The notes under the pieces: generated by a model | What the model saw: only the letters and a program-made list of their open reading frames with translations | What the model was told of the DNA's origin: nothing | The model's database searches: none | Assembly (NCBI GenBank): GCA_963768675.1 | Contig: CAVYIV010000015.1 | Span: 156,345 to 220,344 of the forward strand | Direction of reading: 5' to 3' | DNA from: an uncultured Chloroflexia bacterium | GTDB lineage: Bacteria > Chloroflexota > Limnocylindria > Limnocylindrales > CSP1-4 | DNA length: 64,000 nucleotides | Position numbers and translations under genes: made by a program | Shown: piece by piece, positions 1 through 64,000 of the stretch | Numbering within the stretch: position 1 is the first letter of the stretch | Layout: each line of letters begins with the position of its first letter

Positions 1-1
1 G

Positions 2-346
2 TGCGGCGCGCTCGTGGCGGCCGCGACCCGGGCGAACCTCGCCGCGCTTGCGGAGCGGTCCCCCGGCTCGCCGGCCCTGCGCCGCTACGCGGAGGCCGGG
101 CTCCTCCTTGCCGGCACCGGGCTGCCCGGACACGCGCAAACCTTCGAGGACACCGCCCCGGAGACGCTGCCCGACGCGCTGGACCGGCTCGCGGCGGCGC
201 TGCGGATCCCCCGGCTGGCCGCCTGCGGGGTCAGCGAGGAGGCGTTCCCGGCCCTCGTCGCCGAGAGCCGCGGCAGCAGCATGCGAACGAACCCGGCGAC
301 CCTGACCGACGCGGAGATCGCGGCGATCCTCGCCGCGTCGCTCTGA
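2..346 (+). CDS. iron-containing alcohol dehydrogenase family protein, C-terminal portion; the 5' end lies outside the window
   Basis: Frame-2 ORF (track 14..346). Its tail ...EAFPALVAESRGSSMRTNPATLTDAEIAAILAASL resembles the C-terminal helical domain of Fe-ADH and maleylacetate-reductase type enzymes. The frame is open to the window edge. Confidence 0.45.
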   Translation, partial: CGALVAAATRANLAALAERSPGSPALRRYAEAGLLLAGTGLPGHAQTFEDTAPETLPDALDRLAAALRIPRLAACGVSEEAFPALVAESRGSSMRTNPATLTDAEIAAILAASL

Positions 347-354
347 GCGGTCGC

Positions 355-1788
355 TCAGCCTGCGCGCGTCGGCTGAGTCATCTCCTCCGGCTTCACCCAG
401 GCGTCGAACTCCTCGGCCGTCAGGAAGCCGGACTCGATGGCGGCCGCCCGGAGCGTCGAGCCTGCGTGGTGGGCGCTCTTCGCGATCTTCGACGCCCTGT
501 CGTAGCCGATGTGCGGGGCGAGCGCGGTGACCAGCATGAGCGAGCTCGCGACGTGCTCGCCAATGCGTCCCTCGTCGGGCTCCAGCCCGTCGACGCAGTG
601 TTCGCGGAACGATCGGCAGCCGTCGGTGAGCAGCTCGATGGCGTGCAGGAGGTCGTGGGCGATGATCGGCTTGAAGACGTTGAGCTCGAAGTTCCCCTGG
701 CTGCCGGCCATCCCGATCGCGACGTCGTAGGCCATCACCTGGACCGCAACCATGGTGAGCATCTCGCTCTGGGTGGGGTTCACCTTTCCGGGCATGATCG
801 ACGAGCCCGGCTCGTTCTCCGGCAGGCGCAGCTCCCCCAGGCCAGCGCGCGGGCCGGACCCCAGCCAGCGCACGTCGTTCGCGATCTTCATGAGGCTCGT
901 CGCTAGCGTTCGAAGGGCGCCCGAGGCGAACACGGTCGCCTCCTGGCCGGCGAGCGCGGCGAACTTGTTCGGCGCGGAGACGAGCGGGAGGCCGGTGAGC
1001 TCGGCGATCCGGGCGGCCGACCGGTCGGCGAACTCCGGGTGGGCGTTCAGCCCGGTTCCCACCGCGGTTCCGCCGAGGGCAATCTCGTGCAGCCCGGGCA
1101 GGGCCGCCCGGAGCCGGGCGAGGTCGCCATCGAGCATCGCAACGTAGCCGGAGAACTCCTGGCCGAGCGTGATCGGGACCGCGTCCTGGAGATGCGTCCG
1201 CCCGATCTTCACGATCCCCATCCACGCCTGCGCCTTTGCGTCGAGGGCATCCCGGAGCGCGGCCACCGAGGGGAGGAGGCGCCGCTCGATCTCCGTCGCG
1301 ACGGCCATGTGAAGCGCGGTCGGGAACGTGTCGTTCGAGGACTGGCTCATGTTCACGTCGTCGTTCGGATGGACCGGCGTCTTGCCGCCGCGCACCCCCG
1401 TGGCGAGCTCGTTGGCCCGCCCGGCGATCACCTCGTTGACGTTCATGTTCGACTGGGTGCCCGAGCCCGTCTGCCAGACGCGGAGCGGGAACTCCGCCGC
1501 GAGCGACCCGGAGACGACCTCGTCCGCCGCGCGGACGATCAGGTCGCGCTTGTCGGCGGGGAGCAGGCCCAGGTCCGCGTTCACCTCGGCGGCGGCGCGC
1601 TTGAGGATCCCGAACGCGTGCACGATCGGGACCGGCATCGTGTCCCGACCGATCGCGAAGTGGTGGAGCGAGCGCTGGGTCTGGGCGCCCCAGTAGTGGT
1701 CGGCCGGGACCTCGATCGGGCCCATCGAATCCGACTCGGTGCGGGTGCCGCCGGCGGGGGTATGGCGGTCGGTCGCGGTCATGGGCAC
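355..1788 (-). CDS. fumC: class II fumarate hydratase
   Basis: 477-aa ORF carrying the [13 protein letters not shown] signature and the [14 protein letters not shown] and [20 protein letters not shown] motifs. These are fumarase C motifs, not aspartase motifs. Confidence 0.9.
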
Positions 1789-1810
1789 CTCGCCGCCGGT
1801 CGTCGTCAGG

Positions 1811-2683
1811 TCAGCTGCGGGCGCGGACCGGCAGCGCTTCGCCCGGCTTCGAGCGCTTCGGCTCCCGCAGGACGGCCGGCGCCCCCTCGTCGCCCGGAAG
1901 GGCCGGCAGGAACGGCGCGAGGCCCACGAGCATCGCCGTCGTCTTGAGGTCGAGCCAGGCGAGCGCCAGCGTCCCGGCCACGATCACCGTCCACGGGCGG
2001 TTCGTGCGGGCACCCCAGATCACGAGGAGCGCGGCCCCCAGCACGCGAGCGGCGGTCATCAGCGGGGCGGGCCGGCCTTGGACCTCCAGGATCGAGCGCG
2101 GCCACTCGAGCCAGAGCCCCGGGGCGATCGCGAACGAGATGCCGACGACGACGGCCGTGGCGCCCAGCGCGATGGCCAGGTTCCGCCACTCCCGGCGCGC
2201 GACGAACCAGAGCAGCCCGATGCCGGGCGTCACCTTCGTGAGGAGCACGAAGGACCAGGCTGCCGGCTTCCGGAACCCGAGCACGATTGCCGCAGCCATG
2301 AGGATCTCGATGTTGCCGAGGTAGGCGTCCCAGACGATCGGGAAGAAGACCAGGATCGCGAGCGACCACCGGCGGCCCAGCCACGCCACCACCAGCGCGA
2401 GGAAGGCGAACCAGCCGATGGCGAACACCGGCCAGGGCAGCAGATGGAAGAGCGAGAAGAGCTGGGCGATCGCGGGGCTGTACCGGAACGCGCCGTACTG
2501 GTCCGGGCTGAAGTCGAAGTGGTAGGGCGCAGCCGGGTTGACGACCCAGTAGGCGTAGGCGTCATAGGCAACCCACGAGCCGCCATAGGCCGCGAACCAG
2601 GCGAGAATGGCGATGCCGCCCAGCGAGAGCCGGTCGCGAAGCACGACCGGGTCCAGCTGGCCGAGCAGCCCCACGGCCCGCAT
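1811..2683 (-). CDS. polytopic membrane protein, DUF2029 / glycosyltransferase family 87-like
   Basis: The C-terminal ~290 aa of the 372-aa ORF are multi-TM and aromatic-rich ([13 protein letters not shown]...[20 protein letters not shown]). The Arg-rich N-terminal 80 aa look non-coding, so the start was placed at the internal Met (MRAVGLLGQ). Confidence 0.45.
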
Positions 2684-2972
2684 GCGGAGGTCGCGAACGC
2701 CGACCCCCACGCGTGCGGCGTTGCGAAGGCCAGACACGTGTACCACCGAATGGCGGCCGAATCGAGCCGCCTCTACGGCGCGATCGGTGCGGGATGAGTC
2801 TACCGCGACCTCGGGCTTCGCTGCCGATCGGGGTGCCCGGGATGGGCATCGAACACGACTGCCGTACACTGCCCGTGCCTGGCGATCGCCCGATCGCGGC
2901 ACGAGCGAGGGACGAATGACGAAGGACACCCAGGGCCGGCCGATGCCGGCGCAGACGCAGGGGATGCGCTAG

Positions 2973-3290
2973 GTGCCGCCGCGCAAGCGCAAGATCACCT
3001 ACCCGCCCGCCCGGACGGCGAACCGGCCGGCACCGCCGCCGGGACTTGCCGGCGAGCCGTACGTCCGCCCGACCGTTGTCGCGATCGACCTCTCCGCCCG
3101 GGCGGGCCGGCCCGGTCTCGCGATCGGTGATCGCGTCCAGATCGGGGGCAGGGGGCTCTACGCCGGCGAGGCCGCCGTGATCGAGCGCTTCAGCAACGGG
3201 GCGATCCCGGCAGCCGTCGTCCGCACCGAGGCGGGACGCACGCGCCAGGTCCGCACCATCGACCTGGAGCCGATCCAGCCCGAGCGCTGA
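2973..3290 (+). CDS. hypothetical protein
   Basis: 105-aa ORF in the fumC-pgm intergenic region. No recognisable domain; codon usage acceptable. Confidence 0.25.
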   Translation: MPPRKRKITYPPARTANRPAPPPGLAGEPYVRPTVVAIDLSARAGRPGLAIGDRVQIGGRGLYAGEAAVIERFSNGAIPAAVVRTEAGRTRQVRTIDLEPIQPER

Positions 3291-3371
3291 TCCGCACCGC
3301 ACACGGATCCCCCGCGGAGGGGGCCAGGGCCGGCCCCGCGGGTGCCAGCACGCCGGCCCCCGGAGGAATGC

Positions 3372-5021
3372 ACGATGGCGGTGAGCGAGCATGCGGGGCG
3401 ACCGGCACCGCAGTCGCTGCTGGTGGACGTCGACAGCCTGGTCGCCGCCTACTACGATCGCCGGCCCGACGTCGCCGTGCCATCGCAACGGGTCGCCTTC
3501 GGGACGTCCGGCCACCGCGGGTCGTCGCTCGACACGTCCTTCAACGAGGCGCACATCGTCGCCACGAGCGCGGCGATCTGCCGCTACCGTCGCCGCGCCG
3601 GGATCGACGGGCCGCTCTTCATCGGCCGCGACACGCACGCGCTCTCCGAGCCGGCAACCCGGACCGCGATCGAGGTCCTCGTCGCCGACGGCGTCGATGT
3701 CCGTGTCGACAGGGGGGCAGGCTACACGCCCACCCCGGCCGTCTCCCACGCGATCCTCGTCCACAACCGCGGCCGGCGCCAGGGCCTGGCCGACGGCATC
3801 GTCGTCACGCCGTCGCACAACCCCCCGGCGGACGGCGGCTTCAAGTACAACCCGCCGACCGGCGGGCCGGCCGACGCCTCGATCACGGGCGCGATCGAGC
3901 GCGAGGCGAACGCGATCCTGGCCGGCGGCCCCGGCGACGGCCTCGACGGCGTGCGCAGGGTCCCCTTCGAGCGTGCGCGCGAGGCCACTCACGGCCACGA
4001 CTTCATGGGAGCCTACGTCGCCGACCTCGGCTCGGTCGTCGACATGGAGGCGATCCGCGCCTCGGACCTGCACCTCGGGGTGGACCCGCTCGGCGGCGCG
4101 AGCGTGGCCTACTGGGGCGCCATCGGCGAGCGCTACGGCCTGGACCTGACCGTCACGAACGACCGCGTCGATCCCCGGTTCGCGTTCATGACGGTGGACT
4201 GGGACGGCAGGATCCGGATGGACCCGTCGTCGCCCTACGCGATGGCGGGCCTCGTGGGCCTCAAGGATCGCTTCGACCTCGCGTTCGCCAACGACACCGA
4301 TGCCGACCGCCACGGGATCGTGACGCGCAGCGCCGGCCTCCTCAACCCGAACCACTTCCTGTCCGCCGCGGTCGCGTACCTGTTCGGCGGCGGTCGGGAC
4401 TGGCCGGACGAGGTCGCTGTGGGCAAGACGCTCGTCTCGACGAGCATGCTCGACCGGGTGGTCGCGTCGCTCGGGCGGCGCCTGCTGGAGGTCCCGGTCG
4501 GCTTCAAGTGGTTCGTCGAGGGCCTGCTCGACGGGAGCGTCGGCTTCGGAGGGGAGGAGAGCGCTGGGGCCTCCTTCCTCCGCCGCGATCGGTCCGTCTG
4601 GACCACCGACAAGGACGGCCTGATCGCGTGCCTGCTGGCCGCCGAGATGACCGCCCGCAGCGGCCGGGACCCGGGCACGACCTACCGCGAGCTGACCGAA
4701 CGGTTCGGCTCACCGGCCTACCGGCGGATCGACGCCCCGGCCAGCCCGGAGCAGAAGGCCGTGCTGACGCGCCTCTCGCCCGGGCAGGTGGCCGCGACGG
4801 AGCTCGCCGGCGAGCCGATCACGACCAAGCTGACGACCGCCCCCGGCAACGGCGCGCCGATCGGCGGCCTGAAGGTGGTGACGGAGCACGCCTGGTTCGC
4901 GGCGCGCCCGTCCGGAACGGAAAACGTCTACAAGGTTTACGCCGAGAGCTTCCTCGGCGAGGAGCACCTCGCCCGCGTGATCCAGGAAGCGCAGGCGGTG
5001 GTCAGCGCGGCGCTCGCGTAG
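3372..5021 (+). CDS. pgm: phosphoglucomutase, alpha-D-glucose phosphate-specific
   Basis: Carries the GTSGHRG active-site loop and shows whole-length similarity to the Pgm family (~550 aa). The start was moved to the internal Met ([10 protein letters not shown]). Confidence 0.9.
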
Positions 5022-5046
5022 GCGTCCGCCGCGCGGCCGGGATCTC

Positions 5047-5481
5047 CTACTGCACCTGGACGCGCAGCATCCAGGCGTGCTTTTCGAAGATCTCTTCGAT
5101 CCCGATCAGGATCCCCTGGCTGACCGGATCGACACCGAGACGCTCGATCCGCTCCCGAAGGTGCGCGTTGAGGACGTCGATGCGGGACCCGATAAGGCTC
5201 ACTGCGTCTCGATCCGCGACGGTCCCGGCCGGGAAGGGCTCGAGCGGGGTGGCGGCGGCCACCGTGGCGGCGCGCCCGTCGGGGACTTCACGCAGAGCGG
5301 AGAGGCGCTCGGCCACGGTGTCGACCGAAGCGTGGGCCGACTCGACGATCTCATCGAGCTCGAGATGGACGGGCCGGAACAGCGGGCCGACGACGTTCCA
5401 GTGGGCCTGCTTACCCTGCAGAGCCAGGTCGAGCAGCTCGACGAGGCTGGCCTGAAGATCGGCTGTTGCGGGTGCGGACAT
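5047..5481 (-). CDS. dps: Dps family DNA-protection/ferritin-like protein
   Basis: Ferroxidase-site motifs HWNVVGPLF and HLELDEIVE are present, and the length (~145 aa) fits. Convergent with pgm. Confidence 0.85.
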   Translation of the reverse strand: MSAPATADLQASLVELLDLALQGKQAHWNVVGPLFRPVHLELDEIVESAHASVDTVAERLSALREVPDGRAATVAAATPLEPFPAGTVADRDAVSLIGSRIDVLNAHLRERIERLGVDPVSQGILIGIEEIFEKHAWMLRVQVQ

Positions 5482-5725
5482 GAGTTGAACCTCCACGATG
5501 GGCGAAGCGCGCCCGGTCGCACTCGTCGCTTCGTGTCATCGTCGAGCACCGTGAGCCCGACGGACAGGGCCCAAAGTCCCGATCAAACCCGGGCCGCGGC
5601 ATCATGACCGTGGCCGCCGCGGCCGGAGCGAAGCCGAGCGGGGTCGGGCGCCCGGCTGGCGGGCGGGGCACTTTCGGGTGATGGCCAGCGAGGAGCCGGA
5701 AGCATACGGTGACCGTCCTCACGCT

Positions 5726-6490
5726 ATGAACCGCACTGCCTCGCGCCTCCTCCTGCTGTGCCTGGGGATCCTTCTGGCCCTCGGGGCCTTCGGGCTGGCG
5801 CGCGCTGCCGGCGCGTCGTGCAGCCCGCTCGCATCCTCCCCGTGCGTTCGCGTGCTGTTCCTCGGCAACAGCTACACGTACGTCAACGACCTGCCAACTG
5901 TCTTCCGGGATCTCGCCCGGGCCGGCGGGCAAAACGTCGAGACGGGCATGGTCGCGAACGGCGGCGAGACGCTCGCGCAGCACGCGGTCTCGCCCGTGTC
6001 GCTCGACGCGATCCGGGGTTCGAGTTGGCGGTACGTCGTGCTCCAGGAGCAGAGCGAGATCCCGGCGCTCGCCTCGGTCTGGCGGAGCCAGATGTTCCCC
6101 GCCGCGGAGACGCTCGTTGCGGCCATCCGAGCAGCCTCGGCAACGCCGATCCTGCTCGAGACGTGGGCCCATCGCGACGGATGGCCGGAGCAGGGCCTCG
6201 ACCGCGCTGCGATGCAGGCCGCGATCAGCGAGGGTTACCGATCGCTCGGCGCCGACCTCGGGGTCGCCGTCGCACCGGCAGGCGACGCATGGCAGACGGT
6301 GCTGCGCGACGACCCGGCGATCGAACTCTGGCAGCCGGACGGAAGCCACCCCAGCCCAGCCGGGACATATCTCGCGGCGTGCGCGCTCTACAGGAGCATC
6401 TTCAGGGCCGACCCCGTCGGGATTCCCGACACCGCTGGCCTGGCGCCGGACGTGGCCCGGGCGCTCCAAGTCGCGGCCGGGCAGCCATAA
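5726..6490 (+). CDS. secreted SGNH/GDSL-like hydrolase, DUF4886-like
   Basis: Signal peptide plus an Ala-rich lipobox-like region. FLGNSYTYVNDLP is a GDSL-type block I, and the C-terminal DGSHPSPAGTYLAA is a block V-like motif. Confidence 0.55.
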   Translation: MNRTASRLLLLCLGILLALGAFGLARAAGASCSPLASSPCVRVLFLGNSYTYVNDLPTVFRDLARAGGQNVETGMVANGGETLAQHAVSPVSLDAIRGSSWRYVVLQEQSEIPALASVWRSQMFPAAETLVAAIRAASATPILLETWAHRDGWPEQGLDRAAMQAAISEGYRSLGADLGVAVAPAGDAWQTVLRDDPAIELWQPDGSHPSPAGTYLAACALYRSIFRADPVGIPDTAGLAPDVARALQVAAGQP

Positions 6491-6554
6491 CGGCACCCGC
6501 CGAGTAGCCGCGGCGCCCAACGTTCTCCCGCAGCGGCGGGAGACGCGGACCCGC

Positions 6555-6791
6555 TCAGCGCCGAACGGCAGCGACGTGCCCGCGGACGGATGATGTGGCC
6601 ACGGCGTCAACTCGCTCGGGCGGGGACGGCGGCGAGAGCGCGTCCACCACGTAGTGGACCGGATCGCCCTCCTGGACCCCGGCCGGCCACGGCGCCGGGC
6701 GGCTGTCCGGGTCGGGCCGGCTCCCGACGTGCCAGATCAGCACGCCCCACATCGCCGCGTAGAGCGCCAGGAGCGGGATCCAGGCGGGCAC
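6555..6791 (-). CDS. hypothetical small membrane protein
   Basis: 78-aa ORF with a GTG start and an N-terminal TM helix. No homolog recognised. It sits in a region otherwise devoid of convincing genes. Confidence 0.2.
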   Translation of the reverse strand: MPAWIPLLALYAAMWGVLIWHVGSRPDPDSRPAPWPAGVQEGDPVHYVVDALSPPSPPERVDAVATSSVRGHVAAVRR

Positions 6792-7396
6792 AGGCGGAAC
6801 CTCGAATCGACGTCGATGCTGGCTACGACGCCGAGGTCAACACCAGCAGGGCGATGTAGACCCACGACGACCGCGACCGCCAGGTAGACCCAGAGCGGGA
6901 GGCGACGTCGAGCCGACCGCAGGCGAGGGGCCGCGGTCCCACCACCGCTGTTCAGATCAGGCGCGCCAGCCGCCCCGGGACTGGCCTGGCTGCGGAACGT
7001 GTTGGGAGTTCGCTGGTCACGAAGAGTGTTGGGGCGGACCTCGGGGGAGCCGCCCGGCCGGTACGTCATGCGCCGCCTCTCCCCTGCCGGCCGGAAACGG
7101 CCTGGCTACCACTTAGCGTGCCACTGGAACGCAATGCGTGCAGGCCTCGACGCGCACGCTCGTCGATGGGTCGCGGCTGCACGCCGGATGGACGACGGCC
7201 TAACGGACCATGGCATGTAGATGGTGATGGCACCCGATCTGCGGCCGAACGGCCCTTGAACGCGGGGGGCGACGGGACGATGGTTCAGAAGTCGGGGTGT
7301 CGATGCCAGGACCTGTTGATGCGCGGGTCGATCGGGTCGCCGAACCGCGCAGGGTCGCTGGCGAAGCTGGGCTCGTCGACCCGGTGGAGGCGCACC

Positions 7397-7585
7397 ATGG
7401 CGCTCCAGCACTCGACCCGCGAGCAGAGGGCCGCACTCAACCCGGATTTCCTGCGGGCACTCCTCATCGTGGCCGCGGTCATCGTGGTGATGATCGTCCT
7501 GACCGCGATCGTCGGGGTCGGACAGACTGGCCCCTCCTACCAGATCGTGCCTGACCCAGCCAGCGGTCTCGGCCTTCCCTTCTGA
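7397..7585 (+). CDS. hypothetical small membrane protein
   Basis: 62 aa, MALQHSTREQRAALNPDFLRALLIVAAVIVVMIVLTAIVGV..., with a GGTGGAGG RBS 7 nt upstream of the ATG. Confidence 0.3.
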   Translation: MALQHSTREQRAALNPDFLRALLIVAAVIVVMIVLTAIVGVGQTGPSYQIVPDPASGLGLPF

Positions 7586-7672
7586 GCAGCCGCCTATCCG
7601 GGCGGCTCGACAAGCGCGACGTCCTTCGCCCGGTTCGTTGACATACGCCATGTTTGGCGTCAGGTTGCGGCC

Positions 7673-7897
7673 GTGGACAAGACGACGCTGTACCTGACGC
7701 CGGAGCTTCGACGCCGCCTGCGTGGCGTTGCCCGGCGCAGTAGCCGGCGGCATGCCGACGTGACCCGCTCGGCCCTCGACGCCTACCTCGACCAAGCCGG
7801 CGCGAACCGCCCGCGTTTCATCGGGGCTGGCGAGGATGACACGCTGGACGCCCGAGACACGGAGGCGTGGCTCCGCGAACGGTGGGGTCCTGCTTGA
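7673..7897 (+). CDS. vapB: ribbon-helix-helix (CopG/VapB-type) antitoxin
   Basis: 74 aa. LYLTPELRRRLRGVARRSSRRHADVTRSALDAYLD is a RHH fold signature. Its stop overlaps the start of the downstream PIN gene. Confidence 0.6.
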   Translation: MDKTTLYLTPELRRRLRGVARRSSRRHADVTRSALDAYLDQAGANRPRFIGAGEDDTLDARDTEAWLRERWGPA

Positions 7898-8303
7898 TCT
7901 CGCTCGACACATCCTGGCTCGATGCGCTGCTCAACCGGCGCGATCGGGCCCACCAGGCGGCCGGGCAGGAGCTGGAGAGTGATCCGGGCCGTATCTCGTG
8001 CCGGCGGCGACGCTCGGGGAGCTCACCTTCCTCGTCGAACAGCGGCTGGGACTGCGGGTGCTCGACCTCGTTCTCGGTGACCTCGAGTCCGGTGCTTACA
8101 CGCTCGACTGTGGCGAGGCCGATCTGGCACGCACGCGGCAGCTCGTCGGGCGCTACGCGGACCTGTCTCTCGGATTTGTCGACGCCGCCGTCGTCGCCTG
8201 CGCCGAGGGCAGCGGCGGGCGGGTACTGACATTCGACCTCGGTGACCTCGGGGTCGTGGCGGCCGAGGGGACGATCAGAGTCCTGTCGGCACCGGCCTCG
8301 TAG
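7882..8303 (+). pseudogene. vapC: PIN-domain toxin VapC, disrupted by a 1-nt frameshift near codon 37
   Basis: The N-terminal piece MGSCLISLDTSWLDALLNRRDRAHQAAGQ sits in the frame of ORF 7867..8229 (GTG at 7882). The C-terminal piece ...LTFDLGDLGVVAAEGTIRVLSAP sits in the frame of ORF 7998..8303. The frames switch at about 7990. Confidence 0.6.
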
Positions 8304-8327
8304 GCCGGCCCGCCGCCGCATGTTGAC

Positions 8328-9371
8328 CTAGACGCGCTGGTCGGTGCTTGGCTTCTCCCACAGGTTGACGCCGCTGTCGACGGCGTAGAGGTCGATCTCG
8401 GCCAGCTCGTGGGGCGAGAAGGACAGGTTCGCAAGCGCCGCGACGTTCTCGCGCACCTGCGCGGGTGAGCTTGCCCCGATGAGCGTCGAGGTCACGCGCG
8501 GGTCGCGGAGCACCCAGGCGTAGGCCATCTGGGCCAGGGTCTGCCCGCGTCGAAGGGCGATCGCGTTGAGCCCCCGCACGCGCGCCAGGTTCTGCTCGCT
8601 CAGCATTTCCCGTTCGAACGAGTCGCCGCCGGGGCGATTGATACGCGAATCGGCGGGGATGCCGTCGAGGTACTTGCTCGTCAGGAGCCCCTGCGCGACC
8701 GCCGTGAACGCGATCATGCCGGCGCCGACCTCCTCGAGCGCGTCGAGCAGCTCCGGTTCGACCCACCGGTTCAAAAGGTTATAGGACGGCTGGTGGATCA
8801 GCAGGGGCACGCCCTCCGAGCGAAGGATCGCGGCTGCCTCGCGCGTCTTGGTCGCGGAGTACGACGAGATCCCCACGTAGAGCGCCTTGCCCTGGCGGAC
8901 CGCCGTGGCAAGCGCTCCCATCGTCTCCTCGAGCGGCGTGTCGACGTCAAAGCGGTGCGAGTAGAAGATGTCAAAGTAGTCGACGCCGACGCGACGAAGG
9001 CTCTGGTCGAGGCTCGCGAGGACGTACTTGCGCGAGCCGCCGCCCTGGCCGTATGGCCCCGGCCACATGTCCCAACCGGCCTTGCTGGAGATGATCAGCT
9101 CGTCGCGGTGAGCGGCGAGATCCTCGCGCAGGATGCGCCCGAAGTTGATCTCGGCGCTGCCGTACGGTGGTCCGTAGTTGTTCGCAAGGTCGAAGTGCGT
9201 GATCCCGAGGTCGAAGGCGGTTCGCACGATCTCCCGCTGCGTCGCCATCGGCGTGTAGTCGCCGAAGTTGTGCCACAGGCCCAGGGAGAGCAGCGGAAGC
9301 CGCAGGCCGGTCCTCCCGCAGGCCCGGTACGTCATCACGTCGTAGCGCTCGGGTGCTGATAGATAGGTCAT
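8328..9371 (-). CDS. aldo/keto reductase, YghZ / L-glyceraldehyde-3-phosphate reductase-like (Kv-beta family)
   Basis: 347 aa from ATG 9371, with a GGAGGA RBS. Motifs: MTYRACGRTGLRLPLLSLGLWHNFG, DLANNYGP and SHRFDVDTPLEETMGAL. The upstream part of the 656-aa ORF belongs to a separate gene remnant. Confidence 0.85.
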   Translation of the reverse strand: MTYLSAPERYDVMTYRACGRTGLRLPLLSLGLWHNFGDYTPMATQREIVRTAFDLGITHFDLANNYGPPYGSAEINFGRILREDLAAHRDELIISSKAGWDMWPGPYGQGGGSRKYVLASLDQSLRRVGVDYFDIFYSHRFDVDTPLEETMGALATAVRQGKALYVGISSYSATKTREAAAILRSEGVPLLIHQPSYNLLNRWVEPELLDALEEVGAGMIAFTAVAQGLLTSKYLDGIPADSRINRPGGDSFEREMLSEQNLARVRGLNAIALRRGQTLAQMAYAWVLRDPRVTSTLIGASSPAQVRENVAALANLSFSPHELAEIDLYAVDSGVNLWEKPSTDQRV

Positions 9372-9405
9372 CCTTGTGCATCCTCCAGGCTGACGGGGTC
9401 GAGCC

Positions 9406-10112
9406 TCAGCCCGCTGCGGTCCACTCCAGCCCCAGGCGGGCGATCGTGTCCGGCGTGGGGTTGCCCGTTCGGCCGTCCCAGCCGGCCATCCGGTAGTAGT
9501 CGTCGAGGGCGCCCTCGATCTCCGCGTGGTCGAGCGCGACACCGGCCGTGGGGCCCGTCCCCGCGAGCGGCCGGAACATCTTGGCGGGCAGGCAGTCCTC
9601 GCTGCGTCCAGGCCCTCCCGGGCGTTGACGGTGCGCAGCATGTTGAGGCGCCGCTCGACGATCTCCATGAGCTCGTCGAGGTCGAAGTCGTCCCAGCCCG
9701 TCACGGCCCGCACAAGATCGACCGTCTCCTGCGGCCCGAACAGCGTCCAGGCCGGGCCCCACACGAACTGGCACAGCGAGGCCGTGTCGAGGAACAAGTA
9801 GAACTGCTGGGTCCGGAGCGCGAAGCGGACCTTGTCCGGGCCGAGCGACAGGAACCCCTGCGCGGCGTCGAACCCGAGGAGCTTGAGCCGCTCGAGGGAG
9901 AGATCTGCGGCGCCCTCCTCGATCATCGGGTCGTGCTCGGACGACTGGTGGTCCGCCCCGAACGGGTTCACCGCGTAGACGACCGCGAGCGATCGCTTCG
10001 CCTGGGGCATGTGGCCGGGCGCCTCGGCTCCCTTGACCGTGACGAGCAGGTCGTGGCACTTCCCGATCAGGTCGGCGGCGCGCCGCGATCCGTGCGCCAG
10101 GATGTCGCCGAA
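9406..10112 (-). pseudogene. aldehyde:ferredoxin oxidoreductase (AOR, tungsten-type) C-terminal fragment, truncated and frameshifted
   Basis: GDILAHGSRRAADLIGK...VKGAEAPGHMP...TGWDDFDLDELMEIVERRLNMLRTVNAREGL lies in the ORF 8328..10298 frame. The tail ...DCLPAKMFRPLAGTGPTAGVALDHAEIEGALDDYYRMAGWDGRTGNPTPDTIARLGLEW lies in the ORF 9406..10296 frame. Only about 235 of ~600 aa are present, and the N-terminal W-binding domain is absent. Confidence 0.55.
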
Positions 10113-10367
10113 GCCCTCGCGCCTGGCCGACGTGGAGGATCCGGCCGGTGAACTCGCCTGGCACTCGCCTGCCTCCCATCGGTTGACCTGGGCACGCGCC
10201 CCGGAACCGGCGCCCGGGAGCCCCGGCTGCCGGGAGCCCGAACCCGCGTCCGCGACGCCTCTCTCGCGCATCTTCTTCCACGGCGAGGGCCGACACAACG
10301 GGAACCGGGAGAGCAGGTGGCGGAAGAGCGGGCCGGCCGCGGCGGAAGAGCGGGCGGCGGCGGCGCG

Positions 10368-10967
10368 CTACGCCCGGCGGACGAGCGCCTCGCGCTGGAT
10401 GGCGAGGAGCGACAGGGCATCAGTGATCCGCCCGTCCATGGTCATCGCCAGGGCGTCGTCGAAGGACACCCATTGCGTCGCCAGCTCCTCTGTCCCCTCG
10501 GGCGAAGGCGCGCCGGCGGCGAGGTCGGTCGCCACGAAGAAGACCGCGAGCTCATCCGTCACGGAGTTCGAGAGCGCGGCCCGGCCGAGCTCCCGCCACG
10601 TCGCCGCCTGGTACCCGGTCTCCTCGGCGAGCTCGCGCCTGGCCGCATCGAGAGCCGACTCGCCCGGGCCACCGCCGCCCTCCGGGATCTCCCACGAGTA
10701 CGCGTCGAGCGGGTAGCGATGCTGCCCGACGAGGACGACCCGATCGCCCTCGTCGATGGCGAGGATCCCGATCGCGCGATGGGCGAAGTGCACCACGCCG
10801 TAGATGCCGGGCGCGCCGTCGGGCCGGATGACGTCGTCGTGCCAGACGGTCAGCCACGGGTTCTCGTACACGACCCGGCGGGCCGTGCGCCGCCAGGGGC
10901 TCTCCGCCCGCGCCGGCCGGGCGACGGCAGGAGCTTCCGCCGGAGCTGATCCTCTGCGCCTGGCCAT
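10368..10967 (-). CDS. NUDIX hydrolase (ADP-ribose pyrophosphatase-like)
   Basis: Carries the Nudix box GGGGPGESALDAARRELAEETG. Confidence 0.8.
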   Translation of the reverse strand: MARRRGSAPAEAPAVARPARAESPWRRTARRVVYENPWLTVWHDDVIRPDGAPGIYGVVHFAHRAIGILAIDEGDRVVLVGQHRYPLDAYSWEIPEGGGGPGESALDAARRELAEETGYQAATWRELGRAALSNSVTDELAVFFVATDLAAGAPSPEGTEELATQWVSFDDALAMTMDGRITDALSLLAIQREALVRRA

Positions 10968-11171
10968 CGGTGATCTCCCTCCGCCTGCGCTTGCGACCGG
11001 AACGTCTGGGCCGGCCTCACAGACGGCCCAGGATGAACCTGGTGAGCGTCTTCGTATGGTCCATGCTGCCGGAGCTCACCTCGAGGATCCGGACCCGGAT
11101 CACCCGGGCTCCCAATCCGTGCCGCCGTCGGCCGCGAACCACGGTCGACTGCATCCCGCACCCGGCGCTCA

Positions 11172-11574
11172 TCGTGAAACTCAACGGCGACCCTCTCGCC
11201 CTGCTGCGCAGGCCGAGCACCGGCTACCTTGCTACCTCGATGGCCGATGGTTTGCCCCAGGTGACCCAGAGCCTGGGTCGATACGGACGGCGAGCATGTC
11301 ATCATCAATACGGTCCAGTCCCACCTCAAGGTCAGGAACATCGAGCGCGACCCTCGCGTGGCTGTCGCGATCTCGAGCCCGGAGGTCGCTGCCCGCTACT
11401 ATCAGGTTCGCGGTCGGATGGTGAGCACGACGACCGACGGCGGCGGCGAACACATCGAGATGCTCTCCATGAAGTAAACCGGCAGGCCCTATCCCTGGTA
11501 TGGGGGCGGGACCAGGTGCGGGTGATCCTGACGATAGAGCCGGAACACGTGAGCGGCATCAGGTAGAGCGCGGC
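11172..11574 (+). pseudogene. PPOX-class F420-dependent enzyme (pyridoxamine 5'-phosphate oxidase fold), three lesions
   Basis: Pieces in three frames: ...LLRRPSTGYLATSMADGLPQVT | (+1 shift) WVDTDGEHVIINTVQSHLKVRNIERDPRVAVAI...YYQVRGRMVSTTTDGGGEHIEMLSMK-TAA(in-frame stop at ~11476)-TGRPYPWYGG | (shift in a G-run) RDQVRVILTIEPEHVSGIR. Confidence 0.5.
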
Positions 11575-11736
11575 GGTTCGGGCCGAGGAACCGTGGCCGC
11601 GTTGGCCAGCGCTCGTCGACGCGTACAGCCGGGACGTTCAGGCCGGCGGCTGGATCACCGGGAGCGCGCTAGGCTGTGGCAGCGGAGTGGCCGGACCGAG
11701 CCCACCCGCCGCGCCGGGCCCGCGAAGAGGAGATCC

Positions 11737-12543
11737 ATGACCACGGAGACGATCCACGAGGAGGTCCGCGCCCGGTATGCGGCCGCGGCGCTCCAGGCAA
11801 GCGCCGGCGGCTGCTGCTCGGGCGAGCCCAAGCCGATCGGCCTGGCGCTCTACTCCGCGCTCGAGCGGGCGGAACTGCCCGAGGCGGCGGTCCTCGCTTC
11901 GCTCGGCTGCGGCAACCCGATCGCCGTGGCGGAGCTGCGCGAGGGCGAGCGCGTGCTTGACCTCGGCTCGGGTGGGGGGATCGACGTGCTCCTGTCCGCC
12001 AAGCGGGTGGGACCCACCGGGCGCGCCATCGGCCTCGACATGACCGACGAGATGCTGGCCCTGGCCCAGCGCAATGTCGCCGCGGCCGGGGCAACGAACG
12101 TGGAGTTCGTGCGCGGCCACATCGAGGAGATCCCGCTCCCCGCCGAGTCCGTCGACGTGGTCATCAGCAACTGCGTCATCAACCTCGCCGCCGACAAGCC
12201 CGCGGTGTTCCGGGAGATCGCGCGCGTGCTGCGGCCCGGCGGACGGATGGGCGTGACCGACATCGTCGCCGAGGACCGGCTCACCGCCGAGGAGCGTGCC
12301 GCGCGCGGCTCCTACGCCGGCTGCATCGCGGGTGCGCTCTCCTTCTCGGAGTTCCGGGCGGGGCTCGAGGCGGTCGGTCTCAGCGACATCTCCGTCACGC
12401 CGATGCATGCCGTCGCCGACGGGATGGTTAGCGCCATCGTGAAGGCGACCAAGCCAGCCGACGCGAAGCCGATGATCGACCTCAAGCTGCCCGAGCTGCC
12501 GGTCGTCAGCAGCGGCTGCTGCGGGGGAGAGGGCTGCTGCTGA
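11737..12543 (+). CDS. arsM: arsenite S-adenosylmethionine methyltransferase
   Basis: Carries the SAM-MTase motif [12 protein letters not shown], an N-terminal CCSGEP Cys pair and a C-terminal [11 protein letters not shown], which is typical of ArsM/AS3MT. A GAGGAG RBS precedes the start. Confidence 0.85.
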
Positions 12544-12974
12544 TGCGGATCGAGCGGGCGGAGCCGTTTGACGTCCCGGCCGTCGAGGCGCTCCTGACGA
12601 TGGCCGGGCTCCCGCTGGCGGGCGCAGCGGAGGCGCTCGAGACGGGCGTGGTCGCTCGCGACGGCGAGGCTGTCGTCGGTGCCGCATCTGTCGAGCGATA
12701 CGGCTCGGCCGGGCTCCTGCGGTCGGTCATCGTCGCGCCGGATCGACGGGGCGCAGGCCTCGGCCGCGACCTCGTGGCGGCTGCCGAAGAACTCGCCCGG
12801 GGCGAGGGCATCCGCGAGATCTACCTGCTCACCGAGACCGCGATTGGCTGGTTCCCGCGCCTGGGCTACGCGGCCGTGCCGCGCGGCGAGGCAGCGGCGG
12901 TCGTTGGCCGCTCGATCGAGTTCACCACGGCCTGCGCAGAGACAGCCGTCGCGATGCGCCGAGCGCTCGCCTGA
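12543..12974 (+). CDS. arsN2: GNAT N-acetyltransferase, arsenic-resistance ArsN2-like
   Basis: 143-aa GNAT protein (RRGAGLGRDLV...) whose start overlaps the arsM stop (ATGA). The ArsN2 family is commonly found in ars operons. Confidence 0.65.
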   Translation: MRIERAEPFDVPAVEALLTMAGLPLAGAAEALETGVVARDGEAVVGAASVERYGSAGLLRSVIVAPDRRGAGLGRDLVAAAEELARGEGIREIYLLTETAIGWFPRLGYAAVPRGEAAAVVGRSIEFTTACAETAVAMRRALA

Positions 12975-13002
12975 CGGGTCCGGCCGGCACGGGGTATCGG
13001 CA

Positions 13003-13454
13003 TCAGCGCGAAGCGAGCTCCCGCCGCGCGCGACGGGCAAGCTCGACGAACGGTCGAATGCGCATTGTGAGCTGCACCTGGGTCGCCCGGAAGGCCGCGA
13101 GCTTCTCTTCGTCGGACCCTCCAACTCGGCCGGGTCGTCGAGGCCCCAGTGGAGCGCGTTGTGCTCGCCCGGGAACACGGGGCAGGCCTGGCGGGCCCGG
13201 TCGCAGACGGTGATGACGTAGTCCCACGGCTGGTCTAGGAACTCCGCGACGGACTTCCCCCGCGCCAGGGACCAGTCGATCCCGACTCGGCGAGGACTCG
13301 CACGGTGTACGGGTTGACACCTTTCGGATCGGTGCCTGCGGAGTGGACCTCGAACTCCGGCCCGCCGATATGCCCGCAGGAGCGCCTCGGCGATCTGGCT
13401 GCGGGCAGAGTTGCCGGTGCACACGAAGAGGACGCGGATCGGTCTGCTCGGCAT
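13003..13454 (-). pseudogene. arsC: arsenate reductase, LMW-PTP/thioredoxin-coupled type, with three single-nt frameshifts
   Basis: CTGNSARSQIAEALL is the P-loop. GGPEFEVHSAGTDPKGVNPYTVRVLAESG lies in the ORF 13235..13582 frame. IDWSLARGKSVAEFLDQPWDYVITVCD...HWGLDDP lies in the ORF 12312..13832 frame. The C-terminal GSDEEKLAAFRATQVQLTMRIRPFVELAR lies in the ORF 13003..13422 frame. Indels fall in short G/C runs. Confidence 0.6.
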
Positions 13455-13832
13455 CGAGGTGGCCTCCATGGGGCGATGGGCTCGGCCGGCGGCGCGAACG
13501 GTCTGATCGAGATCACCCAGTTCAGCGTCGAGCCGCTCGAGTTCGACGCGATGGCGTTCGATGGCTGCCCGCTGCTCGGCAATCAGCGGCGCGAGGTCGG
13601 CGTCGATGTCGCCCCGTTCGAGACACAGCCGGGCAAGCCGTCCGGCATCCAGCGGCCTGAGTCCGAGCCGTCGGAGCGCGACCACGAGCCGCAGCCGGGC
13701 GAGGTCATCCGGGCCATAGGACCGATACCCATTCGGCTGCCGGGTTGCCGATGGGAGGACGCCGGTCTCCTCGTAGAAGCGGACAGCCGAGGCCGTCACG
13801 CTCGCCTGCTTCGCCAGCTCCGCCACGTTCAT
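13455..13832 (-). CDS. MerR-family HTH transcriptional regulator; reads in-frame into the downstream arsC
   Basis: The N-terminus MNVAELAKQASVTASAVRFYEETGVLP...GYRSYGPDDLARLRLVVALRRLGL is a MerR DNA-binding domain followed by a coiled coil. No stop codon occurs before the arsC start at 13454. Confidence 0.6.
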
Positions 13833-13838
13833 GCTTTG

Positions 13839-13869
13839 AGACTACACCTTCAAGTCAGTTTAAGGTCAA
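13839..13869 (-). promoter_or_regulatory. MerR-type promoter: -35 TTGACC, 19-nt spacer with dyad ACCTT-N9-AAGGT, -10 TAGTCT; the transcript is essentially leaderless
   Basis: Read on the minus strand the sequence is TTGACCttaaactgacttgaaggtgTAGTCTcaaagcATG. The overlong 19-bp spacer and the inverted repeat between the hexamers are the hallmark of MerR-family-regulated promoters. The ATG lies about 7 nt after the -10. Confidence 0.45.
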
Positions 13870-14012
13870 GCCAGCGCCTTGGCGTGGATCCTGCCGGGGA
13901 CAGGACTCGGGCCCGGGGGCATACTCCGCCGATCCGGGGGGCCGCGGACCGCCATGGCCAGGCCGAACCACCGGAAATGCGCATCTGGCGCGAGAGGGGG
14001 GTGGCCGTGAAC

Positions 14013-14674
14013 ATGGAACTTGTCGACCAGGTGTTGCACACCGCGGCGGCCGTGCTTGCGAGCGGGGCGATCTCAGGGAACGGGCACGGCAACGTCAGCC
14101 TGCGCGTTCCGGGCGCGGAGGAGATGTACTTCACCTCCGCCTCGTCCCTGAACGGGCTGGGGCCGGACGGCATCGCCCGCGTCGCGCTCGACGGGACGCT
14201 GCTGGAGGGCACCCTGCCTCCATCCAGGGCGCGGTCGTGGCGATGCACACGGCGATGTACCAGGATCGGCCCGACGTCGGCTGCGTGATCCACACGCACT
14301 CGCCGTTCGCGACCGCGTTCGCCGTGGCCAACCGCCCGATCGACTGCTGGATCGAGGCCCTCGCGATGTTCGGGCTGGCCGACGGCGTGCCGGTCGCGGC
14401 CTACGGGCCGCGCGGATCCGAGCAGGCCGTGGGCAACATCCGCGCGGCGGTGCGACCGGGAGTTCCGGCCGTCCTGCTCGCCAACCACGGCGTGCTCGTG
14501 TTCCACCGCACCCCGGACCTGGCCGTCCTCGTCGGCGGGGTGGTCGAGGAGGCCGCCCAGGCGGCGATCAACGCGCTCGCGCTGGGCGGTCCGGTCGAGA
14601 TCGCCGCCGACCTCCGCGCCGCGGCGCTGCAGCGGGCGATGACGTTCGAGACTGCCGGCACGAAGACCGCCTGA
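14013..14674 (+). pseudogene. class II aldolase/adducin-domain protein (FucA / MtnB-like) with one frameshift at ~14225
   Basis: The N-terminal piece NGHGNVSLRVPG...MYFTSASS...LDGTLLEGTLPPS lies in frame 0. The remainder IQGAVVAMHTAMYQDRPDVGCVIHTHSPFATAFA...ANHGVLVFHRT lies in the ORF 13745..14674 frame. Confidence 0.6.
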
Positions 14675-14728
14675 CACGGGCCCGTCGAGGGCGCGGAGGG
14701 CACACCGGGCGTGCCCCGGGGTGCCCGC

Positions 14729-15865
14729 TCAGGCGAGGGCGACTCCTGGTTCCGCCGATGCCTCGACGCGCCCGACGCACCAGGAGGCCACACCGGCGGC
14801 GGAGAACGCCTGCTCGACGGAGGCAACGCGGTCGGGCGCGATCGCGGCCAGCAGCCCGCCGCTCGTCTGCGGGTCGTGGGCCAGCGCGACGCGTGCCCCA
14901 TCGACGCCGGGCGCGACCACCAGGGCGGGCCCACGAACCGGCGGTTGTGGCCGGCACCGTCCGTCTCCAGGCCGGCGGCCGCCAGCGTGAGCGCGCCCGG
15001 CAGCGCCGGCAGTGCCGCCGCCTCGAAGACGAGCCGCGTCCCCGACGCGCGTGCCATCTCCAGCCCGTGCCCAAGGAGCCCGAAGCCGGTGACGTCCGTG
15101 GCGCCGCGAGTCCTGTGGGCGACGAGCACGTCGGCCGCAGCACGGTTCAGCGTGCGCATCGAGGCGATGGCAGCAGCTAGGTCGTCGGGTGCGGTCCGGC
15201 CCTGACGGGCACCCGAGACGAGCATCCCCGTTCCCAACGCCTTGGTGAGCAGAAGCACGTCGCCGGGCCGCGCGCCACCCTTGCGCGAGAAGTCGGTCCG
15301 GGTGCACGAGCCCGATGACGGCCAGCCCGAACTTCGGCTCGGGATCCCGGATCGTGTGGCCGCCGGCGAGCATCCCGCCGGCCTCGCGCACGACCCCCGC
15401 GGCGCCCTCGACGATGGCGGCCATCGCCGCCGGGTCCAGTGCCTCGGGGAACGCCGCCACCGAGAGCGCGAAGAGCACGCGCCCGCCCATCGCGAAGACG
15501 TCCGAGCAGGCGTTGGCGGCGGCGATCGCCCCGTAGGTCCGGGCGTCGTCCACGAGCGGAGGGAAGAAGTCGACCGTCCCGATGACGGCGAGCTCGTCGG
15601 TGAGCCGGTACACGGCCGCGTCATCGGGCGGATCCAGGCCGGCGATCAGGTCGACCGGCGCCGCGCCCGAGATCGCGCCGAGCCCGGCGAGCACGCCGGC
15701 CAGCACGTCGGCGCCGAGCTTCGCGGCGCAGCCCCCGCAATCGGTCAGGTCGGTCAGGCGCAGGCGCGGAGGGGCGAACCCGGAAGCCGCTGCGAGGGGC
15801 GCCCCGCACTCGATGCACAGCGGGCGGGTCGCATCGTTGTCGGCGCCGCAGCTTGCACAGATCAC
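14729..15865 (-). pseudogene. selD: selenide, water dikinase (selenophosphate synthetase) with two frameshifts
   Basis: The N-terminus has a Zn-ribbon and LTDLTDCGGCAAKLG (the GCGCK-type loop). The middle GDVLLLTKALGTGMLVSGA...ATDVTGFGLLGHGLEMARASG lies in the ORF 14401..15624 frame. The C-terminal TSGGLLAAIAPDRVASV is back in the ORF 14729..15865 frame. Confidence 0.7.
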
Positions 15866-16687
15866 CGGAGACTCCCCATCGCAGGCCAGGTGCCGAACAG
15901 TAGATCACGGAGTGCGGGACGTCGGCAGCTGCGGCGTCGCTGACGGCGGTGCCGCCCGCGACTGCGCCGCCGGTGATGGCTCAGGGGAGGGTGATCGCGC
16001 GGTCGACCCTGGAGTGCGAGGCGAGGATCGCGGCGAGCTCGGCCGCGAGGCCCGCCATGCGCCGGTTTCGGGCTCGTCGCCACCATCACGACCCGTGCCC
16101 CTGCCGGGATACCCTTGAGCCCGCCATCCGGGTGGAGCAGCACGCCCGCCGCGCCTCGGATCGTCAGGAGGTCGTCGGGATGCGCGTCCGATGAGACCCG
16201 CCAGGCGTTCGGGCCGGTGGGCAGACCGCGGAGATCGGCCCGCCGATGGCGGCCATGGAGGCGACCACGACGACCGTCGTGGAGGCGCTCGGGATGACCG
16301 GCTCGTGGTCGGCCGGAGCCTTGATCGCCATCCGGTGGGCACCGTCGGCTTCGACGATCACGTATGCAGCGCTCGTCTCGGCGAAGAGGCGGTCGATCGC
16401 CTCCGGCGGCGGGCCGCCGAGCTTGCCCTGCCCACGATCCACGGCGACGAACAGCGGGAGTCCGGGCACAAGGCCGCCTCGACGACGGCCGGCTCGGCGG
16501 ACCAGCAGATCGGTTTGCCCGGCTGGTCGGCTCCCACCCTGGTGGTCGTCGTGAGGATGACCCGGGCGCCGGCCGCAGCGAGGTCGCGGCCGAGGGTGAA
16601 CAGGATGGTCGACTTGCCACCGGCGCCGACGATCGACACCAGCTCGCGTTCGCCGAGCCCGAGCCGTTCCGCCAGGGAGAGGGTCAT
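15862..16687 (-). pseudogene. yqeC: selenium-dependent molybdenum hydroxylase system accessory protein YqeC, with two frameshifts
   Basis: ELVSIVGAGGKSTILFTLGRDLAAAGARVILTTTTRV lies in the ORF 16358..16687 frame. VPLFVAVDRGQGKLGGPPPEAIDRLFAETSAAYVIVEADGAHRMAIKAPADHEPVIP lies in the ORF 16164..16469 frame. The C-terminal GVLLHPDGGLKGIPAGARVVMV lies in the ORF 15862..16620 frame. Its stop overlaps the selD start (ATGA). Confidence 0.65.
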
Positions 16688-17491
16688 CGGCTCCCGTCGT
16701 TCAGCCAGGCCAGGATCGCCTCGAGCACGCCGCCGCCGACGGCGAGCGCCTTGTCCGAGACGTGGGCGATGGCGTCACGCTCCGATCGGGGATCGACGTC
16801 GCCGATCTTGAGCCCCACGGTCACGCGACCGGGAGCGATCATCCCGCGGACAATCCCGCCGATCGTGGCCCGGACCGGGGAATCGCCGATCGCCCCCAGT
16901 GGCTGGCCGGCCGTGACGATCTCGCCGAAGCCAACGCTCCAGGTGAGGTCTCCGTCCGCGTGCGCACGGAGGACGCGCTCGGCCGAGGCGCCGCCGAGCT
17001 CGCCCGGAACGCCCGTGTTGGGGAACGCGGGCCCGTTCCAGATCACGCTCCCGAGGCGGTACCCGCGCATCGTCTCGACTACCGCGTGAGCAGTCCACCC
17101 CTGCGACGAAGCCGGGGCCGAGCCCGACGACGAACGGCGCCTGATCGAGGCGGGTGTCGAGCGCCTCCTTGGCGACCCGTGCGTCGACGAGCACGGACAA
17201 CGGCACCGGGAACTCCGGCACGTCCGCGGAGACCAGCACCGGCACGGCGCCGCGGCGTGCCGTCGCCACCGCCTCCTCCGGCGTTCCGACGAGGACGCCC
17301 TCGATCCCGTCGATCTCGACCCGGCCGTCCGAGACCGCCGAGGAGAACGCGACGGTCCGGCGGACCGTCAGTGGCCGCGCGAGGTCGAGGACGACAACGG
17401 GAAACCCCGCCCGTCGGAGGCGCCAGGCGACGCCGGACCCGATGTCCCCGCCGCCGCGGACGACGACGAGATGCCCGGAGAAGAGGCTCAC
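16684..17491 (-). pseudogene. yqeB: selenium-dependent molybdenum hydroxylase system protein YqeB, with one +1 insertion at ~17090
   Basis: HLVVVRGGGDIGSGVAWRLRRAGFPVVVLDLARPLTVRRTVAF...GLGPGFVAGVDC lies in the ORF 16775..17491 frame. Then (an extra T shifts the frame) HAVVETMRGYRLGSVIWNGPAFPNTGVPGE...GLKIGDVDPR...SDKALAVGGGVLEAIL lies in the ORF 16684..17070 frame. Confidence 0.7.
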
Positions 17492-18279
17492 GAGGGGGCG
17501 CGGCGGTTCGAGGCGATGACCTCGGACATGATCGACACCGCGAGCTCCTCGACGGTCTCCGCGCCGATCTGGAGCCCGATGGGATTATGGATGCGCTCCA
17601 GCGTCCCCGACGTGACATCGGACGCGGCGAGGGCCTGCCTGGTCGCCTCCCAGCGGCGCCTGCTTCCCATCACCCCGATGTAGCGGGCCGGGGTCTCGAG
17701 CAGGAGCGGCACGATCTCGGCGTCGATGTCGTAGCTCCGCGTGACCGCGACCACCGAGGTGTCCTCCGTGATCGGGAATGCCGCCAGGGCCGCGGCGACG
17801 CTGCCGCCGAAACGGACGTCGGCGAGCGGCATCGCCTCGGCCGTGACCAGCTCGGTCCGCTCGTCGACCGCGACCGTGCGGTAGCCCAGCCAGTGGGCGA
17901 GGTCCACGACGGCCTTGCCGACGTGGCCCGCTCCGATGACGTACACCGTGTGCGGACTCATGTAGGGCTCAAGGTAGACGGTCATGGTGCCGCCGCACAC
18001 GCCCGGATCGCCGCGCTCGGGGTCCTGCAGCTGGTAGCTCCGGAGCGCCGTTTCGTTGCTCTGCATCGCCTCGAGCGCGTCGAGCCGGATCGCGTCCTCG
18101 ACCTTGCCTCCGCCGATCGTCCCGACGGTGGACCCATCGGCGTGGACGACCATCTTCGTCCCCGCATGGCGAGGCACGGAACCCTGCGTGGCAACGATGG
18201 TGGCGAGCACGACGCGCTGCCCGCCGCTGAGCGCCTCCGAGAGCTCCGCGAGGATGCGCTCGGGCCGGGTGACGCTCAC
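17488..18279 (-). CDS. xdhC: XdhC/CoxI-family molybdenum cofactor insertion chaperone
   Basis: Has the XdhC N-terminal domain (VVLATIVATQGSVPRHAGTKMVVHADGSTVGTIGGG) and a Rossmann-like C-terminal domain (TVYVIGAGHVGKAV). The GTG start overlaps the upstream TGA (GTGA). Confidence 0.75.
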   Translation of the reverse strand: MSVTRPERILAELSEALSGGQRVVLATIVATQGSVPRHAGTKMVVHADGSTVGTIGGGKVEDAIRLDALEAMQSNETALRSYQLQDPERGDPGVCGGTMTVYLEPYMSPHTVYVIGAGHVGKAVVDLAHWLGYRTVAVDERTELVTAEAMPLADVRFGGSVAAALAAFPITEDTSVVAVTRSYDIDAEIVPLLLETPARYIGVMGSRRRWEATRQALAASDVTSGTLERIHNPIGLQIGAETVEELAVSIMSEVIASNRRAPS

Positions 18280-21171
18280 GACGCCTGAAGCGCCCGCCAG
18301 ACCCGTTCCGGCGTGAACGGGATGTTGTTGATCCGGGCCCCGGTTGCGTACGCGATGGCGTTCCGGATGGCGGGCGCCGCGCCGTCCAGCGGGATCTCCG
18401 CGATCGCCTTGGCACCGAACGGCCCGCTGGTCTCCATGGTCTGCACCAGGATGGCTTCCAGCCGCGGCATCTCGTCGGCCCGGTAGATCTTGTACGGCCC
18501 GAACGCGGCGTTGACCATCCGCCCGTCGACGTCGTACGCCATCTCCTCGCAATGGGCGTAGCCGAGGGCCTGGACCATGCCGCCTTCGACCTGACCGGAC
18601 GCGGTGACCGGGTTGATCGGCACGCCGCAATCGACAGCCATGACGAGCTGTTGGACCGTGACCTGGCCGGTTTCGATGTCCACCTCGACCTCGGCGAACT
18701 GCGCCGCGTATGGTGGCGGCGATGCCGGCGACACGTACGAGGCGGTCGCCATGATCTGGTGCTGGCCCTGCTGGTGGAGGGACGACAGGGCGATCTCCCC
18801 AAGGGTCACCGACCGGCCGTCCGCCGACCAGGCGGCCCGGTCGTGGAGCTCGACCGAGGCGTTATCGACGCCGAGCAGGAGCGCGGCGCGGTCGATGATC
18901 TGGCCGCGGACCTGCTCCGCTGCGCGCTTGACGGCGGTTCCCGAGATGTAGGTCGTGCTCGAGGCGTAGGCCCCGGTGTCGAAGGGCGTGAGGTCGGTGT
19001 CGGACGAGTAGACGACGATGTCCTCGGTGCCCACGCCGACCACCTCTGCCGCGATCTGCGCGAGCACGGTGTCCGAGCCCGTCCCGAGGTCCGTCGCGCC
19101 AACGAGGAGGTTGAACGAGCCGTCGTCGTTGATCTTGAGGCTGGCGCCACCCATGTCGAGGCCGGGAATCGCGGTGCCGTGCATCGCCATCGCAAATCCG
19201 AGCCCGCGCCGGACGTGGGGCCGGTCAGCCGGCTGCCTCCAGGCAGGGTCGTCACGCCGCTGCCAGCCGATCGCCCGCTTGCCTTGGAGCACGGCCTCCT
19301 CGAGGCCGCTCGACATGATGATCGGCACGCTGCCCGCGCCCGGGTCGCCCTCGCCGAGCTGGGGCGCGATGTCGATCGGGTCGCCGACCTTCGTCCAGTT
19401 GCGTCGACGGAACTCGATCGGGTCCATCCCGATGGCTGCCGCGATGTCCTCCATGTGGGCCTCGAGCGCGAACAGCGCCTGCGGGGCGCCGTAGCCGCGG
19501 TAGGCGCCCGGCACGGGGATGTTCGTGTACGCGACTTGCAGTCGAAGCGCTTGAGCGGGCTGTTGTACGAGCTGAGGCCGCGCATGCCCGACACCATCTG
19601 GACGGTCAGCCCGTGGGTCCCGTAGGCGCCGGTGTTCGCGACGATCCGCATCTCCTGCGCCGTGAGCTTCGCGTCCGCGTCGACGCCGGTCCGGAAGGTG
19701 ATCGTCTGGGGATGCCGGGTCCGGGAGCGAGATGAACTCCTCCTCCCGTGTCAGCTCGAGCCGGACGGGACGGCCGGTCGCGATCGTGAGGTGGGCGACG
19801 ATGTCCTCGATGAGCATTTCCTGCTTCGCCCCGAAGCCGCCGCCGATCCGCGGCTTGATGACCCGGATCTGGCGCACCGGGAAGCCCGAGGAGCGGCGCA
19901 ATCATGCGCCGGACGTGGAACGGGACCTGCGTCGATGACGTAATCTCCAGTCGGTCGTCGCTGTCCCAGCGCGCGATCGCGATGTGCGTCTCGATCGGCG
20001 TCTGCTGCACCTGGTGCACGCGGAAGGTCTGCTCGAAGACGCGCTCGGCCGCGGCGAACCCCTTCTCCACGTCGCCGGTCTCGGCCTGGATGTGGTGGAC
20101 GATGTTGTGGCCCGCGTCGTGGGCGCCGTCGAGGTCGGGCTCGTCGTGGATCACCGGGGCGCCGTCGAGGATCGCCTCGTTCTCGTCGAAGACCGCGGGG
20201 AGTACCTCGTAGGTCACCTTGATCAGGTCGAGCGCCGCGAGCGCGATCTCCTCGGTGTCGGCCGCGACGGCCGCGACCCGGTCGCCGACGTAGCGCACCT
20301 TGTCGTCGAAGCTCACCTGGTCGTAGGGCCTAGGGTTCGGGTAGCTCTGGCCGCCCGACGCGTAGCGCACCCTCCGCACGTTCCCATGGTGGAGCACGGC
20401 GTGGACACCGGGGAGCACCCTTGCTGCGGTGTCGTCGATCGACACGATGCGGGCATGGGCGTACGGGCTGTAGAGGACTTTGGCGATCAGCGTCCCCGTG
20501 AGGTCCCGGTCGTCCGTGAACGCGGGGTTTCCCTTGGCCAGCTTCACCGCGTCGGTCTTCGTCTCGGCATGGCCCACGACGCGCGTGGCGGGCACGTCCT
20601 CGCTGAGGACGACCCGTGGCGAGATCGGTCCGAGCCCGTCTCGATCGTGGTGCGGCGCGTCCGATCCCGTGAGCCGGTCGAGATGCGCCACCTCGACGTT
20701 GTCGGGGGCCTCCCCGCGTATGATCGCGGCCGCCCGCAGGACCGCGTGCACCGGGCGCAGGTAGCCGGTTTCCCGGTCGAGGATCCCCGAGAGCGCAGAC
20801 CTGACGTCGGCTTCCGTCGGCGTGGGGTTCTTCTCGATCAGCGCCTTCGCCGCGAGGATCATCGCGGGAGTCGAGTAGCCGGACTGGATCGCGCCGGTGT
20901 CGATGAAGGCCTGTTGGATCGGGTGCATCCCCCCGGGGACGGCGAGACCTTCGACCGTCTCGATCTCGTGCCCCTCGGCCTGGGCAGCCAACATCACGTC
21001 CCCGGACACCAGCCGGCCGTCGACGAGCACCGCCGCCGCGCCGGTCTCGCCCGTGCCGGAGCCATACCGCACGCTGTGGAAGCCGGCGCGCCTCAGCACC
21101 GCCCGCAGCGACTCGTGCGGCTCGCAGGTCAGCGTTCGGCGTGCCCCGTTGATGTTGAGCGTGATCGTCAC
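18276..21171 (-). pseudogene. xanthine dehydrogenase-family molybdopterin enzyme: fused cysteine-less [2Fe-2S]-like domain plus Mo-binding large subunit, with one frameshift at ~19880
   Basis: The GTG at 21171 overlaps the stop of the FAD-subunit gene, and a GGAGGGGG RBS precedes it. The first ~155 aa have the 2Fe-2S-subunit fold (ITLNINGARRTLTCEPHESLRAVLRR...ETVEGL...NPTPTEADVRSALSGIL), but every Cys ligand is substituted: RYGSGTGETGAAAV, AIQSGYSTP and ILDRETGY. Then come Mo-subunit blocks (LYSPYAHARIVSID, RIGGGFGAKQ). The frame switches from ORF 19606..21909 to ORF 18276..19901. Confidence 0.65.
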
Positions 21172-21909
21172 GCCTGATCGCCCCCTCCGATTGTGGTCAG
21201 CGCGCGTGCCGTGAGCACCGCCGCGAGATGGGCCCGGTAGACAGACGAGCCGCGGAAGTCCGCGGGCGGATCCAGCTCCGCGATTTGCTCCGGATCCACG
21301 AGCACCGGGTGGGCGGCGACCCCCGACATGGCAGTCCGCGTCGTGCCGGCGGCGTCGCGGTGAGCCACGACCATCACGATGGGACGGTCCATCGGCGTGC
21401 GAGCGGTTCCGTGCGCCGCGGCCTGACCGCCCACGGGGACCGTGACGCTCGTGATCACGGCTCCCGCGAGCACGTGTGGGTCGCCCAGGACCGCCTCGAG
21501 CGGGATGTCGGCGATCGAGCCGGGCCGCGCGATGCTGACCCGGGCGCCGAAGGCGAGAAGCCCGGTGAGCAGCGGGCTCTCCGGGTCGGCCGCCCCGACG
21601 GTGCCGCCCACGGTCGCCGCCTCGCGGATGGTGCCCGGCGCCTCGAGACGCGCCAGATCGCGAAGCGTCCCGGGGACCAGGCCCGAGTCGACGACCTCCT
21701 GGAGTCGGGTCATCGCCCCCAGGCGGACCCATCCGCTGCCCGGTCTCGATGCCGCCGAGGTGCAGCGCCTGCAGGTCGACCGCCGCGGCGGACGTCCGGC
21801 CGGGACGTGCGTTGAGGGTCGTTCCGCCGGCAAGGACGACAGCGTCGGGGAGCGCAAGTAGCGTGAGCGCCTCTTCGAGCGTGAGCGGCCGGTAGTACTT
21901 CATGTTCAC
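21168..21909 (-). pseudogene. xanthine dehydrogenase-family FAD-binding subunit (CoxM/XdhB-like) with one frameshift at ~21740
   Basis: The N-terminal piece MKYYRPLTLEEALTLLALPDAVVLAGGTTL lies in the ORF 19606..21909 frame. The remainder GWVRLGAMTRLQEVVDS...GTIREAATVGGTVGAAD...FRGSSVYRAHLAAVL lies in the ORF 21168..21857 frame. Confidence 0.6.
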
Positions 21910-21919
21910 GTCCGACTCT

Positions 21920-22912
21920 TCACTCTTCCAGCCTGTCGTTCACGCCCTCCCGGGCGGCCGCGCAGGCAAGCTCAGGCGCAGGGGATGATGCGGGACGGCA
22001 CTCGCCCAATGGTACAGGCCTGCTCAACGGGCGACGCCTCGCAGCCGCCCTACGAGGGCCGCGCGCACCCGCTTCGGGATGCGCGCGACGAAACGAGCGC
22101 CGGAGCAGGCCGACGTGTGGCTCGGCGGGACGCGCCTTCGCGGGCAGGGCAAGGTAGGTCCGGTCTCGCGGGTGCGGCGGCAACCGGTTCGAGGGCTCCC
22201 GGTTGGCGCCCCGCTCGACGAAGGCGAGGTTGTGGTAGAAGCTCACCGACCTCACGGACAGGTCGAGGGTGCTCGGCACATAGCCCGGAACGTCGAGCTC
22301 GGCGTAATTGAGCCCGTCGGTGAGCGCCTGCAGGAAGGTCATCGACGTTCCTGACCGATCGGCCCCGCTGGAGCCTCCATACGTTCGCTCCCAGTACGAC
22401 GTCTGAAGGTCTTCGATAGCGTAGATCCCGCCCTCGGTGAGGTGACCGAACAGGTGCCTGAAGCTCGCGATCACGTGCGCGCAGACGTGGCTGCCGTCGT
22501 CGACGATGACGTCGAACGGGCCATACCGGCTCGCGACCTCGTCAAGGAACCGCGGGTCGCTCTGGTCCCCCTGGAGAACGACGATCCGGTCCTCGGCGAT
22601 CCCCGTCTTCGGTTGGATGTCGATGCCGACGATGCGCGCCAGGGGGAAGAACTCCTTCCACATCCGGAGTGACTCCCCGCCCCTCTCGGGATCGGCGTAG
22701 CCGCCGATGCCGATCTCGAGGAGCGTGATCGCCCGTTCGCGCAGGTGGCCGAGATGCCGCTCGTAGGCATCCGCGTACGAGTGGGCGCCCTCCTTGTCGG
22801 TGCGCATCTCCCGCGCGATCTCGCGGAGTGACCGTTCGCTCACGACGAGGTGCCTCCTGGGTGTGGAGCGGGCCGGACCGGCTACGCCGGGGGCCGGCGG
22901 AGACGCCACCAA
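21920..22912 (-). CDS. class I SAM-dependent methyltransferase (Methyltransf_24 / TylF-MycF-like O-methyltransferase); the C-terminal ~90 aa are low-complexity, possibly a lost stop
   Basis: LLEIGIGGYADPERGGESLRMWKEFFPLARIVGIDI is a SAM-binding motif I, and DVIVDDGSH is present. The family is normally ~230-260 aa, whereas the ORF is 330 aa. Confidence 0.45.
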   Translation of the reverse strand: MVASPPAPGVAGPARSTPRRHLVVSERSLREIAREMRTDKEGAHSYADAYERHLGHLRERAITLLEIGIGGYADPERGGESLRMWKEFFPLARIVGIDIQPKTGIAEDRIVVLQGDQSDPRFLDEVASRYGPFDVIVDDGSHVCAHVIASFRHLFGHLTEGGIYAIEDLQTSYWERTYGGSSGADRSGTSMTFLQALTDGLNYAELDVPGYVPSTLDLSVRSVSFYHNLAFVERGANREPSNRLPPHPRDRTYLALPAKARPAEPHVGLLRRSFRRAHPEAGARGPRRAAARRRPLSRPVPLGECRPASSPAPELACAAAREGVNDRLEE

Positions 22913-23039
22913 ACGCGCCGCGAGGATAGCAGCCGGTTCCGGAGGCCTCGTCGTACCGGGTCAGGGCCGCTCAACGGGCGACGAGCCGGGTTCGGGGCCC
23001 GCGGGCGATGCTAGGATCGGCAGCGTGGCAGCGCGCTGG

Positions 23040-24078
23040 ATGGTCCTCCGGGAAGGCTCGCGCCTCCGGTGGGGCGGGGACCTGCGGCGGCATTACGTCC
23101 TTGCGGCGCTGGCCTCGCGAAGGGACGCCGCCGATGTCGACGGCTGGTCGGCCGGCCGACTCCGCGACGCGCTCCGGGCGGACCGCCGCCGACCCTGGGA
23201 CGCCAGGCCTCGGCTCGCCGCGGCCACGATGCTGGGCACCGAGGTCCTCGGCCGCGGCCGCCGGGCGAACAATCCCCTTCGCCGTCGACTTCCACGATGA
23301 CCCGGTCGCGCAGAACGCGGCCTTGAGCGTCGAGGTCGATCGGGCGTGGCTGGAGCGGGCGGTCGAGCGCAAGCGGCGCAACCTCGATGCGTTCCGCTGG
23401 CTGGTGGTCCCGTCCCCCGAGCTCGCCGCGCTCGCCGGGCTCGAAGCCGACCGGACGATCGTGGCGGGCAACGGCAGCGACACGACGCTCATCCGGCCGC
23501 TGCCCTGGCCGCGCGAACCGGCGATCGGCTTCATCTCCGGCGCGGCCGCGGGACGCGGCATCGAAACCCTGATCGAGGCGGCCCGCCTGGTCCGCATCGC
23601 GGTGCCGGAGCTTCGCCTGCTCCTCTGGCTGGCAGCGACCGGCCCGGCCGGCGAGACCTACCTGGACGATCTGCGGCGATCGACCACGCCCGACCCGTGG
23701 ATCGAGTACGCCGCGGCCCCATACCCGGAGATCGGGGCGCAGCTGGGCCGGGCAACGGTCCTGTGCGTGCCGAACCCGTCCGTCGCCTACTGGGACGCGG
23801 TCTCGCCCGTCAAGCTCTTCGACTGCATGGCCGCGGGACGCCCGGTGGTCGTCACCCCCAGGACGGTCATGCGTGCCGACGTCGAGCGACATCGCGCCGG
23901 CCTCGTGGCGCCCGGCGACCGCGCGGAGGACCTGGCGGGTTCGATCGCCCGCTTGCTGGCCGACGAGCCGCTGGCCCGTCAGCTCGGGGAGAACGGGAGG
24001 GCCGCGGTCGTCGCCGAGCACGACTGGCGCTCCATCTCGGAGTCCCTGGCTGCCGAGCTCGTCCGCCGGGACGCCTGA
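23040..24078 (+). pseudogene. GT-B glycosyltransferase (GT1/GT4-like) with one frameshift at ~23290
   Basis: The C-terminal domain (ORF 23008..24078 frame) is PVKLFDCMAAGRPVVVTP...GENGRAAVVAEHDW. The N-terminus MVLREGSRLRWGGDLRRHYVLAALA lies in the ORF 22794..23300 frame. Confidence 0.45.
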
Positions 24079-24200
24079 GACGGACGCCATGGCCTCGTGG
24101 GCCCGCCGGTCTCGACGACCGCGGACGAATGCAGGACGACGCGTGGCGTGAGGATCGACCCGTTCGGCGGAGCCCGCAATCGGTACGGCCGCGCCGACGG

Positions 24201-26326
24201 ATGGCGACGGCCGGAAGAGGCGTTCTCCTGCTGGCCGCCGCCGCGCTCGTGGTCGGGGTGGCATCGCGCCAGGCCGATCCGATCGAGGGCTTCTCGCCCG
24301 GGGGCGCCGTGGCCGGGCTGGCCGCCGAGCTGCCGACGACGCTGCCGGCGGCGATCGTCGTCTCGATCGCCATGCTCCTCAACCTCGCCGCGGGCGCCGT
24401 GGTGCTCCGCCTGGTTCGTCGGGCCCCGTTCGCCACTTGGTCCGATCTTCTGCTGGGCGGATTCGCCGGAGCCGTACTCCTCGACGTGCTGCTCGTGTTC
24501 GCGCTGGGCGGGGTCGGGACGTTTCGCCAGCTCCCGCTGGTCGTGATCCTCGCCGTCACGGTGGTCGCGGGATCGCGTGCGCGCCCCTTCGTCGCGCAGC
24601 CGTTCCGGGGTGGGCGCACGTGCTCCCGGCCCGCTGGCTGCTGGTCGGCCTCGTCTGGTCGGTGCCGCTGCTCCTCGCGCTCTCCTCGCCGGTCGTCCCG
24701 TTCGTGGATGAGCTGCCGAACCATGTCGCGCCGGCTGAGCACCTCCGGGTGTTCGGCCAGATCGCGTCGCTGGCCACGTATCCATCGCCGCTGTACGGCC
24801 CGTCGCGGCTCTTCCTCGGCTATGCCGGGCTGATGGCCATGCTCTCGACGCTCGCCGGCATCCCCGCCGCACTGGCGATGTCGGCGTCGGTTGGATCGCT
24901 CACCTTCCTTTCGGCGGTCGCCGCGCGACGGCTCGCATCCGCACTGTTCGGCCGCGATGCGGGTTTCTGGGCGCTGCTGGCCTTCCCGCTCTCGTTCACG
25001 TTTGTCCGGCTCTCTGACGCGCGGGACAGCGTCGTGGCCCTGCCGCTGGCCGCGCTCGCACTGGCGATCCTGGTGGTCCGTGGAAGGCAGGGAGGAGCGG
25101 CCGGTCCGGCCCGCGCAGGGCCCGACTGGCTGCTTGCGGCCTCTCTCACGGCATCGATCCTCGTCCACCCCCTCGTGGGGGCGCTGACCGTCGGCACGGT
25201 TGCCCTCCTGGTCGTCGCCGACCCCGGCCGCTACGCTGGACGCGCGATCCCGGCACTCTCGGCGGCGGCATCGCGGTGCTTCCCGAGGTGGCGGTGATGG
25301 TGGGGCTCGCGCCGGCACCGCCATGGGGGATTGCGGCCTTCGCGGCCGCAGTGGTCGTCGCGATCTGGGTGAGCCGCGCACTGCATCTCGCACCCTGGAC
25401 GAAGATCCCGCCGTTGCTGGCGACCGCCGGCCTTCTTCTCGCTGGCGCGCTGGCGCTTGCGATCGTCGCTGTCGCCCTGCCGGGGGCGCCGGCGCAGGCA
25501 GCCCGGTGGATCAACCCCGCGTTTCCGTTTCTGTTCGCGACGGCAGGCCTGGCCGCTCTCGGACTGGGGGCGGCGTGTCGTGGTGGTCGCCGGGTCCTGC
25601 TGGCGCCGCTCGCCGCCGGCGGCGTCGCGCTTCTCGCGGTGGCCGTCATCCCGGGCTCGTCGATCCTCGCGCAGGCATTCCACTACGAGGTCCCCAAAGC
25701 CGTTGGGTACTGGCTGCCATGGGCCTGCGTCCCGGCGGCCGCGGGCCTCGTGGCGGCCGTCACCCGCCGGCGCGGTCCGGCGATCGTCCGCGCGGGGCTC
25801 GTCGCGGGCTTCCTGGCGGTCGTGCTCCTGCCGTTCGGGTCACCCGTTCCGGACTCGGTCCAGGCTTCGCACGCCGTGGCCGACGATCTCGCGTACGACC
25901 TGCGGACCGCCGAGCTGGGCGGCTGGCAGGGCTACGGCGACTCCCGGCTCGTCGTGGATGGGGCCGGCCGTTCGCTCCTCGACTTCCTTCGCCAGGAGAT
26001 CGCGACTGGACGATTCACGGCGGACACGCGGGTGCTCCACGTCGCGAGCAGCTACCAGCCGTGGGCCAACGTGCCGATCGCGGTCTTCACCGGTCTCGAG
26101 GAGACGGTGCGTGTCCGCGGACGCCACCGTCGACATCTTCACGGCCGGAGGCCGCATCTACCCCCTGTCGACGCTGGATGCGGATCTCCACGCCGGGTTC
26201 ACGGCCGTAGTCCTGGAGCCGGCCGGCCTGCCCGCCTCGGTCCGGTTGGCCATCCTCGATGCCGGCTATCGGTCGGTCTTCGCGAACAGCTCGGGGGAGG
26301 TCCTGGTCGCCCCGGCGCCCGGGTGA
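24201..26326 (+). pseudogene. large polytopic membrane protein with a C-terminal soluble domain (GT-C-like glycosyltransferase or polysaccharide polymerase?), spread over four ORF fragments
   Basis: Successive TM-rich pieces lie in ORFs 23346..24833 (from MATAGRGVLLLAAAAL), 24437..25297, 25276..26376 and 25457..26326. No diagnostic motif was recognised. It is adjacent to a GT and an MT, which suggests a degraded glycan locus. Confidence 0.3.
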
Positions 26327-26456
26327 CCTCGCTGATCGGTCCGATGCGAGACAATCCGATCGGTCGAGGCCCATGAGTTCCAGCGGTACCTCGACGTGCT
26401 GCGCCGGACGCGCCACCGTCCGCGAACGTGAGCAGGCCAGCGATGGGAGAGCCAGC

Positions 26457-26831
26457 ATGACCGAGGTCGAGATCGCGGACGGTCACCTGCACGTTGTGGT
26501 CGAGGGTTTCGACAAGGTCCTCGCCCTGCGCAGCACGCTGGACATACCCCTCGTCCACGTGCGCGGCGCTTCGCAGGACCCCGACGCCCTCCGAGAACGG
26601 CATGGGCTGCGACTCGCGGGCACCTCGCTCCCCGGCGTCGTCGCGGCGGGCACCTTCTTCGATGGACAGTGGTGGTTCCTGGACGTTCACCACCCTGAGG
26701 ACGCGGTGAAGATCGACCTCGACCACGAGCACTATGTCGCGCTGATCGTCGAGGTCGCCGACCCCGTCGCGACCGTGAGGGCGATCAACGCCGCCGTCGC
26801 GGCCCTGCCATCGAGGACGGCCGCTGACTGA
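26457..26831 (+). CDS. hypothetical protein
   Basis: 124 aa (MTEVEIADGHLHVVVEGFDKVLALRS...) with a GGGAGAG RBS. No family recognised. Confidence 0.4.
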   Translation: MTEVEIADGHLHVVVEGFDKVLALRSTLDIPLVHVRGASQDPDALRERHGLRLAGTSLPGVVAAGTFFDGQWWFLDVHHPEDAVKIDLDHEHYVALIVEVADPVATVRAINAAVAALPSRTAAD

Positions 26832-26853
26832 GCCGACGGGACGTCTCCCGCCG

Positions 26854-27369
26854 ATGGCCTGGCTGGTCGAGCAGGCTGATCCGTCGGATGGCCCGGAGAT
26901 CCACGAGGTCGTTGCCCGAGCCTTCGGGCGGGAGGACGAAGCGGAGCTCGTCGAGCGGCTGCGTGCCTCGGATGTCTGGATTTAAGGGCTCGCGCTCGTG
27001 GCCCGGCCGCCCGGAGAACCTCACGGCCCGATCGTCGGCTTCGCGGCGCTGAGCCGGATCACGGTCGGCGGACGCCCGGCGCTCGCGCTCGCACCCGTCG
27101 CGGTGGCGCCCGAGCGGCAGCAGACGGGGGCGGGCTCGGCGCTCGTGCGAACGGGCATTGCGCGTGCCGCAGACCGTGGCGAGCGCCTGATCCTCGTCCT
27201 CGGTGACCCGCGCTACTACGGCCGGTTCGGGTTCCGGGCCGCCATCCCCATGGGCATCCATGGAGCCTACGACGAGGCGGGCCCAGCCTTCCAAGCGCTC
27301 GCGCTGCGCGGAGCGGGCCTGATCCCGAGTGGGCTCGCCGTCTACCCGGACCTGTTCGCCGGGCTGTGA
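26854..27369 (+). pseudogene. GNAT N-acetyltransferase, YhbS-like, interrupted by an in-frame TAA at 26983..26985
   Basis: MAWLVEQADPSDGPEIHEVVARAFGREDEAELVERLRASDVWI-TAA-GLALVARPPGEPHGPIVGFAALSRITVGG...YYGRFGF. The two parts are collinear with E. coli YhbS (LREDGFLTLGLVA...) and lie in the same frame. The stop sits where a sense codon is expected. Confidence 0.5.
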
Positions 27370-27460
27370 CGGAGCCCGGCCGGCCGAGAACCGCAGGGGG
27401 CGTCGGCGTACCGTGATCAAGCGCCCATCGACCGTTGAACTTGGCTGCTGGAGGAGTGCA

Positions 27461-28377
27461 ATGCAGATCGACGACGTGCGCCGCGTCCTCATCATTGGCA
27501 GCGGCACGATGGGCCTGCAGATCGGGCTCCAGTGCGCGACCCATGGGTACGAAGTTGCCCTGTACGACATCGAGCCGGCCGCCCTGGACGCCGGGATGAC
27601 TCGCCTCCGCGCCTATGCGGATGAGCAGGTCAGGGCGGGCGTCATCGATGCCGGGTCGCGCGAGCGGGCGCTCGCCGCCATCACGACCACGACCGATCCG
27701 GCAAGGGCAGCCGAAGAGGTCGACTTGGTGAGTGAGTCGGTGCCCGAGGATCCGGCGCTGAAGGGACGGGTGCTCGGCCAGTTCGACGCGCTCTGCCCGA
27801 CTCGGACGATCTTCACGACCAACACCTCGTCGCTGCTGCCGTCGATGTTCGCCGCCGAGACGGGACGGCCCGACCGCTTCGCGGCCTTCCACTTCCACCT
27901 GCCGGTCTGGGCGGCTAACGTGGTCGACGTGATGCCCCACCCCGGAACCTCATCGAGACGATCGAGGTGCTCCTGGCCTTCGCCCGACGTATCGGGCAGA
28001 TCCCGATCCACCTGCGCCAGGAGAGCTACGGCTACGTCTTCAACGCGATGTACACCGCGGTCAACGAGGCGGCACTCACGCTCGTCGCGAACGGCGTCGC
28101 CTCGCTCGAGGACGTCGACCGGGCCTGGATGGGGATCTTCAAGATGCCCATCGGCCCGTTCGGGATGCTCGACGGCGTCGGGCTCGACACCACCTGGCAC
28201 ATCGCCGACTACTGGGCACGCCAGACGGGAGACTCGCAGCGGCGCCGCAACGCCGACTTCCTCAAGACGTACCTCGATCGCGGCTGCCTAGGCGCCAAGA
28301 GCGGCGAGGGCTTCTACCGCTACCCCGACCCCGCCTACGCCCGATCCGGCTTTGTCGAGGTAGAGGGCCGGATCTAG
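27461..28377 (+). pseudogene. hbd: 3-hydroxyacyl-CoA (3-hydroxybutyryl-CoA) dehydrogenase with one frameshift at ~27950
   Basis: The N-terminal Rossmann piece VLIIGSGTMGLQIGLQCATHGYEVALYDI...FTTNTSSLLPSMFA lies in the ORF 27329 frame. The C-terminal dimerisation domain ...IHLRQESYGYVFNAMY...GPFGMLDGVGLDT lies in the ORF 27967..28377 frame. A GGAGGAG RBS precedes the start. Confidence 0.65.
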
Positions 28378-28413
28378 GAACCATCGCCGGGAGACGAAGG
28401 GCGCGCCCATTCA

Positions 28414-28443
28414 TATACTCACCGTCGTCGCAGTGGGGGGCGT
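28414..28443 (+). promoter_or_regulatory. conserved promoter/leader motif copy A: TATACTCACCGTCGTCGCAGTGGGGGGCGT
   Basis: 63 nt upstream of the VOC gene start. A -10-like TATACT is followed by a conserved 24-nt block. Confidence 0.4.
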
Positions 28444-28476
28444 CACACCCTGTCGGCAAATAGACAAGGAGACGGC

Positions 28477-28836
28477 GTGAACCTGAACAGCATCCTGATC
28501 GGATCGGCGGATCCGCAGCGTCTGAAGGACTACTACGCCAGGCTCTTCGGCACGCCCGGCTGGAACGAGGGTCCGTACAGCGGGTGGCAGCTCGGGACGG
28601 GCTTCCTCAGCGTCGGGCCGCACGACCAGGTCACGGGCGGCAACGCTCAGCCGGGACGGCTGATCTGGAACATCGAGACCTCCGACGTCAAGGGCGACTT
28701 CGAGCGGCTCAAGGCGGCCGGTGCCACTGTGATCCAAGAGCCCTACCAGTTCGGTGATCCCGCCGAAACCTGGATCGCCACGTTCGCCGATCCCGACAAC
28801 AACTACTTCCAGCTCCTCAGCCCGATGTCGATGTAG
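28477..28836 (+). CDS. VOC / glyoxalase-bleomycin resistance family protein
   Basis: 119 aa with a GTG start after an AAGGAGA RBS. The paired beta-alpha-beta-beta-beta architecture is plausible. Preceded by the conserved TATACT leader motif (see findings). Confidence 0.6.
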   Translation: MNLNSILIGSADPQRLKDYYARLFGTPGWNEGPYSGWQLGTGFLSVGPHDQVTGGNAQPGRLIWNIETSDVKGDFERLKAAGATVIQEPYQFGDPAETWIATFADPDNNYFQLLSPMSM

Positions 28837-28886
28837 CTGTAGCTGTGCTTCGCAGGGACGACAGGCGGGCCTGCCTGTCAGCGCCC

Positions 28887-29324
28887 CTACCCGAGGCGCT
28901 CGAGGACCACCACGGGGATGACGCGGGTCGTGCGGCGCTGGTACTCGGCGAAGTTCGGGTTGAGCGCGGCGTGCCGGGCGAAGAGCCGGTCGCGCTCCGC
29001 CCCCTCGGTCAGGCGCGCCCGCGCCTCGAACGCCTCGCCGCCCACCTCGACGGTAACGAGCGGGTTCGCGACAAGGTTGTGGTACCAGGCCGGGTGGACC
29101 GGAGCGCCGCCCCTCGAGGCCACGATCACGTGGTGCTCGCCCGCGCGGGAGTAGACGAGCGGGGCGAGGCGCGGCTGACCGCTTCGCGCGCCCGTCGTCG
29201 TCAGGAGCAGGACCGGGCGACCGGCGAAGGGGCCGCTCGTGACCTGGCCGCCGCTGGCCCGGAAGTCGGCGATGAGCGCCGTCGTCATCGCCGCGTAGGC
29301 GGCCCGGGGATCTGGCTGGGTCAT
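28887..29324 (-). CDS. deazaflavin (F420)-dependent nitroreductase family protein, Ddn/DUF385-like
   Basis: Has the split-barrel signature ...VLLLTTTGARSGQPRLAPLVY...HPAWYHNLVANP...VEV. Confidence 0.7.
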   Translation of the reverse strand: MTQPDPRAAYAAMTTALIADFRASGGQVTSGPFAGRPVLLLTTTGARSGQPRLAPLVYSRAGEHHVIVASRGGAPVHPAWYHNLVANPLVTVEVGGEAFEARARLTEGAERDRLFARHAALNPNFAEYQRRTTRVIPVVVLERLG

Positions 29325-29335
29325 AGATTCAACCC

Positions 29336-29797
29336 TCAGGCTCGGATCGTCTCAACGAGGGCCCGTCGATCGAGAAGCAGGTCGAGGGCATCGGTGATCG
29401 AGCGGCACACCACATCCGCGACCCCGAGCGTGGGACCCGCGGCTCCCTCCGGCCCGAGGATCGCGATCCCCAGCCGGGATGCGCGGAACATCGCCTCGTC
29501 GTTGCGTCCGTTGCCGATCGCGACCGTGTGGTGGGCACCGATCCCCCGGACAAACGCCGCCTTGTCGGCGCCGGTTCGAATGGTCGTGACCGACACGCCA
29601 AGCCGGTCCCCGAGGGCATTCGCGGTGCCCAGCGTGTCCGCGGTAACGATGTGCAGCGCGAGGTCGCCGGCCAACTTCTCGAGTCGCTCCGCCACGCCAT
29701 CGATCAGCTCGCCCCGGTTTGTCAGGGTGCCGTTGATATCGAGGACGAGGTGCTCGAGCCGGATCGGATCGGCGCCCGGGATCTCGATCGTGAGCAA
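29336..29797 (-). CDS. HAD-superfamily hydrolase, COG4087-type small phosphatase
   Basis: Carries LVLDINGTL (HAD motif I), ...HIVTADT... and AIGNGRNDEAMF (motifs III/IV). Confidence 0.65.
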   Translation of the reverse strand: MLTIEIPGADPIRLEHLVLDINGTLTNRGELIDGVAERLEKLAGDLALHIVTADTLGTANALGDRLGVSVTTIRTGADKAAFVRGIGAHHTVAIGNGRNDEAMFRASRLGIAILGPEGAAGPTLGVADVVCRSITDALDLLLDRRALVETIRA

Positions 29798-29820
29798 GTT
29801 TCCAGCCCTCCTGTCTGTGT

Positions 29821-30226
29821 TCAGGCGGTCACGACCGTCAGGCCAAGCGCGCGCGCAGCCTGCGCCTGGCGGAGATCGAACGTCACGAAGCCGAACCCGG
29901 GTGCGGAGACTCGTTGCGCGGCCGCGAGATGGAGGGCATCGAGGGTTCGCACGCCGGTGGTCTCCGCGATCGAGGCCGCCGATTCGCAGGTTGCCTCGTC
30001 GAGCTCGATGATCGAGAAAGAGCGCAGATCGTCGGCGAACGCGGCTCGGGCGGCGACGAGGTCGCGTCCCGAGAGCAGGCGAGCGAGGTTGCGGCGAACC
30101 TCAACGATCGTATGGCGGGCAGTGAGCAGCTCGCCGTCGGCTCGCAGCAACGCGTCCGCGGCGGCCGAGTCGGCCTCCTCGACGTACCGCTTGAGGAGGG
30201 CGCTCGAAATCGACGTAGGCGCTCAC
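29821..30226 (-). pseudogene. vapC: PIN-domain toxin VapC with a +1 insertion at codon ~7
   Basis: The GTG at 30226 overlaps the antitoxin TGA. VSAYVD is followed by an extra T in a TTT run, and then SSALLKRYVEEADSAAADALLRADGELLTARHTIVEVRRN... continues in the ORF 29821..30150 frame to ...FVTFDLRQAQAARALGL. Confidence 0.6.
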
Positions 30227-30483
30227 TCGCCGCGATCCTCGGCCAGCGCGTCGAGCACCCGCCTGGACGCCATCGACCGGCGCACCGGACCAAGCGGCGA
30301 ACCGGTGCCCGGCGTGATCCAACCTGCGCGAATCCCGTCCTCGATGCGCGCGCGACCGGGCACCGGACCGAGCACCGCCTTCGGCCGTCCGCGGTCGGTT
30401 ACCCGCAGCACCTCTCCCCGCTCTGCCCGATCCAGGTACTCGGAGAGGCGCTGTTTCAGCTCCCGGATCCCGACATCAGCCAT
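30223..30483 (-). CDS. Phd/YefM-type antitoxin
   Basis: The 86-aa N-terminus MADVGIRELKQRLSEYLDRAERGEVLRVTDRGRPKAVL is characteristic of Phd/YefM. It sits immediately upstream of vapC. Confidence 0.6.
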   Translation of the reverse strand: MADVGIRELKQRLSEYLDRAERGEVLRVTDRGRPKAVLGPVPGRARIEDGIRAGWITPGTGSPLGPVRRSMASRRVLDALAEDRGE

Positions 30484-30613
30484 GTAGGCACATTACCACA
30501 GCGATGTGTCTACATCACGGAGAGGCCGCCTGTGCTCGCGCTGCGCTCGCCAGGCTCTAGGGATGCGGCCGATGACCCTTGCCCGAGGCCGGGGACTTCA
30601 CCGGGGAACGTCG

Positions 30614-30877
30614 CTACCACAGCCGGATGAGCAGCACCACGGCGATCAGGACCCCCGCCACGCCCGTCGCGGCCGCGGCCCGCGGTCCCAAGCGGACCCT
30701 GGCGACCGCGACGAAGACCGTGACGATCACCGCCGCAGCGAGGCGGGCAACGATCGGCGAGGCGACGTGGGACGGTGAGCTGCGATTGATGATGATGCCG
30801 GCCGCCGCGATCGCCACGATGAGGACGACGGAAACGAGCCAGAGCCTCCTGTTCCCAGGACTCTTGATCCATGTCAT
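30614..30877 (-). CDS. small two-TM membrane protein, paralog 1
   Basis: 87 aa: MTWIKSPGNRRLWLVSVVLIVAIAAAG...AAAATGVAGVLIAVVLLIRLW. Similar to the adjacent ORF. Confidence 0.4.
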   Translation of the reverse strand: MTWIKSPGNRRLWLVSVVLIVAIAAAGIIINRSSPSHVASPIVARLAAAVIVTVFVAVARVRLGPRAAAATGVAGVLIAVVLLIRLW

Positions 30878-30891
30878 GAGGGCACGGCCTC

Positions 30892-31179
30892 TCAGCGCCG
30901 CGTACGAGAGATCGGGGGGATGCGTGCGTAGCCTGTCAGGTTGAGCACCACGATCGCGACCAGGACCCCCGCCACGCCGGTCACGGCCGCGGCCAGCGGC
31001 CCGGCCGCGAGCTTGGCGGCGACCACAAGGGCCGTCACGGCCACGACCACCACGAGCCGTACGGCGAGGACGGGACCGAGGCCGGGCTGAGGCCGCTGCG
31101 GGCGCCAGGTACGAGCGACCACGGCGCCGACCGCCACCATGGCGACGATGATGACAAGGGTGGCGAGCCAGAGCTCCAC
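30892..31179 (-). CDS. small two-TM membrane protein, paralog 2
   Basis: 95 aa: MELWLATLVIIVAMVAVG...AAAVTGVAGVLVAIVVLNL. Shares its TM2 motif (AAA(A/V)TGVAGVL) with the neighbouring ORF. Confidence 0.4.
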   Translation of the reverse strand: MELWLATLVIIVAMVAVGAVVARTWRPQRPQPGLGPVLAVRLVVVVAVTALVVAAKLAAGPLAAAVTGVAGVLVAIVVLNLTGYARIPPISRTRR

Positions 31180-31318
31180 GCGACACGACCTTTCTAGGCA
31201 AGCATCGCACCTCGCCTGTCGCCGTCAATGACGTGCCGTCGTGCGGCGGGCGGGAACGTCGGCGGCAACGCGCCGTCGCAATCAGCCACAGCCGTGGACT
31301 ACTTCCTGCGGGACGGGC

Positions 31319-31738
31319 TCAGAGCCATTTCTCCATGAAGACAAGCTCACGGCGCACGTAACCGACCCGGTCGTAGAAGCCCGCGACCTCCACGTTGTCC
31401 GGCTCGACGTGGAGGTTGATCTTGGCACAGCCGTGTGTCCGCAGGCGGGCCTCCACCTCGGCCACGAGGCGACGGCCCACGCCGGAGCCCTGCCGCGCCG
31501 GCGCCACGGCAAGATGGTGGAGCCAGCCGCGACGGCCATCGAACGTTCCGAGCACCGCGCCCATGATCTGGCCCTCGGCTTCCGCCACGACGAAGAGGTC
31601 GGCGGCATGGTCGAGCGTTGCCGCCAGCGCAGCACGGGAGTCGGAAACGGTAAGCCTGAGCCCGACCGCCTGCCACAGTGCCACCACCTCCTCGTAGTCG
31701 GGCCAGTCGAATGTGCGGATGGTGACCGTAGGCGGCAT
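31319..31738 (-). CDS. GNAT family N-acetyltransferase
   Basis: HLAVAPARQGSGVGRRLV is acetyl-CoA-binding motif A. The start was placed at the second Met. Confidence 0.65.
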   Translation of the reverse strand: MPPTVTIRTFDWPDYEEVVALWQAVGLRLTVSDSRAALAATLDHAADLFVVAEAEGQIMGAVLGTFDGRRGWLHHLAVAPARQGSGVGRRLVAEVEARLRTHGCAKINLHVEPDNVEVAGFYDRVGYVRRELVFMEKWL

Positions 31739-31964
31739 CGCGGCCAGTGTATCGGGATGCCACGCCGGCCCCAACAGCGTTCAAGCGGAGCCAGCCAGGT
31801 TGCCCGGGCAGAGGAGAGTGCCGACAAGGCGGAGGTCTGCGACCACCTCGTCCCGCAGCGGCTCGATCGCATCCACATCGGGGCGGCCACGGAGAAGACG
31901 CGAACATGCCGGGGTTCCCGTACCGCTCGCTGGCCTCGTCGGGGGCGGGAGGCATGCCTGCTCC

Positions 31965-31994
31965 TATACTCCCCGTCTTCGCACTGGGGGGCGT
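31965..31994 (+). promoter_or_regulatory. conserved promoter/leader motif copy B: TATACTCCCCGTCTTCGCACTGGGGGGCGT
   Basis: 76 nt upstream of the 89-aa ORF start. 27/30 identical to copy A. Confidence 0.4.
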
Positions 31995-32040
31995 TCCAGC
32001 CATCAGGCTGTCGAGACGTGCCTCCCCAAGGGGGGCAGAA

Positions 32041-32310
32041 ATGCCGAAGATCGTGGTCACTGCGGCGGTCAAGGATGTCGAGGCGTGGCTGAAGTACAAG
32101 CCGCAGCTCATCGCCCAGCTGTCCGCCGTCGCGTCGGACGGGGCCAGCTACGTCGCGGCGGATGGCAGCAACCGCGTCGCCAGCACGTGGGACGTCCCCG
32201 ACCTGGAGGCATTCCAGGCAGCCCAGAGCGCACCCGCCTCTCCCGAGATGGCGGCGGCGATGGAAGCGTACGGGATGATCCCGCCGATGACGGTCTACGT
32301 CGAGAAGTAG
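32041..32310 (+). CDS. hypothetical small protein (89 aa)
   Basis: MPKIVVTAAVKDVEAWLKYKPQLIAQLSAV...MTVYVEK, preceded by an AAGGGGGG RBS and the conserved TATACT leader motif. Confidence 0.45.
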   Translation: MPKIVVTAAVKDVEAWLKYKPQLIAQLSAVASDGASYVAADGSNRVASTWDVPDLEAFQAAQSAPASPEMAAAMEAYGMIPPMTVYVEK

Positions 32311-32406
32311 CCCGACCACCACAGACGAGGCGCCGCGAGAGTCACGGTCATCGCGGCGTCTCGCGGTCTTTGGGCGGCGCCATGCCAGGGTCGCGTCAGC
32401 AACCGC

Positions 32407-33087
32407 CTACCTGCCGGCGGCGACCAGCTCGATCCGCTGGGTGAACGAGAGCCGCCACGGCCAACGCCACGGTGTTGCGCTCACGAACCGAAGGGGCGAG
32501 CCTGCGACCTTGTCGAGTGGTTCCGGCTGGTGGCGGTGGACCGGCACGACGCCCGGTTGGATGTCCCAGATGAGCGCCCGACCGCCGGGACGCAACACCC
32601 GGCCGATCTCCGCCAGCCCGGTCGTCGCATCGGCCCAGTGGTGCATCGAGAGGGTGCTCACGACGACGTCGAACGAGGCGTCGGGGAACGGAAGCGCGGC
32701 CACGCCACCGGCCACGAAGGTCGGGTGGCGCTCGGCGGTGACCGCCCGCTCCGCGTTGGCGCGGGCCCGCTCGATCATCGCCGGGTCGAGGTCGAGTCCC
32801 GTCACCTCGAGGCCGTGATCGCGGGCCAGCCGGTTCGGGAGGTGCCCGGGGCCGCAGCCCACGTCGAGGACCCGACCACCGACCGGTGCGGTGGCGGCGA
32901 CATCGGCCGCGACCGAGTCGTAGAAGGACCCGAGCAGAACCCCGGTGAGTGAGTCGTAGCGGGCGGCGTCGGCCATGACGATCCCATCGGGTGCATGGAG
33001 CGCCACGGAGCCGCGCCTGTGTCGCAGGACCGCGACGCCCGCCACGGCGCCGCCGAGCATCACCGCCACACTGCGCCGCCGGGGCAT
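32407..33087 (-). CDS. class I SAM-dependent methyltransferase (Methyltransf_11 / UbiE-like)
   Basis: Carries the SAM motif VLDVGCGPGHL and the post-I acidic motif VTGLDLDPAMI. Confidence 0.7.
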   Translation of the reverse strand: MPRRRSVAVMLGGAVAGVAVLRHRRGSVALHAPDGIVMADAARYDSLTGVLLGSFYDSVAADVAATAPVGGRVLDVGCGPGHLPNRLARDHGLEVTGLDLDPAMIERARANAERAVTAERHPTFVAGGVAALPFPDASFDVVVSTLSMHHWADATTGLAEIGRVLRPGGRALIWDIQPGVVPVHRHQPEPLDKVAGSPLRFVSATPWRWPWRLSFTQRIELVAAGR

Positions 33088-33617
33088 GTCGACCTCCTAT
33101 CTAGCGAGGATGTCCGAAAGCGTAGGAGATGGCAGGCCTGTCTGCCCGTACAGCCGGATGCGTAGCGCGTTCGGCGGGCTGTTCGCCAAGGCGAGAGGAC
33201 GGCCTCGGACACAGTGGCGTGCCCAAGAACGCGCCGGGGAGCGGCTTCGCGGGAACGGCGGCGACGCATGCGCGTGACGCGTCGGCGGTCTCGACCAGCC
33301 GATCGCGCCACGGACCGCGAGGTCGGCGTCGTCGCGGCTGTGCTGGCGACCGGCTCGGAGAAGGCGGCAGCCCACTGCTTGGGCCTGTTGCCGTCGGGCA
33401 GCGGGCTTCGTGACGAGATGCCAGCAGAGGACCGCAGCTTTTGTCCCGAAGTCCGGATAGGCCTCTACAACGGCGAGGCCGGCCTGCGGAGCGGTCAGCG
33501 CGGAATCCGACAGACCGATCCAGTTGAAGTCGGCGATGAGCTCAACTGGCACCCCGGACGCACGGACACTCAGCAACACGCTCTTGAGACGTGGCCGCGC
33601 CCGCGTCCCGTCCCGAG

Positions 33618-33965
33618 TCAGCCCCGGCCGAGCAGCGTGTCGATCCCGGCGAGGACCAGCTCGAGACTCGACGCCGAGAGGCGACCGGCGCGCTCGGTGA
33701 GCGACGCGCGATCGAGCGTGACGAGCTGGGTGACGTTCGCGACCGACGGCTTCGCGAGCCCGGTCGCCCGGGCAGCCAGCAGGACATTGCCCGGGGCGTC
33801 CGCCCACCTGAGGTTGCTCGTGAGCGCGACGCAGACGACGGTGCGGAGGCTGCTGGCGTTGAAGGCGTCACCCTGGACCACCACGACCGGCCGGCGGTAC
33901 CCGGGCTCCGAGCCGGCGGGCTCGGCGAGGTCCGCCCACCAGACTTCGCCCTGGGCGATTACCAC
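33618..33965 (-). CDS. mazF: MazF/PemK-family endoribonuclease toxin
   Basis: GEVWWADLAEPAGSEPGYRRPVVVVQGDAFNASSLRTVVCVALTSNLR...VTLDRASLTERAGRLS. The GTG start overlaps the antitoxin stop. Confidence 0.75.
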   Translation of the reverse strand: MVIAQGEVWWADLAEPAGSEPGYRRPVVVVQGDAFNASSLRTVVCVALTSNLRWADAPGNVLLAARATGLAKPSVANVTQLVTLDRASLTERAGRLSASSLELVLAGIDTLLGRG

Positions 33966-34198
33966 TCGGCGGCGCCGAGCGTCCGGCGGGCGGCCGCCGC
34001 GGGGAACGGGTCGGTGGGCGGCCCGCCGATGTCCGCGAGCACGGCGTCGAGGCCCGCGGTGACCTCGTCGGGTGCGTGACGGGCGACGTAGTCGCGCAGG
34101 GCCGCGCTGTACACCTCGCTTCGCGACCGGCGGGAGCGCTTCGCGAGGCGGTCCACCTGGGCGAACAGGTCGTCGGGCACCGAGACGGCTGTCTTCAT
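33959..34198 (-). CDS. mazE: ribbon-helix-helix antitoxin (MazE/ParD-like)
   Basis: MKTAVSVPDDLFAQVDRLAKRSRRSRSEVYSAALRDYV is a RHH motif. Confidence 0.6.
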   Translation of the reverse strand: MKTAVSVPDDLFAQVDRLAKRSRRSRSEVYSAALRDYVARHAPDEVTAGLDAVLADIGGPPTDPFPAAAARRTLGAAEW

Positions 34199-34957
34199 AC
34201 CGGGAGTATAACCGCGTACCACGCCCGCAGCAAGAAGGCCGGACCGCGGCGGTCCGGCTTCGGTGTGTCTCGCGAGCTGGTCGGGGCGAGAGGAATTCCG
34301 CCGTCGTGTCTAGCGCTGGCGCCGCGGTCCGGTTCGTGCGTAGAACCGCCGCCCGGGAGCACGCGCACGCGGGTTGACGGGTCAGCCCAAGGCACCGAGG
34401 CAAGGCACCGTCATGCCCCGGGGCGTGACGGTGCGCGTCCCAGCCCGCGGTCGAATTGGACGGCCTCCGGTGAGAGTGGACCGCGCCCTATGGGGCAGGC
34501 CGATCCGGCCTCAGTCGAAGAACGTCCAGTCGGAACGGTAGTCAGCGGGGGCCGCCATCGAATTCGTTCCAGCCACGTCCGCTCGGCGGGCGCTGCGGGC
34601 TTGTCGTCGTGGTCGGGCTGGGAGATCAAGCCGGGGTCCATCACCGCCGGGTCACCCACCACGGGTTGTGCGGAGATGGGCCGCTCTAGGCGGGTGCTGT
34701 CGGGAACTGTTGAGCCGGGACGCATCTCGTCTACACCTTGGCGTCAACCACCGCATCCGCGACGCCCGACGGGCGACGAGCACCTGCCGGCGTAGTGACC
34801 ACTTGCCAAGAGTCAGACGGCATCTGGCCAACAGACACCATCAGCGTCGACCCTCGGGTCGCCCGGTGCGCGTCCCCCCAGATAAGTGCGGAGCGCCCGG
34901 CGAGGAGCCGGGCTCACGTTGGCGCTCATCGGGAACGCGCCGCCCTATCCTCGTCCG

Positions 34958-35557
34958 GTGACCTTGACCGTCGCCGTCGCCGTCTTCCCGGTCATCTTCT
35001 TGGCCGAACTGCCGGACAAGACCATGTTCGCCTCGGTGCTCCTCGCGACGCGAGGCCGACCAGTGTCGGTCTGGGCCGGAGCGGCGCTGGCCTTCGTCGT
35101 CCATGTGGCGCTCGCGGTGACCGTCGGTGGGGTGCTGTTCGCCCTCCTGCCACCCCGCGCCGTGGAGGCCATCGTGGCGGTGCTGTTCCTCGGCGGTGGG
35201 GTCTTCGCTCTGCGCGACAGCGTGGCCGTCGAGTCATCCGAAGGCGAGCGGGCCACACAGGTCGCTGGGGCACGGCGCACCCTCGCCACCGCGTTCCTCG
35301 TCATCTTCCTCGCTGAGTGGGGCGACCTTACCCAGATCCTCACCGCGACCCTCGCCGCCCAGTACCACGACCCTCTTGCCGTAGGGCTCGGCGCGGTCAG
35401 CGCGCTGTGGGCCGTGGCTGCCCTTGCGGTCGGTGCCGGGCGACTTCTGGAACGGCTCCCCATGAGCCTTGTGCGACGCCTGACCGGGATCGTCCTCATC
35501 GTGTTGGCCGTACTCGTCGGGGTCGAAGCCGCGACGGGGCTCAGCGGCCCGCTCTGA
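34958..35557 (+). CDS. UPF0016 / GDT1-TMEM165 family cation (Ca2+/Mn2+) transporter
   Basis: Carries two E-x-G-D-(K/L)-T repeats (AELPDKT and AEWGDLTQ) in a 6-TM protein. The GTG start was chosen just before TM1. Confidence 0.7.
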   Translation: MTLTVAVAVFPVIFLAELPDKTMFASVLLATRGRPVSVWAGAALAFVVHVALAVTVGGVLFALLPPRAVEAIVAVLFLGGGVFALRDSVAVESSEGERATQVAGARRTLATAFLVIFLAEWGDLTQILTATLAAQYHDPLAVGLGAVSALWAVAALAVGAGRLLERLPMSLVRRLTGIVLIVLAVLVGVEAATGLSGPL

Positions 35558-36022
35558 GCGTCAGGCTGCTCACGGTCGAGGAGGCCTCGTCGACGCGGCG
35601 CGACCAGGGGCTCCGTCACGACCGACGTCTCGCCGTAGTACTCGGCCCGCCTGACCTCGCGGAGATCGGCCTCATCGAGCGCCGCCTGCTTGACGGTCAG
35701 GTCGTGTGTGTTGGCCGCCGCGTCCTGGTCCATGCCCAAGCCGCTCATGATCACGGTGCCGACGATGGATGGGTTCGGGGGCTGCATGGCTGCAACGCGC
35801 GCCGCCATCGATGCCCCGTCGAAACGACGACGGTCGCTCCGGCTCGGCCGGCGCCCAGTCGACTGCTTCTGCCTCCACTACGGTGAGGATCGGCGGACGA
35901 GACGATCAAGCAGGCGTCGAACAAGACTCGGAGGCTCGACCGGACCGCGGTGGTTATCCAACCGTTCGACCCGGCGGAGCGACGGCTTGCCGTCCTCCGG
36001 ACGCTCCGGGCGGACATGACGA

Positions 36023-37429
36023 TCAGGAGGGCAGGCCGAGGCGGGCGAGATCGTCCCCGGTGAACGGTGCCGCCGCCACGGAGACTCCCTTCGGGCTGAT
36101 CGTGAACGGCCGGAGGAACAGGTCATGGCCGCTCCCCCGGGTCTTCAGGACCGCCAGCGCTCGCCCGATCTCGCGTCCCTGCAGGGTGTAGCGCAGCAGC
36201 ATCACGTTGTCGGCGAGATTCGAGACCGCCTTGCCTTCCGAGACCGAGCCGAGGCCGGTCAACTCGGCGGTCTCGAACGTCAGAAGGAGCGAGATCCCCA
36301 ACCGTGAACACCGCTGCGACAGCGAGTAGAGGTATTCGCGGAGGCGGGTTTCCTCGCCCACGGTGATCCCCAGGTCGTTGATGCTGTCGATGACGATCCG
36401 GCGCGCGCCGATCCGCGCCGCGGTGTCGAGGACCTCGTACACCCACTCATCGATGTACAGGTCGACGGGCGAGCGATAGAGGATCTCGAAGCGAGACTGG
36501 TCGATACCGAAGACTTCGAGCGTCTGGCGAATCTGGCTCTCATTCTCCTGCAGGCTCGCCAGGAGCACAGGCTCTCCCGCCTCGGCGCCGGCGCCCAGGT
36601 AATGCAGCGCGAGGACGGTCTTCCCTGCGCCGGATGGGCCGGCCAGGAGGGTCGACGAGGAGCGGAAGATCCCCCCGTCCAGCATCCGGTCGATCTCGGG
36701 GATACCCATCGATAGCCGCCCGAGTCCGACCTCGTAGCCGGTCGTCGGCGGCACGTCAGCGAGCCGTGGAAACACGTGGACACCATCAGCCGACAGGCGA
36801 TACGCGTGCTCGCCCGAAAGGTATGCGCTGCCCCGCAGCTTGAGCACGCGCAGCGTCCGCATCTGCCGGGTGCCCACGACGTCCGTGCGGAACGTGATGA
36901 TGGCGTCGGCAACGGCGAACTCGGGAGCCTCGTTGGGCTCCTCCGAGGCGTATTCGCCGACCCAGAAGACGCTCGTGGGTGTGGCGCTCAGACGCTCGGC
37001 CAGCTCGGACGCGAAACGGCGGAAGCTCTGGGCGTCCGGCGCGAAGGCTGCCATGGCCTTGAAGCTGTCGATGACGAGGATGCCCGGCGTGCGCTCGCGG
37101 AGGATCGTGGTGATCTCGTCGAGCGCGCCGTCGAGTCCCCGCCGCTGCAGGGCATCGCTCAGGCTGCCAAAGAACACCCGCCGGCCGATGGCATGCCGGT
37201 CGAAGAAGCTGAGTTCCTGCCCGTAGCGGATCATCTTGTCGAACGGCTCCGACATGGTCGCCAGGTACACAGCGGGGCGCTGCTCGGTCGCATTCTCGAA
37301 GACGTACTGCTCGGCGAGCATCGTCTTTCCCGACCCCGGCAGACCCGAAATCAGGTTGATCCCGTTGACCGGAAGACCGCCGCCCAGCACCTCGTCGAGG
37401 CGCGCGCTGCCGCTGAGGAGACGATCCAT
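36023..37429 (-). CDS. kaiC: KaiC-family double-RecA-domain ATPase
   Basis: 468 aa with two Walker A loops (GLPGSGKT and AGPSGAGKT) and an N-terminus MDRLLSGSARLDEVLGGGLPVNGINLISG. No kaiA or kaiB nearby. Confidence 0.8.
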   Translation of the reverse strand: MDRLLSGSARLDEVLGGGLPVNGINLISGLPGSGKTMLAEQYVFENATEQRPAVYLATMSEPFDKMIRYGQELSFFDRHAIGRRVFFGSLSDALQRRGLDGALDEITTILRERTPGILVIDSFKAMAAFAPDAQSFRRFASELAERLSATPTSVFWVGEYASEEPNEAPEFAVADAIITFRTDVVGTRQMRTLRVLKLRGSAYLSGEHAYRLSADGVHVFPRLADVPPTTGYEVGLGRLSMGIPEIDRMLDGGIFRSSSTLLAGPSGAGKTVLALHYLGAGAEAGEPVLLASLQENESQIRQTLEVFGIDQSRFEILYRSPVDLYIDEWVYEVLDTAARIGARRIVIDSINDLGITVGEETRLREYLYSLSQRCSRLGISLLLTFETAELTGLGSVSEGKAVSNLADNVMLLRYTLQGREIGRALAVLKTRGSGHDLFLRPFTISPKGVSVAAAPFTGDDLARLGLPS

Positions 37430-37436
37430 CAGGCTG

Positions 37437-38093
37437 TCATCTCCCTCTGATCAAGGCGCTCTCGCCGAGCAGATCCCTGACGGTCGACACGAGCACCAGT
37501 GGATCGAGCGGCTTCTTGAGGAACGCGTCCGCGCCGGCGTCGACAGCCTCTCCGGGAATGTCGAGACCGGAGATCGCCAGGATCGGCGTCGATGAGCGCG
37601 CCCTCAGGCGGCGGCAGAGATCGATCCCGGTCCCGCCCGAGATGAGGAGCTCGACGACGGCCAAGTCAGGCTGGGTCTGCCCGAATCGCTCTTCCGCATC
37701 GGCAGCGTCGAGGGTCAGAAGCACCTCATAGCCCTCGGTGCGCAGGAAGTACTCGCTCAACTCCGCGGCATAGCGATCACGCTCCGCCAGCAGGATCAGC
37801 AGCCGTCGCCCACCAGGCATCGCCGGTACGTCTCCGTCGTCGGCCATGCCGAACTGGTCCACGAGCAGGCGATGCGCTTCGGCCGGGGTCGCTCCCTCGG
37901 CGATCTGGGTCTTCAGGAACTGGAGCTGTTCGAGCTGATCTCGCGAGTAGAGCCGCTGCCCCCCCGAAGTCCGGGCGGGACGAACCGTCCCGTAGCGGGC
38001 CTCCCATGAGCGGAGCGTGCCGACCGGAACACCGAGCATGCGCGACACGGCCCCGATCGTGTAGATGGGCCGGGGATTGGATGAGGTCGTCAT
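37437..38093 (-). CDS. MerR-family HTH regulator fused to a response-regulator receiver (REC) domain
   Basis: The N-terminus YTIGAVSRMLGVPVGTLRSWEARYG is a MerR HTH. The C-terminus RRLLILLAERDRYAAELSE...DLAVVELLISGGTGIDLCRRLR...AFLKKP is a REC domain. It sits 8 nt upstream of kaiC on the same strand. Confidence 0.7.
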   Translation of the reverse strand: MTTSSNPRPIYTIGAVSRMLGVPVGTLRSWEARYGTVRPARTSGGQRLYSRDQLEQLQFLKTQIAEGATPAEAHRLLVDQFGMADDGDVPAMPGGRRLLILLAERDRYAAELSEYFLRTEGYEVLLTLDAADAEERFGQTQPDLAVVELLISGGTGIDLCRRLRARSSTPILAISGLDIPGEAVDAGADAFLKKPLDPLVLVSTVRDLLGESALIRGR

Positions 38094-38316
38094 CGACGGC
38101 GATGGTACCCGGTCATGCTGTCATCTGCAAGACATCTACACACTCTCGCTGGAACATGGCCGAGATAGTTCCCAGGCACCTCTATGCAACCTTCACAATA
38201 CATGCTATCCTCCTCGACACAAGAGATGTAGGGGGGGCGACGAGAACCAGGTGTTGCAGGTCGGGATCACCCTGGAGCCGCGCGCCAGCGGCGACGTACC
38301 GGGGTCGCGCTCCCTG

Positions 38317-39093
38317 ATGCTCGGTTTGGGCAACGCCCCTGCCGCCGAACCACGCCGGGCGCTCGTGCTCCACGATCGGCCGCCTGTTGTGGATCTCATC
38401 GAGCTGACGCTGAACCACGGCCTGTTCGTCGTCAAGGCTGCCCACAACCTGCCCGAGGCCGATGTCATCCTGGCCCGATGGCAACCGCACCTCGTGGTGG
38501 TGGACATGGATCACGATGACTCGACGGCCTTGCTCCACAGCTTGGAGACCTTGAACACCCTGACGAGGAGCTTCACGCCAGCTCTCGGCCTCACCCCCCG
38601 GGGCGACCTTGCCACGAAATTGCGGGCCTTCGAACTCGGGGTCGACGACATCCTGACGATGCCGTTCATGCCCGATGAACTGATCGCACGAGCGCTCGTC
38701 CTCGGCCGCCGGGCCACGGGGACCGAGCGGCCCTTGGTCACGGTCGTGAAGGTCGGCGAGATCGAGGTTGATATCGCCAATCACGAAATCCGGATCGGTC
38801 GGTCCGTGACCGTCCTCAGCCGGACCGAGCAGGCCCTGCTGTACCTGCTTGCCAGCCGTGCCGGACGCGTCGTGACCAGGGAAGAGATCCTCGACGTCGT
38901 CTGGGGTCCCGACTTCGTGGCCGAGAGCAACATCGTCGATCGCCACATCCGGAGCCTGCGGGTTAAGCTCCATGACGACCACCGCGACCCGCGCTTCATC
39001 GCCACGGTCTCCGGCGTCGGCTACCGCTTCATCCCGACCTTCTCGAATGCGGGCTGGACCGGCGACGCCACGCGGGACGCGCCGAGACAGTAG
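38317..39093 (+). CDS. OmpR/PhoB-family response regulator (REC plus winged-helix)
   Basis: The REC domain is RALVLHDRPPVVDLIEL...LVVVDMDHDD. The C-terminus ...EILDVVWGPDFVAESNIVDRHIRSLRVKL...VSGVGYRF is a trans_reg_C domain. Divergent from the MerR-REC/kaiC operon. Confidence 0.7.
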   Translation: MLGLGNAPAAEPRRALVLHDRPPVVDLIELTLNHGLFVVKAAHNLPEADVILARWQPHLVVVDMDHDDSTALLHSLETLNTLTRSFTPALGLTPRGDLATKLRAFELGVDDILTMPFMPDELIARALVLGRRATGTERPLVTVVKVGEIEVDIANHEIRIGRSVTVLSRTEQALLYLLASRAGRVVTREEILDVVWGPDFVAESNIVDRHIRSLRVKLHDDHRDPRFIATVSGVGYRFIPTFSNAGWTGDATRDAPRQ

Positions 39094-39882
39094 CAAGCGT
39101 TCAGCGCGTGGACCTCGTACGTGCCGGCTCCCAGCTGCGCGGTCACGGCTCGGTGGCCCTTGCCCACGGCGTCCGAGAATGACTGGACGGGAGCGGCGAC
39201 GGTCAGGCGCGCGACCGCCTCGCCACCTCGCTCGTAGCGGACCTGGGTCTCCATCCCGTAGATGTCGGTGCTCCTGACGCCCAGCTCGGCCGGCTCGCAG
39301 CCGATCAAGCCCGCGACCCAGGCCCGCGCATCCCACGTCCCCACGTCAGGACTCGACGCGATGTGCGCCGGGGCGCGAGGCGATGGCCGCGCCGATGATC
39401 AGCGCCGGCGCCATCCCGGCCGCGACCACCAGGCGCGGTGCCCCGGCCAGGGAAAGCCCCGCGCCGAGACCGACCGAGCCCGCGGCGAGCCACCGGAGCA
39501 TCGGGTCCGGGAGCATCTGCAGGGCGCTCCTTGTTCCGCCGGCCCCGGTCCGCGTCGCGCGAATTGTCCCGGGGACACGACTCGCGAGCGCCCTGCCGGC
39601 GGTCCGGGCGATCGTCAGCGCCCCCGCCAGGCGCCGCCCGGCACGCGCGTGGCGGCGGCGAGGATCATGCGCGGGCGGCGACGTGCTTGTGGCGCGCCGC
39701 CTGCCTTTCACGACGTTCATGTCTGACTCCTGCTCAGCGATGGCCGGCGCGAGAACCAGCACAGGAGCGGCCCGAAGCGGAGCCGGTCCTGCCTGACACC
39801 CGCGCCGAGCCGAGCTGCCGCCTGCATCGCTGCTACGCGGTGCAGGCCGCCTTCCGACCAGGCTTCAGCGAGGAACGGTGAG

Positions 39883-40140
39883 CTAGCCTTCCGTGTCGGC
39901 GAACGTGCCCTTCACGTCGTCTGCCGCGGTCAGCGGCTCGGTGCGCTCGCCGGACGCGAAGTCGCCGTGGAGGCCCGCCTCCAGCTTCTCTTCCGAGGTT
40001 TCTGCTTCGGTCCGCTCGCCCGCCGCGAAGTCGCCCTGGAGACCTGCTTCCAGGACTTCCTCCGGTGTTCGTGCTTCGGTCCGCTCGCCGGACGCGAAGT
40101 CGCCCGGCGGTGTTGCCATCGGCGGTGTGTTGATGCTCAC
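39883..40140 (-). CDS. acidic tandem-repeat protein (3 x 23-aa GDFA[SA]GERTE... units)
   Basis: GTG start with an AAGGAG RBS 6 nt upstream. VSINTPPMATPPGDFASGERTEARTPEEVLEAGLQ GDFAAGERTEAETSEEKLEAGLH GDFASGERTEPLTAADDVKG. Encoded by three 69-bp DNA repeats. Confidence 0.45.
   Translation of the reverse strand: MSINTPPMATPPGDFASGERTEARTPEEVLEAGLQGDFAAGERTEAETSEEKLEAGLHGDFASGERTEPLTAADDVKGTFADTEG
39915..40120. repeat. 3 x 69-bp tandem repeat (coding, inside the acidic repeat-protein gene)
   Basis: The unit ...cggtccgctcgccggacgcgaagtcgcc... recurs at ~39930, ~39999 and ~40068. Confidence 0.5.
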
Positions 40141-40266
40141 GGGAGTCTCCTTCTCGCTTTCCCAGCGACTGGGGTTGCGGCATCGCGGATCCCGCAGGCG
40201 TCGAGCAGGAGCAGTGATGGGCGACGGGCCGTCCCAATCGCGAGTCTGCTGCCTGCGCGTCTGCGC

Positions 40267-40287
40267 GTCATGACGGTCCGTCATCTC
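40267..40287. repeat. double-palindrome motif copy 1 (GTCATGAC-GGTCC-GTCATCTC)
   Basis: ~125 bp upstream of the acidic repeat-protein gene. Confidence 0.5.
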
Positions 40288-40501
40288 GCCGACACGATGC
40301 GGCGTTGCAGCCACGAATTGTTGCTCCCGGTGCGCCAGGAGGGAGTCTCGGCAGCACCGGGAGCAGTGCGGAGGGGAGGTATTCGACGTGTGCGCCTGGA
40401 TCCACGATCGATCCAGAGGCGTGCGCAATGTGCACCGTGCGGACGAGCGCGTCATTACGGCTCGTCATGAGGCTCGTCACGGCCCGATCCCGCGGAACTT
40501 G

Positions 40502-40672
40502 TCAGCCGTGCGGCGCGCCGCCCATCGTCATCGCGACGACGAGGAGGACCAGGAGGATCCCGACCAGGAGCACAGCCGACTCGAGCTTGACTCTCCGGCC
40601 CGCCCGGACCTCGGCCTGGATCTCCAGCCCGTAGCCAGAATCGTCATTGCCGCTGCGGGCTTCGATGCTCGC
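40502..40672 (-). CDS. hypothetical C-terminally anchored small protein (56 aa)
   Basis: GTG with a GGAGA RBS: VASIEARSGNDDSGYGLEIQAEVRAGRRVKLESAVLLVGILLVLLVVAMTMGGAPHG. Below the ORF-track threshold. A degenerate copy of the palindromic motif lies ~65 bp upstream. Confidence 0.2.
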   Translation of the reverse strand, partial: ASIEARSGNDDSGYGLEIQAEVRAGRRVKLESAVLLVGILLVLLVVAMTMGGAPHG

Positions 40673-40735
40673 CACAGGATCTCCGGGTGCTCCGTGGGGT
40701 CAACGAGCGGTACTCTCGGGCCTCGAGGCGCTCGT

Positions 40736-40756
40736 GTCATTACCCCCCGTCATCTC
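40736..40756. repeat. double-palindrome motif copy 2, degenerate (GTCATTAC-CCCCC-GTCATCTC)
   Basis: Upstream of the 56-aa minus-strand ORF. Confidence 0.35.
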
Positions 40757-40997
40757 GCCGGTGTCGGGCGTCGCGGACGTCGCCATGAGCCCGGCCGGAC
40801 GCGAGAGCGGGCGCTCAGGCGGTGCTTCGTCGGCCCACGAGCAGCCTCCCGCGACGTTCGGCTGATCCGAGCCACCAGGGGCGACGCTCGACGAGCGCGA
40901 CCGCGACCGTCTCGCCCTTGCCCTGCTGATCGATCGCGCCGGCCGCGGCGCCGGCCGGCGCGGCGCGAAGGCCACTCTGCGGTCTGCGCCCAGACGC

Positions 40998-41018
40998 GTC
41001 ATGACGGTCGGTCATGAC
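40998..41018. repeat. double-palindrome motif copy 3 (GTCATGAC-GGTCG-GTCATGAC)
   Basis: A perfect direct repeat of the 8-bp palindrome with a 5-bp spacer. Confidence 0.5.
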
Positions 41019-41144
41019 ACCCCGTCAACGGGATCTCGGAAACCTGGCGCGTTCAGTGCTCGAGCCGCTCGGGGCCGGCTACCCCGGCGGCGCTCAGCGA
41101 GTCGGCCGCTCGCCGGCGCTCCGCCCGCCCCAGCCCTCGGCCGG

Positions 41145-41165
41145 CGTCATGACGCGCCGTCATGA
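41145..41165. repeat. double-palindrome motif copy 4 (GTCATGAC-GCGCC-GTCATGAC)
   Basis: ~145 bp upstream of the yggT-like gene. Confidence 0.5.
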
Positions 41166-41310
41166 CACGGCGATCCGTGGGCCACACAGTGGTGCCACGC
41201 CCGCGAAGTCAGTGCGGGTGCCAAGACCGGCAACTCAAGTTGGGAGGGTGCGCAGGCCCACGATGAAGCCGCCGTGAATGGCGAGTGGATCGGCGCACAA
41301 GGAGAACAGC

Positions 41311-41745
41311 ATGGCCATCGATCAGGTCGACCAGACGGTCGTCACCCGGCAACCCACGGTGGTCGCCACGCAGGAGTCGGGACCTGCGGCGACGAGCCAG
41401 GAGACGGTGCGGACGGAAAGCCGCCAACTCACGCGGTCGGGACCCGGCGGCTCCGAGATGGCCCGCCGGATCATCGTCCTGCTGTTCGGGCTCATCCAGA
41501 TCGTCATCGGGCTGCGGATCATCCTGCTCCTGCTCGACGCGCGCACCGGCAATGCGCTGGTGTCCGGCATCCTCGACCTCAGCAAGATCTTCGTCGCACC
41601 GTTCGACGGGATCCTCAACACGAATGCCCTTTCGTCGGGTGGTTCGACCCTCGACGTGGCGGCCGTGGTCGCCTTCGTCGGCTGGTCGGTCCTCGAGCTG
41701 ATCGTGATCTGGGCCATCGGCATCTTCCGGCGCGAGCCGGCCTGA
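41311..41745 (+). CDS. YggT-family membrane protein
   Basis: AAGGAGA RBS. RRIIVLLFGLIQIVIGLRIILLLLDARTGNALVSGILDLSKIFVAPFDGIL is characteristic of YggT. Confidence 0.5.
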   Translation: MAIDQVDQTVVTRQPTVVATQESGPAATSQETVRTESRQLTRSGPGGSEMARRIIVLLFGLIQIVIGLRIILLLLDARTGNALVSGILDLSKIFVAPFDGILNTNALSSGGSTLDVAAVVAFVGWSVLELIVIWAIGIFRREPA

Positions 41746-41774
41746 CTCCCGAGCACAGGGAAGGAGCGAGCGCA

Positions 41775-42044
41775 ATGGGCCTCATCGCCTGGATCGTCGT
41801 CGGCGCGATCGCCGGCTTCCTGGCCAGCCATCTCATGCGTGCCCGCGAGAGCCTTCTGATGATGATCGTCCTTGGCATCGTCGGCGGACTCGTGGGCGGG
41901 TTCGTTGCCGCGACCGTCCTCAAGATGGGCACGGTCGACGGGATCAACATCGAGAGCATCCTCATCGCCACAGTCGGCGCGATCGCGGTCATCTTCCTCG
42001 TCCACCTCGCGACCGGCTCGCGCGGTCTTCTGAGTCGCAGGTGA
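41775..42044 (+). CDS. GlsB/YeaQ/YmgE (transglycosylase-associated) family stress membrane protein
   Basis: MGLIAWIVVGAIAGFLASHLM...IVLGIVGGLVGGFVA, with a GAAGGAG RBS. Confidence 0.65.
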   Translation: MGLIAWIVVGAIAGFLASHLMRARESLLMMIVLGIVGGLVGGFVAATVLKMGTVDGINIESILIATVGAIAVIFLVHLATGSRGLLSRR

Positions 42045-42070
42045 GGACACGCGGCAGGACGGACATTGTG

Positions 42071-42256
42071 ATGGCTGATCAGCACGTCAAAGGCACGCTG
42101 AGCCAGGCCCGGGGCAGGGTTGAGGAAGGGCTCGGCAAGGTGACCGGGGACAAGCGGGAGCAACTGCGCGGCAAGGCCAGGCAGGTCCAGGGCGACGCCC
42201 AGAAGGGACTGGGTGATCTCCAGGACGCCGTCCGAAAGCCGAAGAGCAGGCCCTGA
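42071..42256 (+). CDS. CsbD-family general stress protein
   Basis: MADQHVKGTLSQARGRVEEGLGKVTGDKREQLRGKARQVQGDAQKGLGDLQDAV is a typical CsbD repeat architecture. Confidence 0.65.
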   Translation: MADQHVKGTLSQARGRVEEGLGKVTGDKREQLRGKARQVQGDAQKGLGDLQDAVRKPKSRP

Positions 42257-42305
42257 CCCCGGACCGGGGCCTGACCGGAATGCGGTCGGCGACCGGCTCC
42301 CGCCG

Positions 42306-42326
42306 ATCATGACGGGCCGTCATGAC
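42306..42326. repeat. double-palindrome motif copy 5 (ATCATGAC-GGGCC-GTCATGAC)
   Basis: ~75 bp upstream of the glycine-zipper gene. Confidence 0.5.
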
Positions 42327-42402
42327 TCCTTCCCGTGTTGACAACACACTCAGGTTCGCAAGCGGCACTGTTCCGCTCGCACCCAGGCCAGGAGATCACG
42401 TC

Positions 42403-42690
42403 ATGACCGAGCACACGACCATCGAGCGCCAGACCGTCACCGAGACCAGCGCGGCGCCGCTCGAAACGGTCGAGAAGGACTACGCGAAGGGCGTCCCGCA
42501 CGGTGACGAGGAGGTCGGCGGCGCCTTCCTCGGCGGTGCAGCTGGTGCAGTCGCCGGAGCGATCGTTGGCGGGCCCGTCGGAGCCGTCGTCGGTGGCGCG
42601 ATCGGCGCAGCGGCCGGCGCAACGGGCGGTGCGATCGACCAGAAGCACAAGGACGACACGGTCGTCGTCACGCGCGAAGTGCGGCGCTGA
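42403..42690 (+). CDS. glycine-zipper small protein
   Basis: AGGAGA RBS. GGAFLGGAAGAVAGAIVGGPVGAVVGGAIGAAAGATGGAI contains GxxxG repeats. Confidence 0.5.
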   Translation: MTEHTTIERQTVTETSAAPLETVEKDYAKGVPHGDEEVGGAFLGGAAGAVAGAIVGGPVGAVVGGAIGAAAGATGGAIDQKHKDDTVVVTREVRR

Positions 42691-42866
42691 TCGCTCGGGT
42701 CAGCCCGGCCGGTCCTCGCTCCACTCATGTCACGACCCACCGCGCCGTATCGCGTGGCCGGTCGTGACGCAGTGAGCGCCGCGCCCCGGGCGACCGTCGA
42801 GCAAAGACGGATCGCTGGGCGCAATTCCCGGTCGAGGCCTTGCGGGCGAACAGCGGGGAGTTGGGC

Positions 42867-43043
42867 ATGAGATCCGGCTTTTCGTCTCTCGTGAGCCTCG
42901 TCTACCTCATTGTCGGTCTGGTCGTTGCGTCGAACCACTCGTTCTTCGCGAGTCTCAACGCCCTGATGCCGATCCTCTCGGCGGTCCTTGCGGTTGTGCT
43001 GTGGCCGCTCGTGCTCCTGGGTGTCGACCTGCACCTCCATTGA
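42867..43043 (+). CDS. hypothetical small membrane protein
   Basis: 58 aa: MRSGFSSLVSLVYLIVGLVVASNHSFFASLNALMPILSAVLAVVLWPLVLLG. Confidence 0.3.
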   Translation: MRSGFSSLVSLVYLIVGLVVASNHSFFASLNALMPILSAVLAVVLWPLVLLGVDLHLH

Positions 43044-43168
43044 AACAGGCGGCGGCTCTGACGGATGGCGGCGCCGATGGGGAGCATCCCCGGCCGCTGG
43101 CATCGGTGAAGCGAGAAGGTTGATGAATGGACGACATCGGTCTTCATAGTCACAGATGGGAGATCGAG

Positions 43169-43249
43169 ATGAACAGAGGCGGCGGTGTCGGGATCGTCGG
43201 CGTGATCGTGATCGTGTTGGTGATCCTCTGGTTGGTACACGTGATCTAG
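43169..43249 (+). CDS. 26-aa hydrophobic peptide
   Basis: MNRGGGVGIVGVIVIVLVILWLVHVI with a GGGAGA RBS 5 nt upstream of the ATG. A single TM helix. Confidence 0.35.
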   Translation: MNRGGGVGIVGVIVIVLVILWLVHVI

Positions 43250-43688
<439 letters not shown>

Positions 43689-43780
43689 ACCGAGGGTGCC
43701 CGTTCACAGGGCCGACGGAGTATACCGCAGGCGGTTCGTCCGGACCGGCGGGCGGCCGTCACCGTCCGGGCATCGGATCG

Positions 43781-44488
43781 TCAGCGCGCGCCCGCGGCCT
43801 CCGGCTCGGAGACGCGGACCGTCCGAAAGGCGAAGAGCTGGGTCCGCGGGTCGTGCCAGGCATGCCGGTTGAGGCCGGCCTTCTCGCAGACGGCGTCGAA
43901 CGTCTCGTCGGCGCCCCAGCCCTGGTCTGTCGCAACCTCCGGGAGGAAGAGCGCACGCCGGCCGTCGCGGACCACGATGATCCCGTCAATTCCGGGTCGG
44001 AACGCCATCGGGTCGCGGAGCGGGACGGCCGGACCGAGGATCGAGACGTCGATGTGGATCGAGGCCAGCTCGCGCTCGGTCACGGGCATGAAGCGGGGAT
44101 CTCGAACCGCCGCGGACGCACCGGCCGAGGCGACGGCGCGGCCGAGCGGTTCGTCGGCCGCGAGCGACCCGATGCAGCCGCGGAGCGAGCCGTGCTCGGT
44201 CAGCGTGACGAACGCGGCACCGGGTTGGGCGAGCGCGGTAGCAACCTCGGGCGACGGCGACGGAGCCGACGAACTGCCCGCGCTCGACGGGCCGGCAGTC
44301 ACCGCGGCGCCCGAGCGGCTTGACCGCGCGCTCCAGCGCAGGACGGCGGTGGTCACCGCGTCGCGCGCGATCCGCAGGAGCTCGCCGGCAACCTCCGGGT
44401 CAAGGGCCACCGGCTCGGGAAGGCCCGGGGACGGATCGAGCTGCGGCTCGGCCGGGCCGTCGTGGACGTGCGCGTTCGGGATGGACAT
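43781..44488 (-). CDS. AMMECR1-domain protein (AmmeMemoRadiSam system protein A)
   Basis: [29 protein letters not shown] and CEKAGL are present. Confidence 0.75.
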
Positions 44489-44628
44489 GCGGCACCTCTC
44501 TCGCCGCGGGCGACGCTAGCGACGGGCGGTGTGTCCGGCCAGAGCACAAGGTCGCGCCGTTTCCGGGCCGGGCGGCACTCGCGGGCGTCAGGCTGCCCGC
44601 AGAGACTCGGGGCGACAGGAGTTCACGC

Positions 44629-45732
44629 GTGCCGTTCGTCCACCCCCTGATCCGTTCCGCCGTGCGCGCCGCCATGCCGGCTCGCCTCGCCGAGCCGCTG
44701 CCCGACGGGAGCGTCCGCTGCGCCGTCTGCGCCCACCGCTGCCTGGTGCGGCCCGACCGCACCGGCATCTGCGGCGTACGCGTGAACCGCGACGGCAGCC
44801 TCGTGAGCACGGTCTACGGCGCCGTGGCGGCGATCGGCGTCGACCCGATCGAGAAGAAGCCGCTCTTCCACGTCGCCCCGGGGACGATCGCCTACTCGAT
44901 CGCCACACCGGGCTGCCCGTTCCACTGCAGCTTCTGCCAGAACTGGGAACTCGCCCAGGCGCCACGGCTAGGGATCTCGATCCCGACCCGGCACATGTCC
45001 CCCGACAGCGTAGTGGACGCCGCGCTCGACCACGACGCGGCCGCCATCGCCTACACGTACGTCGAGCCGACGGTCTTCCTGGAATTCGCGCTCGACACGG
45101 CGCGCCGCGCCCGCGCGGCCGGGCTCCTGAACCTCTTCGTCACCGACGGCTACGCCACGCCCGAGGCGATCGGCCTGCTGGCGCCTGTGCTCGATGCTGC
45201 GAACGTCGACCTCAAGTTGTTCTCGGACGCGTTCTACCGCCGGCGCTGCGGCGCGCGGCTCGCGCCCGTGCTCGATGCGCTGGAGGCATATCACCGGGCT
45301 GGCACGTGGCTGGAGGTGACGACGCTCGTGATCCCAGGCGAGAACGACGACCCCGCCGAGCTGCGCGAGCTCGCCGGCTGGCTGGTGGAGTACCTCGGCG
45401 CCGAGACACCCTGGCACGTGAGCCGCTTCTTCCCGGCCTTCCGGATGCGCGACGTGCCCCCGACGCCGATCGAGACCGTGCGTCGCGCCGTCGAGATCGG
45501 GCGGGACGCCGGCCTGCTCCACGTCTACGCCGGCAACGCCCCGGAGCTTCGGCTCGAGGACACCAGCTGCGCGGGATGCGGCGCGGTCCTCATCGAACGG
45601 CGCGGCTATCGCGTGTTCTCCCACCTCGAGGCCGACGGGTCGTGCCCGACCTGCGGGCGCGCGCTCGCCGGACGCGAGCTTGCCCACGGGCCCGGGAGCC
45701 CCGGGGCGCCCCGCGGCGCGCCGTGCGGGTGA
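44629..45732 (+). CDS. AmmeMemoRadiSam system radical SAM enzyme
   Basis: GTG with a GACAGGAG RBS. CPFHCSFCQNW is the CxxxCxxC motif. An N-terminal C-x2-C-x-HRC Zn/auxiliary motif and a C-terminal CAGCG...CPTCG are also present. Confidence 0.8.
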   Translation: MPFVHPLIRSAVRAAMPARLAEPLPDGSVRCAVCAHRCLVRPDRTGICGVRVNRDGSLVSTVYGAVAAIGVDPIEKKPLFHVAPGTIAYSIATPGCPFHCSFCQNWELAQAPRLGISIPTRHMSPDSVVDAALDHDAAAIAYTYVEPTVFLEFALDTARRARAAGLLNLFVTDGYATPEAIGLLAPVLDAANVDLKLFSDAFYRRRCGARLAPVLDALEAYHRAGTWLEVTTLVIPGENDDPAELRELAGWLVEYLGAETPWHVSRFFPAFRMRDVPPTPIETVRRAVEIGRDAGLLHVYAGNAPELRLEDTSCAGCGAVLIERRGYRVFSHLEADGSCPTCGRALAGRELAHGPGSPGAPRGAPCG

Positions 45733-45736
45733 TCCG

Positions 45737-46678
45737 ATGAGCGCCCGCGAAGCCGACGCCAGCGCCGTCGTGCGCCAGCCAGCGGTGGCTGGGACCTTCT
45801 ACCCCGACGATCCGGTCCGGCTCGAGCGGATGGCGAGGGCGCTGCTCGAGGGCGCGGCGGCGATGGCCGCGGCGCCGGCGGCGCCCAAGGCACCGGGGGC
45901 CCGCGACGCGCTCGGAGCGGCCGTGCCGTCCTCGCTGCGCGGAATCCTGGTGCCCCACGCCGGCCTCGCCTACAGCGGGCTCGTGGCCGCCGCAGGCTGG
46001 CGACAGGTTCCGGATCGCGCCACGGTCGTGATCCTGGGCACGAACCACACGGCGGCCTGGCTGCACGGGGTGGCCGCCTGGGAGGCCGGGTCCTGGCGGA
46101 CGCCGCTCGGCGACGTGACCGTCGACGCGGAGCTCGCAGCGGAGATCCTGGCACTGGGCCTGCCGTTCGGCACCGACCACGCGGCGCACCGCGGCGAGCA
46201 TTCGATCGAGGTCCAGCTGCCGCTCCTGCAGCTGGCGGTCCCGGCCGCCCGGTTCGTGCCGCTCGCCGTGGGCACCGGGACCGGGAGTGGTGCGATTGTG
46301 GCGGGCCAGCGGCTGGGGGTGCTGCTTGCCCGGCGCGTGGCCGCCGGGGCATCGATCGTCATCGCGATCAGCTCGGACATGGCGCATTACCCGCCCGCGG
46401 ACGCGTGCGCCCGCGTCACGGAGGCGCTCCGGCCGTCGATCCAGGGCCTGCTTCCTGAGGAGCTCGCGCGGCAGGAGGCGGCGGTGGGGCGCGGCGCCGC
46501 GGCAGGCCCGGGGATGGCCTGCGGGATGTGCGGCATCGAGCCCGCGGTCCTCGGCCTCGCGGCGCTCCGGGCGATGGGCGCGACGTCGGGGGTGGCGCTC
46601 GCATCGGCGACCTCCGCCGACGCCGGGGCAGACCCGCGGCGCACCGTCGGCTACCTGTCCGTGGCCTTCGGCGCGTGA
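45737..46678 (+). CDS. MEMO1-family protein (AmmeMemoRadiSam system protein B)
   Basis: VAGTFYPDDP, ILVPHAGLAYSG and ISSDMAHYP are present. Confidence 0.8.
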   Translation: MSAREADASAVVRQPAVAGTFYPDDPVRLERMARALLEGAAAMAAAPAAPKAPGARDALGAAVPSSLRGILVPHAGLAYSGLVAAAGWRQVPDRATVVILGTNHTAAWLHGVAAWEAGSWRTPLGDVTVDAELAAEILALGLPFGTDHAAHRGEHSIEVQLPLLQLAVPAARFVPLAVGTGTGSGAIVAGQRLGVLLARRVAAGASIVIAISSDMAHYPPADACARVTEALRPSIQGLLPEELARQEAAVGRGAAAGPGMACGMCGIEPAVLGLAALRAMGATSGVALASATSADAGADPRRTVGYLSVAFGA

Positions 46679-46695
46679 CCCGGTCGGCAGGCTCC

Positions 46696-49026
46696 ATGGG
46701 TCCTCGGTCACTTGACACGGGAGCACCGGTTCGTCATCGTCGGAACGTGGCCAGAGCCGTCGATGCGCCCCCCGCCCCACCCGAGACCCGCCCCGCACAC
46801 CGTCCAGCGGCGCCCTCCCGCGGCGTGATCGGGAAGTCGATACCCCGCCGCGACGGCCCAGCCAAGGTGACGGGCGTTGCGCTCTACGCCGACGACATCG
46901 AGGTCGAGGGGGCCTGGTTCGGCCTGACGATCCGCTCGACCGAGCCGCACGCACGGCTCCTCGGCATCGACCGCGATCCCGCCTTCGACTGGTCGCGGGT
47001 CGTCGTCGTCACGGCCGCCGACATCCCCGGCGACAACGTGATCGGCGTCGACCACGACGACCAGCCGGCGCTTGCCGTCGCCGAGATCCGGCATCACTCC
47101 GAGCCCGTCGCGCTCGTGGCGGCTGCCGACCCGGCGACCGCGCGCGCCGCGCGTGCGGCGATCTCCCTGCGGACCGAGCCGCTCCCGGCGATCCTGGACA
47201 TGCTGGCGGCCGAGCGATCCTGCGCCCGCTACGAGATCAACAAGGGCGACCTGGAGGTGGGCTTCGCCGAGGCCGACCGGATCTTCGAGGCGACGTACCG
47301 GGTCGGCCCGCAGGAGCACATCTACATCGAGCCCCAGGCGATGATCGCGGCCCCGGCGGCGGACGGCGGGATCACGGTCACGGGCTCGCTTCAGTGCCCC
47401 TACTTCGTCCACGCGGCCCTGGCCCGCGCCCTCGGCCTGCCGATCGCGAAGGTCAGGGTCGTCCAGTCGGAGACCGGCGGCGCCTTCGGGGGCAAGGAAG
47501 AGTACCCCTCCATGCTGGCGGTTCACGCGGCGCTCCTGGCGCGGGCGGCGGGCCGTCCCGTCCGGATGGTCTACGACCGCCACGAGGACATCGCCGCCAC
47601 CACGAAGCGCCATGCCGCCGTGATCCATCACCGGACGGGCGTCGCGGCCGACGGCCGCCTCGTGGCCCAGGACATCGACGTCGTGATGGACGCCGGGGCG
47701 TACACGACCCTGTCGCCGGTCGTCCTCTCGCGGGGCATCCTTCACGCCACGGGTCCCTACCGCTGCCCGAACGTGCGGGCCCGGGCGCGGGCCGTCATCA
47801 CGAACACCGTCCCCGCGGGGGCGTTCCGCGGGTTCGGGGCGCCGCAGACCGAGTTCGCTGCCGAGGTCCACATCTCGCGGATCGCAGAGGAACTCGGGAT
47901 CCCGGCCGCCGAACTCCGCCGCCGCCTCGCCTACCGGGAGGGCGACGTCACCGCCACGGGCCAGGTCCTCAAGCACAGCGTGGCCGCGATCGACGTGCTC
48001 GAGCGCGCGGAGGAGGAGTCGAACTTCGAGCGGGAACGGGCGCGGACGCGGCGGGGATCGCGCGACGGCGGGCGGACCGTGCCCGGCGTCGGCATCGCGC
48101 TCGGCTGGCACGGTGGCGGGTTCACCGGGAGCGGCGAGACGATCCTCGCGAGCGTCGCGGGGGTCGAGCTGACGGCGGACGGACGGATCTGGACCCTCAC
48201 CGCCCAGACCGAGATGGGCCAGGGCGCGGCGACCGTGCTTCCGCAGATCGCGGCGGAGGTCCTCGGGGTGGCGGCCGACGCGGTTGAGCCGGCCCCGCTC
48301 GACACCGCGATCGTCCCGAACAGCGGGCCGACGGTCGCCTCGCGCACGACGATGGTCGTGGGCAGCCTCGTCGCGGATGCCGCCGCGAAGCTGCGCGCGC
48401 TGGTCGAGGCGCGCACCGGTCGCCCGTTCGCCGAGAGCTGGCGCGACGACGTCGCCGCTCATGGCCCAACCCGGGTCGACGTCCGGTTCGAGGGCTTCCC
48501 GGGCATCGAGTGGGACCAGGAGCACTACCGCGGCGACGCCTATCCGGCCTTCAGCTGGGCCGCGGCGGTGGCGTTCGTGGACGTGGACCTCGACACCGGG
48601 CAGGTCGCCGTCCGGCGCGTCGTGGCGGTGGACGAGGTCGGGCGCGTCGTCAACCCGATCCTGGCGGCGGGCCAGGTCGAGGGCGGGACGCTGCAGGCCG
48701 TGGGCTACGCCACCATCGAGGAGATGCAGGTCGTGAACGGCCGGTTCCGCAACGACCGGCTCGCCACGTACCTCATCCCGACCTCCCTCGACGCCCCGGT
48801 AATCGAGGCGCACCTCCTGGAGTTCCCGTTCCTGGACTCGCCGACCGGCGCGAAGGGCCTCGGGGAGCTGCCCATGGACGTCGGCGCTCCGGCCGTGATC
48901 GACGCGATCCACGACGCGACGGGCGCCTGGATCACCGAGCTGCCGGCGACGCCGGCGCGGGTGCTGACCGCGATCCGCGCCGCCGAGGACGCCCGCGGTG
49001 GCGGGACCGCCGGGGCGCTGCCGTGA
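46696..49026 (+). CDS. xanthine dehydrogenase-family molybdopterin-binding large subunit
   Basis: IGKSIPRRDGPAKVTG, GGGFGGKE, the GFRGFGAPQ-type motif (GAFRGFGAPQT) and ELPMDVGAP are present. Intact 776-aa frame. Confidence 0.8.
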   Translation: MGPRSLDTGAPVRHRRNVARAVDAPPAPPETRPAHRPAAPSRGVIGKSIPRRDGPAKVTGVALYADDIEVEGAWFGLTIRSTEPHARLLGIDRDPAFDWSRVVVVTAADIPGDNVIGVDHDDQPALAVAEIRHHSEPVALVAAADPATARAARAAISLRTEPLPAILDMLAAERSCARYEINKGDLEVGFAEADRIFEATYRVGPQEHIYIEPQAMIAAPAADGGITVTGSLQCPYFVHAALARALGLPIAKVRVVQSETGGAFGGKEEYPSMLAVHAALLARAAGRPVRMVYDRHEDIAATTKRHAAVIHHRTGVAADGRLVAQDIDVVMDAGAYTTLSPVVLSRGILHATGPYRCPNVRARARAVITNTVPAGAFRGFGAPQTEFAAEVHISRIAEELGIPAAELRRRLAYREGDVTATGQVLKHSVAAIDVLERAEEESNFERERARTRRGSRDGGRTVPGVGIALGWHGGGFTGSGETILASVAGVELTADGRIWTLTAQTEMGQGAATVLPQIAAEVLGVAADAVEPAPLDTAIVPNSGPTVASRTTMVVGSLVADAAAKLRALVEARTGRPFAESWRDDVAAHGPTRVDVRFEGFPGIEWDQEHYRGDAYPAFSWAAAVAFVDVDLDTGQVAVRRVVAVDEVGRVVNPILAAGQVEGGTLQAVGYATIEEMQVVNGRFRNDRLATYLIPTSLDAPVIEAHLLEFPFLDSPTGAKGLGELPMDVGAPAVIDAIHDATGAWITELPATPARVLTAIRAAEDARGGGTAGALP

Positions 49027-50441
49027 GCGGCGCGCGCTCCGCCGGGACAGCCCGCTCGGCGTCCCCGGTCCACCACTTCACGGTCAACGGCCGGCCCGTC
49101 GAGGTCGCTGTCCCCGGCGGGCGTCGGCTCCTCGACGTCCTTCGGCTGGACCTCGGCCTGACCGGATCGAAGGAAGGTTGTGGCGAGGGCGAGTGCGGTG
49201 CGTGCTCGGTGCTCGTCGACGGCCGGGTGGTCGACAGCTGTCTCGTGCCTGTCTGCCAGGTCGAGGGCCGCGAGGTTCGCACGGTGGAGGGCCTGGCGAC
49301 CGACGGCTGGCTGGACCCGCTGCAGGCCGCGATCCTCGCGACCGGCGGCGTCCAGTGCGGGATCTGCACGCCGGGGATGATGATGGCGGGCCGCGCCTTC
49401 CTAGATTCTATTCCCGAAGGCGCGATCCTGACGGACGACGCGATCCGTGAGGCGATCTCCGGCAACCTGTGCCGCTGCACCGGGTACGGGAAGATCGTGA
49501 GTGCGATCCGGCTCGCGGCCGAGGCGCCCGTGGCCGACGCCCGTGCCGATGTCAGCCGCCCCGCATTTCAACGGCCCGAGGCGCCCCCGCTCGACCTCGA
49601 CGATCCCATCGCGGTCACGCCCGGCACGCTCCGCGAGGCCTATGCCCACCTCTCCAGTGGGGGCTGGCGGCCGCTCGCCGGGGGCACGGACGCGCTGGTG
49701 GAGCGCTCCGCGGGGATCGCCGATCGGCGCGGCTACCTCGATCTCGCCGCGCTCGAAGAGCTGCGCGGGATCCGCCTGGAGGCAGGGAGCCTGGTCCTAG
49801 GCACCGCGGTGACCTACGCGGAGCTCCGCCACGACCCCCTGGTCGCGGAGCACGCGCCGGTCCTGGCCGAGATGGCGGGGCAGGTCGGCGCAGCCCAGAT
49901 CCAGAACCGCGGCACGCTCGGCGGCAACCTCGCGACCGCGTCGCCGGCGGGAGACAGCCTGCCGGTCCTGCTCGCGCTCGACGCGGAGATCGTCGTCGGC
50001 GGCACGCGCGGCGAGCGAACCATCCCGGCGGCGGACTTCTTCCCGGCCTACCGGCGGACGGTGCTCGCCCAGGACGAGCTGATCCTGCGGATCCTCGTCC
50101 CCGTCCGCCCCGCCCGTAGGGTTGCCTTCCGCAAAGTCGGCACGCGCCGGGCCCAGTCGATCAGCGTCGTGGTGCTGGCGATTGCCTGGCGGATCGAGGC
50201 GGGCCGTATGCACGACGTCCGGGTGGCCCTCGGCTCGGTCGCGCCGACGCCCATCCGTGCCCGTGCGACCGAGGCGGCCATGGAAGGCGCGGCCCCGAGC
50301 GCCGAGGCGGCCGCCCACGCCGCCGCGACGCTCACCGCCGAGATCGCCCCGATCGACGACGTCCGCTCCACCGCGGAGTACCGCCGGGCGGTCGCCGGCC
50401 GCGTCCTGCGCCGGGTCATCCGCGACGCGGCTGGCGGGTAG
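49023..50441 (+). CDS. fused [2Fe-2S] ferredoxin-type plus FAD-binding subunit of an XDH-family enzyme
   Basis: The GTG overlaps the upstream TGA. Canonical Cys motifs are present: GCGEGECGACSV, VQCGICTPG and NLCRCTGY. The FAD-domain blocks are LAGGTDAL and GTLGGNLATASPAGD. Confidence 0.8.
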   Translation: MSGARSAGTARSASPVHHFTVNGRPVEVAVPGGRRLLDVLRLDLGLTGSKEGCGEGECGACSVLVDGRVVDSCLVPVCQVEGREVRTVEGLATDGWLDPLQAAILATGGVQCGICTPGMMMAGRAFLDSIPEGAILTDDAIREAISGNLCRCTGYGKIVSAIRLAAEAPVADARADVSRPAFQRPEAPPLDLDDPIAVTPGTLREAYAHLSSGGWRPLAGGTDALVERSAGIADRRGYLDLAALEELRGIRLEAGSLVLGTAVTYAELRHDPLVAEHAPVLAEMAGQVGAAQIQNRGTLGGNLATASPAGDSLPVLLALDAEIVVGGTRGERTIPAADFFPAYRRTVLAQDELILRILVPVRPARRVAFRKVGTRRAQSISVVVLAIAWRIEAGRMHDVRVALGSVAPTPIRARATEAAMEGAAPSAEAAAHAAATLTAEIAPIDDVRSTAEYRRAVAGRVLRRVIRDAAGG

Positions 50442-50454
50442 CGCGGCCGGCGTC

Positions 50455-50477
50455 ACGGCGGGCCTCCGGGTCCGCCG
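50455..50477. terminator. GC-rich hairpin between convergent genes (bidirectional terminator candidate)
   Basis: CGGCGGGCC-TCCG-GGTCCGCCG forms a 9-bp stem with one G-U pair. It lies in the 44-nt gap between the 50441 stop and the 50485 stop and is followed by CTAGCCGCTAGCCG. Confidence 0.35.
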
Positions 50478-50484
50478 CTAGCCG

Positions 50485-53877
<3,393 letters not shown>

Positions 53878-53937
53878 CGGGTGCTCCCTCGTCAGCGTGC
53901 GCGGAGTGGGACGGGGCCGGGCGGGGCGGAGGCTCCC

Positions 53938-54962
53938 TCAGAGGCGAGCGTGCAGGCGGGCCGCCTGCTCGCGGGCTTTGGCGCGGACCTCGTCCGCGTC
54001 GACGCGGGTGGGCTTCCCGTCGGCGAAGACCACCTCCCCGTCGATCACGATCTGCCGCGGCATGATCCCCGGGGTGAAGGCGATGTGCCAGGGGTCCATG
54101 GGGTCGTACGACCAAGTCGACCTCGTCGGTCCGCGCCTCGGGGACCAGGTTCCAGCCGTTCTCCAGCCACGACCAGGCCGTGTCCGGGCCGCATGTGACG
54201 TCCACCGAGCGCTGCATGACGTAGGCCAGCCGGAACATCCTCCAGGACGTTGCCGCCAATACCGTCCGTGCCGAGCGTGACCGGGTTGGAGAAGCGGGCC
54301 GGGTTGGCGTAGCCGACCGCATTGTTCAGGTTGGACCGCGGGTTGTGGAGGATCGTGCCGGCCAGCTCGTGATCGGTGGGCAGGTGGACGCAGTGGCTCA
54401 GCAGCCAGTCGTCCCGGGTGAGGCCGGCAAGGCGACGCGGCGCATCGATGTCGCCGATCCCCTCGCACACGTGGATGTGGACGCCGACTCCCAGGTCGCG
54501 CGCCAGGCCGGCCGCCGCGTGCAGGGATTCGTCGGAGCAGGTGAAGGCGGCGTGGATCCCGACGAGGCCGCGGCCCCCGGCCCTGAGGAAGCGCTCGTTC
54601 TCGGCGAGACCGCGCCGCGCGCCGTCCGGCCCGTGGCGATCGGTGATCCCGTAGGCGAGCAGCGACCGAACGCCGACCTCGGCACACGCCTCGGCGATCA
54701 CGTCGAGGCTACCCTCGATCGCCTCGGGCGACTCGTGGTGGTCGACGATCGCGGTGGTGCCGTTCTCGAGCGCCTCGAGGGCGCCGAGCATGGCTGACCA
54801 GCGGATCATCTCGAGGTCGAGCGCCGTGTCGAGGCGCCACCAGACCTGCTCGAGGATCTCCTGGAAGTTCGTGGCCACCTTCGGCGGCGCCGGCATCCCG
54901 CGGGCGAGCGCCGAGTACAGGTGGTGGTGCGCACAGACGAGGCCCGGCGTCACGGCCGACAT
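53938..54962 (-). pseudogene. ssnA: SsnA-like amidohydrolase (chlorohydrolase family) with two frameshifts near 54120-54260
   Basis: ATG with a GGGAGGA RBS, 2 nt after the upstream stop. VCAHHHLYSAL...HIHVCEG...GTDGIGGNVLED lies in the ORF 54045..57293 frame. The middle lies in the ORF 53114..54322 frame. The C-terminal HIAFTPGIMPRQIVIDGEVVFADGKP lies in the ORF 53938..54687 frame. Confidence 0.6.
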
Positions 54963-54964
54963 GG

Positions 54965-57654
54965 TCAGATTCCTCCCTGCGTCGCGACGGTCGCCCCGGC
55001 GTCCGTCGCGGCATCCCCGTTGGCAGTTCCATGGACGGCTCGCGGTGGTCGGGCAAGCCGCGGCACCGCAGCCCGCGCGGCCGCCGAATCCCGCATCGGC
55101 AGCGCCGTCCGGCGCACGCCGTCGAACGCGTAGAGCGCGCCGGCGACCGCCGCGGGCGTCGGCACGAGGACGGCCTCGCCGGCGCCCTTCGCGCCGTACG
55201 GTCCCTCGGGCTGGGCCTCCTCCACGATGATCACGTCCACCGGGGGCATCGACGCGGCCGGGATGATCCCCTGCGACTTGAGGGTGTCGCTGACGGGGAC
55301 GCCGCCCTCGGTAATGAACGCCTCCGTGAGCGCCAGGCCCAGGCCCATGTGGACGCCTCCCTCGACCTGGCCCTCGAGGAGGGTCGGGTTCATGGCCCGG
55401 CCGACGTCCTGGGCAGCGATCACCCGCGCCAGGCGACCCTCGTCGTCGAGGATCACGACCTGGGTCGCCCAGCCGTAGCCGAGGTGGGTCACCGGCTCGG
55501 CGTCGCCCTCCATCGTCCTGGTCGTCCAGTTGACGATGAACTCCCCGGCGAACTCGCGGCCGGCAAGGTCGCGGGTGGAGGCGCCGGGCCCCAGCGCGTC
55601 GAGGGCCGCCCGCAGCTTGCGCGCGGCATCGAGCACCGCCTGCCCCCCGAGCGTCGTCGCCCGGGACGCGGTCGTCTGGCCGGTGTCGAGCTCGCGTTCC
55701 GTGTCGACGAGGACGTGGACGCTGGCGGGGTCGATGCCCAGCTCCTGCGCCACGATCTGGGAGAAGACGGTGTGGACGCCCTGGCCCATCTCGGTCCACG
55801 AGTGCCACAGGGTGAGGGTCCCGTCGGCCTCGGCCCGCAGGATCGCCCGGCCGCCCTCGGGGATCCCGTTGCCCACCCCGACATTCTTCGCGCCGCAGCC
55901 GATCCCGGCGTAGCGCGCACCGCGGTACGCGTCGCGCACGGCGAGGAGCGTCTTCTCGAGGCCGACGCCCGGCCCGAGGAGCTGGCCGGTCCCGAAGCGG
56001 TCGCCGACCCGGAGGGCGTTGCGCCAGCGGATCTCCCAGCCGTCGATGCCGACGCGCTCGGCCAGCCGGTCGAGGAGCCCGTCGATCGCGAAGGTCACCT
56101 GGGGCACGCCGAAGCCGCGAAAGGCGCCCGCCGGCGGGTTGTTCGTGTAGACCGTGTACGCCTCGACGTCCACGTTCGGGACCCGGTAGGCCCCGCAGGC
56201 ATGCCCGGCGGCGCGCTCCAGGACCGCGATCCCCGACGCTCGCGTAGGCGCCCGTGTCGCCCACGATCCGGGCCCGGACGCCGACCAAACGTCCCTCGGC
56301 GTCGCAGCCGAGCTCGTAGTCCATGGTCAGCGCGTGGCGCTTGGGATGCAGGCGCAGGCTCTCCGCCCGCGTGATCGTCAGGAGGACCGGGCGGCCGGTG
56401 ACCCGGGCGAGGAGCGCGGTCTGCCCCTGGACCGCGAGGTCCTCCTTGCCGCCGAACCCGCCGCCGGCGGCCACCTGGGTGACCCGCACGCCCGTCTCGG
56501 GAAGGGCGAGCACGTCGGCGATCTGGCGCCGGTCCTCCCAGACGCCCTGCCCCTGGGAGAAGACCTGCAGCTCGGGCGCGCCGTCCCCCGTTCCGGGCAC
56601 CGCCAGGCAGGATTCCGGCTCGAGGAAGGCGTGCTCGATCGGGCTCGTCGTGAAGCGGTCGCGCACGACGTGGGCCGCGGCCGCCAGGGCAGCCGCCGCG
56701 TCGCCCCGCCGGACCACGGAGGTGTCAAGCAGATTGCCCGACGGATGGATGGCCGGGGCACCGGGCTCGAGCGCCGCGAACGGGTCGGTGACCGGCGCCA
56801 GAACCTCATACTCGACATCGATCAGGGCGGCCGCCGCGCGGGCCTGGCGGCGCGTCCGGGCCGCCACCGCGGCAAGCACGTCGCCGACGTAGCGGGTGGT
56901 CTCGCCTTCGGCGACGAAGACGGGCCAGTCGCGCGAGATCAGCCCGACGCTCCGCTCGCCGGGGACGTCGGCCGCGGTCACGATCGACACGACCCCGGGA
57001 GCCGTAACCGCACGGGACGTGTCGATGCGGCGGACGACCGCCCGGGGGTGGTCCGAGAAGCGAAGCGCGCCGTGCACCATCCTCGGTGCGGACATGTCGT
57101 TCACGAAAGGCCGGTCGCCGAGGGCGAGCTCGCGGGCGTCCCAGCGGACGGTGCGCGACCCGACCCCGCCGCCCCGCTCGACCTTCGGACCTGGCTCGCC
57201 GCGGCGAGCGGCGGCGACCATCTCGATCGCGTCGATGATCTTCACGTAGCCCGTGCAGCGGCACAGGTTCCCGGCGAGCGACCGCGCGACCACTTCTCGG
57301 GTGGGCGCGGCCTCGCGCTCGAGCAGCGACGTGGGCCTTCATGACGATCCCCGGCGAGCAGTAGCCGCACTGGGCCGCACCGGCGACGGCGAACGAATCC
57401 GCCCACACCGCCCGGACTTCCGTCGACAGCCCCTCGAGTGTCGTCACTTGCCTGTCGGCCACGCGGGACGCGGGCTGGGCGCACGAGACGACGGCGCGCC
57501 CATCGACGATGACGGTGCAGGCGCCACAGGACCCCTCCGGTGCGCAGCCGTCCTTCATCGAGCGCAGCCCGAAGCGTTCGCGCAGGACCTCGAGGAGGCT
57601 CTCGCCGGGTTCGACGTCGACGGAGACGAGGGCGCCGTTCAGCGCGAATTTCAC
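54965..57654 (-). pseudogene. xdhD: XdhD-like fused [2Fe-2S]-molybdopterin XDH-family enzyme with two frameshifts (~57300 and ~56200)
   Basis: GTG with a GGGGGAG RBS. The N-terminal FeS piece VKFALNGALVSVDVEPGESLL...DGCAPEGSCGACTV...AQCGYCSPG lies in the ORF 56806..57795 frame. NLCRCTGY followed by the Mo domain lies in the ORF 54045..57293 frame. The C-terminal GAFRGFGVPQ...PYGAKGAGE lies in the ORF 54965..56173 frame. Confidence 0.6.
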
Positions 57655-57890
57655 CGCTTCGTCTCCCCCTGCACGGCCGGCGCGCCGATCCCGATCGAGG
57701 CGCCGGTGCGCGGAAACGGCATGCCCACATCCACCCTTGTGCTGCGCGTGGACCCCCGACGCGGGCGCCTCGCCCGGACGCCCATTCTGCATCATGGGGT
57801 GGATTTGGGATAGTGCGGCGCGGGGGGCCGTCCCGGGCCCGGCGGCTCGGGACGCGGAGCGAACGCGACGCCGACGCGCCCCGGTTCTGC

Positions 57891-59240
57891 TCAGAACGCC
57901 TCGAGGTAGCGGTCAAGCTCCCACTGGGTGACCTGCGTCCGGTAGGCATCCCACTCGGCCTGCTTGGCCTCGAGGTAGTGCTCCAGGACGTGCTCGCCGA
58001 GCGCCTCGCAGATGATCGGGTCCGACCGCAGCTCCTCCATCGCCTCGCCGAGCGTCCCAGGGAGCTCCTTGATGCCGCGCTCGGAGACCCGGGCGGCGTC
58101 CATCTCGAACAGCGATTCCTCGACCGGGTCGGACAGCGACAGGCCCTTCTCCACGCCGTCCAGACCGGCCGCGATCATCACGGCGAAGGCGAGGTAGGTG
58201 TTGGACGACGGGTCGGGGCAGCGGAGCTCGGCGCGGGTTCCCTCGATCGTCTTGCCCGGCGAGATCATCGGAACCCGGATGAGCGCGGAGCGGTTCGTCC
58301 GGCCCCAGGTGATGTACGTCGGGGCCTCGTAGCCCGGCACGAGGCGCTTGTAGGAGTTCACCGTCGGGGCGAGGATCGCGATCATCGAGCGGGCGTGGGC
58401 CAGGATGCCGGCCATGTACGAACGCGCCAGGTCCGACAGCCCGTACCTGTTGGCGGGATCCGCGAACGCGTTCCGCTGCTCCGCGATCGAGTACAGGCTC
58501 TGGTGGGTGTGCATGCCGGAGCCATTGATCCCGAAGATCGGCTTGGGCATGAACGTGGCGTAGAGGCCGTGCTGCTGGGCGATCGCCTTGAGGGCGAACT
58601 TGAAGGTGACCGCGTTGTCCGCGGTCCGCAGAGCGTCGGAGTACTCGAAGTCGATCTCGTGCTGGCCGGCCGCCACCTCGTGGTGAGCGGCCTCGACCTT
58701 GATCCCGAAGGCCTCCAGGGCGTCCACCATGTCCTGGCGGACCTCCTGCGCCAGGTCGGTCGAGAAGTCGAAGTAGCCGGCGAGGTCGTGCGGAAGTGGC
58801 GCCACCTTCCCGTTCGCATCGCGATTGAAGAGGAAGAACTCCAGCTCCGGCCCCATGTTGACCAAGTAGCCGAGCTTCCTCGCCCGCTCCACCTGGCGGC
58901 GCAGCACGAAGCGGGGATCGCCCACGAATGGCTCGCCCCGTGGCGTGAAGACGTCGCAGATGATCCGGGCGGTCCCGCGGGGACCGCTCGCCGGCTGCCA
59001 GGGGATCTCGGCGAACGTGGTCATGTCGGGCATGAGGTACTGGTCAGACTCGGCGATCCGGGTGAACCCCTCGACCGACGAGCCGTCGAACCAGGTCCCG
59101 TGCTGCACCGAGCCCGCGAGCTGGCTGATCGGGATGGTCACCGCCTTCACGATGCCCAGGACGTCCGTGAACTGGAGCTGGATGAACCGGATCCCGTCGG
59201 CTTTCGCCTTCTCGATCACGGCGAGTGTGCCGTCGGCCAC
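57891..59240 (-). CDS. glnA: glutamine synthetase, type I (GSI-alpha, no adenylylation loop)
   Basis: GTG start with a GAGGAGGA RBS. WFDGSSVEGF, NGSGMHTHQS and SYKRLVPGYEAP are present. The 650-aa N-terminal extension of the 1119-aa track ORF is rejected. Confidence 0.85.
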   Translation of the reverse strand: MADGTLAVIEKAKADGIRFIQLQFTDVLGIVKAVTIPISQLAGSVQHGTWFDGSSVEGFTRIAESDQYLMPDMTTFAEIPWQPASGPRGTARIICDVFTPRGEPFVGDPRFVLRRQVERARKLGYLVNMGPELEFFLFNRDANGKVAPLPHDLAGYFDFSTDLAQEVRQDMVDALEAFGIKVEAAHHEVAAGQHEIDFEYSDALRTADNAVTFKFALKAIAQQHGLYATFMPKPIFGINGSGMHTHQSLYSIAEQRNAFADPANRYGLSDLARSYMAGILAHARSMIAILAPTVNSYKRLVPGYEAPTYITWGRTNRSALIRVPMISPGKTIEGTRAELRCPDPSSNTYLAFAVMIAAGLDGVEKGLSLSDPVEESLFEMDAARVSERGIKELPGTLGEAMEELRSDPIICEALGEHVLEHYLEAKQAEWDAYRTQVTQWELDRYLEAF

Positions 59241-59335
59241 GTCGTCCTCCTCGGGCAGGAGCGCGCGTCGGTCGCCCCCGCCCCTGCGAGCCGGCCGCGG
59301 ATCCCGAGCTTCCCCGGGAACCGGACCGGCGCGCC

Positions 59336-61480
59336 TCAATACTGGAACAGCAGCTCCCGGTACTTGGGGAGCGGCCACAGCTCGTCGGAGACGACGGTCT
59401 CCAGCTCGTCGACCACCTCGCGGAGGGCGTTCTGGGCCGGGATGACCTGGTCCACGAATGCCCTCGCTTCCGCCTGGACCGATCCCGCCTCGTGCGCCGC
59501 GTGCTGGGCATGCTCGAGCGCGTGGATGGCGTCCACGAGGCGGTCGGCCAGGCCGGCGACATGCCCGCCCATGGCCGCGATCCCCTTCGAGGAGGATCCT
59601 CCCGCGAGCTGGCCCAGGTAGGCTGCGGTGGCGGGCAGGATCATCGTCCGCGCGATGTCCAGGGCGCAGCTCGCCTCGATGTTCTGGACCTTGACGTAGC
59701 GCTCCCAGTGGATGTCCACCCGGGCGGCCAGCTCGCGCTCCGAGAGGACCCCGAACTTCGCGAAGACGTCCTTCGCCTTCTGCGTGGTCAGGGCCGGCAG
59801 CGCGTCGACGGTGGTGCGGTTGTTCGGCAGGCCGCGGCGAGCCGCTTCGGCGTGCCACTCCGGCGCGTAGTTGTTGCCCTCGAAGAGGACCTGCTTGTTG
59901 GCCCGAACGATGCCGGACAGGATCGTGGTCAGCCCCTCGAAGTCGCCGTGCTCGAGCTTCTCGAGCTCGTCGGCGAGCTGGTGGAGCGAGTCGGCCACGG
60001 CCGTGTTGAGGACCGTCTGGGGCCAGTAGATCGGCGCCGACGAGCCCACCGCCCGGAACTCGAACTTGTTGCCGGTGAAGGCGAAAGGCGAGGTCCGGTT
60101 GCGGTCTGTGGCGTCCTTGGGCAGGACCGGCAGCGACGTGACGCCCAGCTCGAGCGATCCGCCCTTCTTGGATGCGGACGCGGCGCCCCGCTCCAGCTGC
60201 TCGATGACATCCTCCAGCTGGGAGCCGAGGAAGACCGACATGATGGCCGGCGGGGCCTCGTTGGCCCCGAGACGGTGGTCCTGGCCGGCGTCGGCGATGC
60301 TCGCCCGAAGGATGTCGGCGTGCGTGTTGACCGCCCGGATCACGGCCACCAGAAAGGCCAGGAACTGCGCGTTCGCGTGCGGATCGTGGCCCGGGTCGAG
60401 CAGGTTCTCCCCGGCGTTCGTGCCCATCGACCAGTTGTTGTGCTTGCCCGAGCCGTTGATCCCGGCGAACGGCTTCTCGTGGGCGAGGAACATCAGGCCG
60501 TGCCGCGGCGCGAGGCGCCGCATCGTGCTGAGCACGATCATGTTGTGGTCGGAGCCCACCGAGGTCGGCTCGTACACCGGGGCCATCTCGAACTGGCCCG
60601 GCGCCACCTCGTTGTGGCGGGTCTTCGCGGGGATCCCGAGGCGCCACAGCTCGCGGTCGAGGTCCATCATGAAGGCCAGGATCCGCTCGCGGATGGGGCC
60701 GAAGTACTGGTCCTCGAGCTCCTGGCCCTTCGGCGACGGCGCACCGAAGAGGGTGCGCCCGGTCAGCACGAGGTCGGGGCGCTGCTCGGCGAGGCGCCGG
60801 TCGACGAGGAAGTACTCCTGCTCGGGCCCGATGTTGGTGAAGACCCGGTTGGCCGTCGTGTTGTCGAACCAGCGCAGGACGCGGAGGGCCTGCGTCCCGA
60901 GGGCCTCCTGCGAGCGGAGCATCGGGATCTTGTGGTCCAGCGCCTCGCCCGTGAACGAGACGAACGCGGTCGGGATGGTCAGGGTCACGCCGTTGGGCTC
61001 GACCTGCAGGAAGATCGGGCTGGTGACGTCCCAGGCCGTGTAGCCGCGTGCCTCGAAGGTGGCCCGGATTCCGCCCGACGGGAACGAGCTCGCGTCCGGC
61101 TCGCCCTGCAGCAGGTTCCGGCCCGAGAACTCGGCGATGGTCTGACCTTCGCCGGTCGGGCTCAGGAAGGAATCGTGCTTCTCGGCCGTCGTGCCGGTCA
61201 TCGGCACGAACCAGTGGGTGTAGTGGGTCGCGCCGTGGGCGAGCGCCCATTCCTTGACGCCATGGGCGACCGCGTCGGCGATGACCGGGTCGAACGGCTC
61301 GAGGCCCTGGATCGTCCGCTGGAGCCGCTCGAAGATCGGCTTGGCCAGGAACTGCCGCTGGGCGGCCCGGTGGAACACGTACTGGCCGTAGATCTCCTCG
61401 CCGGCGTGTTCCAGGTAGTCCTGGTTTGAGGCAACCCGGTGGTTGGCGATCGCCTCGATGGCCTTCTGACGAGCGGTCAT
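59336..61480 (-). CDS. glnN: glutamine synthetase, type III
   Basis: 714 aa from MTARQKAIEAI. NGSGKHNNWS is present, and the length and blocks are typical of GSIII. Confidence 0.85.
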   Translation of the reverse strand: MTARQKAIEAIANHRVASNQDYLEHAGEEIYGQYVFHRAAQRQFLAKPIFERLQRTIQGLEPFDPVIADAVAHGVKEWALAHGATHYTHWFVPMTGTTAEKHDSFLSPTGEGQTIAEFSGRNLLQGEPDASSFPSGGIRATFEARGYTAWDVTSPIFLQVEPNGVTLTIPTAFVSFTGEALDHKIPMLRSQEALGTQALRVLRWFDNTTANRVFTNIGPEQEYFLVDRRLAEQRPDLVLTGRTLFGAPSPKGQELEDQYFGPIRERILAFMMDLDRELWRLGIPAKTRHNEVAPGQFEMAPVYEPTSVGSDHNMIVLSTMRRLAPRHGLMFLAHEKPFAGINGSGKHNNWSMGTNAGENLLDPGHDPHANAQFLAFLVAVIRAVNTHADILRASIADAGQDHRLGANEAPPAIMSVFLGSQLEDVIEQLERGAASASKKGGSLELGVTSLPVLPKDATDRNRTSPFAFTGNKFEFRAVGSSAPIYWPQTVLNTAVADSLHQLADELEKLEHGDFEGLTTILSGIVRANKQVLFEGNNYAPEWHAEAARRGLPNNRTTVDALPALTTQKAKDVFAKFGVLSERELAARVDIHWERYVKVQNIEASCALDIARTMILPATAAYLGQLAGGSSSKGIAAMGGHVAGLADRLVDAIHALEHAQHAAHEAGSVQAEARAFVDQVIPAQNALREVVDELETVVSDELWPLPKYRELLFQY

Positions 61481-61696
61481 GTGACTCCTATCGCGACGTG
61501 CATGGGGGCGCTGCCCCGATCCTGCGTCGGGCACCCTGCCGTGCCCGGCTGCTCCTGGCCGACAGGACGAAGGGGACGCAGCCTGGGTCGGCACAGAAGG
61601 TAGTCGACCCCGGGGGTCAGTCCAAGACCCCCGGCCGGGTGGACTCCGAAATGACGCGCAAATGCAACTCGGCCGGCGTCCTCCCTCCACGCTCGA

Positions 61697-63166
61697 TCAA
61701 GGGTTCGACCCGCTCCCCGGCCGGCGCCGCGCCACGAGGTCCGAGAGAAGCGCCCCGAACTCGCGACGCAGGTCCACGTAGCGGTCTGCATGGGCGGCTA
61801 GGCGAACCTCGCCGGCCGCCGAGATGCGGGCCCAAACGCGTCGCCGTGGGAAGTAGAAGGTGATCGCCAGGCCGAGCACGAGGAGTACGAAGCTGATCCA
61901 CACCAGGGCCGCACCCGGATCGCGTCGCACGATGATGCCCGAGTAGGCGGAGATCGCGTCGACCGTCACGTCGAAGTCCACGTTCTCCGGCGCCGCGGAG
62001 TCACCCGGCCCGGCCAGCCCCTGGAAGAGCGTCTGGTAGGCAGTCGGGTTGCCGGCCGCGTCGAGCGCGGTCGGCTGCACGGCGACCACGAAGAGGGGCG
62101 TCGCGGTCCCCGGGTGCGCGAGGACGAGCTGGATGACCGCGTCGCGGCCCGGGACCACCAGCTGCCCGGTCGGCAGCCCGGAGGCGGTCGCGTCGAGCGG
62201 TACGGGTCCCGACCAAAGGAGTCCCCCGCTTCGCTCCCGGATCGTCAGGTCGATGGCCGGCCCGAAGAAGTTCTGGTGGAACGTGTAGCCAGCCGCGCTG
62301 AGCGGGTCGTTGACCCGGATCGTCTTGCGGGCGATCTCGTGCCCCCCCTGGTAGACGGCAAGGTCGGTCGCGAAGTCGGTGAAGCGGCCGCTGCTGTCCT
62401 GCGGGGCCCGGAAGGATAGGTTCTTGACGCTGATCAGATCCGCCGTGCCGACGCTCTCGACGGGGATCGCCTGGCCCACCGGGAGCAGGAGCCCCGCCTC
62501 GAAGCCGAAACGGCTCGTGACGGCTGCCGCGACCAGGAACCCGACCAGGCCTGCATGGCTGATCAGGGTCGCCATCTTGACGTACTGGTGACGGTCGCCG
62601 TAGAGGTAGCGCGTCCCGTCGGACCCCTCGGCCTCCCGGACGCGAAACCGGGCGCGCCGAAGCGCCGCCCGCACGTCGTCGGTCTCCAGGCCGGTCGCGA
62701 TCACGGCACGATCCGGAAGCGACGGCTCGTAGAAGGCATCCGGCTGGAGGACCCGGACATGCCTCGACTGGCGCCAGAGGCGCGGCATGCGGTCCAAGGT
62801 GCAGACCACGATCGAGACGGCGAGCAGCGCCAGCAGGAGCGTGAACCACCACGCGCTGAAGACCCGGAAGAGCTGGAGGCGCTCGAGAAACGCGACCGCC
62901 CCGGGCCCGAGCGACGGCTCGAGGCGCTCCCGGATGATGTCCATCTGGGCGGTGTAGTCGGCGGCGCTCTGGAAGGCGGCCGAGGGGAGCTGCGGCAGGA
63001 TGATCCCGGCTACCCCCGCCAGGGCGATCGTGATGATCTGGAGCACGGCGAACGGGACGGACGTCAGGAGGCCATGGATGCCGCGCCCGGCCCGCGCCAA
63101 AGGGTTCGCCGGGCGGCCGGCGAGGGTCGCCCGGACAGGGTCCGGCAGGGCCCGCGAGGCTGCCAC
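61697..63166 (-). CDS. resB: cytochrome c biogenesis protein ResB/Ccs1
   Basis: The N-terminal TM is followed by LLLALLAVSIVVCTLDRMPRLWR. A large periplasmic domain and a C-terminal TM follow. Confidence 0.8.
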   Translation of the reverse strand: MAASRALPDPVRATLAGRPANPLARAGRGIHGLLTSVPFAVLQIITIALAGVAGIILPQLPSAAFQSAADYTAQMDIIRERLEPSLGPGAVAFLERLQLFRVFSAWWFTLLLALLAVSIVVCTLDRMPRLWRQSRHVRVLQPDAFYEPSLPDRAVIATGLETDDVRAALRRARFRVREAEGSDGTRYLYGDRHQYVKMATLISHAGLVGFLVAAAVTSRFGFEAGLLLPVGQAIPVESVGTADLISVKNLSFRAPQDSSGRFTDFATDLAVYQGGHEIARKTIRVNDPLSAAGYTFHQNFFGPAIDLTIRERSGGLLWSGPVPLDATASGLPTGQLVVPGRDAVIQLVLAHPGTATPLFVVAVQPTALDAAGNPTAYQTLFQGLAGPGDSAAPENVDFDVTVDAISAYSGIIVRRDPGAALVWISFVLLVLGLAITFYFPRRRVWARISAAGEVRLAAHADRYVDLRREFGALLSDLVARRRPGSGSNP

Positions 63167-63169
63167 CGG

Positions 63170-64000
63170 TCAGGCGGTCGCGCGGGTCGCGGGGCCGGCG
63201 CGGGTCGCGGCCTCGAGGGCGCCCTCGAAGTCGGAGCACAGGTCCGCCGCGTCCTCTAGCCCCACCGAGACGCGGAGGAGCCCAGGGGCGATCCCGGCCT
63301 CGACGAGCTGGTCGGGGCTCAGCTGCCGGTGGGTCGTCGAGGGAGGGTGCACCACGATCGAATGGATGCTGCCGAGCGACGCCGTCCGCTCCGGGATCCG
63401 CAGCGCGTCGATGAAGGCACGCCCGGCCAGCGCCCCACCCGTCAGCTCGACGGCGAGCATCCCGCCGCCCCCGGACAGCTGCCGCGAGGCGAGCGCGTGC
63501 TGCGGGTGCGACGGGAGCGCCGGGTACCAGACCCGGGTCGCTCCCGGCTTCGACTCCAGGAGCGTCGCGAGCAGGGCCGCGGTCGCGCCATGGCGCTCCA
63601 TCCGGATCGCGAGCGTCGGCAGGCCGCGCAGGACGAGGAAGGCGCTGAAGGGTGCCAGCGTGCCACCGGTGTCCACGTGGAGCGCCCGGACAGTATCGAC
63701 CAGGGACCGCCGGCCCGCGACCACGCCCGCGAGCACGTCGGAGTGGCCCGCGATGTACTTCGTGGCGGACTCCACCACGAGGTCCGCCCCGTGGGCGAGC
63801 GGCCGGCACAGGTACGGCGAGGCGAACGTGTTGTCGACGACGACCGTCGCCCCGTGTCGGTGGGCGAGGTCGGCCAGCGCCGTGAGGTCCGGCACCACGA
63901 GGGTCGGGTTGGAGATGGTCTCGAGGTACAGGACCCGGGCCCGTGCTCCGGCAAGGGCCGTCTCCACAGCGTCGAGGTCCGTGACGTCCACGAAGGCGGT
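63170..64000 (-). CDS. Cys/Met-metabolism PLP-dependent enzyme (cystathionine gamma-synthase / gamma-lyase family), C-terminal part; the 5' end lies outside the window
   Basis: VVESATKYIAGHSDVLAGVV contains the PLP-lysine motif. Confidence 0.75.
   Translation of the reverse strand, partial: TAFVDVTDLDAVETALAGARARVLYLETISNPTLVVPDLTALADLAHRHGATVVVDNTFASPYLCRPLAHGADLVVESATKYIAGHSDVLAGVVAGRRSLVDTVRALHVDTGGTLAPFSAFLVLRGLPTLAIRMERHGATAALLATLLESKPGATRVWYPALPSHPQHALASRQLSGGGGMLAVELTGGALAGRAFIDALRIPERTASLGSIHSIVVHPPSTTHRQLSPDQLVEAGIAPGLLRVSVGLEDAADLCSDFEGALEAATRAGPATRATA

Follow-up and report, generated by a model that had tools for sequence, protein, structure and literature searches.

The window, a stretch of 64,000 nt from an uncultured member of the Chloroflexota, carries a 30-nt repeat in two copies, one ahead of a VOC-family gene (VOC1) and the other ahead of a gene for an 89-aa protein. 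The features at the two places are as follows.

28391–28396, + strand: -35-like hexamer GAGACG of the VOC1 copy, read from the sequence, 17 nt before the -10 box
28414–28443, + strand: 30-nt motif, copy 1, with putative -10 TATACT (28414–28419), discriminator, presumed first ~18–20 transcribed nt and G-run (28435–28440)
28444–28476, + strand: rest of the truncated VOC1 leader, lacking the CCUCCC strand; homology to the leader of the 89-aa gene stops at CTGTCGG (~28456)
28477–28836, + strand: VOC1 gene, 119 aa, GTG start, Pfam Glyoxalase_6/Glyoxalase
31942–31947, + strand: -35-like hexamer of the 89-aa copy, GGGGCG (GGGACG in close relatives), at 17-nt spacing from the -10 box
31965–31994, + strand: 30-nt motif, copy 2, with putative -10 TATACT (31965–31970), discriminator, presumed leader start and G-run (31986–31991)
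31986–32026, + strand: predicted leader hairpin of ~41 nt, from fold prediction over leaders
32028–32035, + strand: Shine-Dalgarno (SD) sequence AAGGGGGG, 5 nt before the ATG; it adjoins the 3′ side of the CCUCCCC tract and could instead base-pair with that tract
32041–32310, + strand: 89-aa gene, predicted dimeric alpha+beta barrel of the ABM/NIPSNAP type, without a Pfam family
32310–32375, + strand: conserved GC-rich hairpin right after the 89-aa stop codon, a candidate 3′ end or insulator of the 89-aa unit

The two copies, both on the + strand, differ at 3 positions and are identical at 27 of 30. The pattern TATACTC(A/C)CCGTC(G/T)TCGCA(G/C)TGGGGGGCGT had exactly two matches in the window, no third match to the 30-mer occurred at three or fewer mismatches, and 100 dinucleotide-preserving shuffles returned none. 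The pattern count and shuffles thus bear out the two-copy motif reported in the earlier note, and so do the distances it gave, 63 nt from copy 1 to the GTG of VOC1 and 76 nt from copy 2 to the ATG of the 89-aa gene. The likeness outruns the 30-mer, reaching upstream to the -35-like hexamer and downstream to ...CTGTCG, and the spacer between the -35 and -10 elements is just 8/17 identical. A looser copy that had been claimed ahead of the OmpR gene did not prove to be a member. The string is present at 38205–38241, yet it shares only TAT(A/C)CTC and the G-run with the motif, at a spacing of 19 versus 15 nt, and it matched neither the leader covariance model described below (E ≤ 10) nor a profile HMM of the leader 5′ half (E ≤ 50).

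Both window copies begin with TATACT, a -10 hexamer of the TAnnnT type, and CATACT, CACACT or TATACT is near-invariant as -10 in 72 aligned leaders, which are conserved and hold the -35/-10 spacing constant at 17 nt. The -35-like hexamers GAGACG and GGGGCG match TTGACA at 3 and 2 of 6 positions, respectively; in their place relatives carry GGGACG/GGGACA or TTGACG, again 17 nt from the -10. A promoter scan with an E. coli-type consensus made no call here. Because a -10-like and a -35-like element stand 17 nt apart, the 3′ two-thirds of the motif would be the start of the 5′ UTR. The motif probably spans the -10 box and discriminator of a ~75-nt promoter-leader, together with roughly its first 20 transcribed nt. 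The early 5′ UTR position that had been assigned to the conserved block is consistent with this arrangement. TATACT had also been described as a good -10 for high-GC Gram-positive bacteria; its -10-like character stands, but the organism is an uncultured Chloroflexota.

Conservation in the 89-aa genes spans the whole ~75-nt leader up to the SD, and 68 distinct versions of the promoter-leader are conserved upstream of these genes. With a cutoff of E ≤ 1e-5 in 611 kb of related DNA, the leader covariance model R1 matched 93 places (68 distinct), all ahead of 89-aa genes except for a second full copy before the 127-aa VOC2 gene in L047/L054. The window's own 89-aa leader (31965–32046) scored 64.8 bits (E 4e-12). 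In profile scans over about 650 kb of related DNA, the 89-aa gene, VOC1 and the second VOC family were the only genes preceded by the element. Similarly, a strict pattern scan of one genome per species gave 8 matches in 6 MAGs, 7 of them before 89-aa genes and 1 before VOC1, with no third unrelated gene family carrying the motif in these MAGs. Two cassette copies in one genome occurred in the window, in its closest relative L012 and in L054/L047. Leaders also appear to recombine between genes, the 89-aa promoter of L098 matching the VOC2 promoter of L054. Searched against Rfam 15 at the gathering threshold, the window had a tRNA as its sole match and no 16S rRNA; at E ≤ 10, no match was found in 28300–28600 and two chance-level matches only (E 6 and 9) in 31900–32100. 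We consider the leader a lineage-specific cis-regulatory promoter/leader that is absent from Rfam.

The 89-aa protein has 649 homologues, and the 120 listed are all at least 75% identical. Its AF2 model (pLDDT 71.6) has a ferredoxin-like beta-alpha-beta-beta-alpha(-alpha)-beta order and Foldseek TM-scores of 0.62–0.71 to 5k9f, 9lmm, 4hl9 and 1r6y (E ~1e-3). No Pfam match was obtained; therefore, the likeness of the protein to ABM/NIPSNAP is at the fold level only. In relatives (L006, L014–L017, L019, L020, L022, L094, and L099), the 89-aa gene is followed by VOC1, in the same orientation, after an 81- to 88-nt gap, so the two genes, which the earlier note had called unrelated, are adjacent and co-oriented there. 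In relatives, VOC1 starts about 25 nt past the 3′ hairpin of the 89-aa gene, which has z-scores of -2.85 in the window and -4.97 and -3.66 in relatives; because of this hairpin, co-transcription of VOC1 in these "operon" relatives is only putative. In the window, the pair is separated by seven minus-strand genes, encoding an F420H2 quinone reductase, a HAD hydrolase, a PIN/Phd toxin-antitoxin pair, two small ORFs and a GNAT acetyltransferase, with no integrase or transposase among them by Pfam assignment. L012 shows the same split arrangement and two copies, and VOC1 has its own copy in L100/L101. Neighboring genes vary by locus (a TetR gene near L014, a MarR-like gene near L099, none in the window or L001), and no regulator gene is conserved beside the cassette across loci. 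The candidate mini-regulon of the earlier note gains from these comparisons, the same element preceding the 89-aa gene, VOC1 and the second VOC family in many related genomes.

The VOC1 copy is a truncated one, in which the promoter and ~45 nt of leader run into the ribosome-binding site of the VOC gene itself. From ~28464 onward the sequence is the gene's own ribosome-binding region (ACAAGGAGACGGC), which is also present in the 89aa-VOC intergenic region of relatives. This copy scored just 12.4 bits against R1, and its leader had no significant fold. The CCUCCC strand is missing in the VOC1 copies of the window, L012, L100/L101, L013 and L102, and in the last two, which represent other lineages, VOC1 likewise carries the promoter and the 5′ half. 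Nevertheless, the 30-mer is 30/30, 30/30 and 29/30 identical in the VOC1 orthologues of L100, L101 and L012, respectively, versus 78–82% identity at the 4-fold codon sites of the same orthologues, which indicates that the 30-mer is under purifying selection. Since the 3′ strand is missing and the G-run is still conserved, an RNA hairpin cannot explain the conservation of the VOC copy.

In the leader of the 89-aa gene, the outer pairing of the predicted hairpin joins GGGGGGCG(U) at 31986–31994 with (G)UGCCUCCC at 32018–32026, and the apical stem is CAGCC-AUCA-GGCUG (31997–32010). The G-run is predicted to form the 5′ strand, and the 3′ strand CGCCUCCC abuts the SD. Of the 67 distinct leaders, nearly all adopted this topology in their minimum-free-energy fold (mean z -2.16; window z -2.54), and on the model alignment 84% of cells were paired versus 44–57% in slid controls. 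Double-change cells numbered 21 against 11.1 ± 2.5 expected, a count reached in 0/500 shuffles, and the covarying pairs were 35–59 (CG 37/UA 14) and 34–61 (UG 44/CG 11/UA 9). Most of the pairing comes from conserved columns, as a column-shuffle control gave 83.3% paired against 84.2%. RNAalifold found no consensus structure on the MAFFT leader alignment, and partner-swap duplex tests detected no covariation for 5′-end:SD or 5′-end:G-run pairing and only p ~0.15 for G-run:CCUCCC pairing. The covariation appears modest. Whole-leader folds were no better than shuffles (mean z -0.72), nor were single-sequence folds of the 30-mer. Folding of the 5′ UTRs therefore yields a predicted hairpin in the longer 89-aa leader and no significant one in the 30-mer alone or the VOC copy; the motif is not the small free-standing RNA structure that had been suggested, but the 5′ part of a ~75-nt leader in the 89-aa gene. 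By prediction, CCUCCC has two alternative partners, the G-run and the SD, at a median energy difference of ~1.0 kcal/mol, and the two pairings lie within 2 kcal/mol in 60% of leaders. The G-run type and the SD type co-vary across leaders (42/2/1/19), a pattern that one clade split could account for. In most leaders, the tract at the G-run position is GGGUCGGCG, which is poorly SD-like.

On this evidence, the repeat is probably the core of a promoter-leader cassette driving the 89-aa barrel protein and VOC enzymes, possibly including a translational switch; we hold this reading with moderate confidence. Since the repeat would join a core promoter to the initial transcribed stretch of a conserved control region, it marks a small co-regulated module and not a chance match. 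The cassette, as we picture it, would consist of the -10 TATACT, a GC-rich discriminator and roughly the first 20 transcribed nt, and would be used by a clade of uncultured Chloroflexota. In close relatives VOC1 stands behind the 89-aa gene, co-oriented with it, and one cassette serves both, whereas in the window lineage the pair is split, with VOC1 bearing its own truncated, paralogous cassette copy; the similarity is therefore one of descent, maintained by selection. The 3′ strand of the 89-aa leader could act as an anti-SD-like tract directly before the SD, with CCUCCC on the G-run leaving the SD open and CCUCCC on the SD closing it, and the near-equal energies of the two predicted states suggest a translational on/off leader. 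Because the VOC copy has the promoter and 5′ segment only, the two genes would have in common transcription from one promoter type and any factor that reads the first ~25 nt, in DNA or in RNA form.

The main competitor, tentative but deserving attention, is that the block from -10 to +25 is the site of a trans-acting transcription factor, e.g., a MarR/TetR/ArsR-type repressor whose regulon detoxifies electrophiles or quinones, that occludes RNA polymerase at both promoters, the RNA hairpin being secondary or irrelevant. The block overlaps the -10 and the presumed start, a classical repressor position, shows sequence-level conservation with few compensatory changes, and remains conserved in VOC1 copies devoid of the RNA partner strand. 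The gene content (an ABM-like protein, VOC enzymes, and nearby genes for an F420H2-quinone reductase and a nitroreductase) fits factor-controlled regulons, such as those of MhqR/YodB in Bacillus subtilis, and another VOC1 lineage lies in a TetR-headed operon. However, the 30-mer contains no inverted repeat at seed 6 and has no dyad or direct-repeat symmetry, and the sole palindromes near the copies fall within the -35/-10 spacer, where relatives do not preserve them. The lack of a conserved neighboring regulator also speaks against such a site, as does conservation that fills the 89-aa leader up to the SD and not just a 16- to 20-bp box. Neighborhoods of this kind would suit a self-contained riboswitch or RNA thermometer, in which the ~41-nt hairpin and its flanks sense a ligand, protein or temperature and toggle CCUCCC between the G-run and the SD. 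The conserved hairpin with internal loops beside the SD, the two near-isoenergetic predicted folds, the co-varying strengths of the two helices and the specificity for one functional gene set all fit. We nevertheless find this unlikely, as the element has no Rfam match, has the plain architecture of one hairpin, with neither multi-stem junction nor pseudoknot, and covaries weakly. The 3′ half is also missing from the VOC1 copies of at least three lineages, which therefore cannot be the same switch as the 89-aa leader.

A function residing in the 5′ segment alone would accommodate the truncated VOC copies. In that case, the SD-like G-run (GGGGGG/GGGAGG) might bind 30S as a standby site or form a 5′ structure and shield both mRNAs from 5′-end-dependent decay, as STAB-SD does. 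In both genes, the G-run would lie ~10–20 nt from the mRNA 5′ end and is a long way from the start codon, and its sequence is the same as the true SD of the 89-aa gene; but the majority variant is poorly SD-like and no local 5′ hairpin is supported, so this appears improbable. Finally, the 27/30 identity might be the leftover of a neutral segmental duplication of a promoter with no shared regulation, or the repeats might be att sites or mobile-element ends. Only two copies, direct repeats 3.5 kb apart, exist in the window, and the apparent recombination of leaders between genes would agree with such an origin. The earlier note had expected a chance duplication to have no further copies in the genome, and no third unrelated family carried the motif in the 6 MAGs, but neutrality itself did not hold: the flanking spacer is randomized while the 30-mer is not, VOC1 orthologues preserve the 30-mer beyond their 4-fold sites, and the element stands ahead of the same gene families in divergent lineages. 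The repeats are moreover non-identical, each at a fixed distance from a start codon, with no mobility gene between them. This explanation is already largely refuted, and we give it very little credence.

The cassette that we favor resembles Rfam-type orphan leaders and riboswitch candidates in having a conserved non-coding block between promoter and SD, a narrow and coherent gene set, a hairpin 3′ strand touching the ribosome-binding site and predicted alternative pairings. It differs from orphan leaders in being absent from Rfam 15 and in forming a single irregular hairpin with little covariation, and from typical riboswitches in that truncated copies with the 5′ strand only are also conserved. 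In anti-SD/anti-anti-SD translational leaders and RNA thermometers (ROSE, fourU), a CCUCC-type tract beside the SD can sequester it. Such a tract adjoins the SD here as well, whereas in most predicted minimum-free-energy folds the upstream G-run, not the SD, holds CCUCCC, and nothing ties this leader to temperature. The STAB-SD elements of the cryIIIA type are 5′ mRNA stabilizers, and the SD-like G-rich tract, close to the 5′ end and a long way ahead of the start codon, recalls them, although the majority variant is not SD-like. In B. subtilis, MhqR and YodB/CatR control repressor-governed electrophile/quinone regulons that include VOC dioxygenases. Those regulons likewise have a shared box over promoters of VOC-family and small oxidoreductase-type genes, in operons or as separate units; in contrast, the present element, from another phylum, has neither a palindrome nor a regulator conserved nearby and is conserved through the whole leader. 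Promoter duplication after an operon split offers a further parallel. Either the operon or the separate units may have come first, and VOC1 with its own 5′ half also occurs in distant lineages; as in such a split, two genes that once lay side by side have the same promoter region, one copy apiece, and in the VOC copy the junction between the leader and the ribosome-binding site that belongs to the VOC gene is visible.

Two copies of a degenerate 30-mer beginning with TATACTC were found in the 64-kb window, identical to each other at 27 of 30 positions; no further site occurred in the window at up to 3 mismatches, and 100 dinucleotide-preserving shuffles gave 0 matches. The repeat described in the earlier note is thus borne out, as are its distances to the two start codons:

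28414-28443, plus strand: copy 1 of the 30-mer, beginning 63 nt upstream of the VOC1 GTG
28477-28836: VOC1, a 119-aa VOC/Glyoxalase_6 gene
31965-31994, plus strand: copy 2 of the 30-mer, beginning 76 nt upstream of the ATG of the 89-aa gene
32041-32310: the 89-aa ORF

The likeness of the copies exceeds the 30-mer, because a -35-like hexamer stands exactly 17 nt before TATACT in both, and downstream the similarity runs on to CTGTCG. Seven minus-strand genes lie between them, encoding an F420H2 quinone reductase, a HAD-like hydrolase, a PIN/Phd toxin-antitoxin pair, two small ORFs and a GNAT acetyltransferase, and on the Pfam content of these genes att-site or mobile-element ends were rejected. 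The toxin-antitoxin pair (PIN-domain toxin, Phd/YefM antitoxin) occupies 29824-30483 on the minus strand. The adjoining small ORFs (30617-30877 and 30895-31179, minus strand; 87 and 95 aa, no Pfam family) are visibly alike in DNA (…CAGGACCCCCGCCACGCC…GCGGCCGCGGCC…) and probably represent tandemly duplicated small membrane proteins.

The site at 38205, which had been put forward as a looser copy before an OmpR regulator gene, is not a member; neither the leader covariance model described below nor a profile HMM of the leader's 5' half found it, and its G-run may simply be a Shine-Dalgarno (SD)-like tract. The word GGGGGGCG is rare in the whole window, with 5 sites compared with 15.6±4.5 expected from shuffles (7264, 28435, 31986 and 38232 on the plus strand, 46766 on the minus strand); 3 of these sites fall within leaders, a short way 3' of TATNCT-like hexamers, and GGGGGGCGACG(G/A)GA is common to sites 7264 and 38232. 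The spacer palindromes GGGCGCGCCC (28399-28408) and GGCATGCC (31951-31958) were discarded, being unconserved in the related loci L100, L012 or L005. By inspection only, TCGCAC...GGCG and GGGAC...CGTC were also rejected as sigma-54 and ECF promoters, since the -24 box lacks its GG and the elements are wrongly spaced.

When the pattern TATACTNNCCGTCNTCGCNNNGGGGG was scanned against one genome per species, 8 matches were obtained in 6 MAGs, all of uncultured Chloroflexota; 7 lay upstream of 88/89-aa orthologues or paralogues and 1 (L012, Chloroflexota H2_222) upstream of a VOC orthologue. Because these matches point to Chloroflexota, as do the NCBI names of the VOC homologues (Candidatus Limnocylindrales), the window does not come from a high-GC Gram-positive bacterium, the setting in which the -10 box had been viewed. 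Related contigs were gathered via VOC homologues and with the 89-aa protein as query in a metagenome search covering 80 loci. In L006, L014-L017, L019, L020, L022, L094 and L099, VOC1 comes next after the 89-aa gene, in the same orientation and 81-88 nt away; one promoter-leader copy stands before the 89-aa gene and none was found in the gap. The 89-aa gene and VOC1 are therefore a conserved pair, adjacent and co-oriented in these loci, and not two unrelated genes as had been supposed. The closest relative, L012 (89-aa protein 96% identical), shares the split arrangement of the window, and L100 and L101 have the same leader copy at VOC1, which follows the same 3-hydroxyacyl-CoA dehydrogenase gene.

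In front of 72 distinct 89-aa genes, ~75 nt can be aligned, from the -10 box to the ATG. The consensus reads (T/C)A(T/C)ACT-C-[~10 pyrimidine-rich nt]-TCGCAC-Y-GGG(TC)GGCG-TCC..GCC-ATCA-GGC..CGAGGCG, followed by -CGCCTCCC-G-AAGGAG-N5-7-ATG, with GGGAC(G/A) or TTGACG at the -35 position, 17 nt upstream of the -10 box. In window-type leaders GGGGGGCG replaces GGGTCGGCG, and the SD AGGGGGG replaces AAGGAG; the SD of the window's 89-aa gene is a G6 run (AAGGGGGG) 5 nt before the ATG. From this alignment and consensus, the 30-mer is identified as the 5' part of the leader, namely the predicted -10 box, the discriminator and approximately the first 20 transcribed nt.

R1, the leader's covariance model, was searched against 611 kb, comprising the window and related loci, and gave 93 matches at E<=1e-5, of which 68 are distinct. 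All lie before 89-aa genes, except for a second full copy before VOC2, a 127-aa ORF with a Pfam Glyoxalase domain just upstream of the 89-aa gene, in L047 and L054. The 5'-half profile HMM found nothing else significant across 654 kb. The VOC2 copy occupies 2950-3058 of L054 and 597-~705 of L047; in both, a 9-codon mini-ORF (ATGACCGGAGAGGACGACGATGCTTGCTGA) at the would-be 89-aa start overlaps the VOC2 ATG and resembles a leftover 89-aa start that serves for translational coupling. Because the promoter and 5' leader before the 89-aa gene of L098 (502-607) and before VOC2 of L054 (2905-2985) are essentially the same sequence, the conserved leader seems to be a recombination point that swaps promoters among the genes of the module.

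The leader copy at VOC1 is truncated. In the window, its similarity to the 89-aa leader begins at the -35 element and extends through CTGTCGG; the sequence then changes to ...ACAAGGAGACGGCGTG, the ribosome-binding region present before VOC1 in the 89aa-VOC spacer of relatives, e.g., AACAAGGAGACGGCGTG in L006. It is without the CGCCUCCC tract and scores only 12.4 bits with R1. The 3' half is also absent, and the promoter and 5' half present, at VOC1 in other lineages:

VOC1 leaders of two related loci
L013: CAGACTCGCGATCTTCACACCGGGTCGGCC; on the same 624-kb contig as the L001 89-aa gene, ~325 kb apart
L102: CATACTCGGCGTCCTCGCACAGGTCGGCGTCCCAGCC; promoter and 5' half, no 3' half

In L111 the promoter is kept and the 5' leader is degenerate, and more distant VOC1 genes lie behind a 66-aa ORF (L112) or in a TetR-methyltransferase-VOC operon. 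The VOC1 homologue P0183 (L103-L110), which shares 77% identity with the window protein, stands last in such an operon, in which stop and start codons overlap; a classical repressor, rather than the leader, appears to control the VOC enzyme in that lineage. An upstream ORF (GTG GGG GGC ... TGA) overlapping the VOC1 GTG was rejected, as the 89-aa copy has CTG and a 1-nt deletion in L012 shifts the frame.

Among the window, L100, L101 and L012, 4-fold degenerate sites of VOC1 differ by 18-22%, whereas the 30-mer of the VOC1 copy matches that of the window at 30/30 (L100), 30/30 (L101) and 29/30 (L012) positions; at 0.8 identity per site, the probability of at most 1 change in 30 is ~0.01. Similarly, the -35/-10 spacers of the two window copies are only 8/17 identical, compared with 27/30 for the 30-mer. 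Because the 30-mer outlasts both 4-fold sites and spacers, neutral decay after duplication is excluded on these sequence comparisons, and with it the chance segmental duplication that the earlier note had weighed; judged by the same divergences, constraint acts on the block in both copies, even in the VOC1 copy, which lacks the RNA partner strand.

In the predicted fold of the full leader, the G-run, which forms the 5' hairpin strand, pairs with CGCCUCCC, and within this pairing lie a CCYC:GAGG helix and the apical stem GCC-AUCA-GGC. For nearly all of the 67 distinct leaders, the minimum-free-energy fold of the core takes this hairpin form, with a mean folding z of -2.16 (below -2 in 53%; -2.54 for the window). 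In a MAFFT alignment, 84.8% of hairpin cells pair versus 39-54% in slid controls; RNAalifold returned no consensus structure on this alignment, in which the apical stem, with its variable loop length, is misaligned. A model-based alignment held 21 double-change cells versus 11.1±2.5 expected, a number reached by 0 of 500 shuffles, although the structure guided the fit of this alignment, the double changes may be few events and column shuffles attribute most of the pairing to conserved columns; the covarying pairs are 35-59 (CG 37, UA 14) and 34-61 (UG 44, CG 11, UA 9). The partner-swap duplex test gave p~0.15 for G-run:CCUCCC. Pairings of the 5' end with the SD or the G-run, attractive in individual folds, were rejected because native pairs were no better than swapped ones, and a VOC start-region helix that two VOC-specific substitutions would fit is broken in L012. 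Single-sequence folds of the 30-mer and both leaders gave z from -0.85 to +0.93, and no significant or shared fold was found among VOC1 leaders. Folding of the 5' UTRs, as proposed earlier, predicted a hairpin in the core of the 89-aa leader and none in the 30-mer or VOC1 leaders. Rfam gave no match for the element in the whole window or in both leaders. There is 85% complementarity over 13 nt between the window segment GGGAGGCATGCCT (31947-31959), which lies in the spacer between the -35 and -10 elements of the 89-aa promoter, and the 3' strand of the hairpin, AGACGTGCCTCCC (32014-32026); this would be relevant only if transcription also starts farther upstream.

The 89-aa protein has 649 homologues, and all 120 among the matches listed are at least 75% identical; no Pfam family matched it, and an exact look-up gave no record of the window's own sequence. 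It is predicted to form a beta-alpha-beta-beta-alpha-alpha-beta barrel, and Foldseek searches with its AF2 model (pLDDT 71.6) matched NIPSNAP and ABM proteins, YgiN among them, at TM-scores of 0.62-0.71. PDB sequence matches to designed 'Pizza' propellers were dismissed as a short repeated-motif artefact. A GC-rich hairpin follows right after the 89-aa stop codon in the window (32310-32375; z -2.85), L020 (1386-1450; -4.97) and L001 (10268-10340; -3.66), and is kept with or without a following VOC1. Since VOC1 starts ~25 nt 3' of it in 'operon' relatives, it may be a terminator, attenuator or 3' stabiliser setting the 89aa:VOC expression ratio.

Taken together, across a clade of Chloroflexota, a duplicated and selectively maintained promoter-leader links VOC enzymes with the ABM-like protein. 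Transcription would start a few nt 3' of TATACT, the 89-aa leader would fold into the hairpin, with its CCUCCC tract, which abuts the SD, controlling SD access, and the 89-aa gene and VOC1 would be co-regulated. Forcing CCUCCC upstream (to the G-run) versus downstream (to the SD) gave a median energy difference of 1.0 kcal/mol, with 60% of leaders within 2 kcal/mol. G-run type and SD type co-vary (42/2/1/19) and the two helix energies correlate (r=0.60), as a balanced two-state leader would need, although one clade split may account for this.

Since the 5' segment is conserved in VOC1 without its RNA partner, the shared 30-mer needs a reader of that segment alone, which could be a DNA-binding regulator at -10 to +25 or a factor recognising the RNA 5' end. 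The main rival explanation is an operator, with a DNA-binding regulator acting on the block itself; it would suit the VOC1 copies, but the block is without symmetry and no regulator is conserved next door. The most far-reaching RNA-based reading strikes us as rather unlikely: the ~75-nt leader would be an undescribed RNA switch class, specific to Limnocylindria-like Chloroflexota, whose G-run/CCUCCC/SD triad senses a small molecule (e.g., an electrophile or quinone-related metabolite), a protein or temperature and gates translation of the ABM-like/VOC detoxification module, the conserved 5' segment being a shared recognition site that would function in the VOC copies, too, despite their truncation.

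A very conserved, unannotated protein is linked to VOC enzymes by gene order as well as by a common control region, which offers a way into the function of a module abundant among Chloroflexota of soil, peat and sediment without cultured representatives, and co-regulation can outlive the break-up of a gene pair via promoter-leader duplication. The leader is a compact candidate cis-regulatory element, testable by compensatory mutation. A literature search found no description of the motif. As a type, the element is tidy but would not surprise a specialist unless a ligand or dedicated regulator turns up; it behaves like known lineage-specific cis-regulatory leaders and regulon boxes.

Follow-up and report, generated by a model that had tools for sequence, protein, structure and literature searches.

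Genes at the locus

The window, by which we mean the whole 64-kb stretch of DNA that was analysed, contains a compact group of three genes (Table 1). A gene for a fusion of a MerR-type helix-turn-helix to a receiver domain is followed, on the same strand, by a gene for a KaiC-like ATPase, and a gene for an OmpR/PhoB-type regulator is transcribed divergently from the two. All three open reading frames are present where an earlier note on this DNA had placed them. The same note gave an 8-nt gap between the fusion gene and the KaiC-like gene; the close spacing is correct, but the size is not, as direct reading of the sequence gives 7 nt between the stop codon of the former (TGA, 37437-37439) and the start codon of the latter (ATG, 37427-37429). 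A Shine-Dalgarno-like sequence, AGGGAG, falls within the 3' end of the fusion gene, just upstream of this spacer, and together with the short distance it suggests that the KaiC-like gene is translationally coupled to the fusion gene. With ATG 38317 as the start of the OmpR-type gene, the intergenic region is 223 bp long and comparatively AT-rich, as had been described (60.5% GC versus 71.2% for the window overall). A public gene call uses an alternative start, GTG 38251, which shortens the region to 157 bp with 54.8% GC.

Table 1. Features of the locus, in window coordinates (residue numbers for protein domains)
Feature	Position	Strand	Size or sequence	Basis or score
KaiC-like double RecA-type ATPase gene	36023-37429	-	468 aa	Pfam KaiC, AF2 model
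Fusion-to-KaiC-like spacer	37430-37436	-	7 nt	Direct sequence reading
MerR-HTH/receiver fusion gene	37437-38093	-	218 aa	Pfam MerR_1 and Response_reg
Fusion, winged helix	residues about 9-81
Fusion, disordered linker	residues 82-96
Fusion, pseudo-receiver	residues 97-210
Proximal tandem pair, candidate operator in 5' leader	38122-38143	-	GTGTGTAGATG TCTTGCAGATG	20.4 bits; units 9.4, 11.0
Four consecutive 11-bp slots, candidate operator overlapping promoter	38179-38222	-		14.5 bits
First slot	38212-38222	-	TTGTGTCGAGG	11.1 bits, in register
Second slot (-10-like slot)		-
Third slot	38190-38200	-	TATTGTGAAGG	8.9 bits, in register
Fourth slot	38179-38189	-	TTGCATAGAGG	5.6 bits, in register
-10-like hexamer	38202-38207	-	TAGCAT (TANNNT)	Conservation
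OmpR/PhoB-type regulator gene, divergent	38317-39093	+		Trans_reg_C and weak Response_reg

The reported absence of KaiB and of a histidine kinase holds within the 64-kb window. No HisKA or HATPase_c domain was detected by Pfam in the three focal genes or in about 40 other open reading frames of the window, and tblastn of the window for histidine kinases, extra receivers, extra KaiC-like genes and KaiB gave nothing below E = 0.2. The best match to the Synechococcus elongatus KaiB query had E = 0.38; as a control, the same query recovered kaiB adjoining a canonical kaiC in two other loci (L095 and L096). The remainder of the genome, beyond the 64-kb window, may encode a KaiB or a cognate kinase.

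The KaiC-like product is the double-Walker protein that the first reading of the sequence had made of it, with two Pfam KaiC (PF06745) domains (200 bits) and the Walker A motifs GLPGSGKT and GPSGAGKT. It consists of two tandem RecA-like domains, each with a Walker A motif, a Walker B motif and an Arg finger, and these motifs are invariant among the 61 orthologues in which residue conservation was counted. The nearest solved structure by sequence is KaiC (8zn5, 175 bits), and the AF2 model (pLDDT 84) superposes on KaiC structures with a Foldseek TM of about 0.82. With the cyanobacterial KaiABC system it shares the double-domain fold, the P-loop and Arg finger of each half, and a Ser where KaiC has S431 (S403; Ser in 60 of 61 sequences). 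The family signature consists of TxSEP (N-terminal domain), Q294-E295 (C-terminal domain) and the conserved S403. In place of the E77/E78 pair of KaiC, the CI domain has T-(V/M)-S-E-P, in which the Glu is displaced, while in the CII domain Q294-E295, invariant in 61/61 sequences, replaces E318/E319, and His or Asn takes the place of T432. Because an invariant Gln stands where KaiC has Glu318, autokinase activity of the KaiC-like protein is putative only. There is also a 5-residue gap where the KaiB-binding loop of KaiC aligns, the protein ends about 17 residues past the last strand, without the C-terminal KaiA-binding tail, and scores fall far under the cut-offs of the NCBIfam KaiC equivalogs (NF006799, 190.7 versus 408; TIGR02655, 143 versus 546.25). 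Taken with the absence of KaiB from the window, these last three features support the earlier proposal of a KaiC-centred signalling module, as opposed to a circadian oscillator. No KaiB turned up in the best 80 of 304 related loci either. Close homologues carry the NCBI name 'RAD55 family ATPase', and Pfam found no RadA-type DNA-binding or Lon-type domain in the protein. The ATPase is presumably a hexamer.

The fusion protein matches MerR_1 with 63.5 bits (cut-off 21.6) and Response_reg with 53 bits. Sequence comparison places its DNA-binding domain with CarH and LitR within the MerR family, as CarH is its best NCBIfam helix-turn-helix match and the best solved structures are CarH (5c8d, E 3e-14) and LitR (3whp, E 4e-14). 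Like these B12-dependent photoreceptor repressors it has a winged helix and no MerR-type coiled coil: in the AF2 model (pLDDT 77) a 12-residue helix (70-81) is followed by the disordered linker. This sets it apart from classical MerR activators (MerR, SoxR, CueR), which have a long antiparallel coiled-coil dimerisation helix. Unlike CarH and LitR, it continues into a C-terminal receiver fold and not into a four-helix bundle and a B12-binding Rossmann domain. A reading of this C-terminal domain as a degenerate CarH B12-binding domain, with AERD in the manner of GERH, was rejected (-0.1 bits, versus 53 bits for the receiver model). The ExHxxG motif was not detected at a significant score in the fusion, and sensing of light or B12 is therefore not expected.

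The receiver of the fusion has a (beta-alpha)5 fold, with target-normalised Foldseek TM values of about 0.8-0.88 to the KdpE, RstA and MtrA receivers, which are of the OmpR/PhoB type. The published definition of a canonical receiver names five catalytic positions: DD, D, T/S and K (PMC12632262). Here the corresponding residues are E104-R105-D106, S175 and K194, with E148 as the acceptor, so that the catalytic Ser and Lys positions are retained. In the active-site columns of 186 family sequences, the Mg-binding second acidic position is Arg in 181, and the acceptor is E in 101, D in 83 and A in 2; whether it is E or D bears no clear relation to taxonomy or to the presence of STAS genes. D106 might substitute for the lost metal ligand. 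The Glu at the acceptor site and the near-invariant Arg at the metal-binding position make phosphotransfer to this receiver unlikely, although some phosphorylation chemistry may occur, since 45% of the orthologues keep an Asp acceptor together with Ser and Lys.

The OmpR-type protein has a clear Trans_reg_C domain (84.5 bits), while its Response_reg match, at 30.0 bits, falls just short of the 30.2-bit cut-off. In its receiver Asp and Thr are kept, but His occupies the first acidic position and Met stands in for the conserved Lys; loss of this Lys would make phosphotransfer to it unlikely. By the definition cited above (PMC12632262), both receivers would be classed as pseudo-receivers.

Conservation and genomic context of the pair

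The combination of a MerR-type domain with a receiver was at first thought uncommon, a view that does not stand, as tblastn-confirmed relatives were found in 304 GTDB species genomes. In the best 80 of these 304 matches, which come from Actinomycetota, Chloroflexota and Dormibacterota, a KaiC-like gene lies immediately downstream of the fusion gene on the same strand in every case (80/80), at an extrapolated stop-to-start distance with a median of -1 nt (range -13 to +26). The same order occurs in four independent metagenome loci, with a KaiC-like protein at least 48% identical. This synteny supports the link between receiver and KaiC-like protein that had been drawn from the single locus; more distant fusion genes, beyond the best 80 of 304, might be without a KaiC-like partner. 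A kinase-like match within 8 kb was present in only 1 of the best 80 of 304 loci, in agreement with the proposal of a module conserved without a linked histidine kinase. Conservation of the three genes as a triad, which the earlier note had suggested checking in other genomes, was not observed: the OmpR-type gene adjoins the pair in just 3 of the best 80 of 304 loci, the closest Limnocylindrales/Chloroflexia relatives (L002-L004). It is a lineage-specific neighbour outside the conserved pair.

More distant KaiC-like relatives from sister clades (36-41% identity; L086-L089) have a stand-alone receiver directly upstream. These receivers have a Glu acceptor and a D/E-R-D/N acidic pocket, and histidine-kinase segments flank the receiver/KaiC-like pair in L086, L087 and L089. 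As judged from the sequences, the pairing of a receiver with a KaiC-like protein predates the fusion to a DNA-binding domain.

Genes of RsbV/RsbW/SigB-type partner switching (STAS, PP2C phosphatase, anti-sigma kinase, SigB-like sigma factor) are frequent neighbours: among the best 80 of 304 loci, 58 have at least one of them nearby. Of these 80, 45 have a STAS gene no more than 3 kb upstream; at six loci of the Acidimicrobiales type the distance is 15-51 nt and the gene runs in the same direction as the pair. The neighbouring STAS proteins keep the motif FIDS(S/T/A)GL, which we take to carry a phosphorylatable Ser. HMM searches of the 64 kb found no STAS, sigma or PP2C genes, and the pair stands without any of them nearby in this window, in L002-L004 and in about 22 other loci (best 80 of 304). 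The presence of partner-switching genes beside the pair in most other lineages points to a general-stress output; the genes themselves are accessory to the conserved pair.

A candidate operator

Conserved tandem 11-bp direct repeats, with the consensus TnTTGAnGAGG, overlap the -10-like element of the operon. Autocorrelation of the upstream regions peaks at 11 nt (z = 8.2) and at 22 nt (z = 4.3). In cross-validation of a tandem-repeat PWM, 33/39 and 36/40 held-out loci exceeded the 99th percentile of controls; matches lay on the strand of the gene in 71/79 cases, and against GC-matched controls 69/78 loci scored beyond the 95th percentile (p = 2e-28). The proximal pair in the leader is the best tandem match in the 64-kb window on either strand, and the four slots that overlap the promoter are the second best. 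Between 38122 and 38222 three units score above 10 bits (11.1; 10.0, at 38188-38198; and 11.0, at 38122-38132), against 21 such units in 128 kb of sequence.

In many related loci TAGCAT, or TATCAC/TACCAC, stands 2-3 nt ahead of the first repeat. A scan of 35500-39500 found no consensus sigma-70 promoter and one chance-level terminator; our assignment of the -10 element and promoter is accordingly drawn from conservation. Rfam at gathering thresholds identified tRNA-Pro only, so the leader of about 100 nt is without a known RNA element. A MerR-style palindromic operator was considered and rejected, the only candidates, two inverted pairs of 9 nt separated by 65 and 117 nt, not being credible.

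CarH proteins bind tandem 11-bp direct repeats that overlap -35 or -10 elements (PMC9304148). The candidate operators here similarly contain three to four such repeats, placed across promoter elements, and the TG core of the repeats resembles the reverse complement of the TnnACA of CarH; they are unlike the palindrome in a 19-20-bp promoter spacer that serves classical MerR proteins. We infer that the fusion regulator binds these repeats, although another factor could do so instead.

A proposed kinase-free link between a KaiC-like ATPase and transcription

We favour, with a probability of roughly 55%, the interpretation that the pair forms a two-gene, histidine-kinase-free operon in which the state of the ATPase gates an autoregulating repressor through direct protein contact. 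The regulator, oligomerised through its receiver domains, would bind the tandem repeats and so repress transcription; its predicted sites overlap the -10-like element and the leader, in a stretch that the operon has in common with the divergent gene. The KaiC-like protein would relay its nucleotide state, and possibly the phosphorylation state of Ser403, to the pseudo-receiver by direct contact, altering oligomerisation or DNA binding of the regulator with no phosphoryl transfer to the receiver. Gene content, synteny, the active-site substitutions, the folds and the conserved repeats are observed; contact between the two proteins and the direction of control, like binding to the repeats, are inferred. 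As the regulator would control synthesis of the ATPase, the pair would constitute a feedback loop, which could time or latch a stress response.

[quoted passage not shown] The present pair resembles these modules in having a non-circadian KaiC homologue in an operon with a receiver protein and no KaiA or KaiB, and the sister clade (L086-L089) has three parts that match them. It differs in that its receiver, which forms one protein with a DNA-binding domain, appears to be without a functional phospho-acceptor pocket, that the linked kinase is gone (a match in 1 of the best 80 of 304 loci) and that the proposed output is direct transcription control and not a phosphorelay. A plausible evolutionary route is that a system of receiver, KaiC-like protein and kinase became a kinase-free module by fusion of a CarH-type DNA-binding domain to the receiver. 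Pseudo-receivers also occur in cyanobacterial Kai signalling, in the N-terminal domain of KaiA and in CikA, whereas the output proposed here runs through a fused transcription factor and not through SasA/CikA-RpaA. As in other atypical response regulators (PMC12632262), regulation is presumably by conformation or partners and not by Asp phosphorylation; unlike them, the fusion has the reversed domain order (DNA-binding domain N-terminal, receiver C-terminal), a MerR/CarH-type DNA-binding domain and an obligatory KaiC-like partner (80/80 of the best 80 of 304 loci). The text of that review has no match to MerR.

It is also conceivable that the fusion senses a ligand, redox state, acetyl phosphate or, in the Asp-bearing orthologues, an unlinked kinase, and simply controls a KaiC-like/RadA-like stress or repair ATPase without feedback. 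Co-transcription and autoregulatory repeats would suit such an ordinary regulator-effector operon, as would the RAD55 name of close homologues, and some pseudo-receivers bind small ligands (PMC12632262). We nevertheless regard this as somewhat unlikely. The adjacency of receiver and KaiC-like protein persists in L086-L089, where the receiver has no DNA-binding domain, which argues that the link between receiver and ATPase is not transcriptional; the Pseudomonas KaiC-like protein interacts physically with its response regulator; and the ATPase is without the DNA-binding or Lon-type domain of RadA. Alternatively, the KaiC-like protein may act mainly on the neighbouring STAS protein and the sigma-factor cascade, for instance by phosphorylating the anti-sigma antagonist on Ser or by serving as its scaffold, with the fusion only setting expression levels. 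The frequency and proximity of partner-switching genes, including the closely spaced STAS genes of the Acidimicrobiales-type loci, and the retained STAS motif favour this idea, but the many loci at which the pair stands without STAS, sigma or PP2C genes indicate that the invariant component is the receiver and not STAS, and we find it quite improbable. Highly implausible, finally, is the earlier suggestion of a KaiC autokinase that takes the place of a histidine kinase and feeds phosphoryl groups to the receivers of both the fusion and the OmpR-type protein: it would fit the lack of a linked kinase, the Ser at the S431 position and the receiver folds in both neighbouring products, but 54% of orthologues, like the fusion in this window, carry Glu as the acceptor, E, D and A interchange across the family, Arg replaces the metal-binding Asp, the OmpR-type receiver has His and Met at key positions and its gene accompanies 3 of the best 80 of 304 loci, and an invariant Gln takes the place of Glu318. 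We know of no KaiC relative that carries out Ser/Thr-to-Asp phosphotransfer.

KaiC homologues are common outside cyanobacteria and their outputs are poorly understood; every characterised bacterial example that we found signals through histidine kinases. We found no description of a KaiC-like/MerR-receiver pair in open-access papers or on bioRxiv, and our best reading is that it represents a variant, not previously described, of KaiC-like/response-regulator modules. It appears to be a widespread, kinase-free signalling pair of soil bacteria that is apparently unstudied. If gating by direct contact is correct, the pair would be the shortest known route from a KaiC-type ATPase to DNA, with one partner protein. 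Activation mechanisms of pseudo-receivers have been described as largely unknown (PMC12632262), and here one family of them is offered both a defined partner and a predicted operator, the latter making the system directly testable. A bolder extension, which we think unlikely, is a self-contained KaiC-type timer: a slow ATPase, possibly an autokinase, would gate the autorepressing CarH-like factor through the pseudo-receiver, in a minimal transcriptional and post-translational feedback loop, an hourglass or oscillator, that times entry to or exit from a SigB-like general stress state in non-photosynthetic soil Actinomycetota, Chloroflexota and Dormibacterota, without histidine kinase, KaiA or KaiB. 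Cultured hosts of the pair are Solirubrobacter soli DSM 22325 and Jiangella asiatica.

The regulator and KaiC-like genes as a conserved pair

The three-gene layout described in the earlier note stands, as all three ORFs exist in the window (GC content, 71%), with small numerical corrections: on the minus strand, the MerR-receiver fusion gene and the KaiC-like gene are separated by 7 nt, not 8, and a Shine-Dalgarno-like AGGGAG lies within the 3' end of the fusion gene, upstream of the KaiC-like gene. The divergent intergenic region measures 223 bp (60.5% GC) with ATG 38317 as the start of the OmpR-type gene and 157 bp (54.8% GC) with GTG 38251, the choice of a public gene call. The absence of KaiB and of a histidine kinase was confirmed within the 64-kb window by tblastn and by Pfam scans, the latter covering these three ORFs and about 40 others, and these searches also found no second receiver and no second KaiC-like gene. 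The KaiB query works as a probe, since in two unrelated metagenome loci it did pick up kaiB next to canonical kaiC. Metagenome-assembled genomes labelled Candidatus Limnocylindrales or Chloroflexia (Chloroflexota) are the nearest public sequences. The module has two type II toxin-antitoxin pairs close upstream (RHH antitoxin and PemK toxin, 33618-34222; Phd/YefM antitoxin and PIN toxin, 29821-30483; both minus strand), and the sole RNA gene in the 64 kb (ARAGORN, Rfam) is a tRNA-Pro (CGG) at 43612-43688 (minus strand).

Features of the window and of related loci (coordinates of a related locus are its own)
Feature	Position	Strand	Details
KaiC-like ORF	36023-37429	minus	468 aa; two Pfam KaiC domains, 200 bits
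MerR-receiver fusion ORF	37437-38093	minus	218 aa; MerR_1 63.5 bits, then Response_reg 53 bits
Repeat units in consecutive 11-bp slots	38212-38222, 38190-38200, 38179-38189	minus	around TAGCAT hexamer 38202-38207
OmpR-type ORF	ends 39093	plus	Trans_reg_C 84.5 bits; receiver 30.0 bits (cut-off 30.2)
Transgly_assoc/YmgE-like membrane protein	about 41780-42044	plus	general-stress-type run
CsbD-like	42041-42256	plus	52 bits; general-stress-type run
Gly-zipper_YMGG	42322-42690	plus	general-stress-type run
Unknown 155-aa protein; 67-aa membrane ORF	within 41278-43043	plus	general-stress-type run
STAS neighbours (examples)	L009 7446-7889; L015 7377-7865		directly upstream of the anchor in L022, L057 and L059
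Sister-clade KaiC-like genes, stand-alone receivers and GAF-histidine kinase genes	L086 3550-6524; L087 3522-7259; L089 744-2563		

An alignment of the MerR-receiver protein, scanned against one genome per GTDB species, yielded 304 confirmed relatives. Synteny counts rest on the best 80 of these, which belong to the Actinomycetota (Solirubrobacterales, Thermoleophilia, Acidimicrobiia, Jiangella, Streptosporangiaceae, Micromonosporaceae and Pseudonocardia), to the Limnocylindrales and other Chloroflexota and to the Dormibacterota. Among them are the loci of Solirubrobacter soli DSM 22325 (L015) and Jiangella asiatica (L061). A KaiC-like gene, 44 to 95% identical to that of the window, lies directly downstream on the same strand in all 80 loci, with a median distance from fusion stop to KaiC-like start of -1 nt (extrapolated, as are the start codons in related loci), whereas the OmpR-type gene is present only in the three closest (L002 to L004). 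The conserved unit is the pair, and not the triad that had been proposed.

The reciprocal test, in which metagenomes were scanned with the KaiC-like protein as anchor, found the full fusion gene upstream of relatives at least 48% identical, a stand-alone receiver of 143 to 156 aa upstream of those 36 to 41% identical, and kaiB downstream of canonical KaiC (27 to 28% identical). Histidine-kinase segments flank the pair of stand-alone receiver and KaiC-like genes in three metagenome loci (L086, L087 and L089), and in L086 the receiver comes first, then the KaiC-like gene and then the GAF-kinase; a kinase-like match lies within 8 kb in only 1 of the best 80 fusion loci. Stand-alone receivers beside the 36 to 41% relatives indicate that the association of receiver and KaiC-like protein predates the fusion, and a linked kinase appears to have been lost in the fusion clade. 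In combining a KaiC-like protein, a stand-alone receiver and a GAF-histidine kinase, the sister clade resembles the Pseudomonas arrangement. The pair might be a plain operon of a regulator and its target, without feedback, but the pairing persists where the receiver has no DNA-binding domain and we consider this reading somewhat unlikely.

Genes upstream of the pair in related loci are very often partner-switching components. Representatives of the neighbours were checked by Pfam, and occurrences among the best 80 of the 304 relatives were counted with HMMs built from the loci. The commonest third neighbour is a STAS anti-sigma-antagonist gene, which 45 loci have no more than 3 kb upstream, 39 of them in divergent orientation. 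Six Acidimicrobiales-type loci have it in the same direction as the pair, 15 to 51 nt upstream, and there it appears to open a STAS/MerR-receiver/KaiC-like operon. Other neighbours include a SigB-like sigma factor (15 loci), a PAS-GAF-PP2C phosphatase (11 loci), an MpsC/DUF2294 gene (9 loci) and a MEDS plus HATPase_c_2 anti-sigma kinase (8 loci), and at least one of STAS, sigma factor, PP2C and MEDS-HATPase_c_2 kinase occurs in 58 of the 80. The same HMMs found none of these genes, MpsC/DUF2294 included, in the window, where the divergent gene encodes an OmpR-type pseudo-receiver regulator. It is doubtful that the pair acts primarily on STAS and sigma partner switching, as many loci, the window included, have no STAS or sigma genes. 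A run of small general-stress-type genes lies 2 to 4 kb past the OmpR-type gene; matches in this run to the tandem-repeat motif described below are weak (best, 8.9 bits at 42028).

Pseudo-receivers and the KaiC-like ATPase

The fusion protein was aligned with CheY and PhoB, and the catalytic columns were tallied over 186 family members. E104 occupies the first acidic position (CheY D12), while the second, metal-binding position (D13) is R105 in 181 members; T87 corresponds to Ser in 178 and K109 to Lys in 183. The phospho-acceptor (D57) is Glu in 101 members, including that of the window, Asp in 83 and Ala in 2, and E and D interchange within phyla. In two-component chemistry Glu does not serve as a phosphoryl acceptor, and the free exchange of D and E among orthologues argues that phosphorylation at the acceptor site is not a conserved function. 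The Glu acceptor and this interchange are the main evidence against the earlier note's proposal that the KaiC-like protein feeds phosphoryl groups to the receivers; the active-site data contradict it, and we regard it as very improbable. Stand-alone receivers of the sister clade have D/E-R-D/N plus Glu at the acceptor, and in the OmpR-type receiver the first acidic residue is replaced by His and the Lys by Met (Ile in L004). A pseudo-receiver has been defined as a receiver missing any of the five catalytic residues (PMC12632262), and the fusion receiver and the OmpR-type receiver would both qualify under this definition. The closest relative, L002, has an extra receiver-only paralogue (5279-5809, minus strand) just downstream of its OmpR-type gene, with 65% identity over 136 aa to the OmpR-type gene and no counterpart in the window.

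The AF2 model of the KaiC-like protein (pLDDT 84; both AF2 models are of monomers) superposes on full-length KaiC structures with a TM of about 0.82 at 23 to 28% identity, and among 61 orthologues neither the two sets of Walker A and B motifs nor the two Arg fingers vary. The protein falls far under both NCBIfam KaiC equivalog cut-offs. The catalytic FEE of the KaiC CI domain is T-V/M-S-E-P in this family, and E318-E319 of CII is Q-E in all 61 sequences. E318 is considered to act as catalytic base when KaiC autophosphorylates, and PDB entry 4dug carries a mutation at this residue. The position of KaiC T432 is occupied by His or Asn and that of S431 by Ser in 60 of the 61 sequences. A 5-residue alignment gap falls in the region matching the KaiB-binding loop, and the protein terminates shortly after the last strand, and therefore without a KaiA-binding tail. 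The TxSEP and FQE(N/T/S) signature is common also to the sister clade with stand-alone receivers. The ATPase of the window is to be classed as KaiC-like and not as KaiC.

A predicted direct-repeat operator and a proposed kinase-free mechanism

The best solved relatives of the fusion's HTH are Thermus CarH (5c8d, E value of 3e-14) and LitR (3whp), and CarH is also its best NCBIfam match. The AF2 model of the fusion has a winged helix (residues 13 to 81), a disordered linker (82 to 96) and a (beta-alpha)5 receiver, whose closest structural kin are OmpR/PhoB-type receivers; the long MerR coiled coil is absent from the model. HMMER set the receiver's LLILLAERDRYAAELSEYFLRTEGYEV (37437-38093, residues 98-125) on the B12-binding GERHEIGAMLAAYHLRRKG of CarH 5c8d (residues 177-216), and the match of the receiver to the ExHxxG motif region of that domain was not significant (-0.1 bits). 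As both domains are flavodoxin-like, they could conceivably be distant relatives, although this has no support.

A MerR-style palindrome was sought as the operator, and none was found. Regions upstream of 79 loci have a self-similarity peak at 11 nt (170 observed versus 76 expected; z = 8.2) with a harmonic at 22 nt (z = 4.3), and contain a tandem 11-bp unit of consensus TnTTGAnGAGG. Two-fold cross-validation placed 33 of 39 and 36 of 40 held-out loci above the 99th percentile of controls, and 69 of 78 loci exceeded the 95th percentile of GC-matched low-GC controls (Mann-Whitney p = 2e-28); the best sites were on the gene's strand in 71 of 79. Of three independent fusion loci from metagenomes, two scored well (L082, 19.6; L084, 13.2) and L083 scored 6.1; for the four loci with stand-alone receivers the scores ran from -0.4 to 10.3, with one locus borderline. 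With both strands of the 64 kb scored, the two best tandem matches fall on the minus strand, at 38122-38143 and at 38179-38200. Many loci have TAGCAT, or TATCAC/TACCAC, 2 to 3 nt ahead of the first repeat, and Solirubrobacterales/Thermoleophilia loci (L009, L014, L027, L028, L051 and others) have a second TAGCAT located 7 nt ahead of a GTG start, suggesting a leaderless transcript. Upstream of this second hexamer, which lies about 16 nt ahead of the regulator's start, come two or three CTCATCA-type heptads with 11-nt spacing, in the orientation opposite to the distal repeats. Operators of CarH proteins consist of three or four 11-bp direct repeats in tandem (nnnnTnnACAn), which overlap -35 or -10 elements (PMC9304148). 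By analogy with CarH, and because it is the sole transcription factor common to all loci, we infer that the fusion protein binds the tandem repeats and autoregulates.

The reading that we favor, with a probability of about 0.55, is a kinase-free module in which the pseudo-receiver directly contacts the KaiC-like protein, presumably a hexamer, and so senses its ATPase state and possibly its pSer403 state. This contact would change the oligomerisation and DNA binding of a CarH-type repressor sitting on tandem repeats over its own promoter. Precedents are the physical interaction between a KaiC-like protein and a response regulator in Pseudomonas putida (bioRxiv 10.1101/2022.01.26.477890) and cyanobacterial Kai signalling, which makes use of pseudo-receiver surfaces (PMC12632262). 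The most conserved surface of the fusion receiver, formed by FLRTEGYEV (alpha1-beta2) and the C-terminal DLLGxSA, is a candidate interface. A KaiC-like protein and a response regulator in stress signalling are already known; the CarH-type DNA-binding fusion, apparent kinase loss, pseudo-receiver chemistry and predicted direct-repeat operator are new. We found no description of the pair in open-access papers and preprints, and MerR is unmentioned in the pseudo-receiver review (0 text matches in PMC12632262). The window also encodes a second MerR-HTH fusion, to an ArsC-like LMWPc phosphatase domain, adjoining a SAM-dependent methyltransferase (12312-13841, minus strand, and 11473-12543, plus strand), which may be an arsenic or redox-related pair.

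Follow-up and report, generated by a model that had tools for sequence, protein, structure and literature searches.

A conserved palindromic promoter element before small stress and membrane genes of Limnocylindrales-type Chloroflexota, with an orphan OmpR-family protein as candidate regulator

The DNA analysed here, referred to as the window, is a stretch of 64,000 nucleotides from an uncultured Chloroflexia bacterium. It carries an orphan response-regulator gene and, close to it, a series of genes for small proteins, many of which belong to families associated with stress or with the membrane. These genes are listed below, with P1 to P6 denoting the six predicted promoters that are described further on.

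38251..39093, plus strand: orphan response regulator of the OmpR/PhoB family, 280 aa (P0001), its receiver degenerate; the candidate motif binder
39346..39762, minus strand: 138-aa protein, membrane segment at the C-terminus; second gene in the predicted P1 operon
39883..40140, minus strand: acidic repeat protein, 85 aa with three GDFAxGERTE repeats, predicted target of P1 and P2
40502..40675, minus strand: 57-aa single-pass membrane protein, predicted target of P3 and possibly of P4
41311..41745, plus strand: YggT-like membrane protein, first gene behind P5
41775..42044, plus strand: YeaQ/GlsB/YmgE-type protein (Transgly_assoc; Pfam PF04226, 30.5 bits)
42071..42256, plus strand: CsbD-like general stress protein (Pfam CsbD, 4e-14)
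42403..42690, plus strand: glycine-zipper protein, predicted target of P6 (Pfam Gly-zipper, 3e-6, just under the curated cut-off)
42840..43043, plus strand: two-helix membrane protein of 67 aa, probably on the P6 transcript
43169..43249, plus strand: tiny hydrophobic peptide MNRGGGVGIVGVIVIVLVILWLVHVI, a probable member of the regulon

Across related loci, the target families are YggT-like, YeaQ/GlsB, CsbD, Gly-zipper, DUF1269 and DksA-like proteins together with tiny membrane proteins. The YggT-like protein, whose Pfam match (YGGT, 1e-4) falls under the curated cut-off, belongs to the family found most often behind sites (21 members), while the YeaQ/GlsB/YmgE-type family has eight members in that position and the family of the 57-aa membrane protein has four. 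The acidic repeat gene, which has a GTG start and an AAGGAG ribosome-binding site, has homologues behind sites in three loci. The 138-aa protein matches no Pfam family and has homologues in seven loci, in one of which it stands directly behind a site. In addition, a glycine-zipper homologue lies behind a site in one locus, and a homologue of the 67-aa protein, which is also present in three loci selected by the regulator gene, lies directly behind a site in another. For the tiny peptide, blastn returned matches in three loci, about 100 bp from their motif sites.

Six copies of the motif (gtc)ATGAC-GGnCC-GTCATGAC lie at 40267-42326 and none occurs elsewhere in the 64 kb, which confirms the repeated motif noticed in the initial annotation. 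That annotation had counted five copies, having overlooked the one at 40451-40471 (GTCATTAC-GGCTC-GTCATGAG), and had called three of them perfect; only two are, at 40998 and 41146 (not 41145, as first given), because the copy at 42306 begins with ATCATGAC and thus carries one mismatch. The word GTCATGAC is found 7 times in the window, where 1.05 occurrences are expected, and the double motif, allowing up to 3 mismatches, 7 times against 0.26 expected, every match lying within 40267-42407. A match at 42387 is simply the start codon of the Gly-zipper gene (gtcATGacc) and is probably due to chance. All six sites are intergenic, and the four that stand directly before genes are about 61-148 nt from the start codon, in keeping with the distances reported earlier. 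The description of the copies as a 13-bp direct repeat holds, but they can equally be read as a 21-bp palindrome with the conserved core ATGACGGnCCGTCAT.

Exactly 18 nt downstream of each window copy, on one strand, is an nAnAnT hexamer resembling a -10 element. The composite pattern ATGAC-N5-GTMATGAC-N18-NANANT has exactly six matches in the window, against 0.00 expected from 100 shuffles. When scored with a 45-nt weight matrix trained on other genomes only, the six sites reach 34-46 bits, on one strand each, and nothing in the rest of the 64 kb exceeds 12 bits apart from the reverse strands of the same six sites. Judged from these sequence features, each GTCATGAC pair forms the upstream half of a putative promoter, and the six promoters look alike, four pointing leftward and two rightward.

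P1, 40243..40287, minus strand: GAGATGAC-GGACC-GTCATGAC, 18 nt, CAGACT; 46.5 bits
P2, 40427..40471, minus strand: CTCATGAC-GAGCC-GTAATGAC, 18 nt, CACATT; 37.8 bits
P3, 40712..40756, minus strand: GAGATGAC-GGGGG-GTAATGAC, 18 nt, GAGAGT; 33.8 bits
P4, 40974..41018, minus strand: perfect palindrome GTCATGAC-CGACC-GTCATGAC, 18 nt, CAGAGT; 39.8 bits
P5, 41146..41190, plus strand: GTCATGAC-GCGCC-GTCATGAC, 18 nt, CACAGT; 41.0 bits
P6, 42306..42350, plus strand: ATCATGAC-GGGCC-GTCATGAC, 18 nt, CACACT; 41.8 bits

P1 is predicted to drive the acidic-repeat operon leftward, P3 the gene of the 57-aa membrane protein, P5 the YggT-like, YeaQ/GlsB and CsbD genes, and P6 the Gly-zipper gene and probably also the small membrane protein genes after it. 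The copy at 40998, which forms P4, had previously been placed before the YggT-like gene, whereas it is oriented leftward, away from that gene, with a minus-strand score of 39.8 bits against 17 bits for the plus strand. A search for an ORF or conserved sequence between P4 and the 57-aa gene found none. Similarly, no plausible ORF or conserved sequence was found downstream of P2, which is probably either a second, upstream promoter of the acidic-repeat operon or the promoter of an untranslated RNA.

The 21-bp palindrome is centred about 41 bp before the predicted start of transcription, and the promoter-proximal half covers the -35 position (ATGACg, with a 17-bp spacer). The consensus of the composite promoter is (gtc)ATGAC-GGnCC-GTCATGAC, 18 nt, then cAcAcT, and the element is oriented, its distal GTC being weak and its proximal GAC near-invariant. 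In the -10 hexamer, A-11 and T-7 alone are kept and T-12 is missing, position -12 being C or G in 89% of the 152 sites of the logo. A scan of the region for canonical sigma-70 promoters found none, and this, taken with the weak -10, makes the core promoter look activator-dependent. The layout thus shows the features of a class II promoter, namely a site overlapping the -35, a fixed distance to the -10 and a poor core, the starts being predicted.

This design extends beyond a new local regulon, the possibility first raised for it, and is kept across many Limnocylindrales-type genomes and metagenomes. A motif-only scan of 185,579 species genomes listed at least 120 loci, and among these were at least about 16 Chloroflexota/Limnocylindrales MAG loci. 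Perfect-motif matches outside the Chloroflexota (in Pseudomonas, Stenotrophomonas, Oscillibacter and others) were rejected as instances of the same element; they look like unrelated conserved sequences or repeats and are without a -10 at +18 except in 8 AT-rich genomes, a number in keeping with chance. In the reverse test, 80 metagenome loci were picked by the regulator alone, and in these the N5 spacing accounted for 38 sites against 0-7 at any other spacing from N0 to N12. A non-circular test used GTCATGAC as the only anchor in 541 kb of related loci: nAnnnT followed it in 101 cases at offset 18 against 1-8 at offsets 12-24, and the distal ATGAC was exact in 77 of these 101 sites, which were found without requiring the distal half. 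The random spread without upstream bias that would have spoken against a cis-regulatory role is not seen, as only 4 of 99 sites lie inside called genes (96% intergenic), though genes cover 68% of the DNA. In one locus a site has a YggT gene on one side and a CsbD gene directly behind the other, with GACACT on both sides, and three further loci also have a -10 on both sides of a site.

Taken together, these comparisons indicate that an oriented promoter architecture is conserved before small stress and membrane genes in Limnocylindrales-type Chloroflexota. The earlier proposal of a site for a dimeric or multimeric transcription factor, defining a regulon of small stress-type genes, is supported. 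In the literature, full-text searches for GTCATGAC gave matches only in primers and unrelated constructs, and searches for Limnocylindr* with stress and response regulator gave nothing relevant.

It had been stated that no regulator gene in the window obviously matched the motif; however, the OmpR/PhoB-family gene at 38251-39093, 1.2 kb from the motif cluster, co-occurs with it across genomes. Its product combines a winged-helix domain (Trans_reg_C, PF00486, 3e-24) with a weakly matching receiver (Response_reg, PF00072, 30.8 bits against a 30.2-bit cut-off), the domain pair of the OmpR/PhoB family, and its PDB relatives KdpE, PhoP, RegX3, PrrA and MtrA align at about 1e-24 over the full length. 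The protein scores under every NCBIfam response-regulator cut-off, with 121 bits for the PhoB model (cut-off 296 bits), 80 bits for NblR (cut-off 300 bits) and 104.6 bits for TIGR01387, the heavy-metal CopR/CusR/CzcR family (cut-off 279.2 bits), of which it is not a member; it is no nearer to CopR/CusR than to KdpE, PhoP or PhoB. The segment DMDHDDS is invariant among its orthologues.

The receiver keeps the phospho-acceptor Asp (VVD64) and the Thr, and its phosphorylation pocket is incomplete. The conserved Lys is replaced by M, V, T or L and the aromatic switch residue by I or V, each in 76 of 76 regulator sequences, and the acidic pair is HD in 67. No kinase was found among the gene families common to the 80 regulator-anchored loci, nor did a crude H-box/G2-box scan detect one adjoining the regulator or anywhere in the window, and an adjacent cognate kinase of the HisKA type is accordingly missing; in one related locus, the only nearby kinases are of the HisKA_3 type and paired with a GerE-type regulator. 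Because the Lys, the aromatic switch and one acidic residue are lost and no kinase is linked, the regulator is probably not controlled by phosphorylation.

Among the matches listed, orthologues of the regulator occur within 8 kb in 10 of the 16 motif-anchored Chloroflexota loci, the other 6 having no regulator gene within their 8 kb, and it is the only regulator family common to these loci. Conversely, a site with no more than 2 mismatches is present in 33 of the 80 metagenome loci selected by the regulator, usually 40-250 bp past the regulator stop codon or in a divergent intergenic region, and gene calls made independently in named Ca. Limnocylindrales MAGs are consistent with the link. No site of this class points toward the regulator gene, and hence there is no signature of autoregulation. 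It is from this guilt by association that we infer binding of the regulator to the sites. The KaiC-like and MerR-receiver genes beside the regulator recur in 0 of 96 related loci and so appear specific to the genome of the window.

The explanation that we favour, with a probability of roughly 0.55, is that this orphan regulator, probably independent of phosphorylation, binds to the palindrome and activates transcription in class II fashion. A dimer of the protein encoded at 38251-39093 would bind each site, with the conserved inner inverted pair ATGAC/GTCAT, whose centres are 10 bp apart, as its target, and would bring the housekeeping RNA polymerase to promoters that are weak by themselves; sites of perfect symmetry might fire both ways. 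The regulator itself would probably be controlled by its abundance, a ligand or a partner rather than by phosphorylation, and the Crp-type class II promoter before its gene in many relatives suggests a cascade. In the window, the six promoters would serve four transcription units, which are the acidic-repeat operon (P1, P2), the gene of the 57-aa membrane protein (P3, P4), YggT-YeaQ-CsbD (P5), and the Gly-zipper gene with small membrane protein genes (P6). Several points count against this explanation: the 6 motif-anchored loci have no regulator gene nearby, the protein is no nearer to CopR/CusR than to other family members, the signature of autoregulation is absent, P2 and P4 have no identifiable product, and most OmpR-family proteins use direct repeats spaced 10-11 bp, not odd-length palindromes.

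Since the proximal half offers a reasonable -35 (TGAC) at the ideal 17-bp spacing, a factor covering -51 to -31 could also be a repressor. The neighbouring OmpR-family protein, or another dimeric factor, would then occupy an operator overlapping a functional -35 (ATGACg-N17-cAcAcT), and stress would relieve the repression. Such a role accords with TGAC standing exactly at the place of the TTGACA core, with the far better conservation of the proximal GAC than of the distal GTC, as expected if operator and -35 were one, and with the fact that stress genes are commonly held off by repressors. We nevertheless consider it unlikely, as the -10 without T-12 and the empty sigma-70 scan make the core look dependent on an activator, and as a centre near -41 and a single site working in two directions are hallmarks of class II activation, as in AgrR (PMC7380067) and CusR (PMC10920338).

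It is less probable still that a factor encoded elsewhere binds the motif and that the OmpR-type gene is a mere co-localised neighbour within the regulon. An example would be a Crp/Fnr-type protein, as palindromes centred near -41 are typical of Crp/Fnr class II promoters and, in 28 of the 80 regulator-anchored loci, a Crp-like gene (HTH_Crp_2) lies divergently next to the regulator. However, this gene is missing from the 64-kb window and from 16 of 16 motif-anchored loci, as against 10 of 16 with the OmpR-type gene, and no other regulator family recurs in these loci (all among the matches listed). Moreover, it has a different box of its own, TGTGAACTCTGACA-N22-TAGGTT, which is centred at -41.5 and in 23 of 27 loci faces the OmpR-type gene, and the intergenic region between the two genes has no GTCATGAC site. 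The Crp-like neighbour was therefore rejected as cognate factor. A Crp/Fnr regulon site, of the even-length form TGTGA-N6-TCACA or TTGAT-N4-ATCAA, was likewise rejected, the motif being a 7-1-7 palindrome.

Two conserved blocks at fixed spacing before CsbD and YeaQ/GlsB genes, which in other phyla are part of sigma-B, sigma-S or EcfG regulons, might also be read as a promoter recognised by an alternative stress sigma factor, GTCATGAC being the -35 and CACACT the -10, with no separate DNA-binding regulator. This seems very unlikely, for the distal half, at -48 to -44, is out of reach of sigma region 4 and is yet retained in most of the offset-18 sites, and both the dyad symmetry and the GGnCC centre would be left unexplained. 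In addition, queries with RpoD, RpoE and SigB found no sigma gene either in the window or, among the matches listed, in the Chloroflexota loci with the motif, and the element does not match the sigma-B/sigma-F type consensus generally given as GTTT-N12-17-GGGTAT; the initial annotation had likewise set the motif apart from SigB/SigF promoters and from Crp/Fnr boxes. The miniature repeat raised there as an alternative, or a transcribed RNA hairpin, is suggested by several copies in 2 kb and by self-complementary perfect copies in which GTCATGAC-N5-GTCATGAC could fold into an 8-bp stem, but is highly improbable: nothing is shared outside the motif and -10 (in the six 95-nt segments, invariance is confined to the motif and the A/A/T of the -10), the flanks have no terminal inverted repeats or target-site duplications, the element is kept before orthologous genes at orthologous promoter positions in many genomes, the outer three pairs do not covary (3' GAC about 99%; 5' side G 50%, T 30%, C 46%), the predicted start downstream leaves the motif mostly untranscribed, and an Rfam scan of 38000-44000 found tRNA only.

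The Limnocylindria and their relatives among the Chloroflexota, though abundant in soil, sediment and fresh water, are essentially uncultured, and to our knowledge nothing is known of their gene regulation. The analysis provides a precise promoter grammar in the form of a 45-nt composite element, usable at once for reading regulons from MAGs and metatranscriptomes; a candidate regulator that can be tested with purified protein and the 21-mer; and a defined target set of small stress and membrane proteins, several families of which have no known function (YggT-like, the acidic GDFAxGERTE repeat protein, DUF5661, DUF1269 and tiny hydrophobic peptides). The regulator would add a further case of an OmpR-family protein with a degenerate receiver acting at a palindromic, bidirectional class II site. 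More tentatively, and only as a possibility, this orphan pseudo-receiver OmpR-type protein might be the master switch of a Limnocylindria general stress response, an activator-based alternative to sigma-B, RpoS and EcfG, which would bind head-to-head on an odd-length palindrome able to fire divergent promoters and whose level would be set by lineage-specific upstream modules, a Crp-type regulator in many of the relatives and, in this genome, the adjoining operon with MerR-receiver and KaiC-like genes.

With the sigma-B, RpoS and EcfG/PhyR regulons the present genes share their content (CsbD, YeaQ/GlsB/YmgE, Gly-zipper, DUF1269 and small membrane proteins), whereas control here is apparently exerted by a response-regulator-like DNA binder at sigma-A-type promoters, not by an alternative sigma factor. 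Crp/Fnr class II promoters likewise have a dyad site about 41 bp upstream of the start that overlaps the -35 and can serve divergent promoters. Known Crp/Fnr boxes are, however, of even length (5-6-5 or 5-4-5), while the present one is an odd 7-1-7 and its linked regulator is of the OmpR type; the local Crp-like protein has its own box, TGTGA-N4-TGACA. PhoB is a winged-helix protein whose TGTCA(T)-type half-sites replace or overlap the -35 of activator-dependent promoters, and the candidate resembles it in its OmpR-family winged helix and in the TGTCA(T)-type half-sites at -35 that it would recognise. In pho boxes, phosphorylated PhoB binds 11-bp direct repeats head-to-tail and nearer to the -10, whereas the present site is palindromic, apparently two-way and centred near -41, and the receiver is degenerate.

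Atypical OmpR-family orphan regulators that work independently of phosphorylation and have a degenerate receiver pocket include HP1043/HsrA, ChxR, NblR and GlnR (PMC8345958, PMC3960148), and head-to-head binding has been described for HP1043 (PMC8345958). The candidate shares with them an orphan gene, a degenerate receiver pocket and presumed constitutive dimerisation, but has no close sequence kinship with them, and its DNA motif, regulon and lineage differ. By analogy, the closest precedent appears to be the CopR/CusR/PcoR/AgrR copper box. AgrR, an OmpR-family member, binds the inverted repeat ATKACA-N4-TGTMAT, which includes ATGACA...TGTCAT; its proximal half is better conserved, and it is a type II activator whose activity does not require phosphorylation (PMC7380067). 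For CusR, one box is enough to activate both of two divergent operons (PMC10920338). The present element differs in that its half-site centres are 10 bp apart rather than 11 bp, with a spacer one bp shorter, that its centre is GC-rich (GGnCC), that its predicted targets are small stress and membrane genes rather than metal efflux, and that its candidate regulator has a degenerate receiver, no partner kinase and a home in Chloroflexota rather than Proteobacteria. It nevertheless has a similar half-site, here as ATGACG-N3-CGTCAT, and resembles the copper box in its class II position, its better-kept proximal half and its extra in-phase half-site repeat; the system would also share with AgrR the activity without phosphorylation and with CusR the service of two divergent operons by one box.

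The 8-mer GTCATGAC occurs seven times in the 64-kb window against 1.05 expected, and the double motif GTCATGAC-N5-GTCATGAC, at a tolerance of three mismatches, also seven times against 0.26 expected, all inside 40267-42407. The clustered, repeated double motif described in the initial annotation is thus real and extends further than reported: to its five copies a sixth is added at 40451-40471, and of the three called perfect, those at 40998 and 41146 are so, while that at 42306 starts with ATCATGAC. Degenerate copies retain GTCATGAC or GTAATGAC on one side and just ATGAC on the other. A further match at 42387 is merely the sequence around the Gly-zipper start codon.

When sites from related loci were all aligned in one orientation, the logo read (g t/a c)ATGAC-G-G-n-C-C-GTCATGAC, with a weak distal GTC, an almost invariant proximal GAC, and a second conserved block, c-A-c-A-c-T (A 0.74, A 0.60, T 0.76), 18 nt beyond the motif. 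Because the search pattern behind the logo had fixed part of the motif, the test was repeated with a single GTCATGAC as the only anchor; across 541 kb, nAnnnT followed at offset 18 in 101 cases and at each other offset from 12 to 24 in 1-8, and the distal ATGAC was exact in 77 of the 101. Each of the six window copies fits the offset-18 rule on exactly one strand, giving six predicted promoters:

40243-40287, minus strand: P1, hexamer CAGACT
40427-40471, minus strand: P2, hexamer CACATT
40712-40756, minus strand: P3, hexamer GAGAGT
40974-41018, minus strand: P4, hexamer CAGAGT
41146-41190, plus strand: P5, hexamer CACAGT
42306-42350, plus strand: P6, hexamer CACACT

The composite pattern, double motif plus hexamer, has six matches in the window against 0.00 expected. 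With a weight matrix trained on other genomes only, P1-P6 score 34-46 bits, and nothing else in the 64 kb exceeds 12 bits except their own reverse strands. With the hexamer placed at -12 to -7, the center of the palindrome falls at about -41 and its proximal unit spans -38 to -31, which places ATGACg at the TTGACA position with a 17-bp spacer. The -10 hexamer carries C or G, not T, at -12, and a sigma-70 consensus scan of 39800-43900 found no promoter. By sequence statistics and conservation, the motif is part of a conserved, oriented composite promoter element with a defined position with respect to both the -10 hexamer and genes, in the window the following:

39883-40140, minus strand: acidic protein with three GDFAxGERTE repeats, behind P1 and possibly P2; GTG start after AAGGAG
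39346-39762: 138-aa membrane-anchored protein, after the acidic repeat gene, from P1 (possibly P2)
40502-40675: 57-aa membrane protein, behind P3 and possibly P4
41311-41745: YggT-like gene, behind P5
41775-42044: YeaQ/GlsB/Transgly_assoc gene, behind P5
42071-42256: CsbD gene, behind P5
42403-42690: glycine-zipper protein, behind P6

The small, very acidic protein, a tandem of GDFA(S/A)GERTE(A/P)xT..E(E/K)..LEAGL x3, belongs to no Pfam family and has homologues behind the same promoter type in four other loci found through the regulator described below; it might function in stress as a hydrophilin-like or cation-binding protein. Past the glycine-zipper gene, P6 probably also serves the genes for a 67-aa membrane protein and a hydrophobic peptide of 26 aa. 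A tiny hydrophobic peptide gene (…MNRGGGVGIVGVIVIVLVILWLVHVI) at 43127-43249 (+) shows nucleotide conservation of 77-84%, with matches in three other genomes among the loci collected for comparison (L081:6240-6313, L039:2832-2927 and L077:2372-2446), each lying ~100 bp away from a perfect copy of the motif. Downstream of P2 and P4, neither an ORF of their own nor conserved sequence was found, and they are most simply read as tandem promoters with ~300-nt leaders, although their product may be an untranslated RNA. Within the P2-transcribed leader lies an 11-bp perfect inverted repeat (40325-40371, GCTCCCGGTGC ... GCACCGGGAGC) with a 20-nt loop, AGGAGGGAG on the plus strand, no subsequent T-run and no Rfam match. 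Beyond the cluster, a tRNA gene (43615-43688, minus strand, 63 bits), an AMMECR1-family gene (43781-44488, minus strand) and the adjoining long ORF (44320-45732, plus strand), apparently radical-SAM-like by its CxxxCxxC, seem unrelated to the motif; the AMMECR1-family gene and the long ORF could constitute a pair of the AmmeMemoRadiSam type.

An exact-pattern scan of one genome per species (185,579 species) returned at least 120 loci; the matches listed fall mostly in scattered taxa and unrelated contexts, together with at least ~16 Chloroflexota MAG loci, labeled 'uncultured Chloroflexia' or 'Candidatus Limnocylindrales', with GGNCC-like spacers. Perfect sites with nAnnnT at +18 on either strand number 24 among the matches listed, 16 of them in Chloroflexota; the remaining eight, from AT-rich genomes, accord with chance expectation. 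Comparison with the window by blastn/tblastn (38314-39093 for the regulator) revealed in 10 of the ~16 Chloroflexota loci listed an orthologue, at 57-72% identity, of an OmpR-type regulator gene, and in the same ten YggT-like, YeaQ and CsbD genes beside the sites. This is the sole regulator family common to the motif-anchored Chloroflexota loci among the matches listed:

38251-39093, plus strand: OmpR/PhoB-family response regulator gene

Other perfect double motifs are of different kinds. One Chloroflexia MAG carries an identical 50-nt segment with such a motif twice (L003:4138, L037:5796), and a three-unit site, GTCGTGAC-CGCCT-GTCATGAC-CGCCT-GTCATGAC, occurs at L036:7348-7381 and L073:4602-4635. 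Copies in Oscillospiraceae (Oscillibacter loci, e.g. L005, L029, L054) resemble a family of terminators or repeats because they are flanked by inverted tgaa/ttca and an A/T-rich run.

The regulator combines a Trans_reg_C winged helix with a receiver domain barely above the Pfam threshold. Its closest solved structures are KdpE, PhoP, RegX3, PrrA and MtrA (~1e-24), and it falls far under all curated NCBIfam response-regulator cut-offs, with 121 bits against 296 for the PhoB model and 105 against 279 for the heavy-metal subfamily. The phospho-acceptor Asp lies within an invariant DMDHDDS motif, the conserved Lys is replaced by M, V, T or L in 76/76 sequences, the aromatic switch position holds I or V, and the acidic pair is HD. 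Close relatives are Candidatus Limnocylindrales by NCBI naming. No linked histidine kinase was found in the window, the regulator-anchored loci or the named MAG L201; in the latter (L201:11696-16393), a GerE-type response regulator and two HisKA_3 kinases, which lie 1-5 kb downstream of the orphan OmpR-type gene, make up a separate system of the NarL type and are unlikely to partner it.

An alignment of the ten orthologues, used as query, retrieved 80 metagenome loci (364 kb in total) from soils, sediments and wetlands, 33 of which contain at least one site with up to two mismatches; at this stringency the N5 spacing occurs 38 times and any other spacing from 0 to 12 between 0 and 7 times. Most commonly the site, GAGATGAC-GGACC-GTCATGAC in the regulator's direction, lies 40-250 bp past the regulator stop codon, and a second class, 90-180 bp upstream of the regulator, faces away toward a divergent YggT-YeaQ operon. 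Gene calls made independently in named Ca. Limnocylindrales assemblies, GCA_036794345.1 among them, are in accord with this. The composite element and one regulator subfamily are thus in tight, reciprocal genomic association.

Clustering of the ORFs downstream of 121 oriented sites yielded YggT-like proteins (21 members), secreted ice-binding-like proteins (9), YeaQ/GlsB (8), DksA/TraR-type zinc-finger proteins (6), the acidic repeat protein (5), tiny membrane proteins in two families (5 and 4), and smaller groups comprising DUF5661, DUF1269, Gly-zipper, CsbD and the 67-aa membrane protein. A -10 is present on both sides of several perfectly symmetric sites, and in locus L086 a single site separates a YggT-like gene that reads leftward from a CsbD gene that reads rightward. 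The regulon proposed in the initial annotation was right in kind, and the upstream, intergenic bias named there as a check is borne out, as only 4 of 99 composite sites fall within called genes, which occupy 68% of the DNA. The element is not merely local, being conserved in related loci, and the OmpR-type gene, linked to the motif across genomes, had been overlooked when no regulator gene in the window was seen as an obvious match.

We infer that the OmpR-type regulator binds the composite site, probably in the form of a symmetric dimer that occupies the inner ATGAC/GTCAT inverted pair, whose centers are 10 bp apart, and that the bound protein would activate transcription, because its gene is the only regulator linked to the motif, the geometry is class II with a weak -10, and OmpR-family precedents (AgrR, CusR, HP1043) are documented. 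As the proximal half doubles as a plausible -35, the protein may instead act as a repressor there. A Crp-like protein (HTH_Crp_2), the divergent upstream neighbor of the regulator in 28/80 regulator-anchored loci, was rejected as the motif's regulator, for its gene occurs neither in the window nor in any of the 16 motif-anchored genome loci listed, and it has a separate, different and highly conserved box adjoining its own start, TGTGAACTCTGACA-N22-TAGGTT.

That box, centered at -41.5 and facing the OmpR-type gene in 23/27 loci (L124-L200; e.g. L126:716-760, L157:699-745), has what reads as textbook class II Crp/Fnr promoter geometry. Since it points toward the OmpR-type gene, it suggests that the Crp-like protein acts upstream of that gene in those lineages, in a regulatory cascade, which would fit a pseudo-receiver protein controlled via abundance. 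The same position in the window is taken instead by a two-gene operon divergent from the regulator:

37437-38093, minus strand: MerR-type HTH fused to a receiver domain
36023-37429, minus strand: double-domain KaiC-like ATPase (NCBIfam KaiC 191 bits, below cut-off)

Neither gene occurs in any of 96 related loci, which makes their linkage to the stress regulator a peculiarity of this genome. The intergenic region upstream of the regulator (38094-38250), unusually AT-rich for a ~70% GC genome, contains GGTCATGCTGTCATCTG, a pair of GTCAT units 8 bp apart, and after it CACACT at a distance that is non-standard; the arrangement does not conform to the composite promoter rule and could be another type of site for the OmpR-type protein or one for its MerR-type neighbor.

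With these findings, gene regulation in an abundant uncultured lineage becomes directly testable. Among known systems, the E. coli CusR box is ATGACAA-NN-TTGTCAT and the PhoB half-site TGTCA. The AgrR box, ATKACA-N4-TGTMAT, has a better conserved proximal half and an additional in-phase half-site, and AgrR is a type II activator that works unphosphorylated (PMC7380067). A single CusR box switches on both divergent cus operons (PMC10920338), and HP1043, with its atypical receiver, has been modelled head-to-head on DNA (PMC8345958). The subfamily and its regulon are new, and the mechanism proposed for them is of a type already known, a palindromic class II box of the OmpR family.
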